DNA of 64,000 bases from assembly GCA_963737655.1 (NCBI GenBank), contig CAVTTN010000002.1, positions 6,624,001-6,688,000 of the forward strand, in the 5' to 3' direction. The stretch comes from an uncultured Planctomycetota bacterium. Lineage in GTDB: Bacteria; Planctomycetota; Planctomycetia; Isosphaerales; Isosphaeraceae. The translations under genes were made by a program, and so were the position numbers. Within the stretch, counting starts at the first letter, position 1; each line of letters begins with the position of its first letter. Of this stretch, positions 1-64,000 are shown piece after piece. Under the pieces are notes generated by a model. The model was given only the letters and a program-made list of their open reading frames with translations. It made no database searches and was not told the origin of the DNA.

Positions 1-183
1 ACGGCCGGTATCGCCTCGGGCTCGGCCGAGCCCCACAAGACCAAGGTGGCGACGGTCACGGCCGAGCAGGTCCAGAAGATCGCCGAGACCAAGTTCCAGG
101 ACCTCAACGCCCGGGACATGGAGCACGCCTGCCGGATCATCGCCGGGACCGCCCGGAGCATGGGCATCGACATCAAGGGGTGA
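1..183 (+). CDS. rplK: 50S ribosomal protein L11, 3' part (5' end outside window)
   Basis: Frame 1 reads [60 protein letters not shown], the L11 C-terminal signature; lies upstream of rplA. Confidence 0.97.
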
Positions 184-237
184 ACCGGATGGCTTGGACC
201 CTGATCTCTTGGATATCGCCCGCCACCGATCGGTGAC

Positions 238-309
238 GGGCGGCGAGCTCAGTGGTCCGAGCAGGCTCCTTATCAGGGCCGGGTGAGGGTTCGATTCCCT
301 CGCCGCCTA
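238..309 (+). tRNA. tRNA-Ile-like cloverleaf, anticodon TAT (UAU); atypical, possibly pseudo or tRNA-like
   Basis: Acceptor GGGCGGC/GCCGCCT, D arm GCTC-AGTGGTCC-GAGC, anticodon arm GGCTC-CTTATCA-GGGCC (TAT at 271-273), T arm GAGGG-TTCGATT-CCCTC, discriminator A, no encoded CCA. Non-canonical G8, C21, C37. Confidence 0.8.
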
Positions 310-407
310 CTTCGAAGCGATCATCTCGCGCCGGCGCGACCGCCCGCCGGAACTCTCGCGAGGATTCCTCACATCGGCGGCAGCCCCCAACGAAGGGAGC
401 GAACGGT

Positions 408-1085
408 TTGGCAGTCTATTCGAAGCGATTCCGGGCCCTGAAGGAGAAGGTCAAGCCCGACCCTCTCCCCCTGGCCGAGGCCGTCAAGCAGCTCAAGACC
501 TTCGGGACGACGAAGTTCAACCAGACCGTGGAGGTCTCGACGAACCTCGGGATCGACCCGAAGCAGAGCGATCAGAACGTCCGCGGCTCGGTGGCGCTGC
601 CCCACGGGATCGGCAAGGCGGTCCGGGTGGCGGTGTTCGCCCAGGGGGACAACGCCGAGAAGGCCCGGGCCGCCGGCGCGGACATCGTCGGCGGGGATGA
701 CCTGGCCCAGAAGATCAAGGGCGGGTTCATGGATTTCGACGTGGCCCTGGCCACGCCGGACATGATGGGCGTCGTCGGCCCCCTGGGCCGCGTCCTGGGT
801 CCCCGAGGCCTGATGCCCAGCCCCCGCTCGGGCACCGTGACCACCGACATCACCTCCGGCGTGAAGGAATTCAAGGCCGGCAAGATCGAGTTCCGGTCGG
901 ACAAGGGCGGCAACGTCGCGGCGCCGGTCGGCAAGATCAACTTCAGCGAGGAGCAACTGGTCGAGAACATCCAGACGTTCCTCAACCACCTCCGCTCGGT
1001 CAAGCCGACGGCCGCCAAGGGCACGTACATCCGATCGATCACCATCTCGGCCACCATGAGCCCGGGCATCCGGGTGCTGGCCTAA
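408..1085 (+). CDS. rplA: 50S ribosomal protein L1
   Basis: [20 protein letters not shown] and [10 protein letters not shown] motifs; probable TTG start at 408 after a GAAGGGAG SD-like site. Confidence 0.97.
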
Positions 1086-1094
1086 GGGAGGGCG

Positions 1095-1199
1095 GAGTGG
1101 GCGGTGGGCCGTGGGCAGTGGGCAGTTGAAGAGGATAGGGAGAGACCGGTCTTTGCTTTCGTCTTCAACTGCCCACTGCCCACGGCCCACCGCCCACTC
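1095..1199. repeat. Heptamer (GTGGGCA-type) inverted-repeat hairpin, perfect 38-bp stem
   Basis: 1095-1132 is the exact reverse complement of 1162-1199; 29-nt loop. Confidence 0.97.
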
Positions 1200-1205
1200 T
1201 CAACG

Positions 1206-1760
1206 ATGAGCAAATACGTCAAAGAATTGATGATGGATCAGTTCAAGGCCGAGCTCAACGGCTCGCGGTCGGTGCTGATCCTGGATTTCAAGGGGCTGGA
1301 CGCGGTCTCGGAGAATAAGCTCCGCCTGGACCTGCGCAAGAAGAAGATCCACATGAGGGCGGTGAAGAACACGTTGGCCCGGCGGGTCTTCGCCGACGCG
1401 GGCATCCACGGCCTGGACGCGGTCCTCAGCGGCCCGAGCGTGGCCGTCTGGGGCGGAGACGGCGTGGCCGAGCTGGCCAAGGAGCTGTTCGACCAGGTCA
1501 AGAAGCTGAAGAAGCCGGCGATCAAGGGCGGCGCGGTCGATGGCGTGGTGATCGGCCCGGCCCAGGTCGAGGACATCACCAAGCTGCCGAGCCGCGAGGC
1601 CCTGATCGGCCGGGTGGTCAGCCTGGCCCTGGCGCCGGCGGCCCGCGTGGTGTCCCTGGCCAACGCCCCGGCCTCCGGCCTGCTGGGCCAGTTGAAAACG
1701 CTGGCCGAGCCGAAGGACGGCGAAGGCGGCGAGGCGGCCCCGGCCGCCGAAGGCGCCTGA
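1206..1760 (+). CDS. rplJ: 50S ribosomal protein L10
   Basis: VKNTLARR and TKLPSREALIG motifs; position between rplA and rplL; ATG at 1206 (the upstream ORF extension is translated repeat). Confidence 0.96.
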   Translation: MSKYVKELMMDQFKAELNGSRSVLILDFKGLDAVSENKLRLDLRKKKIHMRAVKNTLARRVFADAGIHGLDAVLSGPSVAVWGGDGVAELAKELFDQVKKLKKPAIKGGAVDGVVIGPAQVEDITKLPSREALIGRVVSLALAPAARVVSLANAPASGLLGQLKTLAEPKDGEGGEAAPAAEGA

Positions 1761-1890
1761 TCGGCCGACCGGCCTCCCTCTCCTCTTCCCTCGACATTCC
1801 CAGGGCCCGACGAATCGGGCCCGGTGAGTATTCTCGAACGACCGTGCGAACCCCGCACCCCTCCCGCACGAAGAAAGGATCGCAGACGCG

Positions 1891-2298
1891 ATGGCCACCG
1901 CCGAGATGACCAGCTTCGCCGACAACATCAAGACCCTGGGCGACTCGATCGTCAAGCTGACGGTCCTGGAGGCCAAGAGCCTCGGGGATTACCTGGAGAC
2001 GGTCCACGGGATCAAGGCCGCCGCCGTCGCGGCCGGCCCGGCCGTGGCCGCCCCGGTCGCCGTCGCCGCCGAGCCGGTGGCCGAGAAGACCGAGTTCGAC
2101 GTCCACCTCGAGAACTTCGGGGCCCAGAAGATCAACGTGATCAAGGTCGTCCGCGCCGCCACCGGCCTGGGCCTGAAGGAGGCCAAGGACCTGGTCGAGT
2201 CCGCCCCCAAGGCGATCAAGACCGGGATCTCCAAGGCCGACGCCGAGAAGCTCGTCAAGGAGCTCCAGGAGTCCGGGGCCACGGCCTCGGTCAAGTAA
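1891..2298 (+). CDS. rplL: 50S ribosomal protein L7/L12
   Basis: [16 protein letters not shown] and [13 protein letters not shown] motifs. Confidence 0.98.
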
Positions 2299-2613
2299 TC
2301 GAACCCCCCTCCGCCTCTCGATCCGGCCGACGGCCCGCCGCCCCCTCCTCGCGAGGGGCCCGGCGGGCAGGTCGGCGACACCCCCCGAATCCCTCGCCCC
2401 GGCGATGGGCCCTCCCCACTTGCGGGGCGGGTCGGCCCGCCGGGGTGCTCTGGCGCGCGGGGAATCCTTCGGGACGATCGTGGATCATGCCCCCTCTCCT
2501 CCCGGGCCGGGACCGACCGACCGACCGGATCGGATTTGACGTGACCTCCGCGACCGCCCTCGCCCCCGTCCGAACCGCCGAGCCGATCATCTCCCCTTGA
2601 GGAGCGCGACGAT

Positions 2614-6318
<3,705 letters not shown>

Positions 6319-6414
6319 GATCCGATTCCGACCCCCTCGGCCTCGACCCTCCCGCGAGGGTCGGGCCGGGGACGATTCGATGCCCGAAGGACCGTCCGGA
6401 TCGGAGGGTACCTC

Positions 6415-6771
6415 ATGAAGACGACGACCCTGACACGGCCCGAGCAGGAAGAGCTGGATCGGATCTATCGGGAGGGCGGTCTTCGGGTCATGGCTTCACC
6501 CCACGTCCACTACGACGATCCGATCTGTCCACATCCGGGGTGTGGGCACCGCATGGAGTGGATCGATTTCAAGCTCGAACTCCACGGCGATCCCGAGGAG
6601 GGCTATCGGCCCCTGGTCCGCTCCTGGTGGGAGGGGACGGGGTTCGCGGGGCGTTGCCCGTCCTGCTCGGGCTGGATTCGATTCACGACCCTCGGGATGA
6701 AGGCCGAACGCGAGGAGGGGGCCGCCCCCCGTCTCCCGGAGGGCTGGGCGACCATCGCCCAGTTCGCTTGA
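6415..6771 (+). CDS. Hypothetical protein with two Cys pairs (CPHPGC, CPSC), possible Zn ribbon
   Basis: GGAGGG SD before ATG; a paralog at 20029-20393 supports coding status. Confidence 0.75.
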   Translation: MKTTTLTRPEQEELDRIYREGGLRVMASPHVHYDDPICPHPGCGHRMEWIDFKLELHGDPEEGYRPLVRSWWEGTGFAGRCPSCSGWIRFTTLGMKAEREEGAAPRLPEGWATIAQFA

Positions 6772-6795
6772 CGCCGACGGTCCTCGTGCGGGTTG

Positions 6796-6832
6796 AGCGC
6801 CGTAAGGTGGATGAAATCCACCTTACGGCGCT
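6796..6832. repeat. REP-like palindrome (GTAAGGTGGAT-GAA-ATCCACCTTAC core)
   Basis: 17-bp perfect arms with GAA loop between convergent genes; related to units at 36781 and 52138. Confidence 0.8.
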
Positions 6833-6862
6833 GAACACATCCTGAGGTCCGTCGGGAGACGA

Positions 6863-7072
6863 TCAGTGGCCCGAGCCGGCTCCTCCGGCGGTGCCGGCTC
6901 CGCCAGCTCCCCCGGTCCCGGTGCCCCCTGCGCCGGCGCCGGCCCTTGTCCCGGTGGTGCCGGTCCCGTTCCCGGTGGTGCCGGTCCCGGCGTTGTCTCC
7001 GCAACCGGACCTCGGGGGCATCGCGAGGACGCTCAGGAGGAGCGCCGCCCGAAGCGTGAATTTCCTCGACAT
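6863..7072 (-). CDS. Small Gly/Thr-rich putative lipoprotein
   Basis: Basic N-terminus, hydrophobic stretch, SGC lipobox-like site, then low-complexity GT/GA repeats. Confidence 0.6.
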   Translation of the reverse strand: MSRKFTLRAALLLSVLAMPPRSGCGDNAGTGTTGNGTGTTGTRAGAGAGGTGTGGAGGAGTAGGAGSGH

Positions 7073-7324
7073 GTTCGCGATCTCCGCTCGGTCCGATCTG
7101 CCCTCGCGGACGGACTGAGACCCACCCTGCGAGGAGCGGGCTGCCCCATCAGGCGATCCTTATGCCAGACCGGGGCCGGCGTGTGACCCGTTGCGGATCG
7201 CGGGCGGCCCCGTCAAACTCGGCCCAGAGCCTGCATCTCGCCGCGTCTAGCCATGCTGCGGCACGGGGATCGCACGGACCGTGCGGCCCGGACCCTTTTC
7301 CTGGCTCTCGGAGGATCGTTGACC

Positions 7325-8026
7325 GTGGCCGTGGACTACATGAGCTTGCTCCGGTTGCTCGATGGGATCAACTGGCTTTTCGACTTCCAGACCGGCGGCA
7401 AGAAGCGGCCGGTGTTCTTCGATGTCGAGACGACCCGCCCCGAGCTTCGCGGGCTCGATCGCGCGTTCCCCGAGATCCGCGAGGAAGTGCTCGCCCTGAT
7501 GCCCGACAAGGCGGCCATCCCCCGCTATCACGACCTCGACCGGATGCAGGACTACATCTCCGGCGCCGTCGATCCGGACAAGAGCTGGAAGGTCTTCTAC
7601 CTGTTCGCGATGGGCGAGAAGCCCGAGGCCAACCGCGCGAGATGCCCGAAGACGGCCGAGGCGCTGGACCACGTCCCCGGGCTGTTCCAGGCGTTCTTCT
7701 CGATCCTCGAAGGGGGCAAGTCGGTGCCGGCCCACTGCGGTCCGTATCGCGGTTATTTGCGATACCACCTCGGCCTGATCGTCCCCGAGGAGGCCCCGCC
7801 TTCCATCCGGATCAAGGACCAGCATTACACCTGGAAGGAAGGCGAGAGCATCCTGTTCGACGACAGTTGGAACCACGAGGTCTTCAACAAGTCGCCCGGG
7901 GATCGCGTGGTCCTGATCGTGGACATCCGCCGGCCGATGGCCGCGCCGTTCCACCTCCTCAACCGCACGGTCGAATCGGTGATGAGGGCCGTCTACGGCA
8001 AGCAGATCCTCAAGAAGCTGGCGTGA
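7325..8026 (+). CDS. Aspartyl/asparaginyl beta-hydroxylase domain protein (Fe/2OG dioxygenase)
   Basis: AFFSIL..PAHCGPYRGYLRYHLGL and W.EGE..LFDDSWNHEV motifs. Start uncertain (7253, 7325 or 7340); GGAGG at 7310-7314. Confidence 0.85.
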   Translation: MAVDYMSLLRLLDGINWLFDFQTGGKKRPVFFDVETTRPELRGLDRAFPEIREEVLALMPDKAAIPRYHDLDRMQDYISGAVDPDKSWKVFYLFAMGEKPEANRARCPKTAEALDHVPGLFQAFFSILEGGKSVPAHCGPYRGYLRYHLGLIVPEEAPPSIRIKDQHYTWKEGESILFDDSWNHEVFNKSPGDRVVLIVDIRRPMAAPFHLLNRTVESVMRAVYGKQILKKLA

Positions 8027-8037
8027 GCGCGGTCCGG

Positions 8038-8610
8038 TCAGTCCAGGAGGATCACCCCTTTGGACTCGGCGTTGACCATCCGATGCATGACCTCCCCGGG
8101 GATGCCCTTGAGGGCGATCCGGGTCTCGTCGATCCAGGCCGGGTAGATGCCTCGGACCTTCAGGTAATAGATCACCAGCGAGGTAATCACCAGGACCGGG
8201 CAGGCGATCCCGAGCACGGGCGCCTCGTAGGCGATGGCGACGCCCAGGGCGACCAACCCGGTCAGGAAGATGGCCCAGTTGATCGCCAGCCACTGCATCC
8301 GCGACGACGACGCCTGAGGAGAGACGAAGAAGGTGACCCGACCCTTCTTGCGGACGATCATGTAAACGATCAATAAAATCAGAATATTAAGCAAGATAAG
8401 CAAGTAAATCCAGGATCTGGCCCAGACGAACGTCTTCTGGATGGGGATGTTGCCGCCTTCCTGCCCGGTGTAGACGCAGATGTCCGGGAGGGTCGAGCCG
8501 ATCGGGACGACCAGGCATCCGTCCTCGATGCGGAAGGGGGAGGTATCCCCGAGATTCAGGGCGAAGACGGGCTCCGCCGAGGGGGCGTCATACGGGTTGA
8601 AGTCTTTCAT
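8038..8610 (-). CDS. Hypothetical membrane protein
   Basis: N-terminal NPY.AP motif and about three hydrophobic segments. Confidence 0.75.
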   Translation of the reverse strand: MKDFNPYDAPSAEPVFALNLGDTSPFRIEDGCLVVPIGSTLPDICVYTGQEGGNIPIQKTFVWARSWIYLLILLNILILLIVYMIVRKKGRVTFFVSPQASSSRMQWLAINWAIFLTGLVALGVAIAYEAPVLGIACPVLVITSLVIYYLKVRGIYPAWIDETRIALKGIPGEVMHRMVNAESKGVILLD

Positions 8611-8807
8611 CGAGCCATTCCCTGGTGACGATCGACGGAGGCGGAGCGTCCCCCGCTCGCCGTCCTCAATTCGGAAGTCCCCAGGCTACCCGAGCCGTCC
8701 AGCCGGAGGAAGGCGCGACCCTCGGCCGGGCTTGACCGAGGCCGAATCCGGGTCGAAAATCGCTCCGGGCTTCGGCCCCGAAACCGACGGCCCCGAGGAG
8801 CCCTCTC

Positions 8808-9431
8808 ATGGCGACGGTCCACCCGCGAATCGGGCCGGCCGACCACGGCCGGAAGATGACCCTCGACGAGTTCGAGGAGGCCGACGAGGAACCCGGTCAC
8901 CGCTACGAACTGGCCCGGGGGAGGCTGGAAGTCTCGGATGTCGCCAACGATTCCCATGCGCAGATCATCCACAACGTTCATGAAGGCTTGAGCCTCCATC
9001 GACGGGACCATCCGGGCCGGATTCACCGCTTCGTTCAAGGGAGCGACGTCCAACTGATCATCCCCGACCTGGAATCGGAGCGCCATCCCGACCTCGGCGT
9101 GATCTTTCGAGGGACGCCCCCGAACGCCCGGGGCCGAGTCCTGCCGTCTCTGGTCGTCGAGGTCGTCTCGCCGGGTCGCGAGGCCCGCGACCGGGATTAT
9201 CGGGCGAAGCGGGAGGAATACCTCGTCTTCGGCATCCGGGGATACTGGATCGTTGATCCCGAAATGCGACGGATCACCCTCCTCGTTCGTCGAGAGGCCC
9301 CCGAGGGCGAGGGATGGGCCGAACGGGCCTTCCGGGACGGGGAGATCGTCGAGAGCCCCTTGCTGCCGGGCCTCGCCATGGCCGTCTCGTCGCTCCGGAT
9401 CGACGTCGATCCGGCCGGCGGGGCTTCGTGA
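8808..9431 (+). CDS. Uma2 family (PD-D/ExK-like) endonuclease
   Basis: YELARGRLEV, PDLGV, LVVEVVSPG, KREEY and YWIVDP motifs; GAGGAG SD. Confidence 0.92.
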   Translation: MATVHPRIGPADHGRKMTLDEFEEADEEPGHRYELARGRLEVSDVANDSHAQIIHNVHEGLSLHRRDHPGRIHRFVQGSDVQLIIPDLESERHPDLGVIFRGTPPNARGRVLPSLVVEVVSPGREARDRDYRAKREEYLVFGIRGYWIVDPEMRRITLLVRREAPEGEGWAERAFRDGEIVESPLLPGLAMAVSSLRIDVDPAGGAS

Positions 9432-9565
9432 TGCCCGGAATCCCTCGGTCCTGGGAAGATAAGATTGGAGAAGGATGTCTCTGAGTGATATAACGCATCG
9501 GCGCGATGCGGCGTGGCCGGGTTGGCAGGGCCGGCCGGCGAGATCCAGGCTTCCGGGGGATTCCG

Positions 9566-11070
9566 ATGATCAGGGCATCCGGGTTCAGGGCGATGGTCGT
9601 TGTCCTCGCGGTCGCGGGCCTCGGCTCGTCGGCCCTCGCCCAGCAGAAGGCGAGCATCCACTACGGAGAGCTCCTGAAGAGGGTCCCCGACGGCGCCAAC
9701 GCCATGATGCTGGTGGACGTCGACGGCCTGCTCAACAGCAAGCTGGGCCTCCGGGAGCGATGGCGGGACGACTACCTGAAGGCCCAGTCCCGCGGGATGC
9801 TCTTCCCCGGCAACGTCTCGAAGATGCTCGTGACGAGCCAGTACGACCTCCGCGAATCGACCGAGACCTGGCAGATCACGCTGGCCCAGATGGCCCAGGG
9901 CGCCAGCCTCGGCGGGATCCAGAAGCGGGAGAACGGCTTCTCGGACCAGATCGGGGACGTCCCGGTCGTCTGGAGCCGAGGAATCTGTACTTCTTCAAGG
10001 CGAGCGACGAGATCCTCGGCGTGGCGGCCCCCGCCGATCGCCAGAGGATGGCCCGATGGCTCCGGGGCACCTTGCTGAAGCCCCGGGACGTCCCGCCCAG
10101 GTACGCCGACAGCGCCGTGTTCCTCGCCGATCGCGGCTCGCAGATCGTCCTGGCGATCGACCTGGCCGATGCCGTCTCGCCCGCCCTGGTCGAGCAGAGG
10201 CTCAAGGCCAGCGACATCCTCAAACGGGGCGTCTACGACCCCCAGATCGTCGCCCAGAGGCTCGTCAGCCTGAGGTCCGCCTACTTCGCGATCACCGTCG
10301 GCGAGACGATCGAGGGCAAGATCAAGCTGGATTTCGGGCTGCCGGCGGATTACCTCATCGCGATCGCCAAGGACATGCTCAAGTTGGCGCTGGATGACGC
10401 CGGCGCCACCCTGCCGGACCTGAACCGCTGGCGGACCTCGGGCAAGGACACCTCGATCATCCTGGAAGGCCCCCTGACCGAGGAATCGACCCGGCGCATC
10501 CTCAGCCTGGTCCAGCCGCCGATGATGTCGCACGATTCCTTCGGCGATCCGTCGCGGAACGCGCTGCCCGAAGCGGCGAAGGCCGCCCCGGCGCCGGCCC
10601 GGGAGCCGCTGTCCCACGTCGAGGCCCAGAAGCGCTACTTCCGGGCCGTGGTCGACCTCCTGGAGGGCCTCAGGAATCAGAGGGCCGAGACCGCCGCCTC
10701 GATGAGGCTGTGGTACGACCGCTACGCCAAGAGGATCGACGAGCTGCCGATCGTGGACGTCGATGCGGACCTCCTGGACTTCGGCGGCCTGGCGAGCAAG
10801 ACCCTCCGCGAGATGTCCCTGGGCATCAACTATGCGAGGAACGACCAGGTGTACCGGATCGCCGGGACGCCGAACGTCGGCGGGGTGGTGGTCGCCGGCT
10901 ACGGCTACTACGGGGGCGGAGGGACGGACAAGGCGTACGACGCCTCGGTCATCAAGAAGCAGTCCAACGCCGTGCTCAACACCCAGCTCGACGCCACCTG
11001 GAAGGGCATCGACCAGGCCGTGGCCGACATGAAGCGGAAGCTGGTCGAGCGGTACAAGGTGGAATTCTGA
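9566..11070 (+). CDS. Secreted hypothetical protein, split by one frameshift near 9976
   Basis: Signal-peptide ORF (..AVAGLGSSALA-QQ) joins the next frame as VVWS-PRNLYFFK if one C is added at 9976-9977; start approximate. Confidence 0.75.
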
Positions 11071-11129
11071 GCGGGCCCGGCCCCGCCCCGGGAAAGATCG
11101 GAAAATCCGCGAACGGGCCCGATTTTTCC

Positions 11130-11158
11130 TTGAGTTCGGCGCCGGGATCGCATAGGAT
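11130..11158 (+). promoter_or_regulatory. Putative sigma70 promoter for rpoC
   Basis: TTGAGT-17 nt-TAGGAT, about 400 nt upstream of rpoC. Confidence 0.55.
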
Positions 11159-11558
11159 CGTCAGGAAGCGACACCATCGGCTGGTTGACCCGGGGCCGCT
11201 CGTGCCGAGATTCCGACCGACAGACCATCCCGGGGCCGCCCGCGGGCCCCGGCGTCCCGCGATTGTGTCCGGCCAGGAGGACGCCGGTGCTGACCCAGGG
11301 GTAAAGGACGACCTTGACGACCGCGTCGACCCCCTCATCCGGGGGGGACGGCCCGCGGTCGTGCTCGCGTTTCCGCGACCTGGGCCGGCCCGAGGCCCCC
11401 GGATCTAGACCCACCGAACCGAATCGAACTTGGGCGCGACCGATGGCCTCGGTGATGGAAGGCGCGGCCCTCTCCGGCCCGCGCCGCCCTCTCCAATCCA
11501 ATCACCCCGCGAAAACGGCACCCCCAGACCTCGTTGCAGAGGAGAGTGTCTCGTGAGC

Positions 11559-15840
<4,282 letters not shown>

Positions 15841-15928
15841 CCGCAGGATTCCATCCCTCGGGGGCACCCCGGCGACTCATCGCGCCGGGGATGCCCCCGA
15901 GGCGCTTTCTCACCAAAAGAGGGCGGCG

Positions 15929-16255
15929 ATGCCGTTGACCATCCGGCCCGAGATCGCTCCTCTGAGGATCGATGAGGACGGCGTGGTCCGGGTGGGCCCG
16001 ACCCGGGTCACGATCGATTCGATCGTCGGGGCTTACCACGAGGGCTTCTCGGCCGAGGAGATCGCCGAGCAGTACCCCGCCGTCGAGATCGGCGACGTCT
16101 CCTCCGCCCTCGCCTACTACCTCCGCCATCGGGCCGAGCTCGACGCCTATCTCGAAGGTCGAGGGCGCGACGCCCAGGCCGTCCGCCAAACCTACGAAGC
16201 CCGATTCCCGCCCGGTCCGGGCCTCCGCCAGAGGCTCCAGGCCCGCCGCGGGTAG
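15929..16255 (+). CDS. DUF433 domain protein (putative antitoxin)
   Basis: [28 protein letters not shown] pattern. Confidence 0.9.
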
Positions 16256-16264
16256 GAGGGCCGC

Positions 16265-16615
16265 GTGCTCCGATTCCGGGCCGACGAGAACTTCAACAAC
16301 ATCATCGTCCGCGGCCTCCGTCGCCGTTCGCCCGCCATCGACGTCGCCCGCGTCCAGGACGTCGGTCTTGGAGGAGCGGACGACCCGACGATCCTCGAAT
16401 GGGCGACGACCGAAGATCGGATCGTCCTGACCCATGACGTCAACACGATGACGGCTTACGCGATCGACCGGATCGACCGGGGCTTGCCGACCTCGGGAGT
16501 CGTGCAGGTCTCCCGTCACCTTTCGCTGGCCTCGATCCTCGACGACCTGATCTTACTGGCCGAGTTGGGGACCCCGGGGGATTTCGAGGATCCCATCCGC
16601 TACTTGCCCCTTTGA
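16265..16615 (+). CDS. DUF5615 family PIN-like protein (putative toxin)
   Basis: F.ADEN, GADDPTILEWA and RIVLTHD motifs; paired with DUF433. Confidence 0.9.
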   Translation: MLRFRADENFNNIIVRGLRRRSPAIDVARVQDVGLGGADDPTILEWATTEDRIVLTHDVNTMTAYAIDRIDRGLPTSGVVQVSRHLSLASILDDLILLAELGTPGDFEDPIRYLPL

Positions 16616-16808
16616 CTCAGCGTCCGTCCTGGCGCTGCCGGAGGCGGAGCGAGAGCTCCTCGTGGAAGAGTTGCTCCAGACCCTCCCTCCCTCCCCCGAC
16701 GAGCCGACCGACGAGCCATTCGAGGCCGAGCTGGATCGTCGGTTCGAGGAATTCGTCCGCGACCCGTCCTCCGCGATCCCCTGGTCCGAAATCCGCCGAC
16801 CGCGATAG
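16611..16808 (+). pseudogene. 5'-truncated addiction-module antitoxin (TIGR02574-like)
   Basis: Reads FDSASVLALPEAERELLVEELLQTL..EAELDRRFEEF..AIPWSEIRRPR*; no start codon between the in-frame TGA at 16548 and this segment. Confidence 0.75.
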
Positions 16809-16817
16809 GCTCCCGTC

Positions 16818-17063
16818 ATGGCCGCGATGGTCTCGTTTCATCGCCTGGCTCTGGAGGAATACCGCACCGCAGAGCGCTGGTACGCGAGGCGGAGCGGGGC
16901 CGCCCGCCGACGGTTCGAGGACGAGGTCGACAGGGCGGTCGGGCGAATTGCGGAATCGCCGGAACGATGGCCGGCGTTCGGTCGTCATCACCGCTGGGTG
17001 CGCGGCTTCCGGTTTCCCTCCATCGTCGAGTCGATGGAGCTTCCGGACCGACGACGGCCCTGA
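16818..17063 (+). pseudogene. RelE/ParE family toxin, C-terminally truncated
   Basis: FH..A.EE....WY..RF..EV..A..RI.ESPERW..RFP pattern, but the usual final strands are missing; abuts a convergent gene. Confidence 0.72.
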
Positions 17064-17071
17064 CGACTTGC

Positions 17072-17896
17072 TCACTCGCTCGTGATCGTCTCCGCCGGCC
17101 TGGGGAAGCGTTCCTCGATCCACGCTTGCCACCGCGGTGACTCGCGGGCGACGGTCCCGGCCGCGTGGTCGCCGTAGAGGTAGAGGTTCAGCGCGACCAT
17201 GCTCTGGCCGCCGAAGTGGACGGCTCCCACGGCCGCGACGCCCGGCCCCGGCGTGTCGAGCCTCACCAGGGCGTCGTACGGACTCTCGCTGAGGTACTCC
17301 ACCTCGCCCCCGAGCGCCGGGACGCCCTCGGGCGTCGTCCAGCGCTGCCCGACGCTCGCGCCTTTCAGCCCCAGGGCCGAGGTCAGCGATTCCCAGGCCT
17401 CCGCCTCCGTACCCGGGGCGGAAGCCATCTTCTGCATGATCGCCGAGCGTTCGCCGCGGAAGTGCGTGAGATAGATCCTCAGGGTGCGCAGGAAGGCCGG
17501 CCACCCGGATTCGGTGCCTTCCAGCTGGTGGTCCCATTCGTCCGTGCTGGCGAAATGGCTATGGACGATGCGGACGATGCAGAGGCCCCCGCCGATCGCC
17601 TCGACGGTCCACTCGTTCGCGATGGGCGGCGAGCCGGGGACCCAGCACCCGGACAGCGTCGCCCACTTTCGCGGCGGTTCACAGGCCGTCACCGCGGAGC
17701 GGGACTCCATGCCCGGCCCGAAGCTCAACTTCACCGCGACGGGCTTGCCGTCGCTCTCCTCGATCTCGGCCGGGACGAACCAGGAGGAGATCCCCGGCCC
17801 GGTGGCGATCGCCTGCCAGACTTCCTCCGGAGTGCCGGGGACCTCGACCTCGACCTGGACGGAACGGCGTCCGGAAGCTTCTTTCTTCACGCTCAT
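17072..17896 (-). CDS. SRPBCC/AHSA1-like domain protein
   Basis: EVEVPGTPEEVWQAIATGPGISSWF..GWPAFL; ATG overlaps the stop of the upstream regulator (ATGA). Confidence 0.88.
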   Translation of the reverse strand: MSVKKEASGRRSVQVEVEVPGTPEEVWQAIATGPGISSWFVPAEIEESDGKPVAVKLSFGPGMESRSAVTACEPPRKWATLSGCWVPGSPPIANEWTVEAIGGGLCIVRIVHSHFASTDEWDHQLEGTESGWPAFLRTLRIYLTHFRGERSAIMQKMASAPGTEAEAWESLTSALGLKGASVGQRWTTPEGVPALGGEVEYLSESPYDALVRLDTPGPGVAAVGAVHFGGQSMVALNLYLYGDHAAGTVARESPRWQAWIEERFPRPAETITSE

Positions 17897-18495
17897 GACG
17901 GCTCCTTGGGATCGGATTTCTGCGGTAAAGGGTGCGCCACGATCACCAGGCGATGCACGCGGCCACCGGGGGCAGATTCGTCGTGATATTTCGAAACGAG
18001 CTTCGCGATGGCCTCGGTCAGTTCCTGGCTGAACGCGGCCCGGTCCTCCGCCGACCGGAAGCGGACCTCCGCATCCACCGAGAGGGTCGCCAGGCCCTTG
18101 CCCGCCTCCTTCGCCCGACGAATGAGGTCGCCCACCTCGCGGACGACCCGCGCGCCCAGGGCGATCAGATAGCTCGCGGAGAGCCGGTCGGCTTCCCGCT
18201 TCGGATCGACGGCGACCGGGCCCAGGGCGCCCGGCGAGACGACGTAGGAGGCCGCCGTCGCCACGAGCAGGCGTTCCGTCAGCCCGCCCCACGGACGCTC
18301 CTCGGCCAGCCGCACCAACCCATGAGCCTCCAGAGCATGCAGATGATAGTTGACCTTCTGCCGGGCCAGGCCGACCCTCTTGGCCAACGTCGCGGCCGAA
18401 GCAGGAACGGCCAGCTCGGAGAGCAAACGGCTCCGGATCGGCTCCAGGGCCACCGTCGCCACCGCCGGATCCTCGATGACCTGGATGTCGAGCAT
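17893..18495 (-). CDS. ArsR-like winged HTH transcriptional regulator
   Basis: PIRSRLLSEL..SAATLAKRVGLARQKVNYHLHALE. Confidence 0.9.
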   Translation of the reverse strand: MLDIQVIEDPAVATVALEPIRSRLLSELAVPASAATLAKRVGLARQKVNYHLHALEAHGLVRLAEERPWGGLTERLLVATAASYVVSPGALGPVAVDPKREADRLSASYLIALGARVVREVGDLIRRAKEAGKGLATLSVDAEVRFRSAEDRAAFSQELTEAIAKLVSKYHDESAPGGRVHRLVIVAHPLPQKSDPKEPS

Positions 18496-18501
18496 GAGCC
18501 A

Positions 18502-18531
18502 AGGGTAGCCTTGACAATAAATGTTGTCAAG
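18502..18531 (-). promoter_or_regulatory. Leaderless-type promoter with overlapping palindromic operator
   Basis: Minus strand reads TTGACA-17 nt-TACCCT-6 nt-ATG; palindrome CTTGACAA-N6-TTGTCAAG at 18510-18531. Confidence 0.75.
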
Positions 18532-18810
18532 CTAGAATCGAGGCATTTTTCGCCGAAATCGCGGGACGATGGCGTGCGGCGGGGTCGTGAAGCTCGCGCG
18601 AGTCCTCCGCCTCCGGCCGCCGGTCGGACCGTCGCGTGCAACGGCCCGGCGTGCTTCGGTATGATCGACGGTGAAGCGGGCTCCCGGCCACCGTCCGACC
18701 GACCGACCGGCGTCCCGGTCGGCGGGACGCCGCTCCCATCCGGGCGGAAGCGGGAGTCGTCGAGGATTTCGAGGGCAGCTCCGCGATCTACCCCTGGGAG
18801 GAGGTCGAAG

Positions 18811-19935
18811 ATGGCGTCACCCGGCCCGTTGCGCGAGGAACCCCGAGGGATGACGCTGGCGGACCTCGTGGCGGCGGTCGTGGGGAGTGCGGTGGGCCTG
18901 GCGGTGTTGCGGGGCGTCGGACTGTTCGAGGTCGCCTCGTACCCCGGGAGGGTTCGTGCGGTCGTGATCGGGCTGCGGGTGGGGCTGGTCGGCTCGTTCG
19001 CCCTCTCGACGGTGACCCTGGCCCGCCGCGGGAGGTTCGGCGGGGCGATTCGGCCGACAGACTGGTTGGCGATCCTCCCGGCGACGTTCCTCGTCGAATA
19101 CCTGTTCCCGCCCGGCCTGGACTTCGGGGGCTGGCTGGCCTCGAAGCTCCATGTCCCGTTCGCCGCGATGTCCTGGATCGTGAGGGGAGGCGCCGTCCTG
19201 ATCGCCCTGGTCGCGGCGAGCCTGGCGGCGGCCCTGGTCCGGAGGAAGCGGGGCGGGGCCTTTCCTCTCCTCGTGCTGGCCGTCGGTGTGTCGGCGATCC
19301 ACTGGGCGGCGACGGACCTCGCCTTCTTCGAGGGGTTGAGGCTCTTCCGGCCGGTCGTCGCGTCCCTGTCGCGGATCTTCGATTCTCGCCCCTCGGATTA
19401 CTTCTACAACGAGGCGTTGCTGGCGATGGCGAGGCTCCCCGAGGGCGTGTTCCGCGGGGTGCCCACGGTCGCGACGCTCCTGGCGATCCTCCGGGGTCGA
19501 GGCCGGTCGTGGGCCTGGTCGGACTGGGCCTCGGCGGCGACGGGCCCGGCGACCTGGGCTTCCGTGATCGTCGTGAGTCGCTCGTTCGTCCCGCTAACGA
19601 GCACCGATGGGATCGTTTTCGCGGCCTATGTCGCGACCTCCGCCGCCCTGTCGATGCTGGTCGTCGCCCTCCTCGGGCCGCTCTGGACGCGCCTCTTCGC
19701 CCCGGGACATGATGAGGGACGAACGTCGCCAGCCCCGCCTCTCCGCCTCAGCCCGGCCGATCATGGCCGCACCATGACCCTGGAGGAGTGCGCCGACGCC
19801 GAGGAAGCGGAAGGCTATCGCGATGAGCTCGCCCGGGGGGGCCTCGAAGTGACCGAAGTCCCGGCCGAGAAGGGCCCCGGCTACGGCCGTTACGCGGGGG
19901 AAGCGACCGCCGCCCCGGCCGAGGCGGCGGAGTAA
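18811..19935 (+). CDS. Chimeric multi-TM membrane protein fused in frame to a Uma2 N-terminal fragment and an RpoC-like C-terminal tail
   Basis: Paralog of 20738-21670 (EPRGMTLADL, RSWAWSDWASAATG); continues APPLRLSPADHGRTMTLEE.. then [17 protein letters not shown]. Confidence 0.75.
   Translation: MASPGPLREEPRGMTLADLVAAVVGSAVGLAVLRGVGLFEVASYPGRVRAVVIGLRVGLVGSFALSTVTLARRGRFGGAIRPTDWLAILPATFLVEYLFPPGLDFGGWLASKLHVPFAAMSWIVRGGAVLIALVAASLAAALVRRKRGGAFPLLVLAVGVSAIHWAATDLAFFEGLRLFRPVVASLSRIFDSRPSDYFYNEALLAMARLPEGVFRGVPTVATLLAILRGRGRSWAWSDWASAATGPATWASVIVVSRSFVPLTSTDGIVFAAYVATSAALSMLVVALLGPLWTRLFAPGHDEGRTSPAPPLRLSPADHGRTMTLEECADAEEAEGYRDELARGGLEVTEVPAEKGPGYGRYAGEATAAPAEAAE
19864..19935 (+). repeat. 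Duplicated rpoC 3' end, copy 2
   Basis: 26 bp identical to 15766-15791, then diverged but alignable to the rpoC TAA stop. Confidence 0.92.
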
Positions 19936-20028
19936 TCAGCGGGAGAATTCGGCGATCCGCGAAAGACATCCGGCCGGCGCCCTGGCAAAGCGATGGAGGC
20001 GGGCCGGCATCGTTTTCGTCCGTGGCGG

Positions 20029-20393
20029 TCAGGTGATCTGGGCGACCGTCCACCAAGGCTCGGGCCGATGGGGGAGGCCGGCGGCCTCCTCGTCGTCGCA
20101 GGCGCCCAGGCCGAGCGTGTAGAACCGGACCCATCCCCCGTAGGAGGGGCATCGACCGACGAATCCGGCGCCCTCCCACCCGGATCGGACGAGCGGATTT
20201 TTGACCTCCTCGGGGTCGCCGTGCAACTCCAGCTTGAAATCCATCCACTCGAATCGCCGGCCAGAGCCGGCGGGGGGACAGGCCGGGTCGTCATCGTGGC
20301 CATGAGGGGAAGCCATCGCTTGCAGCCCGCCCTCGCGATAGTATCGGTCGAGCCCTCGAGCTCGGGACGTGACGCCGTCGCCCGTCGGGACAT
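20029..20393 (-). pseudogene. Degenerate paralog of the 6415-6771 Cys-pair protein
   Basis: Shares MASPH, EW.DFKLELHGDPEE and GF.GRCPS; frameshift near 20353; two of the four Cys are lost. Confidence 0.8.
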
Positions 20394-20573
20394 GATGGAC
20401 CCCCGGGGCCCTCGGATGATTCGCTCGGGGACCAGGCCCCTCGCTCCGGGGATTTTCTCCCGAGGACCGGGGACGGGGAAGTCCGCCGTCCCTCGCGGTC
20501 CCGTCGCGATGGAACCGGAGTGGGACCTCCGGTATGTTGAGAATCCGGGTGGAGATGCGTCCGGGGTCGAGCG

Positions 20574-20726
20574 ATGGCGAATCCCATCCAAAACGTCAGG
20601 GACGTCCACGAGCGGACGGCCACGCTCAGCCTCCTGGAACAGGAAGGCTTCCCGGCCTACTTCAACCTGGCCGAGGCGGGAGGCGCGGAGGATTTCGAGG
20701 GCCCGTTCCGCTCTCTGCCCCTGTGA
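20574..20726 (+). pseudogene. Short ORF ending in a DUF5615 C-terminal remnant
   Basis: Ends LAEAGGAEDFEGPFRSLPL*, versus LAELGTPGDFEDPIRYLPL* at the end of 16265-16615. Confidence 0.6.
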
Positions 20727-20737
20727 GGAGGTCGAAG

Positions 20738-21670
20738 ATGTCCGTAGCCAGTCCGGCGTGGGCGGAGCCCCGGGGGATGACCCTGGCGGACCTCGCGGCC
20801 CTGGTCGTGGGGTGCGCGGGGGGGATGGCCACGCTCAAGGTCGCGGGCTACTTCCAGATCGCCTCATTCCCGGCCTCGGCCCGGCCGTTCCTGATCCTCG
20901 TCCAGGCCGGGATGATCGCGGGGGTCGGCCTGACCGCGGTGGCCCTGGCCCGGCGGTGGCGGTACGGGGGCACGGCCCGCCCGACGGAGTGGATGGCGAT
21001 CCTGGCCGCGGATTTCCTCCTCCAACGCCTCGCCCCCACCTTCGGCCGGTACGTCGCGGCGTGGGCCTCGCTCTCGGTTTGGGATTACGAGCCGCTGGCC
21101 TGGCGGGTGGCGGGGATGGCGACCCTGGCCGCGATCGTCGCGGTGGTCCTGGCGGGGATCCTCCGCCGGTGGTCCCCGGGCGCCGTGACGACCCTCCTCC
21201 TGGCCGCGGCCCCGGCCGCCCTCCTCTGGGGGACCGCCCCGGCGGTGTACAACTTCCATGAATCGCTGTTCGGGCCCGTGGGTCGCTGGGTCGAGGGCCT
21301 CGCCGGGGCCCAGCGGAAGGGCCTGGCGTCCGACGTGACCATGGCCCTGGGGCGGCTCCCCCAGGGGATCGTCTACGGCCTGCCGACGGTCGCCTCGCTC
21401 CTGACGATCCTCCGGGGGCGGAGCCGGTCGTGGGCCTGGTCGGACTGGGCCTCGGCCGCCACGGGCCTGCTCGTCTGGTCGGCGTGGGTCGGCACCACCC
21501 ATTCCTGGGGCATCCATTCGACGAACGAAGCGATCGTCTTCGCCGTCTACCTGGCGGTCGTCGGCGGCGTGACGCTCCTGATCGTCCTGCGTCTCGGCCC
21601 GGTCTGGAACCGCCTGTTCCATCCGGGCCAACCTGAGAAACGAACGTCACCAGCCCCGACCGAGGACTGA
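20738..21670 (+). CDS. Hypothetical multi-TM membrane protein
   Basis: GAGGAGG SD, many hydrophobic segments, paralog at 18811. Confidence 0.82.
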   Translation: MSVASPAWAEPRGMTLADLAALVVGCAGGMATLKVAGYFQIASFPASARPFLILVQAGMIAGVGLTAVALARRWRYGGTARPTEWMAILAADFLLQRLAPTFGRYVAAWASLSVWDYEPLAWRVAGMATLAAIVAVVLAGILRRWSPGAVTTLLLAAAPAALLWGTAPAVYNFHESLFGPVGRWVEGLAGAQRKGLASDVTMALGRLPQGIVYGLPTVASLLTILRGRSRSWAWSDWASAATGLLVWSAWVGTTHSWGIHSTNEAIVFAVYLAVVGGVTLLIVLRLGPVWNRLFHPGQPEKRTSPAPTED

Positions 21671-21675
21671 TCCGC

Positions 21676-22302
21676 ATGGCCGCCATCGCCCCGCCTCTCC
21701 GCCTCGGCCCGGCCGATCATGGCCGCACCATGACCCTGGAGGAGTTCCAGGATGCCGAGGAATCCGAGGGATATCGGTATGAGCTGGCCCGAGGAGTCCT
21801 TGAAGTGACGTTCGTGCCCGGCGAGCCCCACGGCCTGATCGTCTGCTGGTTCTATGATGCGATCAGCGAATACCGGAGGCGTCATCCGGGCGTGATCCAT
21901 CGGTATGGAGGCGCCTCGGAATATCGGCTCTGGCTGCCGATCATGGTTTCGGGGCGAAACCCCGACGTGGCTCTGTCGCTGGCGAACACGCCGAGAGATC
22001 TTCGCGGTTCTCGCCCGCCGAGCCTGGCCGTCGAGGTGGTCTCCTCCGGGGATGAAGCCCGGACCCGTGATTATGTCACCAAGCGCGAGGAATACCTGGC
22101 GTTTGGGCTCCGCGAATACTGGATCGTCGATCGGTTCGAGCGCAAAATCACGGTCCTGATCCGCGACGGCGACTCGTGGGTCGAGCGCGTGTTCGTCGAT
22201 GGCCAATCCGCCGAGGGGCTGGTCCTCCCGGGGTTCTCCGTGGCCGTTTCGGAGATCTGGCCGGAAGGCGATGATGAGGACGACCGAGGGGCGGTGTCGT
22301 GA
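21676..22302 (+). CDS. Uma2 family endonuclease
   Basis: YELARGVLEV, NPDVA, LAVEVVS, KREEY and EYWIVD motifs. Confidence 0.92.
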   Translation: MAAIAPPLRLGPADHGRTMTLEEFQDAEESEGYRYELARGVLEVTFVPGEPHGLIVCWFYDAISEYRRRHPGVIHRYGGASEYRLWLPIMVSGRNPDVALSLANTPRDLRGSRPPSLAVEVVSSGDEARTRDYVTKREEYLAFGLREYWIVDRFERKITVLIRDGDSWVERVFVDGQSAEGLVLPGFSVAVSEIWPEGDDEDDRGAVS

Positions 22303-22949
22303 GGCGTCCCGCGACCGCCGATCGGGCTCGATCTCGCTTGATCGCCCTGAATGCCGAGATCCGAGGGTGCCGGGCGTGCCATCTCCGGGGGTTCCTGGAT
22401 GAGGCCGAGTCCGTGCCGATCGTCCGCGACCCCGAGCCGGATGGCCCGGTCCCGCGGATCTTGCTGGTGGGCCAGGCCCCCGGCCTCCGGGCCACGATCA
22501 CCGACCGGCCGTTCGCCGGGATCTCGGGCGAGAAGCTCCGCTCCTGGTTCGAGAAGGGGGGCATCCCTCGCCAGGACTTCTGGAAGACGATCCACTTCGC
22601 CGCCGTGACCCGGTGCTACCCGGGACGACTCCCCGGGGCCCGCGGCGATCGCGTGCCGACCCCGGCCGAACAGGCGATCTGCCGGCCCTGGCTCGAAGAA
22701 ACGATCGCCGTCGTCCGGCCCGAGATCGTCCTGCTCGTCGGCCTCCTGGCGATCCGCACGTTCCTCGGACCCGTGAAGACGCTTTCGAGCGTGGTCGGGA
22801 CCGGGGAGGTCCGCGATGGCGTGAAGTTCCTGCCGCTGCCCCATCCCTCGGGGGTCAGCCGGTGGCTGAATGACCCGGCGAACCTGGAGGCCGTGGATCG
22901 GGCGACGGCGATCCTCCGGGGGTGGGTGGACGCCCTGGAGATCCGGTGA
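22299..22949 (+). CDS. Uracil-DNA glycosylase family protein
   Basis: CRAC, LLVGQAPG, RPFAG.SG, RCYP and LPHPSG motifs. Confidence 0.9.
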   Translation: MRRPATADRARSRLIALNAEIRGCRACHLRGFLDEAESVPIVRDPEPDGPVPRILLVGQAPGLRATITDRPFAGISGEKLRSWFEKGGIPRQDFWKTIHFAAVTRCYPGRLPGARGDRVPTPAEQAICRPWLEETIAVVRPEIVLLVGLLAIRTFLGPVKTLSSVVGTGEVRDGVKFLPLPHPSGVSRWLNDPANLEAVDRATAILRGWVDALEIR

Positions 22950-24131
22950 TCGCCGGCCCGTTTCCTCGGTGTTCCTTGAAGGTCTCGACCAATCGATCCG
23001 TGGCCGCCGTCCAGCGATAGTTGGCGGCGATCTCGCGGCCGGTCTCGGCCCTCCATCGGCGCTCCTCGGGGCGGTCGAGGAGGTTCCGGAGCGTCTGGGC
23101 GATCGCCTCCTCGCTCTCGGGGTCGAAATACCAGCCGGCGTCGCCCGCGACTTCGGGCAGGGCGGTCGAGTTGGCCAGGGCCACGGGGCAGCCCCGGGCC
23201 ATCGCCTCGACGGCGGGGATGCCGAAGCTCTCGCAGAGCGACGGGAAGACCAGGGCGGCGGCCTCCGAATAAATCGCGGCCAGGGAGCGGCCCTGGCGGT
23301 ATCCGGGCGTCTTGACGATCGCCTTCGGGCCGATCTTCGCGGCGGCCGTTCGGAGCGACTCCGCCTCGCTGTCCGAGCCGTCCCCGACGAGGACCACGGC
23401 GAGCGATCCGTCGCGGACCTCCGGCAATCGCCCGGCCGCCCCGAGGAGCTTCGCGAGGTTCTTCCTCGCCTGGAAGTTGGCGACCGAGAGCAGATAGGGC
23501 ATCTCCGGAGCGAGCCCGAGGTCGGTCCTCACGGCCTGGCGCTCGCGATCGGTCGGAGGCTCGAAGAAGAGGTCGTCGGCGCCGTTGGGGACGTGGGCGA
23601 CCTTGTCCCGGCACTCGGGGAACTCGTCCAGGAGCCGGTCGGTGTTGAACTTCGAGACCGAGAGGACCAGGGAGGCCATCGCGAAGGCCCGGGCGAGCTT
23701 TCGCTTGCGACGAGGCCCCCGAATCGTATGTCCTGGAGGACGTCGTGGCTGGTCACCGCCAGCTTCGCCTTCCTCGTGGGGACGGCGTACTCGGCCGGGC
23801 AATAGATCCATTCGGATTGGCCGGCCCAGAGGTCGATCGGCGGCCAGGAGACGAGCCTCCAGGCGCGGAGGGCGTTGCGGGTCGTCAACGGCAGCTCCCG
23901 GCGGGGCAGGGGGTCGAGCCCTTCCCAGAACGCCAGGCCGTCGGGCTGGGAGATCCGTCCGGAAACGGCCCGGAGCGCCACGTCGGGCCGGTTGGCGAGG
24001 TTGCGGAGCTGGGCCAGGGCGTGACGGGTCACTCCCGTGGGGCCTCGGCAGGCGTCCATGTCGTAGAAGAGGGCCACCCGGACCGCCCTCGGATCGCCCC
24101 CTGCCGCCATCGTCTCCGCCTCCTCGGTCAT
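22855..24131 (-). CDS. GT4 family glycosyltransferase (frameshift near 23718)
   Basis: ARKNL and FPSLCESFGIPAVEAMARG motifs; the N-terminal half (..TSHDVLQDIRFGG) joins PRRKRKL if one base is added in the G run. Confidence 0.88.
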
Positions 24132-24379
24132 CGCCCGAAGAACACCCAGCCCAGGCAGACCAGCAACCCCAGCCCGACCCCGATCAGGAGCCACGCGGGC
24201 AGGCGCCTCGGCGAGTCCTCCCGAGAGAGGTACTTGCCGCAATCCGGGCACCTCTCGGCGTCGTGGTAGACCGGCTCGCCGCACCAGGGGCAGGGGTCCG
24301 TCTCGTCGTCCTCGTCGTCCCGGTCCTCGTCGTCGGGGGCTTCGCGATCGTCGAGGTCGTCGTCGGCGTCGTTCCACAT
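24128..24379 (-). CDS. Small zinc-ribbon membrane protein
   Basis: Acidic N-terminus, CPWCG..CPDCG, C-terminal TM helix; stop overlaps the glycosyltransferase start. Confidence 0.82.
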   Translation of the reverse strand: MWNDADDDLDDREAPDDEDRDDEDDETDPCPWCGEPVYHDAERCPDCGKYLSREDSPRRLPAWLLIGVGLGLLVCLGWVFFGR

Positions 24380-24484
24380 CGGCCGGCCCTCCGTCGGCGA
24401 CGATCGTAGAGGAGAGGCCGAGCGGGCGTCAACCGGGCAACTCTTCCGACGGCGACCTGGCGGTTTGCGACGACCAGAGAAAAT

Positions 24485-24512
24485 TTGACTTTTGTATAGG
24501 AGCGGGTAAGCT
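24485..24512 (+). promoter_or_regulatory. Putative sigma70 promoter
   Basis: TTGACT-16 nt-TAAGCT upstream of 24593. Confidence 0.4.
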
Positions 24513-24592
24513 GCGGTGGACGATTCCGCGCCCGGCGAGTCCATGGCTCCAGGTTTTCCTCGCGGGATGCTCTCTTCGAAAGGGTTCGCACC

Positions 24593-27235
24593 ATGCTTCG
24601 TTCTCTGGACTCGAGGAAGAGGGGTCGGGCCCGGAAGACGAGGCCGATGGTCGAGGCCCTGGAAGCGAAGCAGCTGCTCGCGGCGTTCGTCGTGACGACC
24701 GCCGCCGACACCGGCGTCGGCTCGCTCCGCCAGGCGATCTCGGATGCCAATGCCAACCCGGGCTACGACGCGATCACCTTCAACATCCCCGGAGGGGGCG
24801 TCCAGACGATCACGCCGACGACCCCTCTGCCCGACGTGACCGACCCGACGCTGATCGACGCGACCACGCAGCCCGGGTATGCCGGGACCCCGCTGATCCA
24901 GCTCAACGGCGGCAACATCTTCTACAACCTGCCTTACTACCCGCCGAATTATCCGATCCCCAACGTCAACGGCCTGACGCTCGCCGGCGGGGAGAGCACG
25001 GTCAAGGGCCTGGACATCAACCGCTTCTCCGGCTACGGGATCGGCCTCTCGGGCGACGGCAACACGATCTCCGGGGACTTCATCGGCACCGACCCGACCG
25101 GCACCCGGTCCCAGGGCAACTCCAACGGCGGGATTTACTCGGAGACCCGGGAGAACCAGATCGGCGGCTCGGGCGCCGCCAACCGCAACCTGATCTCGGG
25201 CAACGGCGGGTACGGGATCACCCTGGCCTCGGCCGGCAACCTGCCGACGAACAACCGGGTCCAGGGCAACTTCATCGGCACCGACGTGACCGGCTCGAAC
25301 GACCTGGGCAACCTCCAGGGGGGGATCAACGTCCAGTCCTCGGGCAACCTGATCGGAGGGCAGGCGGCGGTCCTGGCCAACACGATCGCGTTCAACGGCG
25401 GGGCGGGCGTCCAGGTCGGCTATTACGGCTACCAGCAGAACGTCAACGGCAACGCGATCCTCGGCAACTCGATCTATCAGAACATCGGGCTGGGGATCGA
25501 CATCGGGTACACGGGCGTCTCGAACTACAATTACGGCAGCTACAGCCCGAACCGCGGGATCAACTTCCCGACCCTGGCCTCGGCCTACCCCGTCAGCGGG
25601 GGGACGGCCGTCGAGGGCACGTATTCGGGCATCCCCGACAGCTTCTACCGGATCGAGTTCTTCGCCAACCAGGCGCCCGACCCCTCGGGCTACGGCCAGG
25701 GCCAGACGTTCCTGGGATCGACGTCCGTCCTGACCGACGACTCGGGCAACGCCGAGATCTTCACGACGCTGACCAACCGCGTCCCGGCCGGCGAGTACCT
25801 CACGGCCACGGCCACCGACTCGCTGAACGACACCTCGGAGTTCTCCAAGGCGATCCCCATCTCCTCGACGGCCAAGGCCGACGTCTCGGTCGCCTTCACC
25901 AGCCCGGGGACGCCGTTGACCCTCGGCAGCGATCTGGTCTACGTCCTGAGCGTGAGCAACTCCGGCCCGAGCCGGGCCACCAACGTGACGCTGACCGACC
26001 CGCTCCCCTCGGGCGTCTCGTTCGTGTCGGCCAACCCGACCCAGGGCACCGCCGACGTGTCCAACGGGACCGTCACGGTGAACTTCGGGACGCTCGACAG
26101 CGGGAGCACGGCCGGCCTGGTCCTGGTCGTCCATCCCACGGTCGTGGCGCCGATCACCAACACGGTGACGGTCAAGGCCGACCAGCCCGACCCGATGCCG
26201 GCCAACAACTCCGCCTCTCAGACCGTGGTGACGGTCCCCGTCCCGCCGACGGACCTCTCGGTCCTGGTCACGGCCGCCCCCCCGGCGGTGGCCCTGGGCC
26301 AGGATCTCACCTACGTCGTCGAGGTCGCGAACTTCGGCCCCTCGCCGGCCTCGGGGGTGACGGTCACGGACAACCTCCCCTCCGCCGCCTCGGTCCTCTC
26401 CTCCAAGAGCACCCAGGGCACCACGTCCATCTCCAACGGGGTGCTCACGGCGAACCTCGGCATCCTGCCGGTCGGCTCCACCGCGCTGATCACCATCGTG
26501 CTCCAGCCCGGGGCCATCGGCCTGGCGGTCAGCCAGGCGACCGTCACCTCCGACCAGGCCGACGACAACATCGTGAACAACGTCTCGGCCCTGAGCACCC
26601 CCGTCGTCGCCAACACCTTGCCTCCCTCGGTCCTCGGCCAGACGCTGAAGGTCTCCGGCCAGTCGATCACCGCCGTCGTCCTGAGCTTCGACAAGGACAT
26701 GAACGCGACGATGGCCGGCAACCTGGCGAACTACGCGATCCAGGACCTCGGCAACAAGAAGACGCCGAACTCCAGCGGCCCGGCCGTCTCCCTGGCCTCC
26801 GCCACGTATGACCCGGTCACCCGGAGCGTCACGCTCGTCCCCTCGTCCCCCCTGGCCGTCGGCCGGTTCTACCAGTTGACCGTGAACGGCCCCGGCGCCC
26901 CGGGGATCACCGACAACGGCGGCATCCCCCTGGACGGCGACCGCAACGGCCTGGCGGGCGGCATCTATACCTCGCTGTTCGGCCGGGGGACGCGGACCCA
27001 GCCCACCTCGCTCCAGATCGGCGCGACGGTCCCCCAGCCTCCCCCGAGCGGCTCGGGCTCGTCGAGCTCCTCAAGCTCCTCGACCTCCACGAATTCCTCG
27101 ACCTCCACGACCACCTCCGGCTCCACGACGACCACCAAGACCAGGCACAAGCTCGTCCACCACGACAAGTCCACGACGACGGTCACCCTGACGAAGGCCC
27201 ACGCCCCGAAGCCTCACCATCGGGCCAAAGGCTGA
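24593..27235 (+). CDS. Planctomycete extracellular protein: beta-helix-like region plus two DUF11 domains
   Basis: [11 protein letters not shown] motif, GSLRQAI..AN, GN.IGTD repeats, N.GPS.A..V..TD.LP DUF11 motifs, Ser/Thr-rich then basic tail. Confidence 0.9.
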
Positions 27236-27281
27236 GCCCACCGGAATCGCCCGGCCGACGCCTACCGGTCCGTTTCCTTCA

Positions 27282-27504
27282 CGTCTGGCCGTGGAAACGG
27301 GGACTGGCTCCGGGCGTACCCGCCCGGTGCCTGTCCCCCTTTCTGCGGCCAGACACGCGGGACGGGGCAGTGGGCAGTGGGCAGTGGGCAGTGGGCAGTG
27401 GGCAGTGGGCAGTGGGCAGTGGGCAGTGGGCAGTGGGCAGTGGGCAGTGGGCGGTGGGCAGCGGGCAGTGCCTGTCCCCCTTACCGCGGCCAGACACGCG
27501 GGAC
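27282..27504. repeat. Composite repeat: 15 tandem GGGCAGT heptamers between two 37-bp direct repeats
   Basis: Array at 27365-27469; direct repeats at 27327-27363 and 27468-27504 (35/37 identical); an imperfect inverted copy of the flank starts near 27282. Confidence 0.95.
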
Positions 27505-27680
27505 AGTGCGGGGGACTCCGCCGGAGCCGTCCCCTTTTCCCTCGCCCTGACGACTCTGCAATCGCCCTGGTTCGGTGGGGGCGTTGACTTGTGAGAAGAG
27601 AGCGATTTGGTTACATTCACAGGCGAACGCGCCAGGAAATTTGCGTATTTGAACGTAGATGCCGTCGAAAGGATGGGTTC

Positions 27681-30266
27681 ATGCCTGTCGTCCACGACTC
27701 GAAGGGGCGGCGACGCGTGCGGCCGAGTGTCGAGGCCCTCGAATCGAGGAGACTCCTCGCGTCGTTCGTGGTCACGAACACGGCGGACACCGGCGATGGC
27801 TCCCTCCGGCAGGCGATCCTGGACGCCGACGCGAACCCGGGGCTCGATACCATCTCCTTCGACATCCCCGGCGGAGGCGTCCGGACGATCGCCCCGACGA
27901 CCCCTCTTCCCGACGTGACCGACCCGGCGGTCATCGACGGCACCACCGAGCCCGGATATTCCGGGACCCCTCGGATCGAGCTCGATGGCGGGAACATCTT
28001 CCTGGGCGGGCCCGAAGCCTCCGAGGACATCCCCGTCCCCAGCGTCAACGGCCTGACGCTCGCCGGGGGGGACAGCCTGGTCAAGGGGCTGGACATCAAC
28101 CGCTTCTCCGGCTACGGGATCGGCCTCTCGGGCGACGGCAACACGATCTCCGGCAATTTCCTCGGCACCGACCCGACCGGCGCCCTCGCCGAGGGCAACG
28201 GCCTGGGCGGTCTGTTCGCCGAAACCCTGAACAACCAGATCGGCGGCCCCGTCGCCTCCGATCGCAACGTGATCTCGGGCAACGACGGGTACGGGATCGT
28301 CCTGGCGTCGCAGGGGGGCATGCCTACCCACGACCAGGTCCAGGGGAATTTTATTGGGACCGACGCCACCGGCGTCAAAGACCTGGGCAACGCCTACGAC
28401 GGGATCAACATCGAATCCTCCGACAACTTGATCGGCGGCGAGTCGGCGGCCCTGGCCAACACGATCGCCTTCAACGGCCGGGTGGGCGTCCAGGTCGGCT
28501 ACTACAACATTCAAACAGGCGTGGACGGCAACGCGATCCTCGGCAATTCGATCTTCTCGGACGTCGGGCTCGGCATCGCCCTGGGATACCCGAGCCCGAT
28601 CCAGCAACCGCCGGTCGGGTCCGGCCCGAATCGGGGCATAAGTACCCCCCAACTGACCTCGGCCTATTCGGTCAACGGCGGGACGGCCGTCGAGGGCCTG
28701 TACCTGGGGACCCCGAACACGACGTATCGGATCGAGCTCTTCGCCGACACCGCGCCTGACCCCTCGGGCTACGGCCAGGGCCGGACGTTCCTCGGCGCGA
28801 CCGACGTGACCACCGACTCCTCGGGCCGGGCCGACGTCTTCGCGACCGTCCCCACCGGCTCCCTCGCCGGAGAATACCTGAGCGACACCGCGACCGACCC
28901 CCGGAACGACACCTCGGAGTTCGCCCCGACGCTCCCGATCCTCTCGGCGCCGACGGCCGACCTGTCGGCGAGCGAGGCGGGCTCCCCGATGACGATCCCG
29001 GCCGGCGGCGACATCGCCTACATCCTGTCCGCCGCGAGCGCCGGGCCGAACCGGGCCACGAACGTGACCCTGAGCGACGTCCTGCCGTCGGGGGTGACGT
29101 TCGTGTCGGCCAACCCGACCCAGGGCACCGCAACGTTCGCCAACGGGACGGTCACGGCGAACTTCGGCACGCTGGACAACGGACAGAGCGCCGGCCTGGT
29201 CCTGGTCGTCCGGCCCTCGCAGGTCCAGCCGATCACGAACACGGTGACGGTCCGGGCGGACCAGGCCGACCCGAATCCTGCGAACGACACCGCGACGGTG
29301 ACGACCACCACGCTGCCACCCCCTCCGGCGGACCTCTCCGTCCTGGTGACCGCGGCGCCTCCCGCCATTGCCCTCGGCCAGACGCTCACCTACTCCATCG
29401 CCGTGACGAATGATGGCCCGTCGCCGGCCTCCGGAGTGGTCGTCACCAACGTCCTGCCCGCCGGCTCCTCGGTGATCTCCTCCCAGAGCACGCAGGGGAG
29501 CCTCTCGACGGCCAACGGCACGATCACCGCGAGCCTGGGCCTCCTCGCGCCGGGCGCCTCGGCCCTGATCACCATCGTGGTGAAGCCGGGGGCCGAGGGG
29601 ACGGCCGTGGACTCGGCCACCGTCTCGGCCGACCAACCCGACAACAACCTCGCGAACAACACCTCGGTGCTGGCCTCGCCCGTGGCCGCCGGCCCGACGC
29701 CGGCGCCCGACACGACGGCGCCGACGGTCCTCGCCCAGAAGCTGACCCTCTCGGGCCGGGCGATCACGTCGATTGTTCTGACATATGACAAGGCGATGGC
29801 GGCGGCCACGGTCGGGAACCTGGCGAACTACACGATCCGGGATCTCGGCGCGAAGGGGACGACCTCGGCGACCGGGCCGAAGGTGCCCCTGGCCTCGGCG
29901 ACGTTCGACCCGGCGACGGAGACCGTCACCCTGGTGCCGAGGAAGCCGCTGGCGATCGGCCGGTTCTACGAGCTGATCCTCGACGGCCCGAGGACCCCCG
30001 GGATCACCGACGCCTCGGTAATCCCCCTGGACGGCGACCGCAACGGCCTGGCCGACGGCATCTATACCTCGCTCTTCGGCCGGGGGACGCCGACCCGCCC
30101 GAACTCGCTCCAGATCGGCGCGACGGTCCCCCAGCCTCCCCCGGGCTCCTCGACCACCACCACCAGGACCAGGAACAAGCTCGTCCACCACGACGAGTCC
30201 ACGACGAGGGTCTCCCCGGCCAGGGTCCACACCCCGAAGGCCCGGCATCCCCGGGCGACCGGCTGA
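27681..30266 (+). CDS. Tandem paralog of the 24593 extracellular DUF11 protein
   Basis: [11 protein letters not shown] motif; colinear with 24593-27235 over its whole length. Confidence 0.9.
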
Positions 30267-31008
30267 GAGGGCTATGATTACAGATTTTCATAACTTTGTT
30301 TTTAGAAATAAGAAATATTAACGAATTGTGTGGTATCGCGGGCGCCTCGGCACGAGCGGCGAGACGGGGCCGCGGGATCGCGACGGCGCCCGGTCCCCGG
30401 CGCGGCCGACTCGGGGTTGCGGGGCGACCAGGAAGGATGGGAGGTACGCATCAACCCTGATCTTGGGCGCGAATTAGCGTTCATTGATTCGCGTCATCAA
30501 ATCTCAGGAAAACTAAGAGTCAGCAAGGGTGCCCCGCCGGGAAGTTGACAACACTTTTCGTCGAAAAATCGCGAAAAGGGCGGAAATCAGGCTGGATTCG
30601 CGTGTACAACGGCCCGTGCGCGAACCTTGTACCGCATGTTTGCATTTAAAAATGCAAAAGTCGCAAATCCCGTGATTTAGGTGGGATGCGGCGAGTCGCC
30701 GCGCGACCCGATCGGCCCGGAATGGCTCGTAAATCCCGAACACCGCGGGGCCCGCGATCCGTCCACGATTTTTCGATCGATTGCATGATCTCATCGCGAT
30801 TCGAAGCATGAAGAGTGCGAGGCCGACGGATTGGGTGATCGTCGGGGCCGCCGGTCGCGATGATCCTGGGTAAGCATCTTCCGAGAGGTTTCGACCGGAA
30901 GGATGTTGAGTGACGCGGTTTCCGAAGACGGAACCCGCGCCACCCGAGACCCTTCGGAGGAATCTCCCACCGAGAAGGAAACGACGCGAGAAGAAAGCGG
31001 CCAGGACC

Positions 31009-31036
31009 TTGACACCCCCGACCGGCGCGGTATATT
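31009..31036 (+). promoter_or_regulatory. Putative sigma70 promoter for rpsL-rpsG
   Basis: TTGACA-16 nt-TATATT, about 110 nt upstream of rpsL. Confidence 0.7.
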
Positions 31037-31146
31037 ACACGCTTCGCGACTCGTCCGAACGGGCCGGATCGTCGATCGCCCGATGGATAACCGACCAGGA
31101 ACGCATGCCCTTCCCGGGCGGCGGAGATCACGGAACGCCCGATTTT

Positions 31147-31560
31147 ATGCCCACGATCAACCAGCTCGTCCGCAAGCCGCGCCGTCCCGTGGTCTACAAG
31201 ACCAAGTCCCCGGTGCTGGAGGCCTGCCCGTTCAAGAGGGGCGTGTGCCTTCAGGTCAAGACGATGACGCCGAAGAAGCCGAACTCGGCCTTGCGGAAGG
31301 TCGCCCGCGTGCGACTCTCCAACGGCAAGGAGGTCACGGCGTACATCGGCGGCGAGGGGCACAACCTCCAGGAGCACTCGATCGTCCTGGTCCGGGGCGG
31401 CCGGGTCCGCGACCTGCCGGGCGTCCGCTACCACATCGTCCGGGGCGTCCTCGACTCCCTGGGCGTGGGCGACCGCAAGCAGGCCCGCTCCAAGTACGGG
31501 GCCCCGAAGAAGGCCGCCGCCCCCGCCAAGGGTGCCAAGGGTGGTGCCAAGAAGAAGTAA
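31147..31560 (+). CDS. rpsL: 30S ribosomal protein S12
   Basis: [20 protein letters not shown] and DLPGVRYH motifs. Confidence 0.99.
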
Positions 31561-31646
31561 CCCACGGACCGGATTGACCCCTCCCGACCTCCGAAGAAGG
31601 CCGACGGCCCGTCCCGACCCGGGCCGTCGTCGAGGACGCCGCTGAC

Positions 31647-32120
31647 ATGGCCCGCAAGTTCACCGCCAGCAAGGCCCAGCTCAAGCCCGACCCCCGCTTC
31701 GGCTCGAAGCTGGCCAGCAAGTTCATCAACTGCCTGATGCGCGACGGCAAAAAATCCGTGGCCCAGCGCGTCTTCTACGAGGCCATGGACCTCATCGAGA
31801 AGCGCCTGCCCAACGAGAACCCGATCGACGTCTTCACCCGGGCCGTCGAGAACGTGATGCCCGTCATCGAGGTCCGCTCCAAGAGGGTAGGCGGCGCCAC
31901 GTATCAGGTCCCGATGCAGGTCCGCAAGAACCGCCAGCAGACCCTGGCCATCCGCTGGGTCCTGCTCTCCGCCCGCGAGAAGAAGGGCCGGCCGATGGCC
32001 ATCAAGCTCTCCGACGAGCTCCTGGCCGCCTACAACCGCGAAGGCGCCGCGATCTCCAAGAGGGAGAACGTCCACCGGATGGCCGACGCCAACAAGGCGT
32101 TCGCCCACTTCGCCTGGTAA
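31647..32120 (+). CDS. rpsG: 30S ribosomal protein S7
   Basis: [16 protein letters not shown] and [13 protein letters not shown] motifs. Confidence 0.99.
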
Positions 32121-32215
32121 GCCCCTCGGATCGCGAATCCCCCCAAAATTCCCCGGGCCGAGCGATGCCCACGCATCGCTCGGCCCGTCCGCGCCTCTCG
32201 CGGAGGCCCTCGTCG

Positions 32216-32728
32216 ATGGCGACCGCGTCCTTGCCGAAGGCGGAACAGGTCCTCGCCATGCCCGATGACGGCGTCGAGCGAGAACTGATCCGCGGCGAAT
32301 TGCGCGAGAAGCCCAGGACGAGGCGCAATCGGAAGCACAGCAGGGCCACCACCCGGGTCGCCCGTTTCCTCGATGATTGGCTCGACACCCAGCCGGAACC
32401 CCGGGGCGAGGTCGTTTCCGGCGAGGCGGGGTTCGCCCTCTCCCGCGATCCCGACTCGGGCGTGGGGATCGATGTGGCCTACGTCTCGGCCGATCTGGCC
32501 GTCGAGATCCTCTCGCCCAGCGACCGGCAGGAAGAGATCGACCACAAGATGGCACTCTACCTGGAATCGGGAGTGGGGCTGGTCTGGGTCCTGAATCCTC
32601 GACACCGGACGGTGATCGTCCACCGGCCCGGCGCGGAGCCGGTCCTGTTCAACGCCTCCCAGGAGTTGACCGCCGAGCCCATCCTGCCCGGCTTCCGGGT
32701 GGCGGTCGCCGACCTGTTCGGGCGATGA
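32216..32728 (+). CDS. Uma2 family endonuclease, apparently with an internal deletion
   Basis: ELIRGELRE, GIDVAYVS, LAVEILSPSD and LPGFRVAVADLF motifs; the linker between DVAYVS and LAVE is unusually short. Confidence 0.85.
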   Translation: MATASLPKAEQVLAMPDDGVERELIRGELREKPRTRRNRKHSRATTRVARFLDDWLDTQPEPRGEVVSGEAGFALSRDPDSGVGIDVAYVSADLAVEILSPSDRQEEIDHKMALYLESGVGLVWVLNPRHRTVIVHRPGAEPVLFNASQELTAEPILPGFRVAVADLFGR

Positions 32729-32773
32729 GACCACCGCCCCCGACCGCCTGGGGCCGGGGGCGGCGCCTCGGCG

Positions 32774-34369
32774 TCACTTCTTCGTCGCGTGGTGGTCGAC
32801 CTTCGAGACCTTCACGACGTGCTGGGAGACCGTCACCCCGTTGACCTGGGTGGCCGTCCCGTAGAACGCCCCGCCGTTCATCCGCGAGTCCAGGGCCTGG
32901 AGGAAGGCCAGGACCGCCTCGCGATCGGTCATCGGCGCCGCGGCCGTGGCGACCTTGGCCTTCTTGCCGTGGGCGCCGACGGCCGTGGTCTTCAGCGTGT
33001 ACTTCTGCTGGAACACGTAGTTGCCCGACTGGAACTTCATCGCCATGGCGGCCGTGCCGTTGCCGGGATGGGTGTAGGTCGTCGTCGACCCTCCGGCGGA
33101 CGTCGTGGTCCCCAGGAGGAGCTGCGCCCCGGCCAGGTGGGTGTAGTCGGCCGGGACCAGGTCGCTCGTCTCCAGCGCCTTGAGGTTCGGGTCGGAGGTC
33201 GAGCTCGCCAGGCTCTGGTCGGCCATCAAGGCCATGGAGTGCGACTGCACGTTGATGTTCAGGTACGTCGATTCCAGGCTCGTCAGGTTGTTCGAAGACG
33301 AGGAGCTCGACGAACCCGAGGTGGACCCCGTCGTGTTCAGGACTGCCAGGAGCTGCTTGAGGTAGGTCACGTCGGTCGCGCTGGAGACCCCGGGCTGGAG
33401 GGTTACCCCTCGGGAGGCGGCCACCTCCTCGATCATCTTGTTCGCGCCGGTGTGGTCGGCCAGGAGCTGCTGGGCGTAGTACTTGACGTTCTGGTTCGTG
33501 CTCAGGAGGTTGATGATCTGGGAATCGACGAGCTGGAGGTTGCCCATCGAGTACGCGGCCTGGAGGCCCTGGGCGTCGCTGGTGGGCAAGGTCACGGCGG
33601 GGGTCGTCGAGCTGGTCGAGCTCGTGGTGCCGGTGGTCCCCGTCGTCGAGCTCCCGCCGACCGGCACGACGACCACCCCTCCGCCGCTGCCGGAGTAGGT
33701 CGGGAAGGTCGTGGAGCCGTTGAGGAGGTTCTGGGCGCCGCTCAGGTGGACCTGGTCCTCGGCGACCTGCTGCTGGGTGAAGTTGCGGACGTCGGTGTCC
33801 GAGGTGCTGGAGGCTTCCTGGTTGCCCTGGGTGATGTCGTTGGAGTTGAGCTGGGACATCGCCTGGAGGTAGGCGGTATCGAACCCCGAGGTGTTCACGG
33901 CGCCGAGGACCGTCTTCATCAGGCCGACGTCGGTGGCGTCGGTGATCTGGGTGGGCAGGACCACGTTCTTGGCCATGGCCAGGAGGCCGAGCTGGGTGTT
34001 CGACGTCTGGTGATCGCTGACGAGCTGCTTGGCGTAGGACTGGACCTCGGGCCGAGTGGCCACCTGCGAGGCGATCGTCGACAGGATGAACTCGGTCATC
34101 CCGCCCTGGAGGTCACCCTGGAGGGCCGTGACGTCGCTGTTGGGCAGCGAGGTCGGGTTGACCGGCGGATTGCCCTGGGTGGTCGTCGTGGCGGAGGTCG
34201 TCCCCGTGCTGCCGGTCGTCGTCGCGGTGCTGCCCGTCGTCGCCAGGGCCGTGGCCTTGTGCGCCGCCTTGTGGACGACGTGACGGGCGATGGGGACGTG
34301 GGCCGTGGAGAGCAGCGTCTTCTCTTCGAGGGCTTCGAGGCTCAGGTGCCGCTTCGAGTTGCGTCGCAT
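32774..34369 (-). CDS. Planctomycete extracellular protein with two DUF4142-like (ferritin-like) domains
   Basis: LEALEEKTLLS motif; YAKQLVSDH and YAQQLLADH repeats, FDTAYLQAM; Thr/Ser linkers. Confidence 0.82.
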   Translation of the reverse strand: MRRNSKRHLSLEALEEKTLLSTAHVPIARHVVHKAAHKATALATTGSTATTTGSTGTTSATTTTQGNPPVNPTSLPNSDVTALQGDLQGGMTEFILSTIASQVATRPEVQSYAKQLVSDHQTSNTQLGLLAMAKNVVLPTQITDATDVGLMKTVLGAVNTSGFDTAYLQAMSQLNSNDITQGNQEASSTSDTDVRNFTQQQVAEDQVHLSGAQNLLNGSTTFPTYSGSGGGVVVVPVGGSSTTGTTGTTSSTSSTTPAVTLPTSDAQGLQAAYSMGNLQLVDSQIINLLSTNQNVKYYAQQLLADHTGANKMIEEVAASRGVTLQPGVSSATDVTYLKQLLAVLNTTGSTSGSSSSSSSNNLTSLESTYLNINVQSHSMALMADQSLASSTSDPNLKALETSDLVPADYTHLAGAQLLLGTTTSAGGSTTTYTHPGNGTAAMAMKFQSGNYVFQQKYTLKTTAVGAHGKKAKVATAAAPMTDREAVLAFLQALDSRMNGGAFYGTATQVNGVTVSQHVVKVSKVDHHATKK

Positions 34370-34693
34370 CTTGGAACTCCGAGTGTCGAGGCCGATCTCC
34401 GCGCGGACCGCGTCCTCGGCCCGGTCTGCTCCGGGGCCGGTCGGGTTACGGGAGGTTTCCTGGACGGAATGGTCTTTCGGGGGGGTGGGCGGACGGGCCG
34501 CTCGCCGAAGCAAGCTCGATGCCAAATCCAGGCTTGTCGACTCATCGCCGTGGCAAAGATCGGCAAGTTCTCGGGTTAGACACGAGAGAGCCCGCCTCGC
34601 GAAGCCGGGGCGGGCGGGCGAAGCTGGGGGGTGGGCCCGAGTTTGCCGTCGGACTTCCTCGCGATAGGAAGAACGTCGCGCGTCCCCCGGCGG

Positions 34694-35776
34694 TCAGAGG
34701 ACCGGGGACGGAGGCCCGGTCGGGCCGGTCGCGGAGGGTCGGCCCGGCGCCATCGCCGGAGGGCGGCAGCAGTCGACGGGGCAGACGTCGTGGCTCGGAC
34801 CGTCCCGGCCGATCGCCCGGCGATCCTCGGCCCGGCCGATCCTCTCGGCGATCAGCTCGCGGAGCATCCCGACGAACTGCGGGTCGGTGCCGACGGTCCC
34901 GGCGCGGACCATCCCGATCCCCAGCTCCTCGGCCTTGTGGCGGGCCTCGTCGTCGAGGTCGTAGAGCACTTCCATGTGGTCGGAGAGGAACCCCACCGGC
35001 TGGATCACCACGTCGGCCACGCCTCGGGCCTTCAAATCGGCGAGGTGGTCGAGGATGTCCGGTTCGAGCCAGGGGTCTTGCGGCCTCCCGCTCCGGCTCT
35101 GATAGACGAGCTTCCAGCGGTCCGGGCCGATCCCGAGCGACTCGGCCACGAGCCGGCACGTCTCGGTCAACTGCGCCTCGTAGTTGCAGTTCGCCGCCAT
35201 TGAGGACGGGATGCTGTGCGCGGTGAAGGCGACGTGGGCCGCGTCGCGACGCTCTGCGGGGAGGCCATCCAGCCCCTCGCGCACCCTCTTCGCGTTGGAG
35301 GCGACGAAGTCCGGGTGGTTGTAGAAGACCCTCATCTTCTCGAATGTCGGGGCCCCGTCGCCCACGGCCTCCCGAGCCTTCTCGACGTCCTCGCGATACT
35401 GTCGGCAGCTCGAATAGGAGCTGTACGCGGCCAGGACGACGGCCAGGGCGTGAGTCACGCCGTCGGCCTTCATCCGGGCCATCGTGTCGGCGAGCATCGG
35501 GTGCCAGTTGCGGTTGCCCCAGTACACGGGCAGGTCGATCCCATGGCGCCGGAGCTCGGGCGAGAGCGCGGCGATCAGGTCGCGGACCTGCGCGTTGATC
35601 GGGCTGATGCCGTCGAAATGGTAATAATGCTCGGCGACCTGGAGCATCCGTTCGCGGGGGACGTTGCGCCCTCGGAGGACGTTCTCCAGGAACGGGAGGA
35701 CGTCCTCCCGCCGCTCGGGTCCGCCGAAGCCGACGATCAGGAGGGCGTCAAAGGCGGGGGGAGGGGTCGGCGTCAT
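34694..35776 (-). CDS. hemH: Ferrochelatase
   Basis: GFGGPE, GISPIN, FTAHSIP, YQSRSG..WLEP and GFLSDHMEVLYDLD motifs. Confidence 0.96.
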   Translation of the reverse strand: MTPTPPPAFDALLIVGFGGPERREDVLPFLENVLRGRNVPRERMLQVAEHYYHFDGISPINAQVRDLIAALSPELRRHGIDLPVYWGNRNWHPMLADTMARMKADGVTHALAVVLAAYSSYSSCRQYREDVEKAREAVGDGAPTFEKMRVFYNHPDFVASNAKRVREGLDGLPAERRDAAHVAFTAHSIPSSMAANCNYEAQLTETCRLVAESLGIGPDRWKLVYQSRSGRPQDPWLEPDILDHLADLKARGVADVVIQPVGFLSDHMEVLYDLDDEARHKAEELGIGMVRAGTVGTDPQFVGMLRELIAERIGRAEDRRAIGRDGPSHDVCPVDCCRPPAMAPGRPSATGPTGPPSPVL

Positions 35777-35855
35777 GGTCGGTCCGTGGAAGGAGGGGAT
35801 CGCAACTCCTCTCCGTTGTAGGCCCCGAATCGGCGATCGCAAGCCCCGGCCCGGC

Positions 35856-36416
35856 CTAATCGTTGTGGCGCTCTCGGAGGCGGGGGGAGAGCCGCAAGAC
35901 GAGCTGGGCCCGTTCGAACTCGTCGAGCCATTCGGCCGCGACGGTCGCCGTGACGTCGTCCGATGGGGGGACGATCCCGGTCGGGCAGCTCGGCCCGAGC
36001 TGCTCGGCGGCGAGCTGGCGGTATCGCGACGCCGTGCGATCGCCGTATCGCGCGACCTCCTCGAAATCCTCGCTGAGGAAGACCACCATCGGCACCCGGT
36101 TGCCGCCGTTCATCTTCAGGGCACCCTTGACGTCCTCCCGGGCGTCGCGGTCGAGGAACTTCAGCTCGATCGAGGGCGACTCGGCGGCGAGATGGTCGAA
36201 AATCGGGCACTGGTTGATGCAGTCGCCGCACCACGCCCCGTTCAGGACGAGCACCGGCATCCTCCTCTTGAACCCGCCGAGGACGGCCTTCTGCTCGGAG
36301 GTCAGGGCGACCCGGGCATGCATCGCGTCCCACCGCTTCCTCTGCTCGGCCGAGGCGTAGCGGTCGAGGAATTCCAGGTACGTCAGCGACTCGGCGAACA
36401 CGGCGGACCAGTCCAT
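35856..36416 (-). CDS. Thioredoxin family protein
   Basis: AWCGDC active-site motif and NGGNRVP. Confidence 0.9.
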   Translation of the reverse strand: MDWSAVFAESLTYLEFLDRYASAEQRKRWDAMHARVALTSEQKAVLGGFKRRMPVLVLNGAWCGDCINQCPIFDHLAAESPSIELKFLDRDAREDVKGALKMNGGNRVPMVVFLSEDFEEVARYGDRTASRYRQLAAEQLGPSCPTGIVPPSDDVTATVAAEWLDEFERAQLVLRLSPRLRERHND

Positions 36417-36525
36417 GAATCCTCCCCGATCGAGAAAACCCGGAGCGAAGGCGAGACCGCTCCCCGGGGCGAATCATTCTAGGCCCCAGGGCCGTCGGGA
36501 ACGCGGATTTCGAGCCAATCTCCCA

Positions 36526-36747
36526 CTACGTGGAACGTCCGGCGGTCGCGGGATGGGTCGGGGGAGGGGCCGGGGACCGCCACTCGATCGAAAAATCGCC
36601 GTCCTTCGCGAACTTCTCGATCTCCTCGCGGGTTTGAGGGATCTCGACGCCCGAGATCTCGCGATAGTTCCCGCTCCCGGACCGCTTCCAGTTCACCTCC
36701 GAACCGAACCAGCGGCCACCGGCCTGATAAACAATAAGGCACTTCAC
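36526..36747 (-). CDS. Possible small hypothetical protein
   Basis: GTG start, (M)KCLIVYQAGGRWFGSEVNW..; protein-like composition; co-oriented with neighbours. Confidence 0.4.
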   Translation of the reverse strand: MKCLIVYQAGGRWFGSEVNWKRSGSGNYREISGVEIPQTREEIEKFAKDGDFSIEWRSPAPPPTHPATAGRST

Positions 36748-36760
36748 GAAAAAGGCCCCC

Positions 36761-36801
36761 ATCGGGTGGATGAAACAATCGTCGGGTGCATGAAATGCAC
36801 C
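36761..36801. repeat. REP-like units (one intact, one degenerate)
   Basis: GTCGGGTGCATGAAATGCACC at 36781-36801, preceded by ATCGGGTGGATGAAA at 36761. Confidence 0.65.
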
Positions 36802-36864
36802 AACCCCGCGGCGGCCAACGGCCGCCCACCTGATCCCTCTCGCCTCCGCACTCCGAAGCACTCC

Positions 36865-38739
36865 TCATTCCCCATCGGCGACCGCATTCATCGGCGCCTC
36901 GTCGGCCCGCAACGCCTCGATCTGATTCGAATACGCGGCGACCAGCTCCCGGCGGCTGAGGAGGCCGACGAGATGGCCGGGGTCGTCGGGATCGACCACG
37001 GGGATTTCCTCCAGGTTCAGGCCGGTCAAGCGACGGAGGGCGGTGTGGAGGTCGTCCCTCGGCGTGACGGTGACCACCGGCCGGGTCGCCAGGTCGTCGG
37101 CCAGGACGAGCGAGCCCAGATGCGACCCGAGCAGGGCCATTCGGAGGTCTCTCAGCGAAAAAATCCCGGTGAACCGATTGGCCGAATCGACCACCGGGAA
37201 CAGCGTCTCGGGCGAGTTCGCCACGATCCGCACGACCTGATCGAACGGCAGGGCCTCGGGCACCCGCTCGATCCCCTCGACCCGGATGCGGACGTCCTTG
37301 ACCTTGATCCTCTCCAAAACATCGACGACGAAATCTCCCTGATGCGCCGGGCTGTCGATCGGGCTGGGCACCTGTTCTTCGTACAGGGTCCAGCCGCGAG
37401 ACAGGGCGACGTTCAACCCGCAGACGAGCATCAACGGGACGAGCAGGCGGTAGTGGCCGGTCATCTCGCAGACCATCACGATCGACGCCAGAGGGGTCTT
37501 GGACACCCCGGCGAAGAACCCGCCCATGCCGACCAGGGCGAAGGCGGCCGGGTCGATCAGGTCGCCCCGGGGCAAGAATTCCCGGAAGAACTGGCCGGCC
37601 GCCCCGCCGAGCATCCCCCCGATGAAGACCGACGGCCCGAACACGCCTCCGCTCCCTCCGGAGCTGATCGTCAACCCGGTGGAGACGATCTTCATCAGCG
37701 CGAGCAGGGCGAGCATCCGGAAGCCCATCTGAGGGACGAACGGGCGGACCCCCGGCCCGAACGGCATGGCGCCCTCGCGGAAGAACTCCGAGGGCATGCC
37801 GATCGCCCCCCACTGGACCCATCCATAGCCGCCGGTCATCAATTCCGGGAGGGCCAGGGCCATCAACCCCAGGAGGAACCCGCCGACGGCCGGCTTGACG
37901 TGCCGGGGGATCGGCATCGGGTGGAAGAACCTGTCGCGGAGGCCGTAGAACACCTTCACATACAGCCAGCCCACCGCCGCGCACAGGAAGGCGAAGATCG
38001 TGAACAGGGGGATCTCGCGGAACCCGTGGAAGGCCAGGTCCGGGACGATGAAGATCGGCTGGGGCGTGATGAACAGGGCGAACGTCGAATAGGCGACGAT
38101 CGAGCTGGCCAGGCAGGGGAGCAGGGCGACGGATTCGGTGGCGGTCGTCGCGTACAGGACCTCCCCGGCGAACAACGCCCCGCCCAGGGGGGCGCGGAAG
38201 ATCGCGCCGATGCCCCCGGCGGCGCCGGAGAGCATGAGCAACCGCCGTTCGCCCGGGGTGAGCTTCAGGAGCCGGGCCAGGGCCGAGCCGAACCCGGCGC
38301 CGATCTGCGCGATCGGCCCTTCCTGGCCGGCCGATCCGCCGGAACCGATGGTGATGACCGACGCCACGGCCTTGATAATCGGCACCCGGCCGCGGATCTG
38401 CCCGCCCCCTCGGTGGAAGGCGCGGACCAGGGCGTCGGTGCCGTGCCCCTCGGCCTCGGGGGCGAGCGAGAAGACGATCAGGCCCGAGATCAGGCCGCCG
38501 ATGGTCGGCACGAGCAGGACGAGCCACCAGGGATGGGGCGAGGTGACCGGCCCGGCCGAACCCTCGCCCGTCGGCGGCATGTGGAAGCCCAGGAGGCCGC
38601 CCAGGAGCACCCGTTGGGTGGCATCCAGCGCGAGCAGGAAGGCGACGGCTCCGAGGCCGGCGACCATCCCGACGACCGGGCTGCACACCGTCGCCCGGCC
38701 CGTGCCTGGGGTGGCCCAGCGGGTGACCAGGCGGTTCAA
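36865..38739 (-). CDS. ClC family chloride channel/antiporter with C-terminal CBS pair
   Basis: EAEGHGTD, GGSAGQEGP, FRAPLGG and GGSGGVFGP motifs; CBS-type FPVVD and IPVVD. Confidence 0.94.
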   Translation of the reverse strand: MNRLVTRWATPGTGRATVCSPVVGMVAGLGAVAFLLALDATQRVLLGGLLGFHMPPTGEGSAGPVTSPHPWWLVLLVPTIGGLISGLIVFSLAPEAEGHGTDALVRAFHRGGGQIRGRVPIIKAVASVITIGSGGSAGQEGPIAQIGAGFGSALARLLKLTPGERRLLMLSGAAGGIGAIFRAPLGGALFAGEVLYATTATESVALLPCLASSIVAYSTFALFITPQPIFIVPDLAFHGFREIPLFTIFAFLCAAVGWLYVKVFYGLRDRFFHPMPIPRHVKPAVGGFLLGLMALALPELMTGGYGWVQWGAIGMPSEFFREGAMPFGPGVRPFVPQMGFRMLALLALMKIVSTGLTISSGGSGGVFGPSVFIGGMLGGAAGQFFREFLPRGDLIDPAAFALVGMGGFFAGVSKTPLASIVMVCEMTGHYRLLVPLMLVCGLNVALSRGWTLYEEQVPSPIDSPAHQGDFVVDVLERIKVKDVRIRVEGIERVPEALPFDQVVRIVANSPETLFPVVDSANRFTGIFSLRDLRMALLGSHLGSLVLADDLATRPVVTVTPRDDLHTALRRLTGLNLEEIPVVDPDDPGHLVGLLSRRELVAAYSNQIEALRADEAPMNAVADGE

Positions 38740-38794
38740 GAGCCGGCCGACCCGGCCTCGAACTCGGGACGAGGAGGGCGGGGGGGAGATTCGG

Positions 38795-40495
38795 TCATCG
38801 CGAGAGTTCCGGGGCCCGCCGTCTGAGCTCCGCGGTCAGGTCCGGGAGTCGGTCCAAAAGCGTCATGTACCACTCGTAACGCTCCCGGAAGTGCGCCGAG
38901 AGGAGCCGATTCTCCGCCACGTAGCGATAGGCCGCCTCGGCGATCTCCCGGCGGCGCTCGCCGTCGTCGATCAATCGGCCGAGCCGGTCCTCGAACTCCT
39001 GGGGCGAGTCGAAGATCAGGCCGGTCTCGCCGTGGCGGATCGTCTCGGCGTAGACCGTCGGGCTGGCCAGCGCCACCACCCCGTTGGCCGCACTCTCGAC
39101 GAATTTCAGGTCCGACTTGCACGCGTTGAACGCCGAGGGGCTCAACGGCAACAGCGACACGTCGGCCGTCCTCAGGATCTCCTGATACCGCTCATACGGG
39201 CAGAACGGCTCGAAATCCTTGAACGGCGTGGCCAGCGCGTCGAAGAACGCCCGATCGTAGATCACCCGGACGCGGACCCGATTGCCGAACTCCTCCAGGA
39301 GGCGATTCAGAGGGGGGAGGATGTCGGCCCAGTCCTTCTCCCGGTTCAGGGCCCCGAAGAACAGGGTGACCGGGCCGGGTTCTCGGGGGCCTCGGGGCGG
39401 AGGCAGGGAGGCGACCTGATTGGCGAAGACCTTCACATGGGGGTTGGACTGCCGGATCTTCTCGGCCAGCCGCTCGGTCGAGGTCTGGACCGCGTGGCAG
39501 GCCGAGAACGTCAGGGAGCTGTGCTCGGCGATCGCCGGGAAGTGGTCCGGGTCGTCGTCGAACTCGGCCACGACGAGGTAGCCGCCGGCGATCAGGGCGG
39601 ACTGGGCCGAGAGGTTCTCGCGACCCAGCAAGATGTTCCTCTGGCGGACGAAGATCCGGGCCTCGTCGAGCCGGATCCCGCCCAGGGCCTTCGGGTCGGT
39701 CGCGGCGATCGTGCGGACTCCCGGGATCGTCCCGAGGAACACGTCGGGCTCCACCACGCGGACCCGGGCGCAGACCAGGGGCTCGGCGATCAGCGTCTGG
39801 ATCGCCAGCTTCCTCGGAGGCGCCTCGGACTTCACCGAGCGGACGATGAATTGAAGGGCGCCGGTCCGGGTCGCGAAGGCCGACGAGTCCAGGCCCAGGG
39901 CCTGGGCCACCGGGGCCATCAGCGCGAGGAACCGCTCGAAGCCGGGCGAGGGGAAGATTCGCGGCTGGATGTCGAAGACCTGCAACCCGGCCCCGGAAAA
40001 CAGCGACCGCATCTCCTGGACGGTGAAGAACCGCAGGTGAGTGCGGTCGAGCAGGCCCTCGTCCTGGTACTCCCACCGCCCTTGAAGGAGGCCGAGGATC
40101 ATCGACCAGTGCTGGACGTTCGGGATGCACGCCACCGCCTGGCCGCCCTCGCGCAACAGGGGCACGAGCCCGGCCAGGACGCCCCAGGGGTCGAGCATAT
40201 GCTCCAGGACGTCGCCGAAGACCAGGCAATCGACGGTCCCCACGGCGACGTCCAGCCCGTCGAGATCGAGGTTGGCGGCGTCGCCGACGGCCACGGCGTC
40301 GAGCCGTCCCCGGGCGACCTCGGCCGCCTCCTCGTTCGCCTCGATCCCGAGATAGCGGACCCGGGGATTGAGCCGTCGATAGCGATCGGCCAGCGCCCCG
40401 GTCCCGCACCCGACCTCCAGGACGGTCCTCGCGTCGGGCGGGATCACCCGGAGGAGGTCCGGGTTGACCCGGTCGTAATAGTCGGGGATGGCCAT
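38795..40495 (-). CDS. Class I SAM methyltransferase fused to a glycosyltransferase-like domain
   Basis: [17 protein letters not shown] and [12 protein letters not shown]-terminal [11 protein letters not shown]. Confidence 0.88.
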
Positions 40496-40600
40496 CGGTC
40501 GCGAGCACTCCGTCCGGCGGGGAGTCGTCCAGGATACGGAGCTCTCCGGGCCTCGACAAGTCGGCGGCCGCCGGTCTCGGCCGATCCGCCGTCGATCGTC

Positions 40601-41065
40601 TCAGAGCCAGCCCAGGGCGCGGAGGCCGGCCAGGTGCTTGCAAGGCGGGGCGCCGTCAATCTCCGCGACCTCGAAGGTCCATTCGGCGCAATCGCATCGG
40701 GTCGTCCCGTCGCGGAGCCGGGCCGCGTAATAGGGGCCATCCTCCGAGGCCGGCAGGCGGGTCAGCCTCCAGAGGACCGGCGCCAGGGCCGTCCCGGCGA
40801 TCCGCTCGACCCGGTAGGTCTTGCCGCCCAGGGGGATCAGGATCGCTTTCGGCCCGTCGGTCGCGGCCTCACCGAGGGTCAGGATCGTGGCCGGGGCCTC
40901 GTCCAGGGCGGCTTCCAGGGCCGACGACCCGAATTCGGCCCGGAGCCGGTCCCACGACCGCCTCGCCTCGTCCAGGGCATGGCGGAAGTGCCAGGTGGTC
41001 TCGTGGAAAGGCCCGAGCCGGGCCTCGGCAACCTGGAGATCGGCCGCCGCCACGTCCAGGATCAT
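40601..41065 (-). CDS. Protein with C-terminal SWIM-type Zn finger
   Basis: CDC..(x15)..CKH pattern; start uncertain. Confidence 0.75.
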   Translation of the reverse strand: MILDVAAADLQVAEARLGPFHETTWHFRHALDEARRSWDRLRAEFGSSALEAALDEAPATILTLGEAATDGPKAILIPLGGKTYRVERIAGTALAPVLWRLTRLPASEDGPYYAARLRDGTTRCDCAEWTFEVAEIDGAPPCKHLAGLRALGWL

Positions 41066-41536
41066 CCGACCCCTCTGCGCAGCTCGACCGACTTGAACGC
41101 CGGGTCCGAGCCGTCGAGGCGAGACGGCCAGGGCGATCGGCGAGACGGCGCGACCATCGACGGACCCCGAGCTCAGGACGCGAAAGGGGCCGAGTCGCGC
41201 GCGGATTCGGTCGGCACCAGGTGGACATAGGTCGGAGACGAACCGCCCCCCGCCTGACGGGCCGAGACGCGGTAGGCGCGACCACCCCGCGACATCCGAT
41301 CCCCCGGAGCCATCGTCTCGGCCGTTGCCAGGTCGCCGATCAGGCGGACCTCGCGGATCGTCGGCCCCGTGGTCCTGGGCCTTCTCCGCGGTCGTCGTGC
41401 TGGACTCGCCTGCGCGGAACTCGCCATCGCTTCCGCCCTCCATGCCGCCGGGCTCCGATCTCACGTTCAGGAGTGTACTGAACGCCAGAAAGGGAACGCA
41501 AGGGCATGGTGGACGGATTTTGCCGGTTTTTCCGGA

Positions 41537-41959
41537 TCAGTCGGCCGGGTGGCCGAGTCCGGCGGCGATCCGCTCCCGCATCCGCTCCATCTCGCCGTCG
41601 GCGTAGCTCGCGTGGGGCCACGGCCAGCGGACGGCGTCCCCGTCATATCGGGGAATGATGTGCCAGTGGACGTGATCGACGGTCTGACCGGCGATCCGGC
41701 CGTTGTTGGCGATCACGTTCAGGGCCTCGGCGCCGGTGGCCTCGCGGACGGCCCGGCAGAGCCGAGGGATCAGCGAGCCGAGATGCGCCGAAAGGTCGTC
41801 CGACAGGTCCGCCAGGACGGCGATCGGCTCCTTGGGGATCAGCAGGACGTGACCGTGGTTCACCGGGCTGATGTCCAGGAACGCCAGGGCCCGGTCGGTC
41901 TCCAGGACCTTCGCGCAGGGGATCTCTCCCCGGACGATCTTGGAAAAGATGGTGCTCAT
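41537..41959 (-). CDS. HIT family hydrolase
   Basis: TIFSKIVRGEIP and AGQTVDHVHWHIIPR. Confidence 0.96.
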   Translation of the reverse strand: MSTIFSKIVRGEIPCAKVLETDRALAFLDISPVNHGHVLLIPKEPIAVLADLSDDLSAHLGSLIPRLCRAVREATGAEALNVIANNGRIAGQTVDHVHWHIIPRYDGDAVRWPWPHASYADGEMERMRERIAAGLGHPAD

Positions 41960-41978
41960 GGCACCCCCATCGGTGGTA

Positions 41979-42064
41979 ACGGATCCACACGCATCAGAAC
42001 GAGGAATGAAGAGGGACCGGATTCTGATCCCCCTTCATCCCTCCGCGATCGCGTGTGGATCCGT
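41979..42064. repeat. Long imperfect hairpin between rplQ and the HIT gene
   Basis: ACGGATCCACACGC/GCGTGTGGATCCGT outer stem plus an imperfect inner stem (GAGGAATGAAGAGGGA / TCCCCCTTCATCCCTC). Confidence 0.75.
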
Positions 42065-42082
42065 GAAAAAGACGCCTCGCGA

Positions 42083-42496
42083 TCAGCTCGCCGAGGTGGC
42101 CAGCGCGGGGCGAACGGGCGACTTGACCTGCTCGGCCTCGCCCAGAAGGGCGATCACGGCCATCGGGGCGGCGTCGCCCTGGCGGACCTTGGCGAGCTTG
42201 TAAATGCGCGTGTAGCCGCCGGGCCGGGTGGCGTAGCGGGGGCCGATCTCGTGGAACAGCTTGAAGCAGACGTCCTTGCTCGTGAGGACGGCCAGGGCCC
42301 GGCGGAAGTTGTTCAGGTTGAAGCCGCCCCGGGCCAGGCTGATCAGCTTCTCGGTGAACGGTTGGACTTCCTTGGCCTTGGCCAGGGTCGTCTCGATCTT
42401 CCCGTGCTCCAGGAGCGAGGTGGCCAGGTTCCGGAGCATCATCCGCCGGTGGGACGGGCTCCTCTTGAACTTCCGGCCGGCTTTGCGGTGACGCAT
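42083..42496 (-). CDS. rplQ: 50S ribosomal protein L17
   Basis: MRHRKAGRK, TTLAKAKE and RPGGYTRI motifs. Confidence 0.98.
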   Translation of the reverse strand: MRHRKAGRKFKRSPSHRRMMLRNLATSLLEHGKIETTLAKAKEVQPFTEKLISLARGGFNLNNFRRALAVLTSKDVCFKLFHEIGPRYATRPGGYTRIYKLAKVRQGDAAPMAVIALLGEAEQVKSPVRPALATSAS

Positions 42497-42512
42497 GGCT
42501 CTCTCGGAAAAA

Positions 42513-42640
42513 AGTGGGCAGTGGGCAGTGGGCAGTGGGCGGTGGTAAGAAGGGAGGAGGAGAGCGGAGCCGGCCGAGTCCCAGGTTTTCCTGGCTGCCC
42601 ACTGCCCACTGCCCACTGCCCACTGCCCACTGCCCACTGC
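42513..42640. repeat. Heptamer (GTGGGCA) inverted-repeat hairpin
   Basis: About four GTGGGC[AG] units at 42514-42545 facing six CTGCCCA units at 42595-42640. Confidence 0.95.
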
Positions 42641-42645
42641 CTGCG

Positions 42646-43646
42646 TCAGGCCCCGGACTTCTGGGGCACGTGCATCCCGAGGTGCAGGCCGTGCTCTTCG
42701 AGCTTCGCCTTGACCTCGCGGAGGGTGGTCTCGCCGAAGTTGCGGACCGTCAGGAGCTGGTCCTCGCTGCGGGTGACCAGGTCGCGGACGGTGTTGATGC
42801 TCTCGGTCTCGAGGCAGTTCGTGGCCCGGACCGACAGTTCGAGCTCGGCCAGGCTCATGTTGAGCTTGCGTTCGAGCTCGGCGTCGATCGGGGCATCGCG
42901 GAAGCCGTCGCCCGCCGATCCGTCGGACGGCAGGCCGGGGCCCGGCTCGTAATACTGGACGAACGGGTTGAGGTGCTTCCGCAGGATCTTGGCCGCCTCG
43001 ACCAGGGCCATCTCGGGCCGAGGACGCCGGTGGTCCAGAGCTTCAGGATCAGCTTGTCGTAGTTGGTCCTCTGGCCCACTCGGGTGCTCACCACGTCGTA
43101 CTCGACGCGCTGGACCGGGGTGAAGATGGCGTCGATCGGGATCGCGCCGATCTCCAGGTCGTCGGTGTGCCCCTCGGCGGCCGTCCGATACCCCCGGCCG
43201 TTCTCGACGCTCATCTCGACGAGGAACGGGACGTCGTCGGTCAGGGTGCAGAGGATGTGGTCGGGGTTGATGATCTCGATCGACTCGTCGTGGAGGATGT
43301 CCGCGGCGGTCACCACCCCCCGACGATCGCGCTCGATCCGGATCGTCTTGGGCTGCTCGGAGTAGTTCTTGACCACGAGGAGCTTGAGGTTCAGGACGAG
43401 GTCGGTGATGTCCTCGACCATCCCGGGGATGGTGGAGAACTCGTGCTGGACGCCCTGGATTTTGATCTTGGTGACGGCGCTGCCCTCCAGGCTGGAGAGC
43501 AAGATCCGCCGAAGGCTATTGCCGACGGTGTGGCCGAAGCCGCGCTCGAACGGTTCGACATGGAATTCGCCGTAGGTGTCCGAAAGCTTCTCTTTGATGC
43601 AGAGGACACGGCTCGGAAGTTCGAGGCCACGCCAACGGATGCGCAT
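42646..43646 (-). CDS. rpoA: DNA-directed RNA polymerase subunit alpha (apparent frameshift at about 43016)
   Basis: [22 protein letters not shown]; the CTD ([17 protein letters not shown]) is in the next frame and one extra C restores [10 protein letters not shown]. Confidence 0.97.
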
Positions 43647-43666
43647 TGCGCTATGCTCCTAGCGAG

Positions 43667-43771
43667 TCGCGGTGGGCCGTGGGCGGTGGGTGGTGGGCAG
43701 TGAAGAGAAAGACGGAAACCGCTCGACATCCGCTTCACTACCCACTGCGTACTGCCCACGGCCCACCGCGA
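43667..43771. repeat. Heptamer (GTGGGCN) inverted-repeat hairpin, 39-bp imperfect stem
   Basis: 43667-43705 versus 43733-43771, 33/39 complementary. Confidence 0.93.
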
Positions 43772-43773
43772 GA

Positions 43774-44403
43774 TTAGCGACTCAGCAACTCGACGATCAA
43801 CTGCGGCGTGACGGGCAGGGAGATGTCCTGCTGGGCCGGGAGACGGGAGACGCGGCCCTCGGTCGGCTCGGCCCCGGCTCGGTCGAGCCAGTCAGGCACG
43901 GCGGGCATGCCTTCTTGCTCCAGGGCGGAGGTGGCGAGCTTCTTCGAGTGTTCGCGGTCCTTGATCGCCACGGCGTCTCCGGGCTTGACGAGATAGCTCG
44001 GGATGTCGAGCTTCTTGCCGTTCACGGTGACGTGGCCGTGGGTGATCATCTGCCGGGCCTGGGGCCGGCTGGTGGCGAACCCGAGGCGGGTCACGACGTT
44101 GTCCAGCCGCCGTTCGAGGATCGACATCAGCGCGTCGCCGGTATTGCCGGGACGGCGGCTGGCCATCTCGAAATACTTGCGGAACTGCCGCTCGAAGATC
44201 CCGTAGAACCGCTTGACCTTCTGCTTCTCGCGGAGCCGGATCGAGTATTCGCTGGCCTTGCCCCGGCGGAACTGGTGCATCCCCGGGACCCCCTCGCGGC
44301 GCTCGACGGCGCACTTGGGGCTATCGCATCGGCTGCCCTTCAAGAAGAGCTTCAGGCCCTCTCGGCGGCAGAGTCGGCAGACCGGACCGGTGTGGCGTCC
44401 CAT
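43774..44403 (-). CDS. rpsD: 30S ribosomal protein S4 (Cys-containing form)
   Basis: [18 protein letters not shown] and [12 protein letters not shown] motifs. Confidence 0.99.
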
Positions 44404-44422
44404 ATCTCTCGCTTCGCTGGTG

Positions 44423-44526
44423 GTCAGTTGTCGGTTGTCAGGGATCGGTTGTCAGTCAGGCCAGTCGGGGCAGTCGGAGCGTCATCGCCCTCTCCGCCCG
44501 GGGACTGACAACGGAAAACTGACAAC
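44423..44526. repeat. Heptamer (GTTGTCA-type) inverted-repeat hairpin
   Basis: GTCAGTT/GTCGGTT units at 44423-44457 facing GACTGACAAC..AACTGACAAC at 44503-44526. Confidence 0.85.
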
Positions 44527-44534
44527 TCCGGGAT

Positions 44535-44915
44535 TCAGACCCGCCGCTTCTTGGGAGGGCGGCAGCCGTTGTGCGGCAGGGGGGTGACGTCCTCGATGGC
44601 CTTGATCGAGAGGCCCGAAGCCTGGAGCGCCGTGATGGCGCTCTCGCGGCCGGAGCCGGGGCCCTTGACCTTGACCTCGACCTCCTTGACGCCGAACTTG
44701 GTGGCCGAGGAGGCGGCCGTCTCGGCGGCTCGCTGGGCGGCGAACGGAGTGCTCTTGCGGCTCCCCTTGAAGCCGACCGTGCCGCTGGAGGCCCAGCACA
44801 GGGCGTCGCCGTTGGGGTCGGTGATGGTCACGATCGTGTTATTGAACGTCGCCTTGATGTAGACGACGGCCCGGCTCACGTTCCGTCGCGTCTTTCGCTT
44901 CTTGGCCTTGGCCAC
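44535..44915 (-). CDS. rpsK: 30S ribosomal protein S11
   Basis: [20 protein letters not shown] and [12 protein letters not shown] motifs. Confidence 0.99.
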
Positions 44916-45095
44916 GGGTCCGGCGCTCCCGACTTCTGGGGGTCTTGTCGCGGTTCGAGGATGGTGTTCTTGAGACGAAGGCGACGACCGGGCCCGGGGT
45001 GGGCCGGTCGTCGTTCGAGGGCGAGTGGACAGGAAGTTGTCGAGCCGACCGGCGATCGCGCGGGGGCCGGTCGTCCTCCTCCCGGGTCCGAGGCG

Positions 45096-45479
45096 TTACC
45101 TCATCTCCTTGACGCCCTTCTTGCCCGCGACCGTCTTCCTCGGCCCCTTGCGGGTCCGGGCGTTGGTCCGGGTCCTCTGGCCGTGGACGGGCAAGCTCTT
45201 GCGATGCCTCATCCCGCGATAGCAGCCGATGTCGCGGAGCCGGGCGATGTTCTGCTGGACCTGGCGGCGGAGCTGACCTTCGACGGTGTACTCGTTGTCC
45301 AGCAAGCCGGTGATCTTCGCCAGCTCGTCCTCGGTCAGGTCGCGGGCCCGCTTGTCCGGGTCCACGGACGCCCGTTCGCACAGTTGGTTGGCCAGGAACG
45401 GCCCGATCCCGTAGATATAGCGCAGGGAGATCACCGTGCGCTTATCGTTGGGGATGTCCACACCCAGAATACGAGGCAT
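45096..45479 (-). CDS. rpsM: 30S ribosomal protein S13
   Basis: [28 protein letters not shown]. Confidence 0.99.
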
Positions 45480-45525
45480 CCGTCCCGGTCTCCCGTGCTT
45501 TCGAATCCCAAATGGTGGCTGGCGA

Positions 45526-45642
45526 TCAACCCTGCCGCTGCTTGTGCTTGGGGTTGACCGAGCAGATCACGAAGAGCTTCCGCCGCCTCTTCACGACCTT
45601 GCAGTGTTCGCAGATCCGCTTGACGCTGGCTCGAACTTTCAT
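45526..45642 (-). CDS. rpmJ: 50S ribosomal protein L36 (Zn-binding form)
   Basis: [38 protein letters not shown]. Confidence 0.98.
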
Positions 45643-45810
45643 GACCCTGTCCGCCCGCTGTTCCGTACCGAACCGATCCGATCCCTCGCGACGAGGCGAG
45701 GGACTCGCCGAGACCGTCCGACGCTGCGGCCGGGGTCGAATTCCGACCAAGATAGCGTCCGGTCCCGCGATCCGCAAGTCCCCTCCGGCCGATTTTTCCC
45801 GATCGGCCGG

Positions 45811-46623
45811 TCAATCCTCCAAATACGTCAAGACCCGAGGGCCCTCGGGCGTCACGGCGACGGTGTGCTCGAAGTGGGCGCTGGCCTTGAGGTCCTTGGT
45901 CACGACGGTCCAGCCGTCGTCCAGGGTCTTCACGTCCTTGGTGCCCAGGGCCACCATCGGCTCGATCGCCAGGACCACGCCGGGCTCGAGCCGGATGTCC
46001 TGCTTCTTCAGCGCCTTGCTGACGAAGTTCGGGACCTGCGGCTCTTCGTGCATGTCCTGGCCGATCCCGTGGCCGACGAATTTCTCGACGACGTACATCC
46101 CCTGGCTCTTGACGAACTTCTCCATCAGGCCGGCGACCTCGGACCAGTACCGGGCCCGCCCCATGGCGCGGATGGCCAGGTCCAGCGTCTGCTGGGTGAC
46201 CTCCAGGAGCTTCCTCATCGGCGGCGCGACCTGGCCGATCGCCAGGGTCACGGCCGAGTCGCCGCACCAGCCGTTGAGCTTGCACCCGGTGTCGATCGAC
46301 AGGACGTCCCCCTCGCGGAGGACTTTTTTCATCGACGGGATGCCGTGGACGACCTGCTCGTTCACGCTGGCGCAGACGACGGCGGGGAAGGGGGGTTTCC
46401 CCTTGACCGTGCTCGGGACCCCTCGGAACAGGGGCACCGCGCCGAACTCCCGGAACGTGTCGGCCGCCAGGGCGTCCAGCTCCCCGGTGGTCGATCCCGG
46501 CACCGCGGCCTTCGTGATCCGGTCCAGAGCGATGGCGACGACCCGGCCCGCCTCGCGCATGAGGTCCATCTCGCGAGGGCTCTTGAGCTTGATGACCTTG
46601 GGCGTCTCTCGGGGGCGTAGCAT
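45811..46623 (-). CDS. map: Type I methionine aminopeptidase
   Basis: SVNEQVVHGIP, GHGIG..MHEEP, AIEPM and SAHFEHT motifs. Confidence 0.98.
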   Translation of the reverse strand: MLRPRETPKVIKLKSPREMDLMREAGRVVAIALDRITKAAVPGSTTGELDALAADTFREFGAVPLFRGVPSTVKGKPPFPAVVCASVNEQVVHGIPSMKKVLREGDVLSIDTGCKLNGWCGDSAVTLAIGQVAPPMRKLLEVTQQTLDLAIRAMGRARYWSEVAGLMEKFVKSQGMYVVEKFVGHGIGQDMHEEPQVPNFVSKALKKQDIRLEPGVVLAIEPMVALGTKDVKTLDDGWTVVTKDLKASAHFEHTVAVTPEGPRVLTYLED

Positions 46624-46627
46624 GGTC

Positions 46628-48007
46628 TTATCGCTTGCTCATCAGGCCGCTGTAATTCCGCATGATCAGGTGGCTGTCGATCTTCTGGACCAGGTCCAGG
46701 CAGACGCTGATGACGATCAGGAGGCCCGTGCCGCCCAGGAACGACGCCACGGCGAACTCGACGTGGAACTGGCTCTGGACGACCGAGGGGATCACGGCCA
46801 CGAGGCTCAGGAAGGCCGCCCCGACGAACGTGATCCTGAGCATGACCTTCTCCAGGTAGTCGGCCGTCCGCCGTCCGGGCCGATATCCCGGGATGAAGCT
46901 GCCGTAGTCCTTCAGGTTCTCGGACATGTCCTTCGGGTTGAAGGTGATGGCCGTCCAGAAGTAGCAGAAGAAGTAGATCAGGGTGATGTAGAACAGGGTA
47001 TAGACATACCCGTGAGACTGGAAGGCCGTCTCCCCCACGTGGAACAGGCCGGCGAAGAACCGGGCGACGCCCGAGCCGGTGGTCCTCCACGAGGCGGTGG
47101 CGTCGGCCAGGAACTTGAGGATCACGTAGGGGAACATCAGCAGGCTGGAGGCGAAGATGATCGGCATGACGCCGGCCTGGTTGACCTTCAGCGGCAGATA
47201 CTGCTTCGTCCCGCCGTAGACCCGCCGCCCCCGGACGTGCTTGGCCGACTGGGTGGGGATTCGCCTCTGGCTCTCGGTGATCGCGATCACGCCGACGACC
47301 ACCGCCACGAAGAGTGCCGCAAGGAGCAGGAGGACGATTACTCCGAACTTCCCGCTCTCGCCCGTGAGGCTCGGCGTGGCGTTGGACAGCAGGGTGTAGA
47401 GGGCCTGGGGCATCCGGGCGAGGATCCCGGCCATGATCAGGAGGCTGATCCCGTTGCCGATCCCGTACTCGTCGATCTGCTCGCCGATCCACATCAGGAA
47501 GATGGTCCCGGCCGTCATGATCAGGACGCAGACGATCCCGGACCACAGATTATTATAGCCGGGCAGGGCCACATTCATGCCCTCCGGGTTCATCATGTAC
47601 CGGACCCACATCGCGCTCTGGCCTATACACAAAAAGACGGTGGCGTATCGCGTGTATTCGTTGATCCGTTTCCGGCCGCTTTCCCCTTCCTTCATCATGG
47701 CTTCGAGGGAGGGGACGACGCTGCCGAGGAGCTGGAAGATGATCGAGGCCGAGATGTACGGCATGATCCCGAGGCCGAAGATCGTGCTCATGCCGATCTG
47801 GGTGCCGCCGAACATGGCCACGGTGCCGAAGACCCGGCCGGCGACGTTGTTGTTCAGGTTCTCCTGCCACTTCTCCAGCTTGCTCTGGTCCACGACGGGC
47901 AGAGGGATGTAGAAGCCGATCCGATAGATGGCCAGGAACATGGCCGTCATCAGGATCTTCCGCTGGAGCTCGGGGACCTTGAACAGGATCGTGTAGAGCT
48001 TTTGCAC
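46628..48007 (-). CDS. secY: Preprotein translocase subunit SecY
   Basis: LGIMPYISASII, GIGNGISL, NQAGVMPIIFA and FIPGYRPG motifs; GTG start. Confidence 0.99.
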   Translation of the reverse strand: MQKLYTILFKVPELQRKILMTAMFLAIYRIGFYIPLPVVDQSKLEKWQENLNNNVAGRVFGTVAMFGGTQIGMSTIFGLGIMPYISASIIFQLLGSVVPSLEAMMKEGESGRKRINEYTRYATVFLCIGQSAMWVRYMMNPEGMNVALPGYNNLWSGIVCVLIMTAGTIFLMWIGEQIDEYGIGNGISLLIMAGILARMPQALYTLLSNATPSLTGESGKFGVIVLLLLAALFVAVVVGVIAITESQRRIPTQSAKHVRGRRVYGGTKQYLPLKVNQAGVMPIIFASSLLMFPYVILKFLADATASWRTTGSGVARFFAGLFHVGETAFQSHGYVYTLFYITLIYFFCYFWTAITFNPKDMSENLKDYGSFIPGYRPGRRTADYLEKVMLRITFVGAAFLSLVAVIPSVVQSQFHVEFAVASFLGGTGLLIVISVCLDLVQKIDSHLIMRNYSGLMSKR

Positions 48008-48045
48008 GAGAGGGCCTCGGATGGGTCGGCCTGGGGCCGGACGGG

Positions 48046-48404
48046 TCAGGGGCGCCTACCCCGTTGGCGATCGCCTCGGCGATTTCGAGGGTCTGATCGT
48101 CGGTGATCATGCCGAGCCGGTGACGGAAACGCAGGAGAGAGACGGACTTAACCTGGAACGTATCGAAAGCCGAGTCTTTCCGCAGGCCGTTCTCGGGCGA
48201 CGCCGGCAGGAAGACGATCCAGGACAGGGAGGCGAAGGACGGCCTCCAATCGGTGAGCGGGACGACCACGCGGAGAGGGAGGAGGCGGACGACGTCGATG
48301 TTCAGGACGACCGCCGGACGGACTTTGCGGATCTCCGCACCGACGGCCGGTTCGAATTCGACCAGCCAGACCTCAGAGCGTCTCGGAGGAGGAACTCTCA
48401 CCAT
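48046..48404 (-). CDS. PemK/MazF family toxin (stop codon out of frame by one base as assembled)
   Basis: EVWLVEFEP..G.EIRKVRPAVV, VVPLT and ENGL.KDS; adding one C at 48049-48052 gives GVGAP* just before secY. Confidence 0.88.
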
Positions 48405-48594
48405 AGAAGTCGTCGGGCCCGTAATCACAAGTAAGGTCGGTCAACTCGGGATTGTCCCGGTAGATGGCCACGGCCAGCTTGGCCTGCTCCTCCAGGATCC
48501 GATGCCGTTCCTCGAGAGGGAGCTTGCGAAGCTCCGAGGCGGAGATTCGTCGAGGAGTGGCCGACGCTTCCGAGGGCTTGGTCAGATCATTCAT
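48373..48594 (-). CDS. Putative cognate antitoxin
   Basis: 73-aa ORF with acidic C-terminus, directly upstream of and overlapping the toxin start. Confidence 0.72.
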   Translation of the reverse strand: MNDLTKPSEASATPRRISASELRKLPLEERHRILEEQAKLAVAIYRDNPELTDLTCDYGPDDFYGESSSSETL

Positions 48595-48619
48595 GGCGAG
48601 TCCCCCACGATAGGACGCC

Positions 48620-49069
48620 TCAGCCGACCACGATCGCCTTGCCTCCGGCGGCCTCGATCTTCTTGACCGCGCCTTCGGAGAACTTGTGGGCATGGACGGT
48701 CAGGGGCTTGGTCAGCTCGCCGTCGCCGAGGATCTTCACGCCGTCGACGTGCCGTCCCTTGACGATCCCGACGGCCCTCAGCGCGGCCTCATCGACCGTG
48801 GCCCCGGCGTCGAAGGTTTCGAGCTTCTCGACGTTGAACGTGGCGTAGTCCTTGCGGAACTTGCCGTTGTTGAAGCCTCGCTTGGGGACGCGACGGATGA
48901 TGGGCATCTGCCCGCCTTCCATCAGGGGGTTCTGCTTGTACCCCTGGCGGGAGGAATGCCCCTTGTGCCCCTTGCCGGCGGTCTTGCCGTTGCCGGAACC
49001 CACGCCTCGGCCGATCCGCTTGGGTCTCTTGTGCTTGTGCACACCGACGTGGACGTCGTGGAGTTGCAT
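48620..49069 (-). CDS. rplO: 50S ribosomal protein L15
   Basis: RIGRG.GSG.GKTAGKGHKG, EGGQMP..RR.PKRGF. Confidence 0.98.
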   Translation of the reverse strand: MQLHDVHVGVHKHKRPKRIGRGVGSGNGKTAGKGHKGHSSRQGYKQNPLMEGGQMPIIRRVPKRGFNNGKFRKDYATFNVEKLETFDAGATVDEAALRAVGIVKGRHVDGVKILGDGELTKPLTVHAHKFSEGAVKKIEAAGGKAIVVG

Positions 49070-49560
49070 CAGAGGGTCACTCCCCGCAGACGAGCGACTT
49101 CGTCCTTCGTCCGCAGTTGCTTCAGGGCGTCGATCGCCGCCTTGACGAGGTTGAGCTTGTTGGTGGAGCCGTAGCTCTTGGTGAGGATGTCGGTGATCCC
49201 GGCGGCCTGGACGACCGCACGGACGGCCCCTCCGGCGATCACGCCCGTGCCGGGGCTGGCCGGCAGCATCACGACCCGGGCCGCGCCGAACTTGCCGATC
49301 ACGCGATGGGGGATCGACCCGCCCCGGAGGTTCACGCGGTTCATCTGCTTGTGGGCGTCCTTGACGCCCTTCTCGACCGACGGCGGGACTTCGTTGGCCT
49401 TGCCGTAGCCCCAGGCCACCTGCCCCCGGCCGTTGCCGACGACGACCAGCGCGTTGAAGCTGAACCTTCGGCCGCCCTTGACGACCGCCGCGCACCGGCG
49501 GATCGCCACGACGCTCTCGCTCCATTCGCCTCGGTCGCGGTCACGATTATCGCTGGACAC
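49069..49560 (-). CDS. rpsE: 30S ribosomal protein S5
   Basis: [27 protein letters not shown] start. Confidence 0.99.
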
Positions 49561-49584
49561 GGGTCACCCTTCAGTCTGTCGGGA

Positions 49585-49708
49585 GTGGGCAGTGGGCAGT
49601 GGGCCGTGGGCAGCGAGAAGACAGGGGATGACCGAAGAGGAAGAAGACGGGGCCGATCGCGACCGGCCGCATTCCTCAACTGCCCACTGCCCACTGCCCA
49701 CTGCCCAC
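49585..49708. repeat. Heptamer (GTGGGCA) inverted-repeat hairpin
   Basis: 49585-49613 versus 49680-49708, 28/29 complementary, 66-nt spacer. Confidence 0.95.
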
Positions 49709-49719
49709 GTCTCGAGTTC

Positions 49720-50088
49720 TTAAAACAGAAGTCCCGCTTCGCGCGCGGCGGCGGCCAGGGCCTCGACGCGGCCGTGATATTTGTAGCTTCGGCGATCGAA
49801 GCAGACCTTGTCAATCCCGGCCTGCTTCGCCCTCTCGGCGACGACCCGGCCGACGATCGTGGCGGCCGTCTTGTTGCCGCCGTAGGGCTGTTGCCCCTTG
49901 ACGTCCGGGTCGAGCGAGCTGGCCGCGGCGAGGGTCTTGCCCGCCGTGTCGTCGATGACCTGGGCGTAGATGTGTTTCGAGCTGCGGAAGACCGCCAGTC
50001 GGGGCCTCTCGGCCGTCCCGGACAGCTTCTTGCGGACCCGGCGCTGACGGCGGAGCCGCCTCGCCTCGATGATCTCTTTCTGACCCAT
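49720..50088 (-). CDS. rplR: 50S ribosomal protein L18
   Basis: [26 protein letters not shown]. Confidence 0.99.
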
Positions 50089-50219
50089 CGCTCCAGCCTC
50101 TCTCGTGACGGCCCGGGGGCGACCGATTTCCGACCGGACGCCCGGCCTTCACGCCAAACACACGGCGGGTTCAACCCGCCAAATTCGATCGATTCATGAC
50201 GGCGGGCCGGGGCCCCGGA

Positions 50220-50771
50220 TTACTTCGAGCCGAACGCCTTGCCCGACTTCCGGCGGACGACTTCGCCCTCGTACCGGATGCCCTTGCCCTTGTACGGCTC
50301 GGGCGGGCGGACCTTGCGGATCTCGGCGGCGAACTGGCCGACCTTCTGCTTGTCGGCACCCGAGATCGTGATGTGAGTGGCGTCGGGGACGACCACGCTC
50401 ACGCCTTCGGGGGCCTCCATCACGATCTGGTTGGCGAAGCCGACCTGGAGGGCCACGGTGTTGGCCTTCTTCAGCTGGGCCTGGTAGCCGACGCCGACGA
50501 TCTCCAGCTTCTTCGAATAGCCGGTCGTCACGCCCTGGACCATGTTGGCGATCAGGCTCCGCGTGAGCCCGTGGAGGGCGCGGTTCTGCCTCTCGTCGTC
50601 GGCCCGGGTGACCAGCAGTTGCTTGGCGGCGTCGTCGTACTGGACCGCGATCCCGTCGCGATAGGAGAAGGCGAGCTTCCCCTTGGGCCCCTCGACGTTG
50701 ACCGTCGAATCGGCCACCGAGACCTTCACGTTCGCCGGGACGACCACCGGCTTTCGTCCGATTCGGGACAT
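50220..50771 (-). CDS. rplF: 50S ribosomal protein L6
   Basis: MSRIGRKP, RPPEPYKGKGIRY. Confidence 0.99.
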   Translation of the reverse strand: MSRIGRKPVVVPANVKVSVADSTVNVEGPKGKLAFSYRDGIAVQYDDAAKQLLVTRADDERQNRALHGLTRSLIANMVQGVTTGYSKKLEIVGVGYQAQLKKANTVALQVGFANQIVMEAPEGVSVVVPDATHITISGADKQKVGQFAAEIRKVRPPEPYKGKGIRYEGEVVRRKSGKAFGSK

Positions 50772-50836
50772 GGCTCCCTCGTCCTTACTTGAGTGATCCC
50801 AAAGGGGGTGTACGGGTCAGCGACCGGGGGTCGATC

Positions 50837-51232
50837 TCAATGGATCAGCGCCAGGACCTCGCCGCCGACCTTCTCGGCGCAGGCCCGGCGGTCGCTGAGA
50901 ATCCCCTTGGGCGTGCTCAGGATCTGGATGCCCATGCCGCCCAGGATCGGCTTCAAACCTTTGTAGCCGATGTATTTGCGACAGCCCGGCTTGCTCACCC
51001 GGTCGATCCGGGTGATCAGCCTCTCGCCGTTCGGGCCATACTTCAGGTGGAGCCGGAGGGTCTTGGCCGGGACGGTCTCGATCTCCTCGAAGTCCCAGAT
51101 GTACCCTTCGTCCTTGAGCACCTGGGCGATCCCGGTGCGGATCTTGGAGGTCGGCATATCGACCAGGGGACGCTCGATCCGCACGCAGTTGCGAATGCGG
51201 GTGAGCATGTCGGCGATCGTGTCGGTCATCAT
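50837..51232 (-). CDS. rpsH: 30S ribosomal protein S8
   Basis: IADMLTRIRN, SKPG.R.Y, GGEVL. Confidence 0.99.
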   Translation of the reverse strand: MMTDTIADMLTRIRNCVRIERPLVDMPTSKIRTGIAQVLKDEGYIWDFEEIETVPAKTLRLHLKYGPNGERLITRIDRVSKPGCRKYIGYKGLKPILGGMGIQILSTPKGILSDRRACAEKVGGEVLALIH

Positions 51233-51320
51233 GGGCGGGAGGGACCTGTCAACCGAAGCGGGTAACTCGCCCAGGGCGGGCGGGTCGGCGCGACGGGGAG
51301 GACTCGGACGGGGGCTTGGC

Positions 51321-51512
51321 TTACCAGCTTGCCTTCTTCACGCCGGGGATCAGGCCCTTGGAGGCCAGGGTCCGGAAGCAGATCCGGCAGATGCCGAACT
51401 TGCGATAGACGGCTCGCGGACGGCCGCAGAGCTTGCACCGATTCCGATGTCGGACCTTGAAGCCCGACTTCGGCGGCGACTGCGACTTGATCATCTGGGC
51501 CTTGGTCGACAT
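51321..51512 (-). CDS. rpsN: 30S ribosomal protein S14, Zn-binding type Z
   Basis: [23 protein letters not shown]. Confidence 0.98.
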
Positions 51513-51562
51513 GAGAACCTCAAAGGGGAACCGCGTTCAGAGGTCGGCGGGGACGGCTCGGC

Positions 51563-52123
51563 TCACTTGCCCTTCTGGCCGGGTTGGCGGAACGGCATCC
51601 CGAAGGCCCGGAGCAGCTCGCGGGCCTGGTCGTCGTTCTGGGTCGTGGTGACGATCGTGATGTCCATGCCCTGGGTGTGCTGGATCTTGTCCGCCTCGAT
51701 CTCGGGGAAGACGACCTGCTCGGCCAGGCCCAGGGTGTAGTTGCCGTGGCCGTCGAAGCTGTTCGGATTGACGCCGCGGAAGTCGCGGATCCGCGGCAGG
51801 GCGATCGTGACCAGGCGGTCGAGGAACTCGTACATCCTCTGGCCTCGGAGGGTCACCTTGCAACCGATTTCGTTCCCCTCGCGGAGCCGGAACCCGGCGA
51901 CGGACGTCTTGGCCTTGGTGACCAGCGGCTTCTGGCCCGAGATCTTCGCCAGGCCGTCCACGGCCGCTTCGAGGACCGCCTTGTCCTGGGTGGCCCGCCC
52001 CACGCCCATGTTGATGACGATCTTTTCCAGCTTCGGGATCGCCATCTTGTTCTTCAGGCCGAACTTGGTCGTGAGATCCTGGGCGATCTTTGCGTTGTAC
52101 TGCTCTTGCAGGCGGGCGGCCAT
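51563..52123 (-). CDS. rplE: 50S ribosomal protein L5
   Basis: [20 protein letters not shown] and LPRIRDFRG motifs. Confidence 0.99.
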
Positions 52124-52137
52124 CGAATCTCTCTCCC

Positions 52138-52202
52138 GTGGGGTGCAGGGAATGCACCGTCTTCAGTTGCGGCAAACGGATGGTGCATTTCCAGCACCCT
52201 AC
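52138..52202. repeat. Inverted REP doublet (REPIN-like), GTAG type
   Basis: GTGGGGTGCAGGGAATGCACC at 52138-52158; minus-strand GTAGGGTGCTGGAAATGCACC at 52202-52182. Confidence 0.85.
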
Positions 52203-52264
52203 CAGGACGTCCGATCGGTCCGGACCGCTCGAAGGAAATCCGAAGATTTCGACCGTCGGGGGGC

Positions 52265-52621
52265 TCACCCCTTCTTCGCGGCCCGGGCCGGCTTGGGTCG
52301 CCCGATCAGGCCGAGGCCCTCGCCGGTGACCTTGCAGTAGCGTTCCTTCTGGCCGTCGGCGGTGAAGCGGAAGCCGACGCGGACGCCTCGGCGGGCGGCC
52401 GGGCTGTAGAGCATCACGTTCGAGGCGGAGATCGGCATCTCCTTCGAGAGCCGGCCGCCCTGCTGGTTCTTCTGGCTGGGCTTCAGGTGCTTGTAGACCC
52501 GGTTGACCCCCTCGACCACGATCTTATTCTTCTCCGGCAGGACGCGGAGGACCTTCCGGGGGTCGGGGCCCTTGTCGTCGCCGGTGATCACCACCACCAT
52601 GTCGTCTTTGCGGATATGCAT
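52265..52621 (-). CDS. rplX: 50S ribosomal protein L24
   Basis: IRKDD.VVVITG.DKG, VVEGVN, E.PI..SNV. Confidence 0.98.
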   Translation of the reverse strand: MHIRKDDMVVVITGDDKGPDPRKVLRVLPEKNKIVVEGVNRVYKHLKPSQKNQQGGRLSKEMPISASNVMLYSPAARRGVRVGFRFTADGQKERYCKVTGEGLGLIGRPKPARAAKKG

Positions 52622-52643
52622 GGCTCGGACTCGGAGTGCCTCG

Positions 52644-52738
52644 AAGTGCTGAGTGCTGAGTGCTGAGTGCTGAGTGTGATGAGGAGGGATCGAGTCCGGT
52701 CGGCCCGAGGGCGACTCAGCACTCAGCACTCAGCACTT
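52644..52738. repeat. Heptamer (GTGCTGA) inverted-repeat hairpin
   Basis: A(AGTGCTG)4AGT at 52644-52675 facing (ACTCAGC)3ACTT at 52714-52738. Confidence 0.95.
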
Positions 52739-52748
52739 GATCGGGGAG

Positions 52749-53129
52749 TCAGACCACCTCGGCCGCGAGGCTGATGATCTTCATGAACTGGCGGTCGCGG
52801 AGCTCGCGGGCGATCGCCCCGAAGATCCGGGTGCCCCGGGGGTTCTTCTCGTTGTCGATCAGGACGCAGGCGTTGCGGTCGAACTTGACGTAGGAGCCGT
52901 CGGTCCGGCGGGTGCTATAGCGGACCCGGACCACGACGGCCTTCACCACGTCGCCGGCCTTCACGTCGCCGCCGGGCGAGGCCTTCTTGACGCTGCAAAT
53001 GATGATGTCGCCCAGCCCGGCCGTGCGCCTCTTGTACCTCGACGCGCTGCCGCCGAGGACCTTGAAGCACATCACCTCCTTGGCCCCGGTATTGTCGGCC
53101 ACGTCGAGCCGCGTCTGCATCTGGATCAT
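52749..53129 (-). CDS. rplN: 50S ribosomal protein L14
   Basis: [26 protein letters not shown]. Confidence 0.99.
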
Positions 53130-53273
53130 GGGAGCACCAAAACCTGTCTCTCAACTCGGGGGCCGACGATCGACCGGGGGAGGAAGCGAAATCGAGCCGA
53201 TCACTCTCGCACAGATCGGCCCGATCCGACAAGGGGTTTCCGTCCGAAAAATCCGCACGACCGGCCGTCGGGA

Positions 53274-53627
53274 TCACCCCTGCGTGGCCGGGGCCTCGGC
53301 CTTCGTCGCGCCCTCGCCCTCGCCGGCCAGGGCCTGCTGGGCGCCCTTGCGAACGATCCGCACGATCCGCCATCGCTTGAGCTTCGAGAGCGGCCGGGTC
53401 TCCATGATCTCGACGAGGTCGCCGACATGGGTGGCGTTCTGCTCGTCGTGGGCGTGGCAGACCGTCCTCCGCCGGAGGAACTTGCCGTACTTCGGGTGCG
53501 GGACCAGGCGCTCGACCTCGACCCGGCGGGTCTTGTTCATCTTATCCGACGTGACCATGCCGATCTCGGTCTTGCGACGGCGACGGGCCGGGGCGTCGGG
53601 CGGGGCATTGGCGGGGGCTTGGCTCAT
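53274..53627 (-). CDS. rpsQ: 30S ribosomal protein S17
   Basis: G.VTSDKMNKT, HPKYGK and ETRPLSKLKRW motifs. Confidence 0.98.
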   Translation of the reverse strand: MSQAPANAPPDAPARRRRKTEIGMVTSDKMNKTRRVEVERLVPHPKYGKFLRRRTVCHAHDEQNATHVGDLVEIMETRPLSKLKRWRIVRIVRKGAQQALAGEGEGATKAEAPATQG

Positions 53628-53657
53628 CGCTGCGGTCCCTCGGGGGCTCACGGGGTC

Positions 53658-53894
53658 TTATTTCGAGGCCGGGGCGGAGGCGGCCGGCGCCTCACGCTCC
53701 CTCTGGAGCTCGCGCTCGCGGAGGATCGTCTTGATCCGCGCGATCTCGCGCTTGGCCTTGATGATTTCGCTGGGGGCTTCCAGCCGCTCGGTCTCGCTCT
53801 GGAGCCGGAGCCGGAAGAGGTTGTGCTGGGTCTCGGCCAGGAGCAATTCGAGCTGGTCGTCGTTCTGCTCGCGGATCTGGGCGGGCTTGCTCAT
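53658..53894 (-). CDS. rpmC: 50S ribosomal protein L29
   Basis: LFRLRLQ..I..AKREIARIKTILRE; position before rpsQ. Confidence 0.95.
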   Translation of the reverse strand: MSKPAQIREQNDDQLELLLAETQHNLFRLRLQSETERLEAPSEIIKAKREIARIKTILRERELQREREAPAASAPASK

Positions 53895-54693
53895 CGCGGA
53901 ATCCTCTCCCCCGCCTCGGACCCGGCGGGGCGGGCGGGCGTCTTGCTCAGGTGCTTCAGGATCGACTTCAGCCGGCCCCCCCACGTCGAGCGCCTCGGGG
54001 CCGGTCGCCGGGCGAAGAACAGCCCCATCGGCGAGTCCCCCTGGCGTCGCCAGGTCACCTCGAAGCCGGCCCCTCGGAGTTGACGGGCCAGGGCCTCGAC
54101 GGTGAATCGCTCGAACCCGGAGACGCGGACCTCGTCGGCGAGATGGTCGCCCGAGGTCTCGTGGAACTCCCCGGCGATCGTGTCGATGAGGTGCAATTTC
54201 TTCGAGGTCAGGAGGATCGGGAACTCGGACCCCTCGCAATCGATCTTCAGGAAGGCCACGCGCCTCCGGCCCCCGTTGGTGGCCCGGTCCAGGACGTCAT
54301 CGAAGGGGACCGTCTCAACTTTTCGCCCGGAACCGCCCCAGAGCAGGCTCCCGCCCCCGGTGTTGGCCGGGTCGCCGGAGGGGGTGAACGCCAGGGACGA
54401 GGCGGGCCGGTCGGACCGCCAGACGGCCTTGTTCACGAGCGTCACGCGGTCGCCGAAGGCCCGGAGGTTCTCCCGGGCGGCGTCGAAGTTCGACGGCTCG
54501 GCCTCGAACCCGAACAGGCGGCCGGCGCCGCGAGTCAGGGCCGAGTAGCTGAATCCGCCGATGTGAACGCCGATGTCCACCACCGTCTCCTCGGCCCGAA
54601 CGACTCGGGCATCTCATATTCGTTGTGCTCTTGGAAGTGGCGGAAAATGACCTCGTCGAGGGTTCCCGGCCGGAAGACGAAGGCGTCGCTCAT
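53891..54693 (-). CDS. FkbM family methyltransferase (frameshift near 54594)
   Basis: VVDIG.HIG.FS, FEAEPSNF and LKIDCEGSE; the N-terminus MSDAFVFRPGTLDEVIF..NEY joins with one extra base; stop overlaps the rpmC ATG. Confidence 0.88.
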
Positions 54694-54737
54694 GAGAACC
54701 TCCCTGTCCCGAACCTCGAAAGACCCCCGGACTCCGA

Positions 54738-55157
54738 TCAGAGGGTCGGCCGACGGGCGACGAAGCGGCAGGTCACGGGAAGCTTGTGGGCGATCCGGGC
54801 GAAGGCGGCCCGGGCGATGTCCTCGCTGACCCCCCCCAGCTCGAACAGGATCGTGCCGGGCTTGACGACGGCCGCCCAGTATTCGACTTCTCCCTTGCCC
54901 TTACCCATCCGGGTCTCGGCCGGGATCGAGGTCACGCTCTTGTGGGGGAAGATCCGGATGAAGAGCTTGCCGCCCCCCTTGACCGACTGGGCGGCCACGA
55001 TGCGGCCCGCCTCGATCGTCTGGGCGCTGATCTTGCCGGGTTCGAGCGACTGGAGGCCGAAATCGCCGAAGGCGACGTAGTTGCCCCGGGTGGCGTTGCC
55101 GCGAATCCGGCCCTTCTGGACCTTCCGGAATTTGACCCTCTTGGGCATCAAAGGCAT
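54738..55157 (-). CDS. rplP: 50S ribosomal protein L16
   Basis: [15 protein letters not shown] and RMGKGKG motifs. Confidence 0.99.
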
Positions 55158-55215
55158 GCGAGGACTCTCTTTCTATCGATGCGAAAGGGCGCCGGTGATG
55201 GCCCGGCGCCTCGGA

Positions 55216-55959
55216 TCAACGACGACCACCCCCGCCGCCACCGCCACCGCCTCCACCACCGCTGCCGCCGCCTCGGGGCCTCCGGGGCCTCTTGGGCGGA
55301 CCTCCGGGAGCATTCTCGGGCGCCTCGTCGGCCTTCAGATAGTCGCCCTGGTGGACCCACACCTTGATGCCGATGTGGCCCTGGGCGGTCTTCGCCTCGG
55401 AGAAGCCGTAATCGATCTTTGCCCGGAGCGTCGAGAGCGGGATCGACCCGGCGTTGGCCCCCTCGGTCCGGCTCATCTCGGAGCCGCCGAGGCGGCCGGA
55501 GAGCTGGACCTTCACGCCCTTGGCCCCGCCGTCCATCGTCTGTTCCAGGGCCCTCTTGATCGTCCGGCGGAAGCTCGACCGCTTCTTGAGCTGCTCGGCG
55601 ATGTCCTCGCTGATCAGCTGGGCGTCGATCTCCGGCCGGGTGACCTCCTCGATCTTGATGTCGATCCGGCGGCCGGTGAGGGTCTGGAGCTCCTCCTGGA
55701 TCCGCTCGACCTCCGAGCCCTTCCGGCCGATGATCACGCCGGGCCGGGCGGTGAAGAGGATGACCTTCACGGCGTCCCGGGTCCGCTCGATCTCGATCTT
55801 GGGGATGCCGGCGAACGAGTATTTCTGCTTGATGAATTTGCGGATCTTGAAGTCTTCGACGAGGAGCTCGCTGAACTCGTGCTTGTTGGCGTACCAGCGG
55901 CTCCGCCAGTCTTCGTAGACCCCCACCCGGAACCCGGTGGGTCGGACTTTCTGGCCCAT
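55216..55959 (-). CDS. rpsC: 30S ribosomal protein S3
   Basis: MGQKV.P.GFR, ARPGVIIGRKG, PLSTLRA.IDY; poly-Gly tail. Confidence 0.99.
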   Translation of the reverse strand: MGQKVRPTGFRVGVYEDWRSRWYANKHEFSELLVEDFKIRKFIKQKYSFAGIPKIEIERTRDAVKVILFTARPGVIIGRKGSEVERIQEELQTLTGRRIDIKIEEVTRPEIDAQLISEDIAEQLKKRSSFRRTIKRALEQTMDGGAKGVKVQLSGRLGGSEMSRTEGANAGSIPLSTLRAKIDYGFSEAKTAQGHIGIKVWVHQGDYLKADEAPENAPGGPPKRPRRPRGGGSGGGGGGGGGGGGRR

Positions 55960-56032
55960 TGGGAGGCGTCCTTCAGGCTTGGCTCGTTCGGGAAGTCGGT
56001 CGGGTCGGGTTCGAGTGGGGTCGGTTCGGGGT

Positions 56033-56434
56033 CTATTCGTCGTCGCCGTCGGCCTCGGGGGCGTCCCCGGCGAGGATCGACTCCAGGTCGGTCAGGCCGA
56101 TGGTGATGTGGCACGACCGGCGGCGGATCATGTAGGCCATCCCGCGGGCCCGGGGCATCAGCCTCTTGAACATCGGGCCGCCGTCGCCTCGGGCATCGAC
56201 GACGATCAGGTCGCCGGAGTTGCGGACCCCGCGGTCCTCGGCGTTGGCCATGGCGCTCTTGAGCACCTGCTCGATCATCCTCGCCCCGCGGTTGGGCATG
56301 TATTTCAGGATGTCCAGGGCGTTGTCGGCGTACTTGCCCCGGATCAGGTCCAGCAACGGCCGGAGCTTCCGGACGCTGGACCGGGCGAACCGGTGCGACG
56401 CCTTGTACGGTTGGGGGCTCTTGGTCTTGGCCAT
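56033..56434 (-). CDS. rplV: 50S ribosomal protein L22
   Basis: LKSAMANAE, GP.FKR..PRARG. Confidence 0.98.
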   Translation of the reverse strand: MAKTKSPQPYKASHRFARSSVRKLRPLLDLIRGKYADNALDILKYMPNRGARMIEQVLKSAMANAEDRGVRNSGDLIVVDARGDGGPMFKRLMPRARGMAYMIRRRSCHITIGLTDLESILAGDAPEADGDDE

Positions 56435-56518
56435 GATTGGGCGCCGAGGGCGATTCCGGGGTTCTGGGAAACGATCGGAAGGGCCGAGCGACCGGCCCTC
56501 GGGGGAGTGGACTCTCGA

Positions 56519-56800
56519 TTACTTCCGGGCCGGCTTGCCGCCCTTGCCGCCGTGACCGCGGAAGGTCCGCGTCGGCGAGAACTCGCCGAGCTTGTGGCCG
56601 ACCATGTCCTCGGTCACGTACAGCTTGATGAACATCTTGCCGTTGTGGATCGCGAAGTTCTTGCCGATGAATTCCGGGACGATGGTGCAGGCGCGGGACC
56701 AGGTCCGGATCGGCTCGCGGGCGCCGGTGGCCTCGGCCCGGTACACCTTTTCGAGCAGACGCTCGTCGACGTACGGGCCTTTCTTGAGCGAACGTCCCAT
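56519..56800 (-). CDS. rpsS: 30S ribosomal protein S19
   Basis: RSLKKGP, TWSR and [12 protein letters not shown] motifs. Confidence 0.99.
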
Positions 56801-56949
56801 GAGTCAGGGTCTCTCGAAACGGAGGGTCCAGGTCGGGCGAAGAGTCGAAGGTCTCGGGGCGAAGCGGCCGGGCCTCGCGATCGTTTCGCGAGGCCCGGCC
56901 CGAGTTGAAGGTCTTGGCCGAGGCGCGAACCCGGGACGGCCCCGGCGGG

Positions 56950-57810
56950 TCAGAGTTTCAACTGGCCGTAGCGGACGCTCTTGCGGCGGCGGATGATCGC
57001 CGAGTTCGACGGCTTCCGCCGGCGGCGGGTCTTGCCGCCCTTGGCCGGGACTCCGGTGGGCGAGCAGGGGTGGCGACCGCCGGAGGTCCGGCCCTCGCCG
57101 CCGCCCATCGGGTGATCGACCGGGTTCATGGCCACGCCTCGGACGTGGGGCCGACGCCCCAGCCACCGCGAGCGACCGGCCTTACCGAGGCGAATATTCA
57201 TATGGTCGGCGTTGCCCACGACCCCGATCGTCGCCCGGCACGCCGCGGGAATCCGGCGAATTTCGCCCGACGGCAGGGTGATCTGGGCCCAGGTCCCCTC
57301 GCGGGCGGTCAGGGTGGCCGAGACCCCGGCCGATCGGCAGAGCTTCGCGCCTCCGCCGGGGACCATCTCGATGTTGTGGATCGCCAGGCCCGTAGGGATC
57401 TTGCTCATCGGCAGGCAGTTGCCCACCTTCGGCTCGGCCCCCGGGCCGTTCTGGACGGTCATCCCGGCCTTGAGCCCTTCGGGGGCGACGATGTACCGCT
57501 TCTCGCCGTCCTCGTACTTGACCAGGGCGATCCGGGCGGATCGGTTGGGGTCGTACTCGATGTGGGTGACCAGGGCGGGGATGCCGTCCTTGTCGTGCCG
57601 GCGGAAGTCGATGATCCGGTACATCCTCTTGTGGCCGCCGCCCCGGTGGCGGGCGGTGATGAAGCCCTGGTTGTTCCGGCCCCCCTTCTTCTTGAGGGGT
57701 TCGGTCAGGCTTTTCTCGGGCTTCTTGTTCTTGTCGGTCAGCTCGGAAAAGTCGCTGACCGACGCGTTCCGGCGCCCGGGACTGGTCGGCTTGTAGTAGC
57801 GGATACCCAT
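56950..57810 (-). CDS. rplB: 50S ribosomal protein L2
   Basis: [27 protein letters not shown]. Confidence 0.99.
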
Positions 57811-57877
57811 TCTGTTCCCATCCTCTCCCGATCCGAGGGGCGCCGTCTCGCCGAGCCTGGCGATCGTACCGATCCGA

Positions 57878-58204
57878 TCAATAGAAATCAATCCGGTGTT
57901 CGTCCGTGAGCTTCACGATCGCCTTCTTCCAGTTCCTCATCCGGCCCACCTTCGTCCGATGACGGCGGACCTTACCCCGGCGGTTCTGGGTCCTCACGTC
58001 GGCGACCTCGACGTGGAACAGGATCTCGACGGCCTTCTTGATCTCGGTCTTCGTGGCCAGGGGGTTGACCTCGAAGGTGTAGGCGTTGTGCCTCTCGGAG
58101 AGGTGGGTCGCCTTCTCGGTGATCAACGGGCGGAGGATCACCTGGTACGGTTCGAGCTTCGGCCCGGAGCGTTCGTAGTGGGGGGCGTGGCGGAGGGTGA
58201 CCAT
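57878..58204 (-). CDS. rplW: 50S ribosomal protein L23
   Basis: [17 protein letters not shown] and WKKAIV motifs. Confidence 0.98.
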
Positions 58205-58210
58205 GGCGGA

Positions 58211-58990
58211 TTAGCTCTCCTGTCCGGCGGTCGCGGGGGCGGCGACAGCGACGGCGGGCCTGGGCCGGCGGGCCGGCTTCTCCTTGACCCGCTCCTTCAG
58301 CGCCGCGAACGCCTCGCGGGTCAGGAGCAAGTACTTCTGCTTGAGCACGTCGTAGGTGTTGAATTCGGCCACCGGCGCGACGGCGACCCCTTCGAGGTTC
58401 CGGGCGCTGCGGTGGAGCGTGGGGTCGAGCGCCGGGGTGCCGATGAGGATCGTCCGGCCGTCGAGCGTCCGCTTCCGGGCGGCGGCCTTGGTCTCGGTCG
58501 GCTCGGGCGTCGCCTCGTCGTCCTTCAGGTCGGGCCGGGCGATCGCGCGGAGGAGGGTGGCGACGACCTTGGTCTTGGGCTTCGCGTCCGGACTCGCGGT
58601 CCCCAGGCCCTCGACGATCAGGGCCTCGCCGTCCTGGAACTTGGAGAGGATCGCCTGGCGGATCGCGGACCTCACGGCCTTCTTGGGCATCGTGTAGGAG
58701 TAGTCGCGATTCCTCTTGGCGAACGCGACGCCGCCGCCCTTTCGCTTGTTCGTCCTCTTGGCGCCGGCGCGGGCGTTGCCGGTCCCCTTCTGGCGGAAGA
58801 GCTTCTTGCCGGACCCGGCGACGTCGGCCCGCCCCCGGGTGTTCACGGTGCCGACCCGGCGGTTGGCCAGGTGCATCACCACCACGTCGTGGAGGAGTTG
58901 CTTGTTGACTTCGCCGCCGAAGTCGGCCGGGTCGATCGACTCCTCGCCGATCTTCTGGCCGGTGGTGTTGTAGACGGGCACGCTCAGCAT
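58211..58990 (-). CDS. rplD: 50S ribosomal protein L4
   Basis: RQKGTGNARAG, GGGVAF, SARNL; internal low-complexity insertion. Confidence 0.97.
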   Translation of the reverse strand: MLSVPVYNTTGQKIGEESIDPADFGGEVNKQLLHDVVVMHLANRRVGTVNTRGRADVAGSGKKLFRQKGTGNARAGAKRTNKRKGGGVAFAKRNRDYSYTMPKKAVRSAIRQAILSKFQDGEALIVEGLGTASPDAKPKTKVVATLLRAIARPDLKDDEATPEPTETKAAARKRTLDGRTILIGTPALDPTLHRSARNLEGVAVAPVAEFNTYDVLKQKYLLLTREAFAALKERVKEKPARRPRPAVAVAAPATAGQES

Positions 58991-59100
58991 GGGATCGCAT
59001 CCGGAGTTCGGAACACGGAAAGATCGCGGAGGGGGGGATCGATCGGCCCGATCCCGGTCCCGTCTCGGGGATCACCCGCGTTGATCTGTGAGAGAAGTCC

Positions 59101-59736
59101 CTAGACCTTGTTCGTCTGCCGGACGGTCACGAAGGCGTTGTTGTGCCCCGGGACGGCGCCTCGGACCAGCAGGAGGTTGTTCGTCGGATCGACCCGGACG
59201 ACCTTCAGGTTGCGGACGGTCACCCGGGCGTTGCCGTGGTGCCCCGGCTTGCGGATGCCCTTGCGGGTGTGGGACGGGTCGGCCGACGGGCCGCTGGAGC
59301 CGGGGTGGCGGTGCATCCGCTTCACGCCGTGGGTGGCGCGGAGGCCCTTGAAGCCGTGGCGCTTCATCACGCCGGTGAAGCCGCGGCCCTTGCTCGTGCC
59401 GATCACGTCCACGCGGCCGATCGCGTTGAAGACCTCGACGGTGAGGGTCTGCCCCTCGCTCACGCCGTCGGCCGGGGCGTCCTGGCGGATCTCCCGGACG
59501 AACTTCTTGGGCTCGGCCTCCACCTTCCGGGCGTGGCCGCGCTCGGCCTGGGTGGCGCTCTTCCGCTTCTTGTCCGCGAAGCCGAGCTGGACGGCGTGGT
59601 AGCCGTCCCGTTCGAGGGTCCGGACCTGGAGGACCGTGCAGGGCCCGCACTCCAGGACCGTCACCGGGACGGCCGTGCCGTCCGCCTCGTAAATCTGGGT
59701 CATGCCGACTTTGCGGCCGAGCAATCCGACGTTCAT
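59101..59736 (-). CDS. rplC: 50S ribosomal protein L3
   Basis: G.KVGMTQ, DGY.AVQLG and SKGRGF.GVMKRH motifs. Confidence 0.99.
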
Positions 59737-59909
59737 GGGTCCAGACCGCTCCCGAAAGGCAACGAGGAGGACGGGAGGCGCCTCCGCCAGGGGGGCCGAA
59801 GCCCGAAATCCCGGCACCGACACGGGACTAGCGGGGCGACAGGGCCCCGGCCCGGAGGTCGGCTCCATCGAGTTGTGGGGAAAATCCTTCCGACCGAATG
59901 GCGGGTCGA

Positions 59910-60242
59910 TCAACCCCCGGTCGGCCCGGCCTTGATCTTGATATCGACCCCGGCCGGGAGGCTGAGCTTGTTCAGGGCGTCGATCGTCTTGGCCGTCGGC
60001 TGGACGATGTCGATCAGACGCTTGTGGGTGCGGATCTCGAATTGCTCCCGCGACTTCTTGTCGATGTGCGGGCTGCGGAGGACGGTGTACCGCTCGATCC
60101 GGGTCGGCAGCGGGATCGGCCCGTGGACGATCGCCTCGGTCCTCTTGGCCGTCTCGACGATGTCCTTGGCGGATTGATCGAGGATGGTATGGTCGTACGC
60201 CTCCATCCGAATCCGAATCCGCTCGTTGCTGATGCCGGCCAC
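59910..60242 (-). CDS. rpsJ: 30S ribosomal protein S10
   Basis: [15 protein letters not shown] and [13 protein letters not shown] motifs. Confidence 0.99.
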
Positions 60243-60317
60243 GCGTCTTATCCCTTCCCGAAACGGACGAGTTCACGCAAGGTGGGCTGTCCTGACCCCC
60301 ACCTCGGGGAAAGTAAG

Positions 60318-60346
60318 AGTGTAAAGGGCGTTCACGGATCGGTCAA
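60318..60346 (-). promoter_or_regulatory. Putative sigma70 promoter of the S10 operon
   Basis: Minus strand reads TTGACC-17 nt-TACACT, about 75 nt upstream of rpsJ. Confidence 0.75.
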
Positions 60347-60449
60347 GCGGACTTCTCGGGTTTTCCGCGAGAATCCGCGCGATGGCGGGACGAGACTCGG
60401 GGCGATAGCATGGCCTGAGGAGCGTCTCCACCTTGTTGAGGTCCCCAGA

Positions 60450-61231
60450 ATGCCCACCCCTTTTCCCGGGATGGACCCCTACCTCGAAATCTCGGGGGAT
60501 TGGCGTGACTTTCACGCCACTTTCATCGCGACCTGCCCTAACACCCTCAACGATCTCCTGCCGGAACACTACGTCGCGAGGATCGACGAGCGATTTCGGA
60601 TCATGGAGACGCCCAACGATCGCGGCCCATCGCGCTGCCCCGACATTGCGGTGGAGAAGACCCGGCCGAGGGAGGCTCCGGGAGGGGCTGAGACGGGCGT
60701 TGCCGTGCTGGACCTTCCCCCGGTCATGGTCCGATTGGCCCCGACCCAGCGCGAAGAGGTCCGCGAAACCTGGATCGAGATCCGCAAGGCGCCGAACTGG
60801 GACCTGGTCACTTCGATCGAGCTCCTCTCTCCCTCGAACAAGGAGGAGCCGGGGTTCTCGGACTACCTGGGCAAGAGGGCGGACCTGATCGAAAGGCCGG
60901 TGCATCTGGTCGAGCTGGACCTGCTCGTCCGGGGCCGGCGCCCGCCGATGGCCGACCCCCTCCCGCCGGGGACTATTTCGCGATCGTCTCGCGGGCCGAG
61001 CAGCGGCCGGCGAGCGAAGACTACGCGTGGTCGGTCCGCCGCGTCTTGCCCACGATCCCGATCCCGCTCTCCCGGCCCGACCCCGACTTGCCGCTCCGTC
61101 TCTCGGAAGTCTTCTCGCTGGCGTACCGTCGGGGCCGCTATGAGCGGACGATCGACTATCGACGGCCCCTGAATCTCCCTCTCACCCCCGAGGATCGTGC
61201 CTGGGCCGAGGCGACCGCCACCCTCCGTTGA
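60450..61231 (+). CDS. DUF4058 family protein (frameshift near 60970)
   Basis: MPTPFPGMDPYLE..W.DFH, IELLSPSNK, HLVELDLL; one more G gives PPGDYFAIV..LPTIPIPL..IDY. Confidence 0.88.
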
Positions 61232-61337
61232 CCCGCCGATCGGATCGACTTCAATATCGCGCACCGACTCACGAAGCCTTCTCATGACCTGGGTAGGATG
61301 AGAATTCGTCCGTAAAAGTCCCGTGGGGAGAAGTCGC

Positions 61338-63254
61338 ATGCCTCGGACGCCGTTCGCCCTTCTGAAGTTCGTGGCCAAGGCCGCCCTGAACGCGGTCGGA
61401 GGCGGCTTGCTGGGCGATTTCGTCGTCGAGGTCCTACCCGAGTTCTGCCTCGACGTCTGGGACGGCTGGAGCCGGGAGACGACCCCGGAGGAGCGTCGGG
61501 CGGAGCTGGAGGGCCTGATCCGCGCCCCGGACGAGCAAATCCGCCTGGCCGCCGAGGCGATCGTCGAGGAAATCGCCGCCGGCCAGCCCGAATCGGTCCG
61601 CCAGGGCCTGACCACGTTCCTCCGCCAGGTCCCGGCGGCGATCCGCCGGTCACAACGGAGGCCCGAGGACGTCACCGGCAAGACGCTTCGCCCCGGCCTG
61701 AAGCTGGAGAAGGCCGAAGACCTGATCCCGCTCCTCCCCGCCCGCTCGGCCCGGTTCCAGCCCGGAGACCGCCCCTTGCCCGGGACCGACTGGGAGCTTG
61801 TGGAACTTCGCGGGACGGGCGGGTTCGGCGAGGTCTGGCTGGCGAAGCATGCGTTTCTGCCGCAACTCCCCCGGGTGGCGCTGAAGTTCTGCACCGACCC
61901 CGAGGCCCGCCGCCTCCTGAAGCACGAGGCCCAGTTGATCGCGAGGGTGCAAGGGGCGGGGAGCCATCCGGGGATCGTCCCGATCCAGATGACCTACCTC
62001 GGCGCCGACCCGCCCTGCCTCCAGTTCGAATTCGTCGAGGGAGGAGACCTCGCCGGCCTGATCCACGACTGGCACGCCGATGGCCGATCGCCCGACCCGA
62101 TCCAGGTCGCCCGAGCGATCCTCCGAATCGCCGAGATCGTCGCGTTCGCCCACGAGAAGGGGATCGTCCACCGCGACCTCAAGCCGGCGAACATCCTCGT
62201 GCCCCTTCGCGACGGCAAACCAACGATCCGCATCACCGATTTCGGCATCGGCGGGATCGCCGGCAAGCAAGCCCAAAGCGCCTCTTTGAAGGGGACCATC
62301 CCCAGCCAATCCCAAACCGCCGGCCTCCGAGGCTCCTGCACGGCGAATTACGCCTCGCCCGAGCAGATCAACGGAGGCGACCCCGACCCCCGCGACGACG
62401 TCCACGCCCTGGGCGTGATCTGGTATCAGATGCTCCTCGGCGACCTGACCAGGAGGGCGCCCAGCGCCTCGGGCTGGAAGCGGAAGCTGACCGAAGGACG
62501 GGGCGTCCCGTCAGCGATGATCGATCTGCTGGAATCCTGCTTCGAAGAGGCCGCCGAGCGGCCCGACCATGCGGGGATTCTGGCGGAACGCTTGCTCGGT
62601 TTGATTCCCGCGCGTCCGAGTACCTCGCCGCCACTACCTGAAAACGAGGTCCGAGAGGAGCCGGTCGGAGCGGCCAGGTCGGGCAATGGTGTCGTACCGC
62701 ATCCAACGAGTCGCCAGGAGAACGAAATCGGCGATCCCAGGTGGGATGACCCGATCAAGACAAACCCAAGTCCCGCCGGCTACACCAACCGCGGCATCGC
62801 GTGGCGTGAGAAGAAGGAGTACGACTGCGCCACCGCCGACTACACCGAGGCGATCCGGCTCGACCCCAAGTATGCCATCGCCTACAACAACCGCGGCCTC
62901 GTCTGGCATGACAAGAAGGAGTACGACCGCGCCATCGCCGACTACAGTGAGGCGATCCGGCTCGACCCCAAGTACGCCATCGCTTACGCCAACCGAGGCA
63001 ATTCATGGTTTGCGAAGAAGGAGTACGACCGCGCCATCGCTGACTACACCGAGGCGATCCGGCTCGATCCCAAGCATGCCCCCGCCTACAACAATCGTGG
63101 CTACACCTGGGAAGAGAAAGGGGACTTCGATCGCGCCATCGCCGACTATGAGCAGGCCCTCAAGATCGATCCGAACCATGCCTATGCTCGACCCAACCTC
63201 GACCGCGTCCTGAAAGCGAGGAAACCGGCCAAGAAGGGGTGGTTCGGGACGTGA
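61338..63254 (+). CDS. Hanks-type Ser/Thr protein kinase with C-terminal TPR repeats
   Basis: G.GGFGEVW, VALKF, HRDLKPANIL, DFG and YASPEQ; four AY.NRG..AIADY..A..LDP-type repeats. Confidence 0.95.
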   Translation: MPRTPFALLKFVAKAALNAVGGGLLGDFVVEVLPEFCLDVWDGWSRETTPEERRAELEGLIRAPDEQIRLAAEAIVEEIAAGQPESVRQGLTTFLRQVPAAIRRSQRRPEDVTGKTLRPGLKLEKAEDLIPLLPARSARFQPGDRPLPGTDWELVELRGTGGFGEVWLAKHAFLPQLPRVALKFCTDPEARRLLKHEAQLIARVQGAGSHPGIVPIQMTYLGADPPCLQFEFVEGGDLAGLIHDWHADGRSPDPIQVARAILRIAEIVAFAHEKGIVHRDLKPANILVPLRDGKPTIRITDFGIGGIAGKQAQSASLKGTIPSQSQTAGLRGSCTANYASPEQINGGDPDPRDDVHALGVIWYQMLLGDLTRRAPSASGWKRKLTEGRGVPSAMIDLLESCFEEAAERPDHAGILAERLLGLIPARPSTSPPLPENEVREEPVGAARSGNGVVPHPTSRQENEIGDPRWDDPIKTNPSPAGYTNRGIAWREKKEYDCATADYTEAIRLDPKYAIAYNNRGLVWHDKKEYDRAIADYSEAIRLDPKYAIAYANRGNSWFAKKEYDRAIADYTEAIRLDPKHAPAYNNRGYTWEEKGDFDRAIADYEQALKIDPNHAYARPNLDRVLKARKPAKKGWFGT

Positions 63255-63365
63255 CCATGGGCTGGCGTGGACGTCCATTGCGGGGCTTCCATCGATCGGC
63301 AATCGCATGGGGACGGGACCGAGGATTGAGGACGGAGCCACGTCGCTCCGATGCGCACCTCTTCC

Positions 63366-63604
63366 GGGTGGCCCCGGTTCTTGAACCGGGGGGCCGAAGG
63401 CCCAAGAGGCGGCAGACTCTCGGCTCGGGTGGCCTCTCAGGCCTTCGGCCCCCCGGTTCGAGAACCGGGGCCACCCCTGGAGACACAAGCCTCTCGGGCC
63501 TTCGGCCCCCCGGTTCAAGAACCGGGGCCACCCAGAAGTATTGGATGCAGCTTTCAATGTGCGATTGACAGCTCTCTCGGGTGGCCCCGGTTCTTGAACC
63601 GGGG
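63366..63604. repeat. Cluster of four palindromic REP-like units next to the RAYT gene
   Basis: 45-bp unit GGGTGGCCCCGGTTCT[TC]GAACCGGGGGGCCGAAGGCC..AGAGGC at 63366-63410 (+), 63432-63476 (-) and 63489-63533 (-); partial at 63579-63604 (+). Confidence 0.93.
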
Positions 63605-63631
63605 TCGCGGAGCGACAAGAGGCGTCCAGCC

Positions 63632-64000
63632 CTATTCGATCCATCGGATCGGCACCCCGACGGTTTGTTGCCATCGGTACCAGCGAGCCGAGCTCCATTT
63701 CCAGTCGGTCGGACGGCTGACCAATCCGGCCCGGACCGGGTTCTCGTGCATGTAGGTTAACTTCTCTTCGATCTGGGCGTCTTGATCGATCTGAAAGGCG
63801 TAATACTTCGGATACCAGAAGCGGTCCCCCTCGCCGAAGTCGGCGAAGTAGCTGGGTGCCTCGCGGCGATACCATTCGCGGATGAGGAAGCTGGATTTGC
63901 GCTTCCAGCCGTGCATGAAGCGGCTCAAATCGCCGGGCTTCGGGAACCAGACCAGCGCGTGGACGTGCTCGGGCATCACGACGAACCCGACGCACCGGGC
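63632..64000 (-). mobile_element. REP-associated tyrosine transposase (IS200/Y1 HUH family), 3' part
   Basis: FV.MPEHVH HUH motif, FW and YMHENPVRAGLV..DWKWSS; 5' end outside window. Confidence 0.9.

Follow-up and report, generated by a model that had tools for sequence, protein, structure and literature searches.

The tRNA gene between rplK and rplA

The 64,000-nucleotide stretch of DNA analysed here, hereafter the window, derives from a member of the Isosphaeraceae (genome G000; other G numbers denote relatives), whose assembly comprises 7.63 Mb in three contigs with a G+C content of 68.7% and is 87.7% complete as judged by marker genes. The window begins within a large translation cluster, in which four tRNA genes, tuf, rpmG, tRNA-Trp, secE, nusG, rplK, tRNA-Ile(UAU), rplA, rplJ, rplL and rpoB follow one another, with tuf intact upstream of the window. 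tRNA genes are familiar members of translation operons, where a tRNA cluster precedes tuf and tRNA-Trp precedes secE-nusG, and G000 shows this very layout upstream of the window. The tRNA-Ile(UAU) gene resembles these operon tRNAs in being co-oriented with its neighbours and, presumably, in being released by RNase P and RNase Z; the site between rplK and rplA, however, is an unusual one. The features of this region are:

1-183, forward strand: 3' end of rplK (ribosomal protein L11), an open-ended reading frame with a TGA stop codon at 181-183; the full 141-residue L11 continues upstream of the window
238-310, forward strand: tRNA-Ile(UAU) gene, identified by ARAGORN, Rfam, orthologues at the same site and covariation; G8 is window position 245 and C37 is window position 274
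333-399, forward strand: conserved rplA leader, with complementary GC-rich blocks at 333-350 and 375-388 around a variable hairpin and a Shine-Dalgarno-like GAAGGGAG at 392-399
408-1085, forward strand: rplA (ribosomal protein L1), identified by reading frame and translation, with a TTG start codon at 408
1095-1199, no strand assigned: long hairpin in the rplA-rplJ spacer, composed of GGGCAGT heptads and their complement, a perfect hairpin with spurious matches to miRNA models

The tRNA gene starts 54 nt behind the rplK stop codon and ends 97 nt ahead of the TTG start of rplA. The initial annotation had described a four-stem cloverleaf with the anticodon TAT between these two genes, and both programs agree with it: ARAGORN calls a tRNA-Ile with anticodon tat at window positions 238-310(+), and the Rfam model RF00005 matches end to end over 238-309 with 48.0 bits (E 1.7e-8; gathering score 29). 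This score is low for the genome, ranking 42nd among its 44 tRNA hits; the orthologue in relative G096 reaches 66.2 bits. The gene has the 7/4/5/5-bp stems of a canonical elongator tRNA, and its most stable predicted structure (minimum free energy -35 kcal/mol) is the four-arm cloverleaf, although this energy is unremarkable when compared with shuffled sequences (z = -1.72; 12 of 200 shuffles at least as stable). All identity elements and odd residues that had been listed for the gene can be read from the sequence, namely G1-U72, C4-G69, G8, U12-A23, C21, C29-G41 and A73, together with C37 and A38 from the anticodon loop CUUAUCA. U33, G18-G19 and a T loop of the GTTCGAnnC type are likewise present, in columns that are invariant or nearly so among the orthologues described below, and CCA is not encoded. 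Elsewhere in the window, ARAGORN also calls an 89-nt tRNA-Ala(ggc) at 21089-21177 and a 92-nt tRNA-Pro(cgg) at 37742-37833; as neither is among the genome's 44 Rfam tRNA hits, both are probably false positives in G+C-rich DNA.

The leader directly behind the tRNA is the consensus of 60 aligned spacers from the family and is kept with or without the tRNA. In it, GAAAGGAG follows the leader hairpin and is itself followed by the TTG start codon, which is kept in eight of nine orthologous loci; rplA itself was found in 114 of 121 family genomes with the 225-residue L1 protein as query. The leader matched no Rfam family at E <= 1. It may be a candidate autoregulatory operator for L1, in which case the operator would immediately precede rplA and not rplK. 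A scan of window positions 1-1300 detected neither a sigma-70-like promoter, for which the consensus may not suit this phylum, nor an intrinsic terminator, a result that hints at co-transcription.

Distribution and conservation in the Isosphaeraceae

A blastn search of 61 relatives with the 73-nt tRNA detected it over its full length, at 82-96% identity, in seven of them (G002, G003, G020, G006, G028, G036 and G035). ARAGORN calls every one of them tRNA-Ile(tat), each lies between rplK and rplA, and tblastn places rplK orthologues next to the tRNA in relatives. Of 121 family genomes, 13 contain a match to a sequence pattern that runs from the D arm through the anticodon loop, nine with a form that we term type A and four with another, type B; the type A gene of G096, newly found in this way, is again located between rplK and rplA. 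When further rplK-rplA spacers were taken from 60 family genomes, one of them (G071) proved to hold a degenerate type A copy with a mismatch in the D stem. In the other 59, among them the 233-nt spacer of the same-genus relative G001, ARAGORN found no tRNA, and a covariance model trained on the ten copies found no tRNA remnant (best non-training match 15.1 bits, E 0.077). The gene is thus present in 10 of the 69 Isosphaeraceae rplK-rplA spacers examined, those of G000 and nine other genomes. Among 400 other genomes sampled from the phylum, the pattern occurred in three, in none of them beside rplK or rplA and in one inside an array of 15 tRNAs.

The ten orthologues of the rplK-rplA tRNA covary. 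Standard pairs fill 98.6% of the 210 pair cells of the cloverleaf, pairs changed on both sides number 6 compared with 2.4 +/- 1.0 in shuffles, and sliding the partners against each other reduces pairing to 41-54%. Within the anticodon loop, C32, U33, U34, A35, U36 and A38 are invariant in all ten copies, and A37 is kept in nine. In comparisons of G000 with four relatives, identity amounts to 89-95% for the tRNA, as opposed to 67-76% for the upstream spacer and, for the downstream one, 71-80% with three of them and 0.25 with G003 and its 373-nt spacer. Taken together, the conserved pairing, the invariant loop and the higher conservation of the tRNA relative to its spacers point to selection on a working tRNA with a UAU anticodon. 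A chance cloverleaf can be rejected, as the same-site orthologues in nine other genomes maintain the structure through compensatory changes; with synteny and covariation in agreement, the feature is a genuine tRNA gene. As to the spacers themselves, two loci (L003 of G003 and L007 of G036) carry an insertion that places the rplA start about 370 nt behind the tRNA; at the seven others measured, this distance is 87-113 nt.

In a gene tree of rplK the carriers are scattered, and no fewer than four gains or losses are needed to accommodate its well-supported branches, although the tree, resting on 423 columns, is poorly resolved and the number of losses accordingly rough. A search for a recent donor paralogue within G000 yielded no candidate that could be upheld: the best matches, tRNAs of 74-76 nt, have no more than 51-54 aligned bases in common with the 73-nt tRNA.

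Type B constitutes a second, unrelated UAU lineage with a C1-G72 acceptor end. It was seen at L025 (G080), L030 (G008), L035 (G124) and L036 (G144), none of which is near rplK or rplA, and its existence implies more than one origin or arrival of UAU tRNAs in a family that has tilS. Several relatives moreover contain dense arrays with 12-30 tRNA genes per 2-5 kb (L012, L014, L017, L018, L039, L044, L051/L056 and L062, as well as contig C448 of G096). Some of these include Lys(ttt), Ile(tat) and odd low-scoring CAU tRNAs. They may represent mobile tRNA arrays; no such array was found in G000.

Probable AUA decoding by way of TilS

Considering the anticodon, it seemed conceivable that this tRNA reads AUA independently of TilS, as the initial annotation had offered as one of its options. 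A gene for TilS, however, is present in G000 at C2:5705853-5706407, where the model TIGR02432 scores 165.9 bits against a cut-off of 93.6. The corresponding reading frame encodes 519 residues and covers positions 1-189 of the 189 positions of the model (162.6 bits), which leaves the N-terminal catalytic domain whole; Pfam recognises only the PP-loop domain in it. The gene exceeds the curated cut-off in nine of ten genomes tested, which are G000, the carriers G002, G003, G006, G020, G028, G036 and G096, and the non-carrier G029. In the carrier G035, whose assembly is 85% complete, it was not detected.

The only uninterrupted CAU tRNA visible in G000 is of the elongator type, and the single-contig relative G029, with 45 tRNAs seen, has one initiator and one plain elongator-type CAU tRNA. 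A group I intron model matched once each in G000 (48.9 bits at a gathering score of 50, E 6e-11), G029 (68.9 bits) and G096 (56.5 bits), and in all three genomes the intron is flanked by exons that together form a perfectly paired tRNA, the 5' exon ending in the anticodon CAU:

G000:C2:3573862-3574192 (L191; corresponding loci L189 in G029 and L190 in G096): intron-split tRNA(CAU), with a group I intron of about 260-300 nt right after the CAU

This gene is missed by ARAGORN and by the Rfam tRNA model. ARAGORN with intron search returned 104 candidates, none with anticodon cat, ttt or tat, and thus did not recover it; at a very low threshold the program produced some 25,000 false calls, which were discarded. 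A pattern for the 5' exon matched 4 of 121 genomes, a count that gives no distribution, being too strict on D-loop length and missing the known carriers G029 and G096; G001, G021 and G136 have the pattern. The layout resembles that of the Azoarcus pre-tRNA-Ile intron, as far as this is described in the consulted parts of PMC13168695, PMC2241849 and PMC3984707. The intron-split tRNA(CAU) is probably either tRNA-Ile2 or elongator tRNA-Met. The family would accordingly possess an initiator and two elongator-type CAU tRNAs, which fits the set of Met and Ile2, and a likely candidate for the tRNA-Ile2(CAU) that had been asked after is to be found among the two elongator-type CAU tRNAs of G000. The presence of tilS, the number of CAU species and the Azoarcus intron precedent together suggest a complete canonical AUA route. 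No initiator tRNA gene was detected in the G000 assembly by Infernal, by a regex scan or by blastn with the initiators of relatives, which indicates that the assembly is incomplete for tRNA genes and has gaps despite its small number of contigs.

The isoleucyl-tRNA synthetase (IleRS) points in the same direction. In G000, an R-C-W stretch aligns to R888-C889-W890 of the S. aureus enzyme, corresponding to the W905 site of E. coli, and the motif KCERCW is found in G000 as well as in all five other UAU carriers checked. According to the consulted sections of Taniguchi et al. 2013 (PMC3575796), the Trp at position 890 of the S. aureus enzyme (905 in E. coli) is a conserved residue among species with tilS, and IleRS of Mycoplasma mobile has an Arg in its place, which confers recognition of UAU. 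The M. mobile tRNA-Ile2(UAU) is similar to the gene described here in its anticodon and in its presumed reading of AUA as Ile; that organism, however, is described in the same sections as having Arg865 in IleRS and as being without tilS and tRNA-Ile(CAU), whereas G000 has tilS and the Trp. As to the demand for such a tRNA, AUA is the rarest codon among those tallied in G000, with 335 ATA among 1,552,145 codons of 3,133 long, high-GC3 reading frames (0.22 per 1000, or about one per 4,600 codons, and 0.5% of Ile codons).

That the tRNA could serve G000 as the sole, TilS-independent reader of AUA, in the manner of M. mobile, would agree with its UAU anticodon, with the E. coli-type identity elements C4-G69, U12-A23, C29-G41, A38 and A73, and with the single uninterrupted CAU tRNA of the assembly. 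We nevertheless regard this as highly improbable, since tilS with its full catalytic domain and an intron-split second elongator-type tRNA(CAU) are both present, the wobble-contact residue of IleRS is Trp rather than Arg or Lys, the gene is missing from most relatives, and C37 rules out t6A in the G000 copy. The proposal of a TilS-independent decoder is therefore unsupported. The opposite suggestion, that intact tilS and tRNA-Ile2(CAU) elsewhere together with an absence of conservation in relatives would reduce the gene to a neutral pseudo-tRNA, was borne out in its first half, with tilS and a likely tRNA-Ile2(CAU) at hand, but not in its second, as the gene is conserved in relatives and hence no neutral pseudo-tRNA of chance origin.

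UAU tRNAs that exist side by side with TilS are not without precedent. Table S1 of PMC3575796 lists TAT tRNAs together with tilS in Rhodopirellula baltica SH1 (two TAT, four CAT tRNAs) and Planctomyces limnophilus DSM 3776 (one TAT, three CAT tRNAs), and the same combination in Cyanothece PCC 7424 and Ferrimonas balearica; tRNADB-CE, in the part of PMC4013482 consulted, records TAT tRNAs in 19 bacterial species. The rarity that had been ascribed to UAU tRNA-Ile consequently needs tempering, with two planctomycetes already in that table. Like these two members of its phylum, which have several CAT tRNAs, G000 combines a TAT tRNA with tilS, and like Cyanothece and Ferrimonas it has kept the IleRS Trp, as reported for the latter two in the available text of PMC3575796. 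The discussion of that paper, to the extent available, proposes redundant decoding of AUA in such species and a poor fit of IleRS where the Trp is kept. What distinguishes the gene of G000 from those in the table is its occurrence in 10 of 69 spacers of the family, its G8 and C37 and, possibly, its position inside the rplK-rplA spacer. A UAU tRNA-Ile in a lysidine-reliant bacterium is also known from the tilS-bypass suppressor of Bacillus subtilis, in which G34 of tRNA-Ile1 is changed to U (excerpts of PMC3575796 and PMC3919564); in contrast to this laboratory suppressor of a tilS defect, the tRNA of G000 has no evident recent donor. In a limited search of the open-access literature on this topic, no paper on a tRNA in the rplK-rplA spacer or on the Isosphaeraceae was found. 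New here are the rplK-rplA location and the pattern of repeated loss; the UAU tRNA beside tilS was already known.

A separate observation concerns lysine. tRNA-Lys(UUU) was not found in G000 or in the complete relative G029 by ARAGORN and Infernal, nor, in G000, by an additional regex scan. AAA accounts for 9.7% of the Lys codons of G000 (3.1 per 1000), yet only tRNA-Lys(CUU) is present.

Two private changes and their interpretation

U8 and a purine at position 37 are near-universal in tRNAs, and U8 makes a tertiary contact in the core. Where a canonical elongator tRNA has U8, the G000 copy has G (window 245), and where it has a purine at 37, the copy has C (window 274). Both residues are private to G000, the nine other copies all having U8 and A37. 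Thus, of the residues originally singled out as odd, G8 and C37 are unusual indeed; C21, which G000 has in common with four relatives, and G1-U72, which it has in common with six, are not oddities of this copy. Within the genome, U8 and a purine at 37 are found in every one of the 42 other solid tRNAs (in four of them with the ARAGORN start moved by one base), the only further exception being a doubtful Leu(aag) match of 39.5 bits. The E. coli-type isoleucine identity set is represented in G000 by C4-G69, U12-A23, C29-G41, A38 and A73 and is short of A37, which all nine relatives have kept. In E. coli, t6A on A37 is important for isoleucylation by IleRS, according to the parts of PMC3575796 consulted.

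Located at near-universal positions and private to G000, the two changes lead us to read the copy as recently disabled. From the sequences compared, it is most likely freshly disabled and decaying, with an assembly error as a possible alternative, so that among the options of the initial annotation the decaying decoder provides the best fit. Relaxed selection cannot be demonstrated from only two private changes; neither of them lies in the acceptor or T arm, and the sequence still adopts the cloverleaf.

As G8 and C37 rest on a single assembly, 87.7% complete and without an initiator tRNA gene, the tRNA could also be a normal, working accessory tRNA-Ile(UAU), in which base-calling or consensus errors simulate the changes. 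The nine copies with U8 and A37 and the gaps of the assembly are in accord with this, and public reads do not contradict it: in all four runs that were mapped, read depth was zero over window positions 198-323, comprising the whole tRNA at 238-310, the best run matching 0.19 of the sampled words, and just upstream, at 184-197, a single one of the four gave a depth of 0.3. An apparent read joint skipping 183-330 in two runs was dismissed, having only 20 letters on one side and stemming from other organisms. On the other hand, two substitutions in 73 bases would amount to a very high local error rate, and none of the 42 other solid tRNAs deviates at position 8 or 37, their Rfam scores lying in a normal range of 52-76 bits. 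A motif-wide, methylation-linked systematic miscall is unlikely, too, because the palindromic hexamers that U8 and A37 would restore are not depleted in the assembly, GCTAGC occurring 126 times (134 expected) and TTATAA 82 times (79 expected). On balance, we consider sequencing or assembly errors unlikely, at odds of perhaps one in five.

We favour instead, with a probability of roughly 60%, that the gene of G000 is a freshly disabled spare tRNA-Ile(UAU), descended from a dispensable accessory lineage with repeated losses in the family. This reading fits the repeated loss in relatives, including the same-genus G001. The accessory lineage sits inside the nusG-rplK-rplA-rplJ cluster of some Isosphaeraceae, where the tRNA is probably co-transcribed with rplK and rplA and would be cut out of the transcript by RNase P and RNase Z. 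In relatives, the canonical copy might act as a second, dispensable reader of AUA beside TilS acting on tRNA(CAU). IleRS would probably charge the UAU tRNA poorly, so that the benefit would be small and the gene easily lost. In the G000 copy, the changes from U8 to G and from A37 to C would then have brought about the loss of function.

The third option of the initial annotation, a tRNA-shaped cutting site, assigns a different role to the same structure. Here, cleavage by RNase P and RNase Z would uncouple L11 from L1, L1 would regulate itself via the downstream leader, and the copy with G8 and C37 would have lost decoding and kept processing. The distribution of the changes accords with such a role, in that all 12 pairs of the acceptor and T stems and the T loop are intact in G000 and the changes hit the tertiary core and the anticodon loop; so do the absence of promoter-like or terminator-like sites between the genes, the conserved leader with its Shine-Dalgarno sequence directly after the tRNA, and the location itself, a highly transcribed ribosomal-protein operon being an odd home for a reader of the rarest codon. 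However, 59 of the 60 further family genomes run the same operon and leader without the tRNA, and the conservation extends to the anticodon loop, in which six of seven positions are invariant and the seventh is an A in the nine other copies, all of it needless for cutting. A processing element would be expected to be conserved independently of its anticodon, and the ten copies show the opposite. For these reasons we hold a cutting site to be improbable. A related and equally speculative scenario follows from the 'transition state' of Taniguchi et al., in which lysidine-CAU and UAU readers exist side by side: having lost U8 and A37 and remaining an intact substrate for RNase P and RNase Z, the tRNA of G000 might be turning into pure operon punctuation, by which L11 is split from an L1 message with its own operator. 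We give this little credence as well.

If the gene is indeed a freshly disabled spare, the rplK-rplA locus adds a syntenic, dated series to the short list of organisms that combine a UAU tRNA-Ile with TilS, consisting of ten orthologues at one locus with many losses and holding one degenerate copy (G071) and one freshly damaged copy (G000). From such a series one could learn how frequently a second reader of AUA is tolerated in the presence of an unadapted IleRS, and why it is usually discarded. For annotation, we suggest flagging the gene of G000 as a possible pseudo-tRNA and attributing AUA decoding in this genome to TilS and a CAU tRNA that standard finders overlook owing to its group I intron.

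The long GGGCAGT hairpin behind rplA belongs to a genome-wide repeat unrelated to the tRNA, whose 13-mers occur 92-123 times on contig C2. Further hairpins of this kind are found in the window at about 27365-27447, 42516-42635 and 49587-49706, and another copy lies just upstream of rplK (G000:C2:6623640-6623745); these repeats occupy intergenic spacers of the ribosomal-protein cluster.
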